Positions 1 to 64,000 of a stretch of DNA of 64,000 bases are shown in pieces. Origin of the DNA: Salpingoeca rosetta (taxonomy: Eukaryota; Protista; Choanoflagellata); assembly GCA_033442325.1 (NCBI GenBank), contig JAWQFM010000008.1, positions 989,194 to 1,053,193 of the forward strand, in the 5' to 3' direction. Under the pieces are notes generated by a model. That model was not told the origin of the DNA, did no database searches, and saw only the letters and a program-made list of their open reading frames with translations. The position numbers and the translations under genes were made by a program. The first letter of the stretch is position 1; the number at the start of each line of letters is the position of its first letter.

Positions 1-911
1 CAAGTACGGCTTCGTCAGCGTAGATGAACACACGCCCGCAGCCTTCACCGGCGGCCTGGGTGCGCTCACATGTGTGTGTGCGTGTGTGTCTGTGTATGTG
101 CGTGTGTTTGACCCAACACGTGCCTGCGTGATGCAAGCAAGCAACGATGTTCATCACGACCGTGCTCGATGCTGCAGTCACGGACGACNNNNNNNNNNNN
201 NNNNNNNNNNNNNNNNNNNNNNNNNNNNNNNNNNNNNNNNNNNNNNNNNNNNNNNNNNNNNNNNNNNNNNNNNNNNNNNNNNNNNNNNNNNNNNNNNNNN
301 NNNNNNNNNNNNNNNNNNNNNNNNNNNNNNNNNNNNNNNNNNNNNNNNNNNNNNNNNNNNNNNNNNNNNNNNNNNNNNNNNNNNNNNNNNNNNNNNNNNN
401 NNNNNNNNNNNNNNNNNNNNNNNNNNNNNNNNNNNNNNNNNNNNNNNNNNNNNNNNNNNNNNNNNNNNNNNNNNNNNNNNNNNNNNNNNNNNNNNNNNNN
501 NNNNNNNNNNNNNNNNNNNNNNNNNNNNNNNNNNNNNNNNNNNNNNNNNNNNNNNNNNNNNNNNNNNNNNNNNNNNNNNNNNNNNNNNNNNNNNNNNNNN
601 NNNNNNNNNNNNNNNNNNNNNNNNNNNNNNNNNNNNNNNNNNNNNNNNNNNNNNNNNNNNNNNNNNNNNNNNNNNNNNNNNNNNNNNNNNNNNNNNNNNN
701 NNNNNNNNNNNNNNNNNNNNNNNNNNNNNNNNNNNNNNNNNNNNNNNNNNNNNNNNNNNNNNNNNNNNNNNNNNNNNNNNNNNNNNNNNNNNNNNNNNNN
801 NNNNNNNNNNNNNNNNNNNNNNNNNNNNNNNNNNNNNNNNNNNNNNNNNNNNNNNNNNNNNNNNNNNNNNNNNNNNNNNNNNNNNNNNNNNNNNNNNNNN
901 NNNNNNNNNNN

Positions 912-943
<32 letters not shown>

Positions 944-1161
944 TCACACAATCCATCCCACCCCCTTGCCTGCTGCAGCCGTGTTTGGTGTCGCTGTTTT
1001 CGCGGCCAACAAACCGCTCGCGCTTGTACGAGGCCGTGGCGCTGTGTGGACTTGCAAGTTTTCTCTTTGGTTGGCACGTGCACGAGAAGGCAATGCTGGG
1101 AGCCCTGATCCCTCTCAGGTGCCCCGCGTGCATGTGCGAACTGCGCGAAATATTAGTGCAC

Positions 1162-1228
<67 letters not shown>

Positions 1229-1446
1229 TGTCCAAGCAGCTTACCAATAGCATGGTTTCTCCTCACGCCGCCACCACCACCCATGACCCCCAATCACCAC
1301 CATCGTCATCAGGCTCGCGACTGCCGTTTCTGCCGCTGCTGCTGACCTCCGTCTACTGTGCTCTCGGTGTCGTGTATTCGTTTCTGCGCATGTACGCGCA
1401 CTTCTTGCACACACCCGCACACGCAAGCGCAAAAAAGTCCCAATAG
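1..1446 (+). CDS. ALG8: Dolichyl-P-glucose alpha-1,3-glucosyltransferase (ALG8-like), 3' portion, interrupted by an assembly gap
   Basis: Exon ~979-1118 encodes LYEAVALCGLASFLFGWHVHEKAMLGALIPL, the ALG6/ALG8 FxFGWHVHEKA motif. The last exon ends KKSQ-TAG (1444-1446), a KKXX ER-retrieval signal. The 5' end lies outside the window. Confidence 0.8.
189..911. other. Assembly gap (N run)
   Basis: Continuous Ns, followed directly by a (CA)n tract. Confidence 0.99.
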
Positions 1447-1470
1447 CAAGCATGTGTGCCTGTGTGTGTG

Positions 1471-1519
<49 letters not shown>

Positions 1520-1707
1520 CACTTTCAATGCATCCACGTGTACAAACGACCTTTTACTGCTAATGGGTGGATCGGTTATTGCAAGTGTCACCATCAACGT
1601 GTTCGTATCATGCCAGCCAACAGCCAATGATAAACAAACGCCACAATGAATAGCGTCGAGTGCATTTGCCTGACATGAGATATTACACTCTCCTTGACAC
1701 CTCAATC

Positions 1708-4436
<2,729 letters not shown>

Positions 4437-4689
4437 TAATTATCACAGCGTGAGCCAAGAGCTCAGCGAATGCGAGCCTCGCTGGCGAGACTGACGTCCA
4501 GCAGCACACGCAAGCTTGCACGCGCACGCACACAGGCAACCACGACCACAACCACGACCACAACCACAACCACCACAGCCACAACCACAGCCACACCAGC
4601 AAAGCAACAAGGTCTCACCATCCATCTTGGGGCGCTGTTCCAGTGTTGTTGATTTTCGTTCGCACACACGCACACACGAACGGACGGAT

Positions 4690-5503
4690 ATGAGCGGCAG
4701 TGCAAGGGCGGATGACGCTGACGCCAAGCGTGCCAAAGTGGCCGTGGTGCACGCGGCGCCGGCACCGTTTGATCCCACCCACCACGGCCTTGACGCGGAC
4801 TTCAGGCTCACGGACTTTGCCAAGCTCAAAGGATGAGGTGCGTACGTGTGTGTGTGTGTGGGGGGGGGGTGTCTGTGTGTGTGTCTGTGTCCGTGTCTGT
4901 GTCTGTGTGTCTGTGTGTGCATGTGTGTGTCTGTCTGTCTATCCACCTGCCCTTCTATCCGTCCACCCTTCTATCCGTCCAACCTTCTATCCACCTGCCC
5001 TTCTATGCGTGTGCCTCAACCGCGTATTTGTTCACATCAGGGTGTAAGGTTCCTCAGCAAGAACTGCTCCAACTGCTTGAGGGTGAGTGCATGTGTTTTG
5101 TGTGCGCTTAGCCTGCTCAACCTACTTCAAGGCGTGTGTATCGGTTCCCCTTGTGCCTTGCACAAGCACACGGCTTCGTTTGTTCCTTCTCACGCCACTT
5201 GGACATGCATGCGCATGTGCATGCAGAACTGAAACCGGCCTCTGCTGCTGAGACGGCGGAAGCCACCAGTGTCATTGGCATTGGCCTTGACAGCTGCGTC
5301 ATCAAGACGCGACACAAAGACATCTTCCTTGTTCAAACCACAGACTTCTTCTACCCCCTCATCGATGACCCTTACATCCAGGTGTGTTGTGTTGTGTGCA
5401 TGTGTGTCTGTGTTTGTGTGTGTATGTGCCTCCGTGTGCGTGTGTGTGTGCGTGTGTGCGTGTGTGCATGTGCCTCTGTGTATGTGTCTGTGTCTGTGTG
5501 TCT

Positions 5504-5571
<68 letters not shown>

Positions 5572-8023
5572 AACGACTGCGTACCGTGTGCTTCTGTCCC
5601 GCCGATGCTTCTGCCCCGCCGATCCTCACTCATGCTGCTCGTCATATTCCCTCGCGCACCTCCTTCAACGACACCACCAATGTGCTGCCTGCTTCAGGGC
5701 AAGATCGCTGCGGCCAACGTGCTCAGCGACCTCTATGCCATGGGCGTGACCCAATGCGACAACATGCTCATGCTGCTCGGTACGCGTGAGGCGCATACTC
5801 CTCTCCACATGCACACCTAAGCCCTCCATACCGCTACTCTCATCGTCAACTCACTGATTGCATCTGTGCATCTGTGCATCTGTGTGTGTGTTTGTATGTA
5901 CAGCGCTCAGCATGGAGATGCCAGCGGATGCGCGCAAGGTGACGACAAGCCTCGTCATGAAAGGCTTCAGAGGTGAGCATATGCCATGTCATGCAAGTCC
6001 CCCTGAAAACGATCACATGTTGAAACCAGAGATGAACATTCCATTGAGTGTCACTTACTCACCACAGCTTGACGACTCCCACTCCTCCTTCCTTCGGTCG
6101 ACTCATTGTACTTGCACACACACACACACGTACACACACACACACACATATTCACACACGCACATGTACAATCATATGCAGACGCGTGCCACGAGGCGGA
6201 CACGAGCGTGAACGGTGGACAGACGGTCCTCAACCCCTGGATGATCGTCGGTGGCGTTGCGTCCAGCGTCGCCGCAAAGGGCGAATTCATCGAGTAAGCC
6301 GAACACTTTGTACATGTGGGTATGAGAGTGTGAGGTGTCTATGTGTGCGTGTGTGTGTACAAAACAAGTCTGTTCACCCTTCGTGGCACCACCATGTCCT
6401 CTGCACCACCACCACCACTACCAATCATCAGGCCGGCCCACGCGCGTGCTGGTGACGTACTCGTCCTGACGAAACCGCTCGGCACACAGCCCGCCGTCAA
6501 CGCCCACCAGTGGCTCCACACCAACGCCTTCCAGCGCGTAAGCCGTGCCGCACTCTCGCTGCGGTTGTGTGTGTGTGTGTGTGTGTTCGTGTGTGTGTAT
6601 GTATGTGTGTATGCATGTGTGTATGCATGTGTGTATGTGTGTGTGTGTGTCGGTGTGATTGCGTCTTGTTCTCTGTCTCTGTCTCTGTCTCTGTCTCTGT
6701 CTCTCTTCCTGTCTCCCTGTTTGCATGTATATGTGTGAATGTTCAGTTGTGCTAAGACACACGTGCCACACGCCGTTCCATGTTTGCGCCATCCCCCGCG
6801 CTGGCCCGCGTCAGGTGCAGGACGTGATCACGCCGGAGGAGGCGGTCGCCGCATATCGCATGGCGATGCACAGCATGGCTCGCCTCAACAGGAACGCTGC
6901 AAGTACGGCCAACACGTGTGTGTGTGTGTATGTGTGTGTGTGTACGTGTACGTGGCCTGCGCTTCCGTGCGGCTGCTTTTCAGTGAGAATGCTGGCACGG
7001 ACGCGATTGGTGCGTGTAATTAATACCGCATTTATGGCACACGCCACCCTGTCGACACAAACCAACAACAACAACATCACCATGCACCCACCCATCCATC
7101 AGAGCTGATGCACGAGTGTGGTGCGCGCGGGGCAACGGACGTGACGGGATTTGGACTTCTCGGACACGCGCGCAACCTGGCAGAGGCGCAGGACGAGCAA
7201 GTCGATTTCATCATCGATTCGCTGCCAGGTGACGACAGTACATTCGTTCAGTGGTGATGGCGGCGAGGTGGTGGTGGTGGTGGTGGGACACTGATGGGCA
7301 ATCACCATGGTGTCATCATGACAAGTGGTTGCGCGCTCACGCTCGCTTCTCACCATGCGGCTCGTGTCACGCAACACGCGAGCAGTGATTGCCAAGATGC
7401 CGGCGGTGAACAGCAAGTTCAACTTCAAGCTGCTGGACGGATTTTCCGCTGAAACATCTGGAGGTCTGCTCGTGGTCCTTCCACCAGACCAGGCCGAGGT
7501 AAAACCACTGTTAATGGGGTGAGGGCGAAGGTGGAAACAGAATGCAATGGTCGCTAGTGGCTGGGAACCCCAACAGTGGGTGTATGCTATTCACTTTGTA
7601 GCGTTGCTCACATACAATGACACCACCACAAACGGCACCATCACCACCACCACCACCACCACCACCACCACCACTGTCACCATCACTACTGCCATCAGCG
7701 GTACTGCGCGGCGCTGCAGGAAATGGACGGCATCCCCGCCTGGACCATCGGCCGCGTCGTCAAAGGTGCTGTGCTGTGTCGTGTTGTGTCGTGCTGTGAT
7801 GTTTGCCATGATGCTGTGTGCCGTGTTCGCGTGTTGTGATACGTCTACGAGACAATACATGTTCTTCATTACCGTGCGCTTCCAATTCACAACCACATAC
7901 GTACGCACACACGCACGCATATGCACGCACACGCACACGCACGCACATGCAGGAAACAACACGGCTTCCCTGGCCCCGGATGTGAAAGTGGAAGAAGTGC
8001 ACACACCGCAGCTGTTCAACTAA
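4690..8023 (+). CDS. SEPHS2: Selenophosphate synthetase SPS2 (SelD family), selenoprotein with in-frame TGA (Sec) at 4834-4836
   Basis: Removing intron 4838-5040 gives [18 protein letters not shown]. Downstream exons give [69 protein letters not shown] and SAETSGGLL. Stop TAA at 8021-8023. Confidence 0.95.
4939..5006. repeat. 16-bp tandem repeat (CTATCC...CCTT) in SPS2 intron 1
   Basis: Four imperfect units: ctatccacctgccctt, ctatccgtccaccctt, ctatccgtccaacctt, ctatccacctgccctt. Confidence 0.75.
5052..5082 (+). promoter_or_regulatory. Candidate Sec-redefinition (SRE-like) hairpin downstream of the UGA
   Basis: CCUCAGCA (5052-5059) pairs with UGCUUGAGG (5074-5082) with one bulged U. It starts 12 nt after the UGA in the spliced mRNA. 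Confidence 0.45.
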
Positions 8024-8547
8024 TGGCCCTGCAAGTGTTGTTCGCCTTCAAGTCTCGCTGGACGTTTCCTTCCAATTTCCCCCCCCCCTTCCCCTTTCCT
8101 TCAGCCACTCAAACCCACTCCCATGTGTCTCTCATCCATCTCAACCTTGCTTGTGAAGCGTGTTCCCACAACACCGCTACCAACCAACCATGTGTTTCAT
8201 GTTTCCCTTTCATCACTGGTTGCTTTGCTGTGAATGCCATCGTATTGGAGGTCGTGCCAGGAGCAGTGCGCGCCTTCCTGCGATCATTCACACCCGCAAT
8301 CACTCCCCCGCTCCTTTTGTGTTCCTCTCATTCACACTCGCATTTGCACACACTCACGCACACACGCCTTGGTGAACGCTTGGGCAGTGTATGTTTTGTT
8401 GTGCTTGTGCTTGTGCTTGTGCTGGTGCTGGTGCTATTGGGACACAAGGACGGGATGATGCTGCTGTTGTCACTGTAGCATTGACATTGTTTGTTTCTTT
8501 GTTTTCTTTGTTTTGTTGTGTGTGTGTGTGTGTGTGTGTGTTGCAAC

Positions 8548-8614
8548 GCGTCTCGTTGTGAAAGGCTGTGTTTGAAATCACGCTCACGTGAAGAACAAGC
8601 CTTGATATGGAAGC
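8548..8614 (+). promoter_or_regulatory. Type II SECIS element in the SPS2 3' UTR
   Basis: GUGA core (8558-8561), helix II AGGCUGUGUUU / AGAACAAGCCU, unpaired AAA (8575-8577), apical mini-stem UCACG-CUCA-CGUGA (8578-8591), 3' core UGAU (8603-8606). Confidence 0.88.
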
Positions 8615-9055
8615 ATCAACCCTTCCATGAGACGTCGTACGCAACTCACCACACACGACAACAGCAGTGATTGCGGTGGACGCAAGCAAGCGCTTGTGTT
8701 TGACTGTGAAGCTTGTACCATGGCGTGGTTGCGTGTGTATGTGCGGGATTGGCCATGCCATCTTGTCTTGTCTTGATTCTATGGTTGGCGCGTTTATTGT
8801 TGATTTGACGGTTTGAGCATTGGACAGAACAACGAAATGACAACAGCACACACACACACACACACACACGCAACGCAACTGAATGCACGACAGGGCACAC
8901 AGGCACGACGTAAAACAAACACAGAGAGGACGCTGAACAAACGCCGCAAACCAACCAAACACACACACACACAATCACATACGCAAAAGAGTACGCCCAC
9001 AGCACGAGCAACGTGTGGTGACCTGAGGACCACCCCACCAAACATAAACATGTGT

Positions 9056-10696
9056 TCAGTGACGACGGCTGCTGCGACTGTCCCGACTCGCACGATCACG
9101 ATCGCGATCACGGCTTGACCTTTCCTTTGTCTTCTCCTTCTCGCTGCCGCTCTCCCTGTCCCTTCTCTTCTCCCTCTCCCTCTCCCGGTCCCTCTCCTTA
9201 TCCTTCTCCCTCCTCTTTTCTCCGTTCCTGTCTCTGCCCCTGTCCCTGTCGCTGCTGCTTCTGCCCTTGTCTCTCTCACGCCTGTTACTGTCCCTGTCCC
9301 TGTCCCTGTCCCTCTCACGATCACGATCACGATCACGATCACGATCACGATCACGATCACGATCACGCCTGTCCTTGTCTCGGCTTCGCTCCCTCCTCTC
9401 CCTCTCCCTGCTGCGTCGCTTCTCGCGGTCCCTCGAGCCCGACCGCGACTTGCGGCTGCGGCTGCTTCGGCTCGTGTGCAGTTTCACTGACACCTTTGGC
9501 AGCGGCTGGGCGGTGGTGGCAGCCGTGGTCACCACGTCCAGCTCAGCGCCAAGCTGCCAACGACACACGCACACGGACACGGACGCACACACACGCAGTG
9601 CATGGTGGGATGGTTCGTGTTGGTTCATGGGGGATGTGAAGGAGGGCAGACAAGGGCATCATCGCACAGCAAGCGCGGTGTCCAAATTGTAAGTAGGTAC
9701 AGAACAACAACACACGTGACACACGCGCCAACATCCATGCGTGCAAATCGCACATACAATCAAAACACCCACACAAATACCCATGTGAACGCATCACAGC
9801 CATCCCAGCCAACACTCCGACCACGCTGGCAGCATGCTCACCTCGGGCACCTCCAGGTCAGCGGGTGGCGGCTGTTGCTTCACAGGCGGTCTCCGCACTC
9901 CCATCGTCGCTGGCTTCGACAGAACACCAACAATCGGCGCTGGTGTCATGGTTGCCGCTGTTGATGGTGCTGTTGATGCTGTTGCTGCTGTTGCTGCAGG
10001 TGTTTGCTTACCATTCTCGCCACTGCCTCCAACAGCTGTGCTCGCACCCTTGCTCTGCTGCGCATTTGTGGCAATCACTGCCGCTGCCGTTGCTGCTGGT
10101 GGTGGGGCTGGTGTGGATGTCGTGGTTGTGTTACCGGCCGACACAGCACCATCTGAGGGGGGCGTGGTGGCTGTTGTCGCTGTGGTGGACGTGGACGCCG
10201 GTGAAGCGGTCGAGTCTGACGTTGCCGCAGGTGTTGTTGATGAAGTTGTTGTGGCTGCAGCTGCCGTAGTTGCTGCTCCTGTTGTTGTTGCGCTCTTCTT
10301 TGGCGGATTCTCAGACACATCCGCAGCACCCGCAGCACCCGCAGCAGCCGATTGCGCCGTCGCCCGTCGCTGTCAGTGATGCATCGATGGTCGATGGTCG
10401 GTGGTGGATGGTGGATGGTGAATGGTGGATGGTGGTGGTGAGCACACAAGAGGAACAGGCGACAGCAACAGGACTGAGTGAGGTGCAACTACTACCACAT
10501 CTATGCCGTTCATCCTTCATCTTTAATCACCTATTCCTTCTTCCATTTTTCATCCTTCATCCACCGCCTCGGTCAACACGCCACCGTGAACAGACCTTTG
10601 CTGGCTTGGCGACCTTGGCCTCTGCGTGGAGCCACGTTGGAATCTCATCGCGCGCCATCGGATCAACCGTGTACCGCATGCTCGGGTCATACTGTG

Positions 10697-10748
<52 letters not shown>

Positions 10749-12218
10749 AACACACTCACGCACACACACACACATGTACACAAAAACACACAAAAACACA
10801 CACATGCATGCGTCCATGATTCAACGTAAGAATGCACAAGTGGATGATGATAGACAACCAAGAACCGTTGTTGGAAATGATGCTGGAACAATTATGCACG
10901 CGTCCACGCATTCACATGCGCGCAGATCAACAAATGCCAGCAGGAGCATGGAGCAAAGGCAAAAGGTACGCAGCGTGGGCACGACACGGATGTACGTACG
11001 CGTGTCATTCTGCTCTCCTTGAAGCGCACCCGACGCTCGAAGTCGCTCATCACCGTCAAGATGTCTGAGGACATGCCAAACAGAAGCAGCACACACGGCA
11101 GGATGGAGTGAGCCAAGCGTCTAAGCAGCACAGAACAACGTAGGCCCTACTTTGATGTTGAACACGGGTGCTGGTAGTGTGTGTGTATATACACTTCTTC
11201 ATGAGACATACCCAATTGCTCCGTGGCCTTTGGATCAAACACGAGTCCTGCCCAATGACAAAATCGTCAGCATTAAAGCAATCGTGAGCGCACACATCGT
11301 GCTGAGTTGAATGTGGGAGTGCGCACAAGAGAGTGTGTGTGTGTGTGTGCGTGCGTGCGTGCGTGTGTGTGTGTATGTGTGTGTGTGTGTGTGCGCGCGT
11401 ACCAATAAACCAGAGAGTGCGCCAGCAGTACTCTGGCGGGCGCTCGTGTGTGTCCTCGTCCTCCAGGGTCGACGGGTCTTTCTCGGGCGATCGCCGAAAC
11501 GCCTGTAGATGACAGTAGCCCGCAGCGAAACAGGGGAGGGGGGTGATGGCATACATGCGGACAGGCACTGATGTGAGCAACAGCTGGATGTCTCTGTACA
11601 CACAGATGCACACGCACATGCACAGATGTACACATTCAGGCACGCGCATACACACACGCATGCACCTTTGGAATTGGGATGGCGTATGTGACGGCTGGGT
11701 GGAATTCGAGACTGGTCACCAGATTGCGCACACTGCAACACAGCACACCCATTCGGGGGGGGGAATGGTTGGTGTTAGAAGAAGGGTCAAGCACAACCGC
11801 TCTTGATGGAAAACACACACACACACACGCACGCACACACACACACACACGCACACACACACACACGCACACACACACACACACGCACACACACACACAC
11901 ACATACACAAGGTGCAAGCAGGGTGGAGTTAGCACACGGGGTGTGGGCGCACGTTGACTCGACGAGGCCTTCATAGAGGGTGCGGTCCTGCTCCGAGTTG
12001 GTGAGCGCCTGCACGCAGATGTAGTGCGAATACACGCCAAAGAAGGGAATCTGCTTCCACAGCTATGGGCCGTGTCGATGCAAGCAAAGGAAGGACGTGT
12101 GATGGAGGCCATCGTGCGCACCATCGAGTGAGTTATCAAGTACAGACACACACGCACACCACCTACGCAAACACGCAAAAGCACAACCCCCCAATAGCCC
12201 ACACACACACACGCGCGC

Positions 12219-12250
<32 letters not shown>

Positions 12251-12816
12251 GCATGCACACACAGCCAACACACGCCCATCTCCACCCACACCCCTGCGTC
12301 ACCGTACCCTGGGCCAGGTTGCCTTGCCGTCTGCAATCTTCTGAACAACGGACTCTGCGCGATCAAGCTCGCGCTTGATGCGATAGAGGGTGGACCTGGT
12401 CACCGTGTACGACGCGTTTTGTGACGGGTACACGGGGGTCAGGATCTTCATCACGCTCATGTCGTGGTAGTTGTTGCTAATGCGCCGGGCAGAGTGGGGT
12501 GGTGAGACGGTGTTTGTGTTGTGTTGTGTTGTATCATGTGTCATTGTGGTTTTGCGTTTTTGTGTTGTGAGTTGTTGTGTGAATGAGAGTACATGAGGGT
12601 TTCGAAGACATGTCATCGGCATGTGCATCTTGTTCACTCGACCGCGACGACAGATTGACCGCAAACAACAGCACACACCACCACCACGTCGCCACCACCA
12701 CCACCACGCCAGCACGCGACACAAGCAGGGCGGTGGCGCACATTGGGCTCCAGTGCGGGATGTGTGTGATTCCGAGATCTTCCACGTGCTGCAGCTCAAC
12801 AGGAATCGCCCAGTCC

Positions 12817-12899
<83 letters not shown>

Positions 12900-15135
12900 T
12901 ACGTATGTACACAGGCACAAACGTAGACGCACGCACGCGCATAGAATTGTACGCACACACACATGTACACAAATATCAGCCACATATCAGCCGTTGCCAG
13001 AACAGAAAGCTTCACGCACATGAATGCGTTGGAACGCACACGAGAACACACGAAAGCGCGAAACACACGCGCACGCACAATCAGCAATATGCGGGCCATA
13101 GAACGAGACGTTCACTGGCGAAAATGACATGAGCATGTGATGTGACCACCCCACCATCGCTTGTAGTGCCAGAAAAACTTCTCCACGAGGGTAGAGGCGG
13201 TTGCATAAGGGAAGAGCTGTCATGATGCAACGACAAGAAGGAGAGCAGGAAACATGAGGAGGGAGCACATAGCGGCGCGCTGTGCCACAGCGATGCAGGC
13301 ACAAGTGTGTGTGTATGTGTATGTGTGCATGTGTATGTGTGTGTGCAAGTGGCACTCTGCATGTGTGAGTACCTGGCAGATTTTAGCGACGAGGATGGCC
13401 AGATGCACACCACCGACGTAGCACAGCGCGTTGCCGTAGATACCGCGTCCTGATAAAGTGGTGGCAACACGTGGTGGTGGTGTCAGGTGCGGTGGTAAGG
13501 AAAGCAGCTGTGCACGTACGCACATGCACATGCACGTGCACTCGAGTACACTCGAATACACACGCGCACACTCTCACATGCACAGGCATGCACATGAATA
13601 CGCACGCTTAGCCCAGAGCTTGATGGTTCTGAGGCAGAGGCCAAAGTCTTCGCGGGCGGCGGGGCACAGCTCCAGGATCTTGTCCGTCACACGCCGACCT
13701 GCACAGGTGCATTGATGCGCATGGTGTGGTGGTGGTGGTGGTGAGGTGGTGGTGAGTGGTTTGTGTGAGTGGATGTGACGAACACCAACAGCTGTGATAC
13801 AGTTGTCAAGGGGCAGCTGTGCTTGGCTGAGGTGCATGTGCGCTTGTGTGGTGGATTCGCATGTTGATGTGCGGGTGAATGCGCATGTGTGCCTGCATGG
13901 AGGCGCGAGAAATGCCGGGGACAAGGAAGGGCAATAGGGGGTCGTGTATGGCAGAGTGGCACAAGTTCGAGGTGGCACACGATCGAAGAAGCGTGCAAAC
14001 GAATGACCAGCGCAAGGCAGACAGGGGGCAAGGAAGAAACAGAGATGCCAACAAGCAAGGGACAATCAACACTGTGGTCGGGGGCATAAAATGTAATGAC
14101 GCTACGTAATACACACGCCAATCGCAGCACGCCACATCCACAGCTACGACAACGACAACTGTGGTAATGGCGATATTCTTCACGGTATCCTGTCATTGCA
14201 ACCGTGGTGTACTCAAACACACGACCATCACAACCACCGCTAACAACAACAACAGCAAAACCAAGGCGTGCAAACACACCATTGATACTGCGCACACAAG
14301 TTTCCGGGAGATTGCGCAGGATGTCGTCATCGGAGAGGTCGAGGGACGGCGCAATGGAGTCTGCCGGCAGCTGCGCCATGAGAAGATCCATCTCAACCCC
14401 GCCAAACGTCAGCTTGATTGCAGGCACTGCAGCAGACTCCGCAGACTGCACAGTGTGTGTGTGTATGTGTGTGTGTGTGTGTGGGTGTGTGGGTGTGTGT
14501 GTGTGTGTGTTTGTGTGAGCTGGGGAGTCATTGCAATCACTCAGGTGACACTACCCACAACAGAGCTCCAGCGCCACAATTGTGTATGCGGCCTTACGTG
14601 TAGGTCCTCGACGTCGTCCCGCTGGGCGAGGGCGTCGTAGAAGCTTGAGAAGAACGCGGCGCGCGTAACGCTTTGCGGAAAGCAGATGAGCGCATCGATA
14701 TCGCCGTCTGAGGGTGCACAAGAAGACCAAACAACAAAACAAGACACAGGTACACGTACACACAGCGATGCGATGCATGCGTGTAGAGACGCAGAGGTGT
14801 CCATGAGTGCACGTATCATGCAACGTTGCTGTGAGATGAAAGACGCGCGTGATCAAGTCGGCACACCTCCACTCGAATGCACGTCAGTGGGCGCAACAGC
14901 AAACGCAGTACACAAAACAAATAACCAAACAACCAACACACAACAAGCAAACAACCCAAGCACACACACAAACCAACAACAAACACACACGACACAAACC
15001 AACAACACGCACTCTTTGAATGAACGCCGAGACGAAAGGAGCCAAAAGTGAAGATTTTGGCGCGGATGAGCTGGGCAGCCTCGGGGCTCTTCCCATGCTA
15101 TCAATAAGAGATCCAACACACACGCACACGCACGC

Positions 15136-15227
<92 letters not shown>

Positions 15228-15736
15228 GAGTGAGCACCGCTCATGTTCACATAGAGCACTACAAGCCCCACAAAGCAGATGCAGTTTGCAAACAAGAGCA
15301 CACGACATCAATATGCACAGAGCAGATGTGCAAAAACAACAAGCGCACCTCGAGGGAGTACTTGTACAGCCAATCCTTAACAAAGGCGTTGAGATTGGCC
15401 AGCACGCGGTTTCGTTGCTCGTACCCTTCCGTACTCTCCATGATGCCCTCCTTCTTCAAGCAGGTTTCAAGCTTGCGCGTGCTCATCAGTTGCTGTTCGA
15501 AAGAGGGGGAAGGGGGCACACAGAAGAGGTGCAAAACGATGTGAGTGTCAAAACAAGGCATCGACAAGAAGTGCATGCGCACGAAAAAAACATACCACAC
15601 GGTGGCATTGCACTGCGCACGCGCGCGCACAAAACACGACATGTGAAGCGACGGTCATCAAGCAGCACACGTGTGTGTTTTTCCTAATTCTCACCTCGAG
15701 CGAGGGGTGCTCGGTGGAGAGCGGTTCCTGAGCCAT
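9056..15736 (-). CDS. PAPOLA: Canonical nuclear poly(A) polymerase with Ala/Thr/Pro-rich linker and RD/RS-rich C-terminus
   Basis: Exons read KIFTFGSFRLGVHS, DGDIDALIC (catalytic DxD), AAVPAIKLTFGGVEMDLL, CVRSING|RRVTDKIL, LRTIKLWAK, GIYGNALCYVGGV, MKILTPVYPSQNASYTVTRST, YEGLVEST and LWFIG. The last exon (9056-~9550) is RD/RS repeats. Confidence 0.9.
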
Positions 15737-16451
15737 GGCGCCTGGTGTTGGTGCCGTGAACGACCGCCCACAACACCGACTTGGCACCAGAGAGTGCGAC
15801 GGAACAATGCCAACGTGAGAACAATGGACAGGAGAGGCAACACCACCACAACAGCAAAGGAACCCGAGAAAGAAGAGGAAAGTAAGAAGAGGAACAAGAC
15901 GAAAACCTAACGATGAGACCCCCCTTCACTGTGGGTGTGTGCTTCGCCTGCTTGCTGTGCGCACGTTGCCTGTGGACGGCACCCACACACACGAACGACC
16001 ACAACAATCAATACACAGCAGCCGGCTGGATTGGATGACACAGCACACAGCAGCACGCACAATCGCGTTGGCTGGCTGGCTGCTGGCGGGAAGACGAAAT
16101 ACGATGCGCGACACCACAAAAACACGAAAACTTGACAACAGCACATTCGCAAAGATTTTCTTTGTTTTTCGACGACCTCGCCAGCCACCTGCAGCAGAGT
16201 TTTGGAGGCAAACAGAAGGACAACAACGCGCACAAACACAACACAAAGCTGCATCATCCGTGCTCACACCCTGAATATCGGCATCGGCATCGTTGTGCGT
16301 GTGTGTGTGAGTGTGTGAGTGTGAGTGTGTGAGTGCCTTCAGCATACCTCTCTGTGGCGTTGACGTGGAAGCAGGAGGATTAACGGGACGAATTTGAACC
16401 GAGGACACGCACTCGCGTTTCTCACGTCACGCACTTGGGCAAAGAACGAAG

Positions 16452-17632
16452 ATGATGACGCGTAGTGCGTTGGGCACCGTGGCGCTGGCGCTTGTGGCGC
16501 TGCTGGTGGGCTCGCTCGCCATCAGCATGCCGTGCAGCGCTGCCGGCGCCGGCGATGTGTCTGCAACAAACAACCGTGCTAGCAGTGGCAAGGGCAGTGG
16601 CGAAAGCTCTGCGTCCCTGCTGGGCTTGCTGCTCACGCACAACCCAGCCGTGTCGTTTGCGGCGCTGCGCAAGTCTCAGAACGTGACCGCATGCGTGCTG
16701 GCCCTTTCCAATCCAAAGGTGCGTGCGTGCGTGCGTGCATGTGTGTGCATGTGTGTGTGTGTGTGTGTTTGTGAGAGTGGGTGTGAGAGTGAGTGAGAGA
16801 GAGAGCTTGTGTTGTTGTGTGCGTGTGTGCGTGTGTGTGATTTTTTTGTATGCATACACACCCTGAAACTTCTCCTTGGTGTTGCTTGCCACCTCTCCCT
16901 CTCCGCCTTCTGTTGTTGTCCGTCTCGCCACGCTCACATTTGCACACACACACACACACTCACATTTGCACACACACACGCTTGCATATGCACACACGGG
17001 CATACACCCTCGATCGCACGCCTACTTGAAATCCACAGTACTGGCCGAAGATGTTGACGGCGAGTGGGCTGTCCATCAACTCTCTCGGAGATTACGAGCA
17101 GTGCGTTCACAACTACAACATGGAGTACTGCGTGCTGGACGGCCACGCTCACCAGCTCGCCCAGGGCGTGTGCATGCCGCCGCAGTGCACGCAGCAGGAG
17201 CTGACCATGCTGCTGTATGCGCTCTTTGCCATGACCCCTGCTGAGCTGGGCGAGGTCTTGGACGAGGAGGTGCAGCCGCTGTGGGACGAGGCATGCAACC
17301 AGATCCAGGATCCGAAAGAACAAGAGGAGTGCGAGCAGGGCTACCAGACGTTTCGCGAGGATGTAATTGACTCGTATTCCATCCTGCGCTACTCCGAGCC
17401 CGAGATGAAGTGCGGAGAGCACAAGCAGACCACTGTCACCGCCGGCTTCGTGGTCATGCTCATCATCTGCTTGCTCATCATCATCCTCGCCACCATTCAG
17501 GCCTGCCGCGAAACAAGGGTGCTGCAGGTGAGCACCGTCCGGCTGAGAGTCGCTCTGCTGCTGGGTGTCTTTGTCGCGTGCTTGTGGTGTGCTCCTGCTG
17601 CCGCGCGCGCGCGTGTGTGTGTGTGCGTGTGT

Positions 17633-17698
<66 letters not shown>

Positions 17699-20600
17699 TA
17701 TGTCTTTTGTGCTGTGACGCGTTGTGCAGTGAGCGGTGCTTGCTTGGTATCTTCATTCTCATTCTCAATGCCATTGTCGTTCACCACGGCATTCGCCTTC
17801 CTTTCGCGTCGCGCAGGGGTTCACGGAAGAGGAGAAGCAGATGTTGATTGTCAGCAGCGTCAACACCGCGCCAGACTCCTTCGACGACGGTGCGTGGGTG
17901 TGCAGGACATGAGCGAGTATTGGTGATAAACGCCGCCTCTTTGTGACACCCCACTGGTCCCTCAAAACATGATTTCCCTCGTGTTCACACACGCACGCAC
18001 GCACGCACGCATGCACGCACCATCCACCACCCTTGTTTCAGGTTACAAGGAGTCGCCGCTGCTGTTCCGCGCGTTTTCGATCAAGGCGAACCTGAAGGAG
18101 CTGCTGTCATCGTCGCCAGCCCGCACTCTCAAGTCCCTCGATGGGCTCAGGGCCATCAGCATGTTTGGCATCATCCTCGGTACGCGTCCCTTGCTCACTT
18201 CCCTACAATTGATTTTGTGTGCGTGCGTGGTGTGTGTGTGTGTGTGTGTGTGTGTTGGCACAACTCCTGTCCCCACTGCCACATCGCACCACACCGCAAT
18301 ACATCACGCTGCCGCTTACACCATACCCTTCATCCGCCTCCACCTCGACCCGTCTGCCCCACCTTCTTCGCCAGGCCACACCATCAACTTCCAGCTGCCC
18401 GGCTTCGTCGGTGTGCAGAACCCGGAGGAAATCTCCAACGAGCTCAACACATGGAGCACGCAGTTCCTCATCAGGTGCGCATGCACGCGTGTAACGCGTC
18501 GGCTGTGACGTGAGCGATGTGTGGTGTCGTTCCGTAGGCGTTGGTGTTGAGCTTGGTGCTGTGTCACTGCTGCTCGAATCCCTGCACCACGTTCCTCACC
18601 GTCATCATAAAATGCTGTCATCATCACCAACCATTATCATCATCTTCTTCTTCTTCGACAGCCAAAACTTCTCCGTGGACACGTTCTTTGTGCTGTCGGG
18701 TCTGCTCACCGCATATGTGTTCATCCGCAAGTTCAACGCCGGAAGACGTGAGTGATACAAGTCGTCGTGGCCTGTATGCTTCACAGGAATGCTTCAGAGG
18801 GCGGATGGTGGTTGTTGCGGTTTGTAATGAAAGGGGGCTGGTTATGACATGTACATGTAGGCGAACAGCGTTCACACACACACACACACATACACACACA
18901 TGTTTGGGGTGGACTGCTGATGGCGCTCCTTCACGTCCCTTTGGTTTGCACATGCGTGTGCACACGCGCTTGCGTTCGCACGCACGTGCGTGCATATCTC
19001 ACTTCACGTTCTGTACGCATGCGGTTACCTGTGCCTGCAGGCATTCCCGTGTTCATGGGGATGGTGCTGCGCTATCTGCGCGTGACACCGCTCCTCGCCT
19101 TCATTGTCGGCGCATATGCGTGCTTCTTCAGATACTTTGGGCACGGTCCCCTCTGGTACAGGTAGGCAACCCACTCGTCCACGTTGTTTTGTGTTCGTGT
19201 TCATCTCCTGCGGTGGGGTGGCCCTTCCGCCCTCTGTGCTGCCCTGCACACACACACACACACACACATGTATGTAAATGTTCATGTGGGCCCACCCACA
19301 CACACACGCACACATACTCGCAAACACGACACACACACGCACATATACTCGCAAACACGACACACACATGCACACACACGCACACGCACACACACTTGCC
19401 GTCCTGCAACCTTCTACTCACGGCCCTGCGTTTGCCCTTCATCTTGTCGCTGTGAAGATTCCTGCAAGAGCTCGACAACTGCAAGACGGGCTGGTGGCAG
19501 CACCTGCTGTACATCAACAACTTCTACCCCGTCGACTACAAGGACCAGTGTGTGCCCTGGGCATGGTACCTCGCCGATGACATGCAGTTCTCAATCAGTG
19601 CGTTGTCCGCACTGCGTTTCATGAAGCGTTTGTTTTGTGGTTGCGTGCGCTTGCGTGTCGTTGTTCGTTGTGGCCTAGGTATGCCTGTGATGGTATGATC
19701 CATTGTTGCGGAAACCAAGCCGCTAACGTGTTTGCCCATGACTCACATGTTCACTCTCGTGCACACACGCATACTCATCCACACGCGCATTCAACCGCCA
19801 CCAGTTGGGTTGATGCTGCTTGGACTGTACCGCTATTCGAAGCGTGCCATGTACACGCTCACATGTACGTCAACACCTGTGTGTGTGTGTGTGCGCGCGC
19901 GCGTGTGTGTGTATCTGTGTCACTGCATCTGTGTGTGTGTGTGTGACTGCATCTGTGTGTGTGTGTGTGTGTCTGTGTCTATGCATGCACGTGCCTTCCT
20001 TTTCTTCCTTTTCTTCCTTGTGCTTGTTTGCTTTCGCTGCAGCTGCTTCCACGCGCTTACCTTCTTACCGCAACTTCTCGCCTTTCATTCACCCGCACCA
20101 ACTCCCCTGCTTCCCTTAACGCTTGCTTTCTCCCACCCCTTTCGCTTCTCGGCGGCCAGGGCTGCTTGTGCTGTGCGGGCCAATTGCAACGGGCCTTGTC
20201 ACCAGCCACTACAACGTTACGCTCACAGAAGGCGACTCGCAGAACCTCATCTACGACAAGCCGTACACGCGGTGCTCGGCCTATGCCATTGGGCTGCTGT
20301 GCGGGTGCATGCTGGCCAACCACACAGAGGCCTTCCGCCGCGTCTCGCCGCTGACAGGCATCACGTCGCTGTTTGTGTCTGTCGGAGGACTGCTGACGAT
20401 CATGTACATCACAGCAGCGTTCAACTGGAGCAGCAGTGCTCCAAACTGGACTGACACGGGCATGTTCGTCTACCAAGCCCTCTGGTGAGCGTTGATTGTG
20501 AAGGATGAGACAAGGGTGGCGTGTTGTGTTACTGGCCTGTGTGTGGTGTGGAGTGAACTGGACTGGACTAGACTTGGGGTGGGTGTGGAGGTGGGTGTCT

Positions 20601-21247
20601 TTTGGGCTGTCTAGGGCTGTTGCTGTAATGGTTGTTGCTGGTCTGTTCATGCATGAAGGCATGGATGGGGACGTGTGGGCATGCAGTGGGATGCGTGTAT
20701 ACTCTCCTTCGCTCGCTCACGTACGGCTGCCTTTCCTTTGTGCTTGATCTTTGTCGCCGCCAGCCGCCCGGCGTGGTCGGTCCTCCTCTGCACCCTCAGT
20801 GAGTCACTAACTAGTGCATGCATGTTGCGCTTGGCCCATGTTGCACCTCCACCCGCCCGCGTATGCATCACCTGCCCCCTTCTGTTGCTCTGCATCAACT
20901 CACCAGTACACACGCACACACACGCACACACACACACGCACACATGCACATGCATGCATACAGTTATCACGTGCGCGTCTGGGTACGGCTATGCGGTCAA
21001 TTGGCTGCTGACGCTGCCGTTCTGGGAGCCGCTTGCCCGCCTCACGTTTGCCGCCTATCTCATCCACCCCGCCCTCATCCGCATGGTGTACTACCAGCGC
21101 ACGCAGCTCTTCACGCTCAACCCGGTCGAGTACAGCACCTACTTTGTTGGCTTTCTCACTGCTGCGTATGTGGTTGCGAGCGTGCTGTTCATTGTGGTGG
21201 AGCAGCCCTCTGCCGTGTTCATCGGCGCTCTCAAGGGCGGCAGGTGA
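16452..21247 (+). CDS. NRF-6/OACYL-like membrane O-acyltransferase (NRF domain + acyltransferase-3 domain)
   Basis: Signal peptide, then SLGDYEQC...YC...GVCMPPQC (NRF domain). Acyltransferase-3 motifs [63 protein letters not shown] and [14 protein letters not shown]. Confidence 0.9.
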
Positions 21248-21935
21248 AGTCCCTCTCGAGCTAGTCTTGTTGCTGTCGTCGTCGTCGTCGTCGTCATTGT
21301 TGTTGTCGTCGTTATTTTTGTTGTCGGTGTTGTTGTGTTGTTTTCTGTTGGCTTAATTGCACGACGTTTTGTTTTTTGTTTGTTTTCTGTTGTTTTGTTT
21401 TGGCTCGTTCCGCCAGTGCGCGCCCGTGTTGCGTTTGGCAGCATGTCCTTGTTGACGTCACGCTCCTTGTCCTCCATAGTTTGTATCTTCCTCCATCTCC
21501 GTTTGAAACGAAGGCCACCTCATGAAAATCAAAACCAAAAAAAAAAATATGGCGTGCAGGAGATGCTGACAAATCACAATCCTGTGTGTGTCTGTCTGTG
21601 CGTCTCTGTGTGCGTGCGCGTGTGTCTGTGTGTGTGTTAGAGTTAGCGCAGCGTTGTCAGCCAAATCACAATCAAACAGAGCAACGCCCAACCAACAACA
21701 ACAATAACAAAAAAAAAAAAAAAGAATCAGACAATTGATATTGTGACAGCATTGTCGCCGCAACCTCAGGCCCTAGCTGCTCTTATTACTTTCCCAGCTA
21801 CATTGTACCCCCTTGCCCCCCCTCCTCGTCTCGCCTCGAACTGTTGCTCTGCTAGTGACTTTATTTGTACATGTTCATCAGCTCCGAGCGAAAAAGAGCC
21901 GTAACGACTACGCACACCACACAAACTGCATCACA

Positions 21936-22497
21936 TCACGCCTTCTTCACGTTTGTTGGGAGATTGATGTTGAGATTCGAGTTCCACATTCCCGCGCGCG
22001 TGTGATAATAGTGATAGAACTGGTGCTCCTTGATGCGATCTGCGTCATAGCCGTGCTCAAACACCCTGCAGGCGTTGTGTCCAGACATTGCAAGCACGGG
22101 GGGTGGTGATCGGTGGTGGCACATGGGATGCGTGTAAGAACAAGAGACATGGTTGCGTGCAAACCGTGCGAATGGCATGGACACCGCGCAGTTCCGGGCA
22201 AGCGTAGGCATGTGGGTGAAGCATATACACGGGGCGAACACGATGCGTGCGTTTCTTGCTCACCTGTCCAGCATCTCCCAGTCCTCGCCACCCCACCTGC
22301 AAGTCAGCGCAGAAACAGCGACCATCAACGCACGCGCAACTGCAAGATCCAACGCAAAGAACACGGACAAGGCACGCAGAACACACGAAGAGCACGACAA
22401 AAGGTCTCACAAGCAAAGAGACAGACAGACAGACAAAGAGCACGGCAAACAGACACAAAGCAGGAGCACACACGGACACACACACGGACACACACAC

Positions 22498-22562
<65 letters not shown>

Positions 22563-22975
22563 GCAGGAGCACGCACTTGTCCTTGTATTCCCTCGTGTTC
22601 ATCCCTCCAATAGCAACCCAATCAGCCTTGGTCATCGCAAACAGCCCGTAGCCAGGTACTGCACAACGTACAAAGGAGCAGGAGCAACGCACACACGGGA
22701 AGCCACGTCAGCACATGCACCACCAGCAAGCCACCACGCGACGAACAAGCCAAACCACAACCAACCCCAGATCAATGGAACACGCGCGCAGGGACGCAAC
22801 TAGCAGCCAACCCTCCCTCAAAACAACACGCCAACAAGGGCCGCTGACCTTCCCAGAATCCGCTCACATCACCCGGATGTGCACCGCAGCCAAGACGAAT
22901 CACGACGGGCACATACCTGGCGGTGTTGTGCATTGTGTGGTGTACGTGTGTGAGTGAGTAGGGTGTATGTGCGTA

Positions 22976-23007
<32 letters not shown>

Positions 23008-23357
23008 TGTGTGCCTTGCAGTTGAAGAAATCGAACGAGGAGCCACCAGCCACAACATCACGGCCATACCCGAGGTGGTTGCGGACAGAGTGTTTCCTGC
23101 AGTTCTCAATCACGGCCGGGGTTCTGCAAACAGAGAGAAGGGTGGAGTTGTGAGAGGAGGAGGGAGAAGGAACGGCTCAGGAGGACATGACACACACACA
23201 CACACACCAAAAAAAAAAATCATACGAAAACAAAAACATACAGCCCCACAAACAAATAGCCACCGAGGCACCCGGGCAGACAAGCAGACAGGCACAACAA
23301 GCACATACGCAGACACCCGCATAAAGGTATCAACACTCACGCACGCACACACGCACG

Positions 23358-23402
<45 letters not shown>

Positions 23403-23661
23403 ACGCACACACACGCAATGTGTCTCACATCTCGAGGTGGAGATCGCACGCAAAGACAACGGCATCGGGGTCTTTGACAGCATCAATTCCTTTCTGGACA
23501 CCTGCACATGATGATGATGACGATGATGATGATGATGATGACGAGACTTTGGGGTACAGCGCACACACCACCAGCAACAGCAATAACCAAAAACATTACA
23601 GCCGCAAACCAACCGAGTGCTCGCGAGAAGGAAGACTCCTGCGGGACATACACGAAGCTGA

Positions 23662-23737
<76 letters not shown>

Positions 23738-25735
23738 GCGGAGGGGATGGGCGGAGCGAGGCGACTGGCAGTGAGGGAAGTGTGTCCGATAAAGCCGTCT
23801 ACATACCAACATCCAAGCATACACACAAGGAAGCATGTACACGAGGAAGCGAACAACCGTGTCACCACCATCACCACCACCAGCAGCGCCAGCACCAGCA
23901 GCAGTAACAGCAAACGTACTCGATGCCGCTGATGTCCAGGAGTTGTTTGATGTTGGCGTCAGTGGACCCAAAGTCCACAATCACGAGCGTGATGCGCGCA
24001 TCGTGCATTACAGCAAGCAGACGCTGCATGTTCTGGTGAATGCAACAACCAAAAAAGAAAAAAAGAAAAAAGAAAAACGAGCGTCAATCTCGCGCGTGTG
24101 CATGTGTATGTGTAAATGTGTGTGTATGTGTGCATGTGCGAGTGGAGGGAATAGCGTGAGAATGACCGTGTTGTGGCTCCCAGCGAATGCAATTGACAAA
24201 CACGAGGCACAGAACGCCAAATTCTGGTCGCAGAGAGACGCAGGCAGCACCAACGCGACGACGACGACCTTGATGAGATGGATCACCCACGGTGCCTGGT
24301 TCTTCACGGGAATCACAATGTAGACCGTCGCATCCTGCACACAGACACACACACACACACACACACACAGTGGTGAGGTAGAGGACGGCACTTCCGTGGC
24401 GAGGCAGAGCGCGCGCGCACACACACACACACATACACACGCATACACACACACGCACACATACACACACGCACACACACACACACATACACACACGTGT
24501 GTGTGCATTGATGTGGATACACCAAACTCCACAAAGCTGCACCATACAGCTGCAGCGTGCGTTGTGCCCTCACTTTCTTCCACGTCCATCCCTCTGGGTA
24601 GCACAGCTCGTTGCGGTACGTCTGCACCACATAGCGCGAGACGCGGCGCGGCTGCAAGCGGAAGCGGAGAGATGGGTCGAGCGAGAGATTAGCACGTGTC
24701 CATGCGTGTGTGCGTGTGTGCATATGCGTGTGCGTGATGATGTGCGCGAGGTGTGTGGGTTCACAAAGGCCACAGAACAGAGGCTCGTGTGCGAAGAAGT
24801 GGTGCGCGTGGTTGCAGCGCAAGAGAGCGACCACGACAAACTCATGTGAAACACGACAACTCCCACGCAAAAACGCAACGCGTCGCACATCAGCACGGCT
24901 GTTCACCCCACCTCCGGCTGGTCGTCTGAGACGACGTCAACTTCGACCAGATATCTGGTGGAGTGTGCAATCACAGGAGGGGGCGTGATATGGAGTGAGC
25001 GGAGCCATGATGAGCAAGGTGAACCCTGCTGCACACTGATGACGCGCGAACACACGACACTGCGGACACAAGGCGTCATCGTGCAAAGCAGCCCCCCAGA
25101 CAAACGCGTGTTCAGGTGTGTGGCTCGACATACCTGATACCGTCGCGTGGACTGAGCGCTTTCTGCTCGGGCGAGGAGAAGGGGGGAGGGAGAGAGAGGC
25201 GACAGTGCAGGTGGAACAGGAAGAAGACGAATAGGGAGACAATGAGATTGGGAGGACCCCAACACGCGTCCACGCACGCATGTTCATACGCACACACAGA
25301 CACACAAGCAGCAGTACCAACAAACCTTTGCCTCAATCTGGTGAATGCGGTGAAGGCGAAACGTCGGCTTGTTGCTCGCGGAGCGGTGGGCGTTCAGTTT
25401 TGTCATGAATTTCTGCAGTGGGGGGAGGGGGGGCAGGCATGGCAGTGGGTGTGAGCAAAGAGGGGCAGGTGCAAGGAAGGAAGGAAGGAAGGAAGGAAGG
25501 AAGGAAGGAAGGGTTTCAAATCACTACAACATCGCCACCGCCATCCACAAGCACACAAACATGAAGCACCTGGGCGAGGGCGTTTGCTTCGACATCGGAG
25601 AGTTTCGGTTGCGGATCGCGATCGCCGGACGGCGGCGTGCCCTCACCGCGCTGGCGGTGATGATGACGACAATGGTGGTGGCGAGGAGACACGCGTCAGG
25701 CATATGTAGGCACACAGGGTTGCAACAAAGGTGGC

Positions 25736-25779
<44 letters not shown>

Positions 25780-25890
25780 CGCAAAACCACACAGACACAC
25801 AGACACAAAACCACACACACACACACATACAGCCACACAGGCACACACACACGCGCGAGCGCAAAACCACACAGACACGCAGACACAAAA

Positions 25891-25927
<37 letters not shown>

Positions 25928-26501
25928 GCCACACAGGCACACACATACACGCACACACGCATGCGCACAAGCGGCCTTACCGGCATCCTTGCGTCGTAAG
26001 TTGGGTAGAGGAGGGAGGTGCGGACAAGGTGTGTCTCCGCTGCCTCATAGCGCCGCAATTTGCGCTTGTGCACCCAAGACGGGGAGTACTCACACGCAGG
26101 CAGTGCCCCATCCGTGTCACCATCGCTCACATACGGGATCTGAAACGCAGCGGAGGGTTCGTGGAATGTGCAGTGAGAAAGGGTGTGTGTAGTGAGAGGG
26201 GGGGGGGGTGTGTGCGCGTGCGAAGAGCCGTATGCACGATCGGGCAACGGTGATGTGAATGACGATGAAGCGGGTGGAGCAATTGACATTGTGATATCCA
26301 CGCAAACAGAAACACACATACACACACACACCCGCTGAATGTTTCCAAGGTGGTAGGAATGAGGGCTCTCCTGGCGACGACGATGAGTGAAAAGCACAGC
26401 AATGCGTGCGTGAATCGGCAGGCAAATTTCAAGTGGTCGCGGTGGCAGCACGCGTTTGGTATCGTGTACACACACACTCACACACACACTCACACACACA
26501 C

Positions 26502-26535
<34 letters not shown>

Positions 26536-26540
26536 ACACA

Positions 26541-26582
<42 letters not shown>

Positions 26583-27089
26583 CTTGCACAACACGGCCCC
26601 CGCGTGCACGGGTCTCACCTCTGCCTCCTTGACAAGCTGCATCTCATCAAGGTAGTTGTCCTCGTGCGTGTGTTTCATGTCAAAGAGCGCAAGCGCATCG
26701 CCCTGCGCAACACCGTGTTGTGTCGAGGGTGACATGGTGAGACGGAACGAAACCGAAGGAAGAACCACACAGGTACACCTGTACGTGGAGATGCACCTGT
26801 GCACTTGGGTAGCACACACACACACACACACACACAACAGGCAGGCAGGCAGACAGACTCACACACACACATGTGTCAGAGCCCACCTGGATGATATTGA
26901 AGGGCCCGCCATCAAGGGACCACGCGACCTGCATGTGATCGGTGCTCTCGCCTTGCTTGTGCAGTACCTCAAACGCATACGGGGTGTTCCCGCGCAGTGA
27001 CAGCGGCTGGACGTATCGGTAAACACACACGCATACATGCGCACGCTGGATGAGTCAGAAGGGTGGCAGCTTGAGCGCATCATACACAG

Positions 27090-27159
<70 letters not shown>

Positions 27160-28489
27160 CCACAGCCGCAGCCACAGACACACAGCCACAGCCACAGACA
27201 CAGACACACACAGCGTTTCACCTTTGACTTTTGTGTGGCGAGGACATCAAACTTGTTTCTCGGGGTGGGCCGGTATGCAGAGGCAATGAGTTCGGCGTGG
27301 GCAAGGTCGCGGTCTGCGCTGAGACGCAGCTCAATCTGGTCGTCACCCGACACCGCAAATACATATGTGCCGTCGCGTGGCGGGATGATGAAGCCGAACA
27401 CGCGCGTGCCAAAGGACGCAGACCGCACCACGTGGTCGAGTCGCGTCAGCGCATCGAGGTGATTCGCCTGGGGTCGGTGGTAATGTGGATGCGTTGTCAC
27501 GTGCGTGAGTGCAAGGGTGTGAGGAAGATGAGAGATAGAGAGCACACGCAGAGAAGGCAATGAGAGAGAGAGAGAGAGCCCCAGGTGTGCGCGCAAGTAT
27601 GGTGTTGGTGTCGCATGCATGTGTTTCTGAAGGTGGCGCTCCACCGTCACGGACGAGTCGTGTTCGTGTTGTGGACGGGGCACAAGGAACTTACCCTTGC
27701 AGGGAAGTTTGGATGGTTCTTGAGGATGCTGATTTTGCTCCCACACACGTTGAACCAGTAGTGGGCGTTGGCCATCCCTCGGTGGGCAACATCTGTCACA
27801 TCGGCATCAGGCACTTGCTGCTGCTGCTGTTGCTGTTGCTGCTGCTGCGACTTTTGTTGTTGTTGTTGTTGTTGTTGTTGTTGCTGCTCTGGCCTGAGTG
27901 TGGTCTTATCTTTCTTATCTTTCTCGTTTCGGCCTGCTTCATTCGCCTTGTCTTCAGGAGCTGCTTCGCCTTGCTTCTTGTTCTTTTCAGGCTCTGGCTG
28001 CACGTCGTTCACGTTGCCCTGTTGCGCAACGATCTTCGAGGCCTGTGATGGCGGGCAGGTCGTGTGCGTGCATGGGCACAGGTCGACGTTGTGGATGGCC
28101 TGCACTTTGAGCTGCGCGATGCGGGACCAGCGCTGGAGCGTGTCCAGCTCCTCTGTAGTCAAAGAGAGGTCGTGCTTGTGCTGGAGGGTGTCCCGCGATA
28201 GCACTGCCAAGTCTGAGCTGTGCTGCAGCAGGCGGGCATTGTACAGCTGCTGCACGATGCGCGTCATGTCACCGGTGAAGCCCGGGTATGCGCGAACTTC
28301 TTCTAGGATGCCGATGAGGGCCAGCTCTGCGTCGTCCAACCGCCTCCGTGCGTCGCCACCCACGTGTCCTGAGGGCGGCTTGCTCACCCACAACAATGCC
28401 GTGAGCAGCAGGCCGCACAGCCCGACCGTGATCACGAGCGATGACCTCCGCCAACACGCAGCGCTGGGCTGCCTTGTTCGCAGCACCAT
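21936..28489 (-). CDS. Beta-1,4-N-acetylgalactosaminyltransferase 3/4-like type II membrane protein (PA14 + glycosyltransferase domain)
   Basis: N-terminal TM anchor and poly-Q stem. PA14 motifs [25 protein letters not shown] and [18 protein letters not shown]. Catalytic region [47 protein letters not shown]|[11 protein letters not shown] and FYHYYH. Confidence 0.82.
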
Positions 28490-28883
28490 CGTCAGAGATT
28501 GTCCAATGCCAGACCCCCTATGCTGTGTGTGTGTGTATTTGCAGTGTAGGTGTGGCAGTCGTGTCCCTCTGTCTGTGCGCAGCGGCTTGACCCCACGACG
28601 ACGACGAGAGCGTTGCGAGCATACACCTAAGCAACAGAACCACCAAACCGCGGTGAGCGACGTCCGCTCCAAAGTCCAGGTAGCGACAGCACTAATTGTA
28701 TCATTCATTAATTTTGCATGGAATCCTCCACACACCAACCAACAAGCCCACACGCCCCCTTCCAAAAACACAAGAAAGAAGGAGCGCGCACAAATCACAA
28801 CACACACACCTCCGCTTGCTCGCCTTGTACCTCCGACGCTCTTGTGCTTGTCTCGACCTTTTTCGACAGCCAGGCCAACGACC

Positions 28884-29252
28884 ATGTCTCAGGTGTGGCA
28901 CTGGTGTTGTTGTGAGAGAATGTGTTTGGTTTTTCCTTGTCGCTGTGGCTGTGTTGTTTGACCAGGTGCCATGGGTGTATTGGCGTGTGTTTTGCATTGT
29001 GGTTGAGGCGGTTGATCGATCGCATCACACGCAAACACACGCACACGTCCGGACACCAAAACGAGCGCACCTTGTGATTGTCGTGTCAGCGTTGCCACTC
29101 GCTGCCACTTGCTGCCACTTGCTACCACTTGTTGTCGTTCATGGTTGTTGTTCTGTGCCCTTGTTTGCTCGTGTTCGTGCTTCCGTCCCAAACTCGCCTG
29201 CGCTCGATCTATCCTCACCACACCACTACCGCCGCAACCCACAACACACAAT

Positions 29253-29284
<32 letters not shown>

Positions 29285-30280
29285 CGACGACGACGACGAC
29301 GACGCTCTACGCAGCAACCCCCTCCCTATTCTCCACAAGGCTACCCTCCACAGCAGGGGTACCCACAACAAGGCTACCCGCAGCAAGGCTACCCGCAGCA
29401 GCAGGGCTATCCCCAGCAGGGCTACCCACCGCAAGGCAGCAGCACACAGCATGTGCGTTCAAAGCATCGGCGAGCGTTTACATTGAGAGGCAGCCCGTAT
29501 CCTTGTGTTGTGTTGTGTGTGCTGATTGTTTTGGCGCACTCACACTGCCTATGCCTGTGACTCGTGTTGATCTTCTGTGTTTTGTGCAGGTGACGGTGAT
29601 CCATGAGCATCGTGGAACATATTGCGGGTGAGTGTGATCGCGCGTGCGTGAGTATGTGTGTGTATGTGTGTGTGTGTTTATGTGTGTGTGTGTGTTTTGT
29701 GTGTGCGTGCGTGTGTTTTTGTGTGCGTGCGTGCGTGTTTACATGCGTGTGTATGTGTGTGCGTGCGTGTTTACATGCGTGCGTTTGTGTTTGTGACTAC
29801 TTGTTCGCGGACAGGACATGAAAGTATGTTCGCTGCTGTCCAGTGGCTCACGTTGTCCTCTGCTGTGTTGATTGCCCTACTTTTTTTCTCTTTCTCTTCA
29901 ATTCTGACAGCCCCATCAGCCTTCTCATTGCCATCTGCTTCTTCCGTGAGTACCAATAGGCGTTGTTCCTGCTTGTTTCTGCACACGCGTGTGTGTGTGT
30001 GTGTGCATTTTTGTGTGCTAGCTCTTGTGTGCCTTTGTTTCTGTGCTTCCCTGCGTGCGCATGCTTGGGCGTGCATGTGCGCAGTCTCTGCCAGCACACA
30101 CACACACACACTGTCGTGCGCCACGTTGCTGCTGCGGCTCGCCCATCTGTTTTTCTCACCACGCCACCATCTTTCGCACACCACCTCTCGCGCCATCCTC
30201 CTTCCCCTTCCTCTTTGTTTGCATTGTGTTGTGCAGCGCTTGGACTTCTCATCTGCTTTTGCCCTGTGGACCCTGCATAA
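28884..30280 (+). CDS. Small BRI3-like membrane protein (~87 aa, 5 exons) with PPPY motif and GYPQQ repeats
   Basis: Spliced reading MSQ|[14 protein letters not shown](GYPQQ)n...H|[13 protein letters not shown]|[11 protein letters not shown]|[14 protein letters not shown], with phase-consistent GT-AG introns. The hydrophobic segment resembles the BRI3 LAIxxFPxGxxCC pattern. Confidence 0.7.
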
Positions 30281-30979
30281 GCATATGTGCATCTTGCCCA
30301 TTCCCGCCCCGTCACAACCACAATCCTGTGGTCTTCTTTCTTGCACGGCCCTGCATCCCACCACTTTCTTCGTGGCTCGCGTGTCTAGTTGTCTTGCTTC
30401 ACACTCCCCTCCACATAACTTTTCTACTTGTTCTTGCTTCATCCGTTTTGTTAGCCGCCGTTATCAGCCTCCTCTGTTCAACCGACTTGACTGACGCGTA
30501 TGACATCTGCTTGTCCTTCTTTTACCCGCCTTGCTTCTTTCTTCTCCTGCTTGTTATCATGTGTCACAACCACACATGCGTGTTGCGTGTTGCGTGTTGC
30601 TGTTATCCTTCCGTCTTCACCTTTTTCTCTGCACCACCACTTCTTCTTCTTCTTCTTCTTCATTTGTTCTAACATGACATGAGTGAGACCTGCACCACAT
30701 TACATTGGCCAACACACTCAGCAAGGCGCGCGTGCGCGTGAGAGAGAGAGAGAGAGAGAGCGTGTGTGTGTGTGTGTCTGCTGTGGTCCGATGACTCATG
30801 AGCGGTCGTGAGTCATTTCATATTTCATGCATTCGATCGCGTTCAGTCGTCAGTCAGTGGTGAAATTTCAAAAAACCGTCGCCGATCAAGCACGAAGACA
30901 GCTCACACACCACACACCACACACCACACACACCACCACACCGTTCATCCCTATCGCATCGCATCGCATCGCATCCACC

Positions 30980-32981
30980 ATGCCACCGCGTCGCGGGAAG
31001 AAGAAGCGGCCCACGGGACCACCAAAGGTCAGCGCCACGGGCGAGCGCGTGCAGTTCAACCGCACCTTGTCGGTGATGATTGGTGAGCGCATTGGCGCCG
31101 GTGGATTTGGCGTCATCTACAAAGGTACGTGTGTGTGTGTGTGAGTGTGTGTGAGTGTGTGTGAGTGAGAGTGTGTGTGAGTGAGTGGGTGAGTAAGTGT
31201 GTGCGTGCGTGTGCGTGCGTGCGTGCGTGCGTGTGTGAGTGTGCACGTGGTCTTTTTTTCGTATGTGGCGTGTCGTGTCGTGTGGGTGAAGAGGCAGTGA
31301 ACCGGGGCAGTGTACTTGCATCGAAATAGACCGTGACTTTGTGTGATGCGTGCTCTCTTCTCACATTCGTGCCCCATTCAACTGCGTGCCGCTCACAATC
31401 TATCCCTTTAGGCACGCGCTACGACAAGGAAAAGTTCGTTGGACCAGTCGTCGTCAAAATGGTGCGCTCCATCCTTCACATCTTGCATGACACTCACACA
31501 TATTCAGACACAGACACAGACACACACACAGACACAGACAGACACAGACACACAGACACAGACACACGGACACAGACAGACAGACAGACAGACAGACACA
31601 CACACACAGAGACACAGACACACACACACGACTGACGCTGCGTCCATGTGGCACTTGATGGCTCCGTGTAGGAGCACGCCTTCAGCACGGGCTTGTTCTC
31701 TGAAATGAAATGCCTGGAGCGTCTGCAGTTGGTTGAATGGCACAGCAAAGGTGAGCTTGATGTCGAATCATGTTGTCGTCGTGCACCCGCAAGTGAAGGC
31801 CCGTCTCCGCGTATGTGTGAGTGTGTGAGCGTGTGCTTTTGTGCTTTTTCTGTCTGGTTGGTTGGTGTTCTCATCGCTCGCCCCAAGTCCAATTCCTCGT
31901 GGCCATCCGCATGGAAAACTCACTCCCAGCCCACCAACACCGTTCTTGCCTTGATGCGCTCATGCTTGTTTTGTTCGTCATCAACTCGCCGCCGCCGTTG
32001 CTACTGCTGCTGCAGCGCACACAAAGTGGGTCAAGACGTCTTCGCTGAAGCACTTTCCCTTCGCCGTCATGCACGCGTGCAGCGTGGAGACGCTCAAAGG
32101 CGACGAGTACCGCTTCATGGCCATGCACGCGTGTGGATCAAGCGTTGCCCGCCTCATCTCCTCCGCCAACAACAACGTCGTCAACTCCAAGGCAAGGAAG
32201 GCGCCAGCACTGAACATACTCTCTTTGCCGCCCCATCACCGCGATCACATGCGCTCCCCTCCCTCGTATACCTGCTCCGACGTGCGCCTTTGCACAATCA
32301 CGCCTCAGTCTGAGGGGCAGAGAGGGAGGAGGGGGTTACCCCATTGTCACACGCGATATTACCACCACAGCCCAATAAGCTCGCCCGCGTGATGCCTTTT
32401 ACGTCCAATCAGTGTAACCTTGCTCCTCACCCCATTCATCCTCGGGTTGCATGTGGCCACCAGATCCCAACAGCGTCTGCGCTGGCCATCACACTGCAGA
32501 TGCAGGAGGCGCTGCGTTATGTGCATGAGCGCGGATACATCCACGGCGACCTCAAGCCAGAGAACATCTGCATCGGTCAGCTGCCTTGCCCCGTGCTGTA
32601 TGGTGTTGTGTTGTGTTGTCATGGGCACGACGTGCACCTATTCGTGCTCGTGCGAGATGCGCAGGCATTGTGATATCTTGCGCGCGTGACGTGATGTCTG
32701 ACTCACCTTGTGGCTGTGCCGTGTTGTCATATGTCTATTCGATATTGTGATGGTGTGGTGACGTACTCACCGCCTGTCTTGGACTCCGCCCGGACAGACG
32801 AACAGCACCCTGGCCGCGTCTATCTCATCGACTTTGGCTGCTGCGAACTCTTCGAGTGCGTCGATTCGCATGTGTTGGCATGACTCATGAGACCATCCGC
32901 ACAGTCCCGATTGTGTGACTGCATTTTGTTGAGGACGTGCGTGACCCAGTATGTGTGCGGGTGTGGCGTGCTGAACACAAC

Positions 32982-33012
<31 letters not shown>

Positions 33013-34445
33013 ACACACACAAAACTCAAACACACAACACACGCAATTCACCGCTTGCAGTGCCAGTGGCGGCAGCATGACCAGGCACGAGCCATATGAG
33101 GTGTTGCCTGCACGCAAACACGACGGCACGCTCGAGTTCACAGGCGTCGACGCCCACGCCGTGCGTTGACTTGCACGCCTTGCCATGGGCGTGTTTGTGT
33201 GCGTGTTCAAAGGGAGAGGGTCGGAGATGGTTGTTTGTTTGTTTGTTTTTGTTTGTTTGTTTTTGTTTGTTTGTTTTTGTTTGTTTGTTTGTTTGTTTGT
33301 TTGTTTGTTTGTTTGTTTGTTTGTTTGTTTGTTTGTTTGTTTGTTTGTTTGTTTGTTTGTCTCTTTGCTTGTCTCTTTGCTTGTCTGGGTGGTTCTGAGA
33401 GAGTGTGTGAGCAGTTTGGACATGGGTTGACGAGTGCAGCAATGATGCGAGCAATGCCATGCGAGCATCCATCCTTGATTGTCCCGGCACCGCTCTCATT
33501 GTCATCGCGTTTGTCGCTGTAGGGCGCCAAGTTGTCGCGTCGTGGTGATCTTGAGATGCTCTGCTACGTCCTCCTGCAGTTTCTCCTCGGCGAACCAAGC
33601 TGGTCTGTGCAGGCGTGTGTGTTTGTGTGTTTGTGTGTTGTGTGTTTGTGTTTGAATATGCACGTGTGTTTGTGTGTTTGTTTGTGTGTTTGTTTGTGTG
33701 TGTGTGTGTGTGTGCGGAAGTTTGCTTGCGTGTGTTTGAATGCGTGTGTTTGAATATGCACGGGTGCTTGCTTGTTAATCAAAGTGCTTGTCGTTGTTGC
33801 TTTGACCACCTCACCAGCTCCAACAACAGCCTCCATACATTTCACCACTTTCTCACGCGTCAACTGCGTTTGTCACCACCGTTTGCTTCACGTCACCAGG
33901 TTTCCCATCTGTGCAAAGGTCACAGATAAGACCCGCAATGCCGCCGGTGACAAAGTCGAGGCGCAGAAACGGTATGTGCGTGTGTGTGAAGTGGGAACGT
34001 GTGTATTCGTGTGTGTGTATTCGTGTGTGTGCATGTGCATGTGCATTTGTATTCGCGGATGTGTGCTTGTGTGTTTTCATTTGTTGTCATTGTTGTGACA
34101 TGTACAGGCGAGTCCTTGTGCATGTGTGGATGTACATGTTGTTGCTCTTCCTTGTTGGGTTTTGTTTTCCCTCGATGTCGCTCTTCCTTCAACGTATTCG
34201 CTCACACGCCAGCACGCACGCTGCCCCCCCCCACCACCATTCACAGCAAGCTGTTTGACTACCCCGGCGCATCTGGCATGACGACAGCAGCCATCACCGC
34301 TGCACGCAACCACCTCCATGCTCTCATCGGAAGCCACCCTGGCACAGGTGACATGTGTGTGTGCGTGTGCGTGTGCGTGTGCGTGTGCGTGTGCGTGTGC
34401 GTGTGCGTGTGCGTGTGCGTGTGCGTGGGTGACACTGTGTATGTG

Positions 34446-34489
<44 letters not shown>

Positions 34490-35071
34490 TGGGTGTGTGG
34501 GTGTGGGTGACTGTGTGTGTGTGTGTCTGTGTGACGCACTATGTCTGTATGTCTAAGAGTGCGCATACGTCTCGCATGCTTCATGTCACTGCATCATCAT
34601 GTTATTGTGCGTTGTGTTCTCACCACAGTCGTCCTTCTTTCCTCTCCCTGCCTTTAAGATGCTGTTGCTGATGTGTTTGCACACGTCATGTCGCTCAAGT
34701 ATGACGAGAAGCCAGACTACTCTCGCCTCACAGCTGTCCTTCAAGCAGGTGGGCAGTTCGTGATGCACGCGCGTTTAGTTTTGTGTACAGCCAACACCCT
34801 TGATTATGAACAGTTGTGATGATGACCCTGTGAACTGACACCTGTGAATTGACACACACACACACATGCACATGTATTCACACATGTACACACACATGTA
34901 TTTTTCACGTGTACACACATTCACACGCGCGCGCACGTGTTCACGCAACACAAATGCCTGTACTCAGGGCTCAAAGCTGCCAAGTCCAAGCTTGAGGCTC
35001 CGCTCCAGTTCAGCGCAGATGTCGTGAGTTGTTTTTCTGCTCAACCCATGCTATTACAACCCCAGCCCTCC

Positions 35072-35158
<87 letters not shown>

Positions 35159-36006
35159 TACTGCTCACCAGTGTCCTTGCGTCTTGTGAGCAGGAGAACG
35201 TGAAGCCGCCCCGTACTGCTGCTGCATCGTCAGCGAAAAAGGCCAAGCGAACACCAAGCGCAACAGCCAAGACAACAGCACGGCGTACAGGCGGAAGGAC
35301 AACGGCAGCAGCAAAACCAGCACCAGCACCAGCACCAGCAACAGTGGTGCTGGATGACGAGGAAGATGAGGAGGACGTGGTGCCAGTCAAGGCAGCTGCC
35401 AAGAGGAAGCCGAGGGCAGCAAAGTCAAGGTCAAGGGTGTCTCGCAGCAAGCCCAGGGCAGCGACAGTCGTGATGGACGACGACGATGAGGACGACGACG
35501 ATGATGATGGTGATGCTGGTGACGAGGACTATGTGCCTGAAGTTCCCCGCGTGCGAACCAAGCGGAGCACGAAAGCCGTGGTGTCAAAGACAAAGACAGT
35601 CACAACACCAACATCGCCGCGCCGGTACCTTGCGCCCGTCAACACCACGGTGACGCCCCCGCACGCCAAGCCCGTGCGCAAGCGCAGCAGCAAGTCCAGC
35701 AAGTCCAGCCAGTCCAGCCAGTCCAGCCAGTCAATTGCACCCAAGCAGCAGGAGGACCTGGTCTTCATGTACGATGACGATGCGATGGACGTCTATGATG
35801 ATGACGATGGTGGCGAGGGCTGCTGCGTGGTCATTGACGAGGACGTGGACAGCGTTGCCGTGGCAGGTGGTTTTGCTCCGCGCCGCAGTGGCCGCATTGC
35901 CGCTCGCCCGTCTGCCCGCACTCGTCGCACAAACGGGGGCAAGAGGAAGCAGTCGTACCACGAGGCCTTGTTCGAACGCCACAAGAGCGTCATGTCGTCA
36001 CATTGA
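30980..36006 (+). CDS. VRK-like (CK1 superfamily) Ser/Thr kinase with long basic/acidic low-complexity tail
   Basis: [17 protein letters not shown]|[44 protein letters not shown] and LKYDEKPDY. HDGTxEFT and SRRGDLE are VRK signatures. Confidence 0.88.
33231..33360. repeat. (TTTG)n microsatellite in a VRK intron
   Basis: Read directly from the sequence. Confidence 0.95.
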
Positions 36007-36482
36007 CCCGTTTATATGTGTTTGCTTGTGGGTTGTTGTCTGCTGCCGCTATGTCTGGCGGTTCTTGTGCTGTGGTGTTTCGTTGTTTGGCACAGCTTCA
36101 CGTTCAGAGAGCAAGTGATGTGACTGGCTGACATTGTTTCATTAAACGGTGTGATGTGACAGACATTTTTGGCACGCTGTGTTGTTGACAGCCGCTTAAA
36201 GTTGGTTGGATTCGTATCAATGGCGAGGGGAAGACCGTTGTCTGTTGTTTTAATGGCAGCAAAATGGAGATTGTTCAAGGTGGGAGCAAAGCTCGCAAGG
36301 AGAAAGAAGATGCAAAGTCGAACAGGAACACGCTGCTCGGACGGGCCTACGACATAACTTGCGATGTGCCTGTGAGTGTGCAAGGAGACAAGGGGGAAGA
36401 AAGGCACAGGGTTATCATCTATGAGCGAGAACCGGGGCTGAGACGAGATGGCTGCGAGCATGTGTGTGTGTGTGTGTTGTTA

Positions 36483-36638
36483 TTGGATCAGCGATCACTG
36501 GCAAGTAAGTCACATCAGAGCGTGACGAACTTAATTGGCTGCACATGCGCCTCCCAGAAAGAGAGGGCCAGCAGCCAATGTAAAGGAAAGGTCGTCATAG
36601 TCGATACGACGGGGAAAAAAGTTATGCATCATGTCCAA
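36483..36638 (-). ncRNA. Box C/D snoRNA, snR190/SNORD12-like, copy A
   Basis: Minus strand: terminal stem UUGGA/UCCAA, C box AUGAUGC, guide CUUUUUUCCCCGU, degenerate D' CGUA, C' AUGACGA, internal hairpin AUUGGCUGC/GCAGCCAAU, then ACUUACUUGCCAGUG and D box CUGA. Confidence 0.8.
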
Positions 36639-36888
36639 CGGAAGCGAATGATTTGTGGAGGCCAACAAAGTGGCGGACGTTCGCTATGGTTCAACTGACC
36701 GATCGAAACGCGGGCTTGGCAGAGCTCATGCGGGCAAGTCCGTGTGCGGCGCGCGGCGTACACTCTGCTTCTGAGCAGGAGCCCTGTGACCATCGAGAAG
36801 CCAATCGTACCAGCAGTGAGCGGGCGGCCAGATGACGCATGTTGTGGTGCTTGAGACAAGGAACAAGAAAGGGTATTGGGGTCTGTAG

Positions 36889-37044
36889 TTGGATCAGCGA
36901 TCACTGGCAAGTAAGTCACATCAGAGCGTGACGAACTTAATTGGCTGCACTTGCGCCCCTCAGAAAGAGAGGGCCAGCAGCCAATATAAAGGAAAGGTCG
37001 TCATAGTCGATACGACGGGGAAAAAAGTTATGCATCATATCCAA
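36889..37044 (-). ncRNA. Box C/D snoRNA, snR190/SNORD12-like, copy B
   Basis: Near-identical 156-nt copy with boxes and guides unchanged. Terminal stem GUUGGA/UCCAAC. Confidence 0.8.
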
Positions 37045-37320
37045 CCAAAACACAAGTGGGAGAAGAGAGAAGCAGGGTGTCTTTTGTGCAGCGTTTGCAC
37101 GTACGTTGTTACTTCACGAGGTGTCCGGGGAAGAGAGGCTTTGATTGGCGCGAGTGATAGGTCATCACGGTAGCTTGTCGACCTGTTCACACAATCGACA
37201 CAAGTGGGTGGCACGAAGTGAGCTTATGATCAGCGTGGGGTAAGACATGAGAGGATGTGCAAGCGAGGCGCGCTTGCGTATGTGTGGGCAAGCAAAAAAG
37301 TGCGGCGGTACTGAAGGTGG

Positions 37321-37476
37321 TTGGATCAGCGATCACTGGCAAGTAAGTCACATCAGAGCGTGACGAACTTAATTGGCTGCACATGCGCCCCTCAGAAAGA
37401 GAGGGCCAGCAGCCAATGTAAAGGAAAGGTCGTCATAGTCGATACGACGGGGAAAAAAGTTATGCATCATATCCAA
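37321..37476 (-). ncRNA. Box C/D snoRNA, snR190/SNORD12-like, copy C
   Basis: Third 156-nt copy. The terminal stem extends to UGGUUGGA/UCCAACCA (37318-37479). Confidence 0.8.
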
Positions 37477-38021
37477 CCAAAAAAAAGGAGGAGGAGAAGC
37501 CACATGGCATGGTAGCAAGCGCAGGTGAGTACACACCTTGGTCTCATGCATCGTGGCATTCACGTGGGTGAAGAGAGGAGATGTTGAAGGGAGCGAGCGT
37601 CGGGCGCACCTTGAGCCAAGGAAAGGTCATCACGCCATCTTGCAGTGAAGAGAACGTCGTCGTTGCACGTGGCGGGGAACTTGGCTGGCTGGCTGGCTGG
37701 CTGGCCGCTTGGTTGTCGAGGAGGTTGGATGAATGAACGTTGGCAGCCACGTGCACGGAACAAGAGAAGAACAGAAAGTGGGGGCGAAAATGCAAGAACC
37801 CGCCAGCGTGGCGGGCACGGATATTGTTCATGGTGTGCATGAATTTTCTGCAAGGAAAAGAAATCAAGTTGTCTTGTTTTTGAGATTGGGCTGTTGCACA
37901 ATTTTGTGCTGTTGTAAACTGTTGTGTTTCGAAACCGTTGCGGCAGGGCAAGTCAACGTCCTCAACGTCGCCGCTCTCACGTCGCATCTCACATCAAGCA
38001 GCAGCAGCAGCAGCAGGCATC

Positions 38022-38243
38022 ATGGAGGAGCTGCCGACCTATGAGCTGGAGGCACAGTTCTTCGGGTTCCTGCCAACAACAGTGATTGATCTCGGTGAGC
38101 TTGCAGGAAAAAAAAAAAAAGATCGCTCTTGGGTTGAGCGTGGGTTTGTGATGTTTGCTTCCGGTTCGGTGTGTTTTGTGTCTTGTGTCTTGTGTGCATG
38201 CGCCTGCGTTGTTTGCCCTTCAGCGGTGACTGACATCCACACA

Positions 38244-38294
<51 letters not shown>

Positions 38295-39450
38295 CACACA
38301 CACACACACATGCACACACACACACACACGCACATACATACACACGCACATACATACACATACACACAGTGATCAACGCTGTGAACGACTATGTGTTGCT
38401 TTCTGCGGATTCATTGAAGACGTTCTTGCTGGAGAGCAGCAGCAGCCCTTTCCGAGAAGAACCAGATCACGTGTGGAAGGTATGGCAAAGGGAGAGTAAT
38501 GTGCGTTGCTGCTTGCGTGGTTTGTGTGTGCATGTTGTGTGCATATTGTGTGTACGTGGTGTACGTGTGTTTGTTCGTGTGTATACGTCTGTTTGTAGCT
38601 GCTCTCTGTGCTCACATGTGTATATATGTGCTTGTATCAGGCTGTCACTGCTGTTGTGAACTTTGTGCAGGATGCAGTGGACAAATACTTTGACAAGTTT
38701 GAGGTGAGCATCTTGTATGTGCGTGTGCGCGCGTGTGTTGTGCGTGTGTGTGTTTGTGTGCGCGCGTGTGCGCGTGTGTGTGTTTGTGTGTGCGCGTGTG
38801 CGCGTGTGTGCGTGTGTGTGTGCGTGTGAGAGAGTGAGAGAAGAGCTGTGGATCTGCGTATGGCTGCGCACATATGCGTGTACATTCGTGGATGCAAACA
38901 GTGTGAGAGGTTTTGCTGCCAACTCATGCTCTTCTCGTCCTTCTCGTCCTTCTCGTCCTTCTCGTCCTTCTCGTCCTTCTCCTTTTGTTTCAGCTGTACT
39001 GCTTCCGCAACGTGTTCAAGATTCCAGAGGCGCTGCCTGTGCCCGGAGATATCCCTGCAGGCCAGCGCGCACCACAGCCCTCAGGAGAAAACAGCCTTCA
39101 AACCATCATCACAGACATTAACACGGTGTGTTGTGCTGGCACAGCTGTGCGCGCGTGTGTTTGTGTGTTTGTGTGTTTGTGCGTGTGTGCGTGCGTGCGT
39201 GTGTGTATATCTGCATGACCCTTACCTTGATGTGGTGCTGCTGTTCTTTGGTTAGGAGCTTGACAGGCACGCCAAATTGCGAGCAGAGCTTCGACGACTG
39301 AAGCGCGAAGCCAAGGTGCGTGCATATGTGGGTTTGCATGTGTTGGGCTTGTATGTGGTGGGCTTGTATGCGGTGAGTTTGCCATGCACTGAATGTCGTG
39401 TAGTAAGGGTAATAGGTGCGTGTTCATTCTTACTGGCTAGATTTTTCAAC

Positions 39451-39492
<42 letters not shown>

Positions 39493-39583
39493 GAATGCAG
39501 ACCAACTCCTTGCGGCCCATCGAAAACGGCATCAAGCAGACGTGGTCATCGCATGGAGGTGTGTGAGCGTGTGTGTGTGTGTG

Positions 39584-39623
<40 letters not shown>

Positions 39624-39906
39624 TGTATTTGAGCGCCATGCTTTGTGGTTCTCTTCCCCTACTCTTTTTGAAACCAGTTCTCATCGTTGTTCATTCAACG
39701 CTTTGTCGTTGTTCTTGCAGGCAACCTGCTTCAAGATCACATTGTGTATCTCTGGGAACAGGTGTGTAAAGTGGTGTGCAAGTGTTTGAATGTTTGGTGT
39801 CGCTGCGGCATCTGCTGTGCATTCCCCCCCCCCCAAACAGCCTCGAAATCACAACAGTGGGAGACAACCACTCATGCGCCACAATCGAACCCCAATGCCA
39901 CCGTTC

Positions 39907-39966
<60 letters not shown>

Positions 39967-40023
39967 TGTCTGTCTATCTATCTGTCTGTCTATCTGTCTG
40001 TCTGTCTGTCTGTGTCTCTCCCC

Positions 40024-40072
<49 letters not shown>

Positions 40073-40132
40073 CCTCCCTCTCTCTCTCTCTCTCTCTCCC
40101 TCCCTCCCCCCCCCCTCTATCCCTCTCTCTCG

Positions 40133-40163
<31 letters not shown>

Positions 40164-40580
40164 GCTCTCCCCCTCCCCTCTCTCTGTCTCTCTCTCTCTC
40201 TATCCCTCTCTCTCGCTTTCTCTCTCTCTCTCTTTTTCTCCCTTCCTGTGCCCTGCCCTTGTTGCTTTTTGCAGGTTGACGGCGTCAAGGCTGAGGCACA
40301 GCGCGTGTTCACGCTGTTGCATGAGCAGCAGAGGTTGCAGGCAAAGCGCACGGCGCAGCAAGGACAACCCAAACAACAGCAGGCAACAGCGGTCGAAAGT
40401 ACACCAGGCACCCTGTCACCGAAACGACCCAAAACCTCCCGCCCCATCCTCCCAGTGAGTGTTTTGCAGCGCTGCATACTTTGTTGCGTGTGTGACATGA
40501 TGGTTGTATGTGTATGTCACACAGATGGATGTGTGCAAGCACACACGCAGACACAGACACAGACACAGACACAGACACAG

Positions 40581-40611
<31 letters not shown>

Positions 40612-40717
40612 CAGACACGCAGACACGCAGACACGCACACGCACACACACACTCATGCTGTCGTGACTGTGAACACAACAATTTATTTTTTAGGACGAGG
40701 TGCTGGATTCGATGTGA
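38022..40717 (+). CDS. MIS12: Kinetochore protein MIS12
   Basis: YELEAQFFGFLPTTVIDL|VINAVNDYV and DKYFDKFE|LYCFRNVFKIP match the two conserved Mis12 blocks. Coiled-coil-like exons follow, with a probable last exon DEVLDSM* at 40694-40717. Confidence 0.85.
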
Positions 40718-41100
40718 AGTTGTTACGATTTGTCATGGACACTGTTACAAAATTTCTGCACAATTCGATATTTTCTGTGATTGACATTTTAATGAAAGAT
40801 AGACACCGATTTTCTTATTCGTCAGTGGGCGTGTTGCGTATTTGGCAGTGGTTTTGTTGTGTGGGGGCTTTTCGTGGTTGTTTTTCGTTGTTTCGTCGTG
40901 CACAGCTGTACTCTGTTGCTTTTGGTTGGTTGCCTGCAGGCAGTCTTTGCTCTTGTCGGCCTTTCCTGTGGCAGTGCATTCTCAACTCCCGCAACCAACG
41001 ACCAAACGCAAAGAAGCAACAAGAAAGCCAGTGCCCAGCTCAGCGTCTCCTCCTTCCCATCTCTGTCCTTCTCTGACTCCATCCACCCACCACCACCAGC

Positions 41101-44100
41101 ATGGGTACGTGCGTGCGATGATAAGCTTGGAGGCGAGCGCTGTGCATGAGAGAGCAGCACACCAACGTTGTGCAACAAAACAAGTCTGGTCCACTGAGGC
41201 GGTGGTGGTGGTTTGTGTGTGTTTTTGTTTGTTTGTTTGTGTGTGTGTGTGCGTGTTTGTATGTGGGTGTGTCGCTGTCACGTCACCGCCTCCCGTGCTC
41301 AAACAAATGGAGCACCACAACGAGACAGATGTGGCAGCTGGAAGTCTATCTTTTGCCTCTCTTCGATCCCCTTTCCTTTCCTTTGGATTGGAGTGTGTTC
41401 CTGTTCTCTGCTCAAGCCACACGCTAGCATTCGAACGCACGCATGCATGCAAGCACATCCCACCACTCCCCTCGTCGTTCGCATCTGGCACAACGTTGAC
41501 ACTTGTCGCTTCTTTTGCCGTTTCTCTGTTTGTTTCCCACCAGGTTACGAGGCTCCCAAGGGTGTTCCCACCGTCTTCGACCCCAGCTTCACCGGCGTCG
41601 GCCAGAAGCCCGGTCTTGAGATCTGGCGCGTGGAGAAGCTTGCCGTCGTCAAGAAGAACCCAGATGACAAGGCACACAAGGGCGAGCTCCACGAGGGCGA
41701 TGCCTACATCATCCTCCAGACCAAGGTGTGTGTGTGTGTGTGTTCGTGGCTACGAGCGTGCCGCTTTTGTGTGTTCGTGTGAGATCTGGTGCTATTGTTT
41801 TGTATTGGCGTTTTTCGTCTGTTCTGCCGCTGCCTGCACTTGGAAACATAGGCACACACGCACATCCACATACGCACACACACACATACTCTCTCTCTCT
41901 CTGTTCAACGTGCATGCACGAAACCCGACACCAACTGACATTGCACCCATCACGATGCATGTGCACAATTATCTCGACTCAACCACCCACCCCCCTCTTC
42001 AACACACCGAAACAGGAGGTGCATGGTGCGCTTCAGCGCAACATCTTCTTCTGGCTCGGCAAGGACTCCAGCCAGGATGAGCAGGGCGTGGCCGCGTACA
42101 AGACGGTCGAGCTCGACCAGTCGCTCGGCGATGAGCCCGTGCAGCATCGCGAGGTGCAGAACCACGAGTCGGACGAGTTCCTCGGCCTCTTCAAGAACGG
42201 CCTGCGCTACCTCGAGGGCGGTGTCGCCACCGGCTTCCGCCACGTCGACCGCGACGCCTACGAGACGCGCCTCCTGCACATCAAGGGCCGCCGCAACATC
42301 CGTGTGTCCCAGGTCAAGCTCGACCCAAGCAGCATGAACGAGGGCGACGTGTTCGTGCTCGATGCCGGCAAGGACATCTTCCAGTGGAACGGCAAGGGCG
42401 CCAGCCGCGTGGAGAAGTCCAAGGCCCTCGAGGTCACCAAGCGCATCCGCGACGAGGAGCGCGGTGGCAAGGCCAAGATCCACCTCATCGACCAGGGCAA
42501 GGACGACGACTCCCTGTTCTGGGAGAAGTTTGGCGTGAGCAAGCCCACGCGCATCAAGTCCGCCGAGGAGGGTGGCGATGACGCCAAGCACTCGCGTGCC
42601 GCCGCCGCCAACGTCACACTGTACCGCGTGTCCGATGCCTCTGGCTCCATGCAGGTCACCCCTGTCGAGGAGAAGCCCTACAAGCAGGAAATGCTCGACA
42701 CCAACGACGCCTTCATCCTGGACTGCGGTCCCGCTGGCATCTTCGTCTGGGTCGGCAAGGGCGCCACCAAGGAGGAGCGCGCCTTCTCCATGCGCACCGG
42801 CATGGACTTCCTCAAGACCAAGGGGTGAGCGTCCTCTGTGTGTGTGTGCGTGTGTGTTGTGTGTGTGTTTGTTTTGTGTGTGTGTGCGTGTGTTTTGTTT
42901 TGTGTGTGTGTGTGTGTGTGTGCGTGCGTGGCAGGCGAGCAGTTGCGTGTGCGTGGGTTAGCTAGCTGCCCTTTCGTCAACTCACACAGCCGCCGCCTCA
43001 CCACCTGTTCCCCTGTTGTGTCTTGTTGCTGGTGTCCATTTCTCAACAAACACAACCGCACACAGGTACCCCCACCACACCCCTGTCACTCGCGTTGTTG
43101 AGGGTGGCGAGACGCCGCTGTTCAAGCAGAACTTCCCCGGCTGGAAGGAGCCCAACGCCCTCCTCCCTGGCCAGACCGGCATCCGCAAGAAGAAGTTTAT
43201 CAAGAAGCAGTTCTCTGCCGCGACCCTTCACAGCGCGGTGCGTGCACGTGGTTGTACATGTGTGAGCGTTTAGACGTGCCTTGCGTCGTCGGAATGGCGT
43301 ACTCTTGTTGTTGTCATTATTCTCTTGCACCCACGATGCTCGCTCGTACTTTCATTCGTTGCTTTCGCGCTTTCATCATCCACACACACACACGCACACA
43401 CACGCTCTCACACACACACACGCTTACACACACACACACACACGCTCACACGCACACACACACACTCACTCACTCACATGCTTACTCACCCTTGCTTTGT
43501 CACCATCAAACAGGGTGAGCGCCAGAAGGCGACCCTGCCCGATGACGGCACGGGCAAGCTCGAGGTGTGGCGCATCGAGAACTTTGAGATGGCGCCTGTG
43601 CCCAAGGAACAGTACGGTCACTTCTACTCTGGCGACTCGTACGTGATGCTGTACACGTACCTGCGCAACAGCAAGGAGGAGTACATCATCTACTTCTGGC
43701 AGGGCAACAAGTCGTCCCAGGACGAGCGCGGCGCCTCTGCCAAGCACGCCGTCGACCTCGACGACAAGTACGGCGGCGCCCCCGTGCAGGTGCGCGTGGT
43801 GCAGAACAAGGAGCCCCCACACTTCTACCTCGTCATGAAGCAGTTTGGCGGCATGGTTGTGCACGAGGGCGGCCACGCCTCTGGCTGGAAGAACGTCGAC
43901 GACAAGGACTCATACGACACGGACGGCACCCGCCTGTTCCAGGTCCGCGGCACCAACGAGTGGAACACGCGCGCCATCCAGGTTGACGAGGAGCCCAAGT
44001 CCCTCAACTCTGGCGACGTCTTCATTCTTGAGACCCCGCAGAACGTCTTCCTGTGGTTCGGCAAGGGCTGCACCGGCGACGAGCGCGAGTACGCCAAGCA

Positions 44101-44409
44101 GATTGTCAAGCGCGTGTGCCCCAAGCGCGGCGCCAGCTTTGAGGCCATCACCGAGGGCCAGGAGCCCAAGGAGTTCTGGCAGGGTCTTGGCTGGGACATT
44201 GACACACAGGGCCGCCCCACCTACGCCGAGTTCAAGGAGCAGGCCATCCAGGAGTACCACGAGCCCCGCCTGTTCCAGTGCAGCAACGCCCGCGGCTACT
44301 TCTATGTCGAGGAGATCTTCGACTTTGATCAGAACGTGAGGGCTGCTTCTTCTTCTTCTTCTGCTGCTGCTGTTGCTGTTGCTGCTGTTTGAGTTGTTGT
44401 TGCTGTTGC

Positions 44410-44461
<52 letters not shown>

Positions 44462-44502
44462 GCTGTTGCTGTTGCTGTTGCTGCTGTTTGAGTTGTTGTT
44501 GC

Positions 44503-44551
<49 letters not shown>

Positions 44552-45264
44552 GCTGCTGTTTGAGCCGTTGTTCTCTCAATGTGCCGTTTGCTTTGCGTCC
44601 ATATTGTTGGAAACCTTGCTGCTGTCTCGTGCCTGGCACATCCGAGTGCTGCGCAACACACGTTTCTCCTTATCCCTTCACACTTGGCACCATCGCCCTC
44701 TTCCTTTCCTCACACCAATCTCCCACAACACACACTTTCACACCATGATAGGATCTGATTGAGGACGATGTGATGCTGCTGGACACCTACTTTGAGGTGT
44801 TTGTGTGGATTGGCCAGAACGCCAACCCCGAGGAGAAGAAGGGCGCGCTGCAGGCTGCCGTCGACTACGTCAAGACAGATCCCTCTGGCCGCACCGTCGA
44901 CGACACGTGCATCATGCAGATCAAGCAGGGCTTTGAGCCAACCAACTTCCGCTGCCACTTCCACGCGTGGGACGACGACATGTGGTCCAAGGGCATGAGC
45001 TACGAGGAGCTCAAGGCCAAGCTTGGCAGCGAGGTTGAGGGCGTCGACGCCATGGCTGCGCTCGACGAGTGGTCTGGCAACAAGAAGTACCCCTATGAGC
45101 TGCTGCGCGATGGCCCTGTGCCAGAGACGGTCGACGTCACCGCCAAGGAGCAGTACCTCGAGGACGAGGAGTTTGAGAAGATCTTCAAGATGACGCGCGC
45201 AGAGTTCAACGCCCTGCCCAAGTGGAAGCAGAACGGCAAGAAGAAGGAGGTCAAGCTCTTCTAA
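41101..45264 (+). CDS. Villin (gelsolin repeats + headpiece)
   Basis: Micro first exon ATGG at 41101. Repeats PGLEIWRVEK, FFWLGKDSSQDEQG, HREVQNHES, LEVWRIENF, FYSGDSYV and PRLFQCSN. Headpiece KEQYLEDEEFEKIFKMTRAEFNALPKWKQNGKKKEVKLF*. Strong GC3 bias. Confidence 0.95.
44362..44563. repeat. (TTG/CTG)n array with higher-order periodicity in the last villin intron
   Basis: Triplet runs punctuated three times by GCTGCTGTTTGAG. Confidence 0.85.
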
Positions 45265-45970
45265 GTCGTGCATGACAGCAGCAGCAGCAGCAGCAGCAAT
45301 TCCCCGCGCAATTGCAACAAATCCTCACTCTTGTGGCGGTGGTGCGAGACAACAAGACCCTCTTCCTTGGTCTTGTTGATCCTTTACTGTTCATGTCATT
45401 CCTTCTTTGCCGGCCCTTCCTTGCACACCCCCTCCTTTGTTGTGTGTGCACTGACTTGTGCGTTGACGCTCGTTGCTTCCACCTCTTCTTCATTCCTTCC
45501 CCACTCGCTTGCTTGTTACGTGCCTCCTTGTGTGTGTGTGTGTTTTTTTTTTCGGCATGCGAGAACGACAGAAACCAAACACTCCCCAAGCACTGTCACC
45601 ACTTTGCCTTGTCTGCCCTTCTTATGTTGTTGCCGTTGTTCGATGCTTGCAACGTCTTTTGTGCTGACTGACTGTTCTGCGTTGCAACGCGCCCCACAGT
45701 GTTGTTGTTTTTGTTTCTTACACCTGCTGATGATGAGCTGGCTGGAATGAATGCCACTCGCGAACACAATACAAATGCTGCAAAGCAAACGAAACAAGTG
45801 CGTGTGTGTGTGTGTGTGTTTGTCATTTCACGGGACCTCCACATTCAAATGATGTTCCTGTACTTGCCTATAACACATGCGTGCAAAGCACGCCCAAACT
45901 GGACACGAATGCGCAACAAACGACACGTCACAAATAGCGCACACCATCCATGCCTTGCATCCTCCAAGGG

Positions 45971-54287
<8,317 letters not shown>

Positions 54288-54530
54288 CGTGTCACGCACG
54301 CACAGGCAAAGGAAGGAACGATGACAGCCTCCTTCACCACCGCCGTCAATGAAAACCAAAACACAGCCGAAAATTGACGACAGTATCAACAAATCTTCCC
54401 AACTTGAATAGCTCAGTCATCATCCGCGTTGCTTCATTTCTCGTCAACCTCGCACATCCAACCAACCACCGCCATCCAACCATCAACCGAGTCTATCCAA
54501 CCACCCATCAAAGGCAGGCAGGCAGGCAAG

Positions 54531-55422
54531 ATGGAGGGAGACACAAAACAGGAAGACCAGCCACAGCGTGTGGTTGTTGTGTCGTATGGAAAATCAAAGT
54601 ACACCATTGACACGACGGCCATGGAAACAGTCGGTATGTGTGATTGTAGTTGTGGTTGTAACAGTTGTTGCGTGGCGTGTATTGTGTACGTGCGTGCGTG
54701 CGTGTGTGTGCATGTGTGTACGTGCGGGTGCGTGCGTGTATGAGACTGTGCCAACGGTGAGGACGAAGAGGGTGAGTCACACCATGAGGTGCACGATCCA
54801 TTTGCTGGCGTGTTTTCTGCTCACTCTTGCACCTCCTGCACTGCAGGCGATTTGAAAGCTCGCTTGGCTGAGCTGGCCAACGTGGAGATGCACAACCAAA
54901 AGCTCTTGCACAAGAGGTGTGTGCGAGTGCGTGTGGACGAGTGGGTGCGCGAGTGAGTGTGTTATACTTTCGTGAAAGTTGTAGTGCGTTCTCTGCGTGT
55001 GCTGCGGCTTCTCTGAAGGCTTGTACTTCCTATTCCCTTCCTTGGCTCAAATTGCTCATCACCATTCATCGCTTGCGTACATGGGTGTGGGGGTTTTTTC
55101 CTGGCGAACAGTCGGCAGCTACAGGACGACACGGAGCTCTCAGATTTGAAGCTGCGCAAGCGCACGACCATGATGCTTGTTGGCACACAGCAAAGCCAAG
55201 TTGAGCAGCTCAAAAAGACCGAGCAGGTATGTACTGACTGGCCATGACACTACACATTTGATTTATGGCGTACACCCACTCATATAGCACAAGCACAACA
55301 CACACACACACACACACACATACACTCTTCTCTCCCTCTCACACGCACATACACTTATTCACAACACACGCACACCTTCTCTCTTCTCTCCACCACCGCC
55401 GCCACCACCACCACCACCACCA

Positions 55423-55482
<60 letters not shown>

Positions 55483-57535
55483 CTGCAGAAATTCGAGGCG
55501 CGGGAGCGGGCGTTGGCAAAGCGTGGAGCGGTTGTCACCACATCGCCAATGGCAGCCCAGGAGATGTTGTTTGGTGCACTTGAGCCGCTCCCCGATTCAG
55601 GCGACCCAGCAGCACCGCCGGCATCGGCCGCCCTCGACCTCCTCAAGCGCCTCGCCGCGGACCCAAACATATACGCCATCATGAAGAAGCACAAGTGAGT
55701 GAGTGAGGATGAGGGTGAGAGAGAGAGTGTGTGTGTGTGAGAGAGAGAGAGTGTGTGTGTACGTGTTCGTGCATGTGCGTGTGTGTGTGTGTGTTCGTTT
55801 TCATGCGTGTGTGGATGTTGGTATGGGCGCGAGCATGTATTTGAGGCGTTTCGATTTTGCCTGTGCGATCATGCGTGGTAGCGTGCGACGCCGCTTGTTT
55901 GCCAGCAACTGACGTCCATTGCTTCTTTCTCAGCCAACTCCCCTATTGCTTCGCACTCACCGTTTTGCTTTGGTCCTCCCTTCCTCATGCCTGTGCAGCT
56001 GGCGTGTTGGCATACTGAAGGAGTTTGCGCCGAGCTTGGAAACAGGCATCGTCGGCGTGACAGATTCGTGCTTGCTCGGATACAACCAGAACAAAGGACA
56101 GGTGATTGCGCTTCGGTTGCGTACGGACGACTTTGAAGGCTTTCGGCACTACCACGTCATCATCCAGACCTTGCTTCACGAACTGGCACACATGGTTCAC
56201 AGCAAACACGACCGGAAGTTCTGGGACCTGTTCCGGCAGTTGCGCAAGGAGTATGACGAGCTTCACTGGACCAAATCGGGTGGGAGGCAACTGCAAGGTG
56301 CGTCATCATCAACAACATCATCAGCGTCAACAGCAGCATCGTCATCATTTCATCCTCACACCGGTGGCAGCAGCAGTACGGGTGGCACGCAGACACCCGC
56401 GTTTGCCGGCACAGGTCACACTGGGCAGCGGCTCGGGGGCGGCACAGCCCCACTCACACCAACACCGACACCAACACGAACAGCAACAGCAACAGCGGCA
56501 CGTGGCAGTGGTGGTGGCGGTGGCCGGGGTCAGCCAATGACGGCTGCAGAGGCTGCGCGAGCAGCAGCACTCCGACGATTGCAGCACACGGAAGACACGT
56601 CCACGTCTGCACCTGGTGTTGATGGTGGTGGTCGTGATGATGCTGGTCATGTGAATGGTGATGGGCGTGGGGAAAGCAAGGCGAAGAAGCATCGCCAAGG
56701 ACGCACAGGTGGTGGCAGCGATGGCGGCGGCTGTGGTGATGGCGACACGAACACCACAAACACGGCCGAGTGCAGGGTGAGCTCGAATGATATGGATGTT
56801 CAATGTGATGGTGATTGCAGTGGTCGGGGTCACGTGGCGCATGTTGACGTCAGTGATGGTAGCGGTGGCGTTGGTGGCAGTGGTAACGGCGACGAGCAAC
56901 TGGTGGTGCGCGTGCGTCGCGAGACGCGACCAGGTGAGATCACGCCTGAGCGGAGGGAGGAGATCTATCGTAACGCCATGTTGGCGGAGATGAGGGCGGT
57001 GGGTCCAGACCCGTTTACATACCGGCCGCGGCGCAGCGTTAAAGTTGGCAAAGGTGCGTGCAAAGTGTGTTTGTGTGCGTGTGTGTATGTATTCATGTAT
57101 GCGCGTGCGTGTGTGCGTAAGGACGCGCGCGCGTGTGTACTTATCGAGTCTCTTCTCCTTCAAGCTCTATGTTCCTTTCAGCTGTGAGCGCTCTCCTCCT
57201 TTCCCCCTCTTCCCACTCCTCCCAATCGCCCATTAGCCACCAACTGACTCACCTCTCTCCTGCGTGTCCATGTTACCTTCGTGTCGTCAGAGTACCAAGC
57301 AGTCCTCCCTGATCTGCTGCCCGCGCCCAAACCCGACATCACAGATGCCACCACTCGCGATGATGCTGATGACGATGGTGACGATGGTGATGGTGGTGAT
57401 GGTGGTGGTCAGAGCGGTGTTGAAATAAATGAGGGGGAAGCGTTGCGGGAGACACCCGTGTCACTTGATGCTGTTGTTGTCCGCTCGCGCCATCGTGGTG
57501 GTGGTGTTGGCGGTAGCATACAGGAGCGGAAGTGA
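54531..57535 (+). CDS. Ubiquitin-like + WLM (Wss1-like) zinc metallopeptidase
   Basis: UBL exons TV|GDLKARLAELANVEMHNQKLL and LQDDTELSDL...MMLVG. WLM domain LKRLAADP...MKKH|WRVGILKEF...LLGYNQNKGQVIALRLRTDD...TLLHELAHMVHSKHDRKFW, containing HExxH. Confidence 0.9.
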
Positions 57536-58110
57536 TATGGTTGCAGCCGAGGCAGCAAGGGCAAGGGTGTGTCGCATGTATGGTGTGTTCTCTTCTTGTG
57601 TACGTGTTTGGAACGGTGTCCACAACAGCGCAAATACACCTCCAGCTGTCTCCCCCTCCCTCCTTCAGACCACATGTACATGTGCAGCACGGGTCGTATC
57701 TCCCTTGTGAATGAATCAAAACTCGGGGTGTAATGTCAACGAAACAAGCCGCGCTGCGAAGAGTGAGAGATGAGAGAAGCACGTGGGCCACGAAAGGGTG
57801 GGGCAACAAAACCTACGATTGTCACAACGAAACTGCAAGCGAACGCAAAGAGAATGGCGACGAAGACAGAGAAGGAAGCAAGACGAAGGGGCGGGAGCAA
57901 GCGGTTGAGGAAGCAACAGCACCAGCTGTTGATGTATAGAGAAAGAACAGGAGCTTGCTTACTGGGAAAGAGCAGCCACAGGGTAACCAAAGGCAAACAC
58001 ATGACAGGACAGAGGTAAGGAAGCAAGGGAGGGAAGGAAGGAGGGAAGGAAGGAAGAACTGAGTGAAAGAGCAACATCCGGTGCAAGCACACGCGAAACA
58101 CGCAGCGGGT

Positions 58111-59069
58111 TTAGGTGCAAAAGGGCTTGAGGAGTGAGGTGATAATGCCACCCTGCTTCTCGCCAAAGAGGCGCGGAAGTGCACAGTAGTTGTACGGCAT
58201 CCACGTGTTGCGCGGGAGCGGGTAGTTGACGTACTCGTTCAGCAGCAGCGTCGCCTGCCAGGAACATTATGGAGGAGGAGGAACAAAGACCCAGTGGACA
58301 GTTTGGGGTTGCAATTCGCGTTGCAAGACCAAAGAAGGTGTTGGTGTTGCAGAAGGCAGTGGGTGAGCGCAGAGTAAGGCGTGAGCGAGTGAGTGAGTGT
58401 GTGTGTGAGTGAGTGAGTGAGTGAGTGAGTGAGTGAGTGAGTGAGTGAGTGAGTGAGTGAGTGCGTGAGTGTGTGTGTGTGTGAGTGTGTGTGTGAGTGT
58501 GAGTGTGAGCGTGAGTGTGTGCATGGGGCATGTCACAGCATTAACAGCAGCATGGCTGGCAATCCCATCCATCTCATCTCTCCGCGTGCTGGCGTACAAA
58601 GTCGATGGGCGCAATGACGGCGTCCTTGTCGATGCGGTTTCGCTTCACGAGATCCGCCCGCAGCCGCTCCAGGATGGCAGACAGCTGCACCCGTTCATAA
58701 CAGTGGCGGTGGTGGCGGCGGCGGTGAGTAGGGATGCACATATTGGCACATGTACACGTGTGTGTGTGTGCGTGTGTGTGTGTGTGTGTGTGTGAGTGTG
58801 TGTGTGTGAGTGTGTGTGCAAGCAGGTATGCGCCGTGTTGCGTTGTGTGGTTTGAGCACGCTTGCAACGTGGACGCCACTGCATCATCATCACCACCGAG
58901 GTGCCGGGCTCACCTCAAGGGGAGGGGTGTTGTCGTAACGCCGCTTCTCTTCCTTGGATGCAAAGCACTTTGACCGCCACACCTGACAAAACCACATGAA
59001 GAGCGGAGAATGTTGAGCAAATGCCAAACACGCACGCACAGACACAGACAGAGAGACAGAGAGACAGAC

Positions 59070-59112
<43 letters not shown>

Positions 59113-61226
59113 CACACACACACGCACGCGCGCACACACACACACATCAGGCATCATGAATTGGCTCACCAGGGCGATGCGCAGGTCTGAGAACTTGTAT
59201 GTCGTCACGACTTTGCCGTCGGCCACAACGTTCCACAGCGTGTCCCGGGTGGGGGTGGTCGGGGTGTTCTTCGAGGAGTACACAAGGCTCGGCTTGCTGT
59301 CCCTGTGGCGACACGGCGGGGATTGTCGTGTTGAAAGGTGCGGAGGCAGACGTGTGTGTGAGTGTGTGAGGTCTTTGTGGGGGGAGGGGGTACACGGGTG
59401 AGAAAGCAGCAAACACACACACACAGACACACACACACACACAGACTTTTGCATCATGGGTGCATCCGTGGTGCCAGGGGGAAGGTAAAGATCGGTGCCA
59501 TGAATGCATTTGGAGCCGTCGAGAAGGATAGCGGAGCCTGGGCGTGGGGCAAGGCGCCCTGGAGCGCGCTCAGGGCCTTCATGATGAAAGAAGAATGAGC
59601 CTCCAAAGGTGGATGCAATGTCTGCGTCCGTCATGTTATCCACCTTCCACGGATGAATGTAGGCCACACCCTGAATCTGTTGCGCGCGCGTGTGTGTGTG
59701 TCGGTAACAACGTGGTTAACGGAGGGCGGCAAGGTGGAGGAGGGGGTTATGTGTGTGTGACGAAGCCATGCAGCTGGTGGCAGCTGGAGAAAGAATGAAC
59801 GCAGTACATTCACACACACACACACACCTGTGGGAGGTCAATGTCGTGGAAGAGGCCCGAGGCGTGCATGACGACGAGCAACCAGATTGGATATTGCATG
59901 CGGTCAGCGCCCCAGAACCACGGTGCATCGTAGTGCATGGCAACCGTCTGCCCAGGGATTTGCACAATAACTCCCTGCCACGTTGTTGTCATTGTTGTGT
60001 GAGTGAGTGCGTGCGGGAGTGAGTGAGTGCGTGCGTGCGTGCGTGCGGGAGTGAGTGAGTGAGTGAGTGAGTGAGTTAATGTGAGTGAGTGTATGTGTGT
60101 GAGTGAGAGTGAGTGCGAGTGTGCGTAGCAGTAACATACTGGCTCAGTGTCTTGTATGCAGAATGATAAGCAGAGACACGCATCCCCCACCCTTTATCCC
60201 ATCATCTCCCCCTCTACCCTAGTGGTGTTTATCTTACGAGTTGGAACGGGTCGAGGTACGGGTGTCCCGGGCAGACCTTGTCCACGGCCTTCTTGTATGC
60301 GGGGCTCTCAAACAGCTTATCAATCAAGGGAATGTTTTGGGCCAGAGCGTCCTTGTTGCTGCCAATGAAGAACTGCGCAAACGACAGGAGCCGGCTCACC
60401 AGCTTGTCGTACGACTCCTTCAGTCCCGTGTTGCCGCCCGTCAGGACATAATGCCTGCATTTGCCGATGGATCAGGGCAAGGAGGGGAGTGTTGGTGTGT
60501 GGTGAGTTGGATGCATAGACGAGTGACAGCAGAAGCAGAAGCAGAAGAAGGGCCACACGCAGGACCAACCAGGCACCCCACAAATGCATGCCATGGTCAG
60601 AGTCACTGACAAATGCACGAGCACGATTGCATGGGGAAGCACAAGCACAAGCACACACACAAGCACAAGCACAGACACAAGCACAATCACGAGCATGAGC
60701 GCGGGCCAGCGTGGTGTTACCTGCCAATGTCCAGGCGTGGGGCAAGGATGCAGTGGGATCCGTTGCGAGACGGGACCATGAGCGGATGCGTGCATCCTTT
60801 CTCAGGATCGTACGGTACGGCCTCGCCGATGTTGTCCGTGGCAGGTGTTTGGTCTACCATGTGCGTGCATGTGTGTGCATGTGTGTGGTGGAAAGGGCGT
60901 GAGATCACGACGAGGTACAAATGAGGAAGTGTTTGGGGGTTGGTGGTTTGGTTGGCATCAATGAAAGCTCTGTAGTTGCATGTGTAGTTGCTGCTGCTGC
61001 ACCTGAGATGACGCTGAAGAACTCGCTGTAGCTGCGCACCATGTCCGCGAGCTCACTTTGCTCCTGCCAGGCGAGGAAGGGGAGGGGGAACAAGGGTGGG
61101 TGGATGGCAGGAGGGGGATGGGAAGGCGGAGTGGTTGAGATGAAAGAGCTTGCAAAGAGGGTAGACGAGAGAGGGAGACGCTATATCGCACACACACACA
61201 CACCCACACCCACCCACACCCACCCA

Positions 61227-61265
<39 letters not shown>

Positions 61266-61268
61266 ACA

Positions 61269-61304
<36 letters not shown>

Positions 61305-61448
61305 GACCTGGGGTGTCCAGATCTCGTTGATGATCTCATACTCGTAAGGCTTGATGACCGGAGCTGGCTTGAGCCAGTTGGCAGCCACAAGCGCCACCAA
61401 GGCCACCACCAGCCCACGCCACTGCCATCCACTCAAGCTGCTCATCAT
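58111..61448 (-). CDS. Uncharacterised signal-anchored 2OG-Fe(II) dioxygenase-like protein
   Basis: Hydrophobic N-terminus. Motifs in DSBH order: PGQTVAMHYDAPWF (HxD), QGVAYIH, GGSFFF, LLDGSKCIHGT (distal His) and DLRIALV (Arg). Ends KPFCT* at 58111. Confidence 0.65.
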
Positions 61449-61853
61449 CTCTCCCACTACTGCTGCTGCTGCTGTTGTGTTCGGCGGCGTCTTGCATCAA
61501 CCACCACCACCACTGGCTGGCAACTGCTGTCCTCAAAATGCAGATGTTTATTGAAAGATATCCAACAAAAGTCAGCAATGAACGAAGAAACGGGCGACAA
61601 CGTGGATGGCGGCGCATGTTGTTGTTGGCTTGTTTGTTTGTCAGCGACCACCATGATTTGTAGACAGGACTTCAATGAAGCAACAAAACAACAAAGAGAC
61701 AAGACCACACACATCACACATCACGGCAGCACCATTAACAAAGGAGGAGAAGGAGACAGGCAGGCAGCTACACACGAAGAGGGTCATGGCATCAGTTTTA
61801 ACGGGAGTGATTAGTCGTGGCCGACACACAGAGTGTGTTTGCACGTAGTTTGT

Positions 61854-62285
61854 TTAGCAGTAGTCTGCAGATTTGGCAGCAACACCACCTACAAGGCGGG
61901 GCGGAGTGAGATGGAGTGCAAAGGGTGCAACAAAGATGTTAGCTGAGGGAAGCGAAGCGCACAGAGAGGGCGTGCACGAGCGCTGAGCGCTGTCTACACA
62001 AGCACAGACACAAGCACAGACACACAGACACACGCACGCACACACACCGACACAGAGACACACACACGCAAACGCACTTTTCCAATCGTCGCAGCAAACT
62101 TCGCCGTATTCACTGTAGAAGGAGATGCAGCCAGAGGTGCTCTTGGTACCCGTGCGCTCATCAAAGCAGTGACACTCCTGTCAAGCGAAGAAGTGGGGAG
62201 GGGGGAGGAACACGATTGGGTGAGGCATCGTCATAGGCGTGGGGTGGTCGGTGGAGCAGGGTGTGCACGACAAGATGAAGTCGCA

Positions 62286-62359
<74 letters not shown>

Positions 62360-63853
62360 GGCGAGTGATTACCGAGTATGGCGGGGAGTAGAGGTGCAGG
62401 CTGACGGCGCGTCGGCTATGGCTTGTGTTTGACACGCGGTGTGTGCCAATCTTATCTGCTCCAACAACAACGATCAGCAAAGGCATCACGACAAATAGGC
62501 GTCGGCAACGCAAGCATGTATGAGAGAAGAGAATGCACATCGCCAACATGTCACACATTGCAACCGACAGCAGCACGGCGACAAAAAAAACAAAAAAAAA
62601 AAACAGGCGTTCCTTCGCATTACGCACCGCTGATATAGAGGACACCATCGCGATCATGAGCTGCCTCCACGAGCGGTGAAAGCGTCTCTCCCTCCTGTGC
62701 ACACAGCACACACACACACACATATGGTGCCACACAACAAGCAGTGAGCAATGAGCAGTGAGCAATGAGCAGTGCGCATACACACACGTGCAGACAGACA
62801 CACACACACATGTACGTACACACACACACACCGATATACAGACAGACACGTCGGCAAAGGGGAAAATCCTTTTGCATACAAGCTGACCTTGAGGTCGTGT
62901 GGCGGGCCAAAGAGTTCCTCCACGAGGTTGCCGTCAAGGATCTTCATGAAGCAATGCGACCCCGCGTGGTCGTGGATGGAACTGAAGTGGAGACAGGGAC
63001 ACAGGCAGGCAGGCAGGTACCCATGGAGACGGTCAACAGAGCAGAGGATGGATCCAATAGCAGTACCCCATTTGACGGGCAACGACAACACACAGACGCA
63101 GACACATGCACAGGCACAATTACGGCCAGGAATATGTACCTTGCTTGCCCCATGTCCCAGCAAAGGAGCATGAGGTTGTATTTGCCGTTGCCGCTGTCCA
63201 CGAGATTCCTCGTGTAGCTGTTGTAGGAAGAAAGCATGCATGTGAGACAGCACCACGACAGCAAACACAGAAAAAGACGCACAAGCACACAGACATACAC
63301 ACATACTCAGCAGTAATGACATGGCGCGTGAAAAGTCACAACCGCATCCACCTCATATCCCATACCAGTGGTCGTCAAAGTGGGCAAACTGCTTCCAGTC
63401 CTCCGTTCGGGACTTGTACCTGTGCAGCGGCAGCAAGCATACGAGCAAGCACGTGACGTGAGTGAGATTCTGGCCATGAACTGCTTTGCTTGGCTTGAGG
63501 CAGTGGGAAGCACACGCTGCCTCTCTTCACTCGTCTGCCTTGCCCAAGTTTGCACACGCGTCATGCATGCGCATATGGCATGCTTACGAGTTAAGGATGC
63601 TGTGGATGTGTTCAACGGACACGCTGTCTTCATCCAGCGCCGTTCTCAGGTCCTGGAGCATCTCATCCCAGGTGCGGGACTCCTTCTCCACTCGTGCACC
63701 GCTGCTGCTGCTGGGGGACGAGGAAGTCGCCTGGGATGGCTTCATCATGCTTGCACGCATGTCTTGAGCGCAGGGCTTGGTCTGCATCTGCATCGTCGGG
63801 GTGGCCTCCATGGCGGTGGACATGGAGGGGGAACCTTGATCGTGGTCAGTCAT
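61854..63853 (-). CDS. CDO1: Cysteine dioxygenase type 1
   Basis: [41 protein letters not shown] and [11 protein letters not shown]. The three iron-binding His, the Cys/Tyr crosslink residues and the substrate Arg are all present. The last exon is less certain. Confidence 0.93.
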
Positions 63854-64000
63854 GGTGTTGCTGTTGGTGGCTGTCGTTGCTGAGTCAGAAGGCGCGGTTG
63901 TGGTGGACGAGTGAGTGTGTGATCGCCGTCGTGGTTGAAGAAAATGGACGGACGTGAGACACGATCGATTGCACGATTGTTATTTTGTCGTGGCAGCGAT

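Follow-up and report, generated by a model that had tools for sequence, protein, structure and literature searches.

Within the 64,000-nucleotide stretch of Salpingoeca rosetta DNA that we analysed (the window), positions 36233 to 37675 of the minus strand hold a transcription unit of four exons and three introns, documented by RNA-seq from three studies. Its precursor of roughly 1.44 kb (37675-36233) is spliced to a polyadenylated RNA of about 438 nt. Exon 1 (37537-37675) is joined to exon 2 (37105-37182, 78 nt) across intron 1 (37183-37536, 354 nt), the main joint 37180>37535 (cut +2) being carried by 89+57 reads; a minor alternative donor lies in exon 1 after 37610 (joint 37180>37608, 4+2 reads). 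Intron 2 (36784-37104, 321 nt; joint 36782>37104, cut +1, 43+10 reads and contigs in runs X4 and X5) leads to exon 3 (36700-36783, 84 nt), and intron 3 (36370-36699, 330 nt; joint 36368>36699, cut +1, 23+9 reads and contigs) to exon 4 (36233-36369). All three introns are of the GT..AG type.

Both ends and the orientation of this host transcript can be read from the RNA-seq data. Stranded libraries place the first mates of the host on the plus strand and those of a plus-strand neighbour gene on the minus strand, which gives the host minus polarity. Fully spliced contigs were recovered in runs X4 and X5, and both begin near 37675, where depth halves in the bin 37624-37724. At the other end, T-run loose ends before 36233 in seven reads mark the poly(A) addition site at that position, with an ATTAAA (36254-36249) placed 16-21 nt ahead of the cleavage site. 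A preliminary description of this DNA had proposed a spliced minus-strand transcript with junctions 37537/37182, 37105/36783 and 36700/36369; every one of these junctions appears in stranded reads and spliced contigs from independent studies, and the transcript has the anticipated polarity along with a poly(A) tail. No 5'TOP start is evident at the host 5' end. Three CACGTG E-boxes (37561, 37666 and 37748; span 37561-37753) lie around it, and a motif count found that, of the 48 CACGTG sites in the 64 kb, these form the only triple within 200 bp; they are possible promoter elements of the host. Among the neighbouring genes, the 325-aa ORF and the first two exons of the divergent gene gave no Pfam match, and there was no PDB match.

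The introns are the site of a repeat. A repeat search returned one three-copy family (36479-36653, 36885-37059 and 37317-37491, spaced by 406 and 432 nt), whose conserved block measures exactly 160 nt on the minus strand: copy A at 37478-37319 in intron 1, copy B at 37046-36887 in intron 2 and copy C at 36640-36481 in intron 3, all in the same orientation. Copies B and C differ from copy A at 3 and 6 positions, respectively, and the three pairwise comparisons give 3, 6 and 8 differences (95-98% identity); the intron flanks, after gapped alignment, reach 57-64% identity, which is the background level. Substitutions among the copies are confined to the outermost stem positions, to position 8 directly before the C box and to positions 61, 87, 89 and 96 of an internal stem-loop, and spare the boxes, the antisense element, the k-loop and the entire 3' third. 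Two of those in copy C (A87G and G89A) face a U in the apical stem, so that base pairing is retained. Each unit starts 58-59 nt 3' of a GT donor and ends 103-136 nt 5' of a CAG acceptor. The near-identical units, the unrelated spacers and the invariance of boxes and guides had all been noted beforehand and are borne out by the repeat search and alignments; the unit length given at that time was 156 nt, against the 160 nt measured here, and the distances then quoted were 60, 60 and 61 nt from the donor and 105-138 nt to the acceptor, the donor distances being 60-61 nt if the earlier unit boundaries are used. Intron 3 also holds a short (CA)n run at 36461-36480.

Read on the minus strand, each unit has the layout of a box C/D snoRNA. 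A terminal stem, GGUUGGA/UCCAACC (7-8 bp in copies A and B, 6 bp in copy C), joins a C box near the 5' end to a D box near the 3' end. The C box, AUGAUGC (unit positions 9-15; 37470-37464 in copy A), agrees with RUGAUGA at 6 of 7 nucleotides, the last being C instead of A, and the D box is CUGA (150-153; 37329-37326). Between them, with coordinates again for copy A, follow a 13-nt antisense element, ASE1 (37459-37447), a D' box CGUA (37446-37443) without the GA of CUGA, the k-loop UCGACUA, a C' box UGACGA (37435-37430) and the internal stem-loop (about 37417-37372). The predicted fold has a minimum free energy of -53 kcal/mol (z = -4.5 and -4.3) and comprises the terminal stem, a k-loop hairpin and the internal stem-loop. 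Thus the terminal stem, C and D boxes and internal hairpin that had been proposed are all present in sequence and fold; the C' suggested near the D box (UGAUGUG) is probably not real, since the C' of the family is UGACGA, directly after D'.

Covariance models assign the units to a family, at modest scores. SNORD12 (RF00581) is the best Rfam family, with 38.6, 35.4 and 35.0 bits (E 4.5e-6 to 4.5e-5) against a gathering cut-off of 43 bits, and snR107 (RF04328) gives 26.2 bits against a cut-off of 44 bits, so that each unit stays under both thresholds. The shortfall arises because an internal insertion of about 70 nt makes the model misplace the 3' stem. Across the genome, the three units are the top three matches of the SNORD12 model and the only ones with E < 0.001, the next having an E of 0.9; the cmscan check advised in the preliminary description therefore returned the expected family and ranking, at scores below the gathering cut-off. 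At gathering thresholds Rfam yields no match in the 64-kb window, including no U14 downstream, and standard Rfam-threshold annotation overlooks this snoRNA locus. The 14 nt spanning the end of D', the k-loop and C', AUCGACUAUGACGA, are identical to the fungal snR107 consensus of RF04328, and a k-loop motif between a degenerate D' and the C' UGACGA is a family hallmark that fits the published snR107 boxes (C' UGACGA, degenerate D' CCUA; PMC11971394). In public metagenomes the pattern CCCGTCNNATCGACTATGA was found at 60 loci, of which two, L039 and L048, are real relatives with the same k-loop/C' motif, too few for an analysis of covariation. The other 58 appear on inspection to be chance matches, with no C box and ASE1-like run upstream of the match.

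To place the target we used the organism's own LSU rRNA (3702 nt), delimited with Rfam cmscan within the 8-kb rDNA; it contains AAUCAGCGGGGAAAGAAGACCC. ASE1, which reads CUUUUUUCCCCGU and lies directly upstream of D', pairs with GCGGGGAAAGAAG (LSU 3026-3038) over 13 bp with 2 G-U; the site belongs to H73, the helix at the root of domain V. This is the H73 strand to which ASE1/box A of the family is complementary, and the helix is the single best ungapped one in the 3702-nt LSU; 1 of 2000 shuffles reaches it at H73. The 13-nt pairing (two G-U) with a conserved LSU segment that had been put forward accordingly holds on the S. rosetta rRNA, where it is the unique best site. Within it, G3030 forms a Watson-Crick pair with C28, the fifth nucleotide upstream of D'. 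LSU C3027 and G3030 correspond to yeast C2392 and G2395, and the homology of the site follows from that numbering (PMC8536666). In a duplex-energy scan against the whole 8-kb rDNA, ASE1 performs no better than shuffles (z about 1), so the case for this target is built on the homology of the site, on its position and on the fact that no other ungapped helix in the LSU is as good. Scans of the post-D', D-proximal and after-C' segments against the same rDNA gave none that beats shuffles. No convincing candidate was found in the unit for a second antisense element (ASE2/box B, directed at LSU domain I where 5.8S pairs); the weak candidates, nt 53-63 (counted from 37480) with LSU 422-432 (11 bp, 2 G-U) and nt 140-147 with LSU 390-397 (8 bp), are equalled by 109 of 2000 shuffles (p about 0.055). 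A further pairing (10 bp, 3 G-U) joins nt 109-118 to LSU 3008-3017, immediately 5' of the stretch matched by ASE1, and is estimated to be at chance level.

The repeats, the family scores, the rRNA target and the RNA-seq data support the original reading of a non-coding host with three intronic snR190/SNORD12-like C/D snoRNAs. We consider it very probable that the three units are the S. rosetta orthologues of human SNORD12/12B/12C, S. pombe snR107 and S. cerevisiae snR190, carried by a dedicated snoRNA host gene. RNA polymerase II would make the minus-strand precursor from 37675 to 36233, whose splicing and polyadenylation are seen in the reads, and each intron would deliver one box C/D snoRNA of 155-160 nt. 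By analogy with other intronic snoRNAs, these may be freed from the excised, debranched introns by exonucleolytic trimming that stops at the snoRNP formed around the C/D k-turn and the terminal stem. In an RNA-seq library not labelled as poly(A)-selected, read depth is even over the introns, with no enrichment of the snoRNA body that would mark the mature RNA (predicted at about 155 nt). The snoRNP would pair through ASE1 with LSU 3026-3038 in a geometry suited to 2'-O-methylation of G3030 by fibrillarin, as for S. pombe Gm2483 and human Gm3878; from the pairing found in the two sequences we predict Gm at this position. Since the long internal stem-loop that follows C' looks like the part of snR190 on which the Npa1 complex docks, the snoRNP could plausibly also act as a chaperone in the early folding of pre-60S particles, independently of methylation. 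The three copies would stem from local duplication and may have been kept alike by selection, gene conversion or both.

Comparison with known systems places the locus between several of them. Host genes of the UHG, GAS5 and SNHG type have unconserved exons. Like them, the S. rosetta host undergoes splicing and polyadenylation, has little coding capacity and keeps a single snoRNA in each intron, but it carries CACGTG E-boxes at its 5' end instead of an evident 5'TOP. Mammalian intronic snoRNAs typically lie about 70-80 nt from the acceptor, in contrast to the 103-136 nt seen here. With vertebrate SNORD12, its best-scoring Rfam family, the S. rosetta RNA shares an identical ASE1 core, ACUUUUUUCCCC, a spliced, non-coding host whose introns hold one copy each and the homologous predicted target, the 28S G of Gm3878; the vertebrate RNAs differ in being about 90-104 nt long and without the long internal stem-loop, and their D' is CAGA in the RF00581 consensus rather than CGUA, the S. 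rosetta scores lying under that family's gathering cut-off. S. pombe snR107 is intronic in the lncRNA mamRNA (Nat Commun 2025, PMC11971394; RF04328) and thus also an intronic box C/D snoRNA of a non-coding host, with an ASE1 upstream of a degenerate D' that has the same H73 target, an identical k-loop and C' and a stem-loop after C'. In contrast, S. rosetta has three copies in three introns and no downstream U14, an RNA of about 160 rather than about 118 nt, D' CGUA rather than CCUA, and a U in ASE1 for the C of the fungal consensus, which accounts for the two G-U pairs; furthermore, its RNA shows no evident ASE2 for LSU domain I and scores just 26 bits with RF04328. S. cerevisiae snR190 resembles the S. 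rosetta RNA in its box A, complementary to H73 around G2395, and its degenerate C'/D' boxes (PMC8536666, PMC11879421), as well as in its long internal stem-loop between C' and D and its comparable length (190 nt). Unlike the S. rosetta RNA, snR190 is not intronic, being cut by Rnt1 from a dicistronic snR190-U14 precursor, and is proven to be non-methylating (PMC8536666, PMC11879421); it also has a 15-nt box B to 25S domain I, where S. rosetta offers the weak candidates described above.

Several other explanations deserve consideration. Terminal inverted repeats of 7-8 nt on the units might suggest a MITE, or a functionless tandem duplication that mimics a snoRNA, and many dispersed copies with target-site duplications had been named in advance as the signs of a mobile element. 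Neither was found: in BLAST against the whole genome (55 Mb) one unit matched the three copies of this locus and nothing more, no further match of the SNORD12 model has E < 0.9, and the unit borders are without target-site duplications. Three copies genome-wide, at one locus, in one orientation and one per intron, with conservation that ends exactly at the snoRNA stem and with family-specific motifs and an rRNA target, make this explanation extremely improbable. A different question is what the snoRNP does, as the same gene structure could serve a pre-60S chaperone or placeholder that leaves G3030 unmethylated, like S. cerevisiae snR190. Consistent with this idea are the D' CGUA without its GA dinucleotide, the long internal stem-loop after C', which in snR190 binds the Npa1 complex (PMC11879421), and the unmodified state of yeast G2395 despite the same complementarity and with degenerate C'/D' boxes (PMC8536666). 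However, the D' of S. pombe snR107 (CCUA) is just as degenerate and its C' (UGACGA) identical, and yet this RNA guides Gm2483 (PMC11971394); moreover, the S. rosetta helix is 13 bp long and puts the target G in a Watson-Crick pair with nucleotide five upstream of D'. We regard a chaperone-only snoRNP as possible, if on the whole unlikely.

The host RNA itself invites similar scrutiny. Its internal exons had been given as 78 and 84 nt with an ORF of about 50 codons at most; these sizes stand, and the longest ORF of the spliced RNA has 52 codons. A short ORF (28, 52 or 49 codons) might make a micropeptide, or the exon RNA might have a function of its own, as proposed likewise for mamRNA and ZFAS1. 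The spliced RNA is abundant, its exons being covered as deeply as the neighbouring coding gene, or more deeply; exon 1 contains a 14/15 match to the snoRNA C' region, and exons 1 and 2 have the motif GUGAUGACCU in common. In a search for extended homology between host exons and snoRNA, one 15-nt block, in exon 1, is all that stands out. Yet the first ATG opens a 2-codon ORF, the longest ORF begins at the third ATG, behind two upstream ones, and exon-exon junctions lie 3' of the ORF stops in a nonsense-mediated-decay configuration. A host that is more than non-coding is unlikely, and the 438-nt exon RNA is most likely a by-product of snoRNA production. A deeper reading concerns ancestry, namely that a lncRNA host with three copies is orthologous to vertebrate ZFAS1 and was inherited from the choanoflagellate-animal ancestor. 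In human (ZFAS1, three copies; PMC11971394) and in chicken (EST BU281079, four copies in introns 1-4; PMC2653536), members of the family do lie in successive introns of a non-coding host, and S. pombe has one in an intron of the lncRNA mamRNA (PMC11971394). Against this, the S. rosetta copies are 95-98% identical in unalignable introns and hence young or homogenised, copy number is 1, 3 or 4 depending on the lineage, and a lake-metagenome relative adjoins an enolase-like coding exon, which indicates that hosts change. Copies this alike suggest duplication or gene conversion within the lineage, so the resemblance to the three ZFAS1 paralogues, to which the preliminary description attached meaning, appears coincidental, and orthology of the layout is improbable.

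A broader proposal, which we put forward tentatively and consider doubtful, is that ever since the opisthokont ancestor a spliced, non-coding host has been dedicated to SNORD12/snR190/snR107, and that the long form with an internal stem-loop, the dock for Npa1/URB1 in yeast, is ancestral. The choanoflagellate RNA would then combine a guide, as in S. pombe and human, with a pre-60S chaperone, as in budding yeast, and animals would later have shortened it.

Our findings add a newly annotated gene to a unicellular relative of animals. The arrangement has precedents in fission yeast, chicken and mammals, and the gene is of an expected kind and involves no new mechanism. A literature search found no study of snoRNAs in Salpingoeca rosetta. 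The locus provides an experimentally testable non-coding gene in S. rosetta, a model for animal origins, and it adds a holozoan, non-animal data point for a family whose function depends on lineage, being a guide in S. pombe and human and a chaperone only in budding yeast, and whose hosts mamRNA and ZFAS1 are credited with functions of their own. Setting the long form of choanoflagellates beside the short one of animals and the long one of fungi could date the gain or loss of the stem-loop and of the second antisense element.

Three intronic box C/D snoRNA genes of the SNORD12/snR190/snR107 type lie within a spliced, polyadenylated Salpingoeca rosetta host transcript that is apparently non-coding. 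The host was examined across 35200-38220 in RNA-seq from three studies, comprising two raw stranded runs of 2026 and the Logan contigs of two older runs. Three CT..AC joints on the plus strand, equivalent to GT..AG on the minus strand, delimit introns 1 to 3 at 37183-37536, 36784-37104, and 36370-36699 (minus strand), crossed respectively by 89+57, 43+10, and 23+9 reads in the two raw runs (first mate on the plus strand). All four exons are joined within single contigs from two runs, X4 and X5, and the junctions in reads and contigs are exactly those that a preliminary description had proposed from sequence. First mates map to the plus strand over the host and to the minus strand over a plus-strand neighbor at 35029-36159; mate orientation and GT-AG polarity thus place the host on the minus strand and, together with the spliced contigs, bear out the minus-strand spliced transcript anticipated earlier.

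Seven reads ending in T-runs before 36233 mark a poly(A) tail, and the hexamer ATTAAA lies upstream of this site (36254-36249, minus). On the 5' side, both spliced contigs end at 37675, depth is approximately 1 past 37725, and six reads use a minor alternative donor after 37610. The spliced RNA of approximately 438 nt has the profile of an apparently non-coding snoRNA host: its first ATG opens 2 codons, its second 28, and its third 52, the longest ORF present, though one of these short frames might conceivably be translated as a micropeptide. In the libraries used, the snoRNA bodies are covered at a depth of 8-19, no more than the rest of the introns (8-32), so the reads reflect the precursor rather than a stable RNA of approximately 155 nt. 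By analogy with the family, we infer snoRNA processing, snoRNP proteins, and methylation of the predicted LSU target nucleotide, G3030.

A repeat search of the region recovered a direct-repeat family of three copies (36479-36653, 36885-37059, and 37317-37491). When these were aligned with their flanks, conservation had sharp edges at both unit ends, defining minus-strand blocks of 160 nt at 37478-37319, 37046-36887, and 36640-36481. The copies differ from one another at 3, 6, and 8 of 160 positions (95-98% identity), while intron sequence outside the blocks is essentially unrelated on both sides (57-64% identity after gapped alignment). Substitutions are found at the outermost positions of the stem, at position 8, which immediately precedes the C box, and at four sites within the internal stem-loop, and nowhere else. 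A dispersed element was also considered and is ruled out, as BLAST of the unit against the whole 55.4-Mb assembly returned only these three loci. Given the abrupt borders, the confined differences, and the genome-wide search, the three-copy repeat is real, local, and under constraint.

Numbered from 37478 on the minus strand, each unit is closed by a terminal stem (1-7, GGUUGGA, with 154-160, UCCAACC) and carries a C box, AUGAUGC, at 9-15, an antisense element, ASE1 (CUUUUUUCCCCGU), at 20-32, CGUA at the family's D' place (33-36), UCGACUA directly after it, UGACGA at 44-49, and a D box, CUGA, at 150-153. The predicted fold includes a 46-nt internal stem-loop at approximately 62-107 and a second hairpin at 108-139. 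Its energy of -53 kcal/mol (z = -4.5 and -4.3) was equaled by none of 200 shuffles. The two apical-stem changes in copy C, in intron 3, are A87G and G89A, each opposite a U (U-A to U-G and U-G to U-A), so that pairing is kept.

At Rfam gathering thresholds, the whole 64-kb window gives zero matches. In E-value mode, the units score 38.6, 35.4, and 35.0 bits against SNORD12 (RF00581; E 4.5e-6 to 4.5e-5; cut-off 43) and 24-26 bits against the fungal snR107 family (RF04328). The likeness to SNORD12 drawn in the preliminary description therefore stands in rank, the units being the top three in a genome-wide RF00581 scan (E 3e-4 to 7e-4; next candidate E 0.9), and falls short in score, with even 38.6 bits below the gathering value. 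The shortfall arises because the 90-nt model fails across an insertion of approximately 70 nt and misplaces the 3' stem; the 5' half aligns near-perfectly with the RF00581 consensus aUGAUGAcuuaACUUUUUUCCCCaUCAGAUCGACaaUG, and AUCGACUAUGACGA is identical to that of RF04328. The published boxes of S. pombe snR107 are C' UGACGA and D' CCUA, separated by a conserved k-loop motif of 6 nt; the same study calls snR107, snR190, and SNORD12/B/C orthologues (PMC11971394). Judged by these boxes and the AUCGACUAUGACGA match, the true C' box is probably UGACGA, adjoining D', in place of the UGAUGUG near the D box chosen previously. Membership in the SNORD12/snR190/snR107 family thus appears well supported by sequence, though below formal Rfam cut-offs.

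The probable target was sought in an rDNA unit recovered from the same assembly (G000:C30), in which LSU, 5.8S, and SSU were bounded with Rfam. The LSU of 3702 nt reads ...AAUCAGCGGGGAAAGAAGACCC... at 3020-3041, and the 13-nt pairing with two G-U previously claimed for the guide is present in the organism's own rRNA, where ASE1 forms a 13-bp helix with LSU 3026-3038. With Watson-Crick pairs scored 1 and G-U 0.5, this is the sole LSU site scoring 12, and 1 of 2000 shuffled ASE1 segments equaled the real score against the 55-nt H73 region. By duplex energy across the entire 8-kb rDNA, the site ranks first, not significantly above shuffles, so the target call leans on homology and position rather than energy. 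The helix sets C28, the fifth nucleotide upstream of D', against the third G of CGGGG, G3030. The spacing of C3027 and G3030 equals that of C2392 and G2395 in yeast (PMC8536666), making G3030 homologous to G2395 of yeast, Gm2483 of S. pombe, and Gm3878 of human. Immediately 3' of the site, at LSU approximately 3039-3050 (the LSU being L010:4403-8104, minus), the sequence reads GACCCGCUAGAGCUUGAC. The typical eukaryotic LSU sequence there is GACCCUGUUGAGCUUGAC, which was not found in the genome with 2 mismatches allowed. A universal SSU rRNA 23-mer occurs 13 times in the assembly (G000 contigs C3, C4, C7, C9, C19, C22, C23, C24, C25, C30, C32, C35, and C36), and nine of these sites fall no more than 25 kb from the start of different contigs, suggesting that rDNA units sit at many chromosome ends and not in a single array.

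Whether such an RNA acts as a methylation guide or a chaperone differs within the family. Budding-yeast snR190 has degenerate C'/D' boxes and leaves G2395 unmethylated; box A and a 15-nt box B give it a placeholder or chaperone function, which lasts until Dbp7 removes it (PMC8536666), and the Npa1 complex docks on its internal stem-loop (PMC11879421). In S. pombe, snR107 has D' CCUA and guides Gm2483, and its second pairing element, ASE2, contributes to 60S biogenesis independently of methylation (PMC11971394). The present units resemble snR190 in their degenerate D', CGUA without the consensus GA, and in a large stem-loop after C'; they share C' UGACGA with snR107 but have CGUA where it has CCUA. 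Because snR107 guides Gm2483 with CCUA and the same C', we lean modestly toward guide activity at G3030, while the large stem-loop makes an added chaperone role plausible. We sought a counterpart of ASE2 or box B in the 5.8S-pairing part of LSU domain I, which complementarity to the 5.8S of the same genome places at LSU 395-401, 423-429, and 452-480. There are two candidates, numbered from 37480: LSU 422-432 could pair with nt 53-63, and LSU 390-397 with nt 140-147, but 5.5% of shuffles do equally well.

Around the host 5' end, three CACGTG E-boxes (37561-37566, 37666-37671, and 37748-37753) fall within 190 bp, in the gap of approximately 250 bp between the host and a divergent gene, and form the only triple among 48 such sites in the 64-kb window. 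In holozoans, a choanoflagellate among them, CACGTG (Myc/Max) sites are a mark of ribosome-biogenesis promoters (PMC2570694). The divergent plus-strand gene, starting approximately 250 bp from the host 5' end, has an exon at 37923-38094 and continues from 38370; its first intron (38095-38369) is largely a (CA)n microsatellite, and its N-terminus (MEELPTYELEAQFFGF...), searched as short pieces, had no Pfam or PDB match. The convergent neighbor at 35029-36159 encodes a 325-aa ORF rich in lysine, aspartate, and glutamate, with no Pfam match, and contigs over it end at 36159, 74 nt from the host poly(A) site. Within exon 1, UGAUGACCUUUCCUU (37633-37619, minus) matches the snoRNA C' box and following nucleotides at 14 of 15 positions (0/500 shuffles under strict scoring, 19/1000 under soft scoring). 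Exons 1 and 2 also have in common a 22-nt motif containing GUGAUGACCU (37177-37156, minus, in exon 2; 82% identity; 1/300 shuffles as good). These motifs may be relics of decayed snoRNA copies made exonic, or a binding motif.

Elsewhere, the family likewise occupies spliced non-coding hosts, namely consecutive introns of human ZFAS1 in three copies (PMC11971394) and introns 1-4 of the chicken EST BU281079 in four (PMC2653536). In S. pombe, the non-coding spliced host mamRNA carries one copy with U14 downstream (PMC11971394), whereas here there are three copies and an Rfam scan at gathering thresholds found no U14 anywhere in the 64-kb window. Because its copies are 95-98% identical amid unalignable introns, the present triplet is either a lineage-specific duplication or homogenized by gene conversion; by the same evidence, the parallel in copy number with ZFAS1, drawn in the preliminary description, is coincidental. 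Scanning public metagenomes with a family-specific pattern identified true relatives at 2 of 60 loci, on the lake-metagenome contigs L048 (1466-1670, minus) and L039 (1020-1075, plus). In both, ASE1 (CUUCUUUCCCCG) pairs by Watson-Crick rules throughout, D' is CCUA, and the k-loop and C' do not differ from those described here. The L048 form, of approximately 200 nt, has an extra GC-rich hairpin of approximately 70 nt between box C and ASE1; approximately 130 nt downstream of this form come a CAG acceptor and then an enolase-like coding exon (GYKDQVRIAMDVAASEF), which indicates that snoRNA hosts change.

No description of Salpingoeca rosetta snoRNAs was found in the full-text literature searched. 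The kind of gene is already known, and its arrangement will not surprise a specialist. The gene nonetheless provides a useful annotation and a starting point for comparing guide and chaperone roles within the family.
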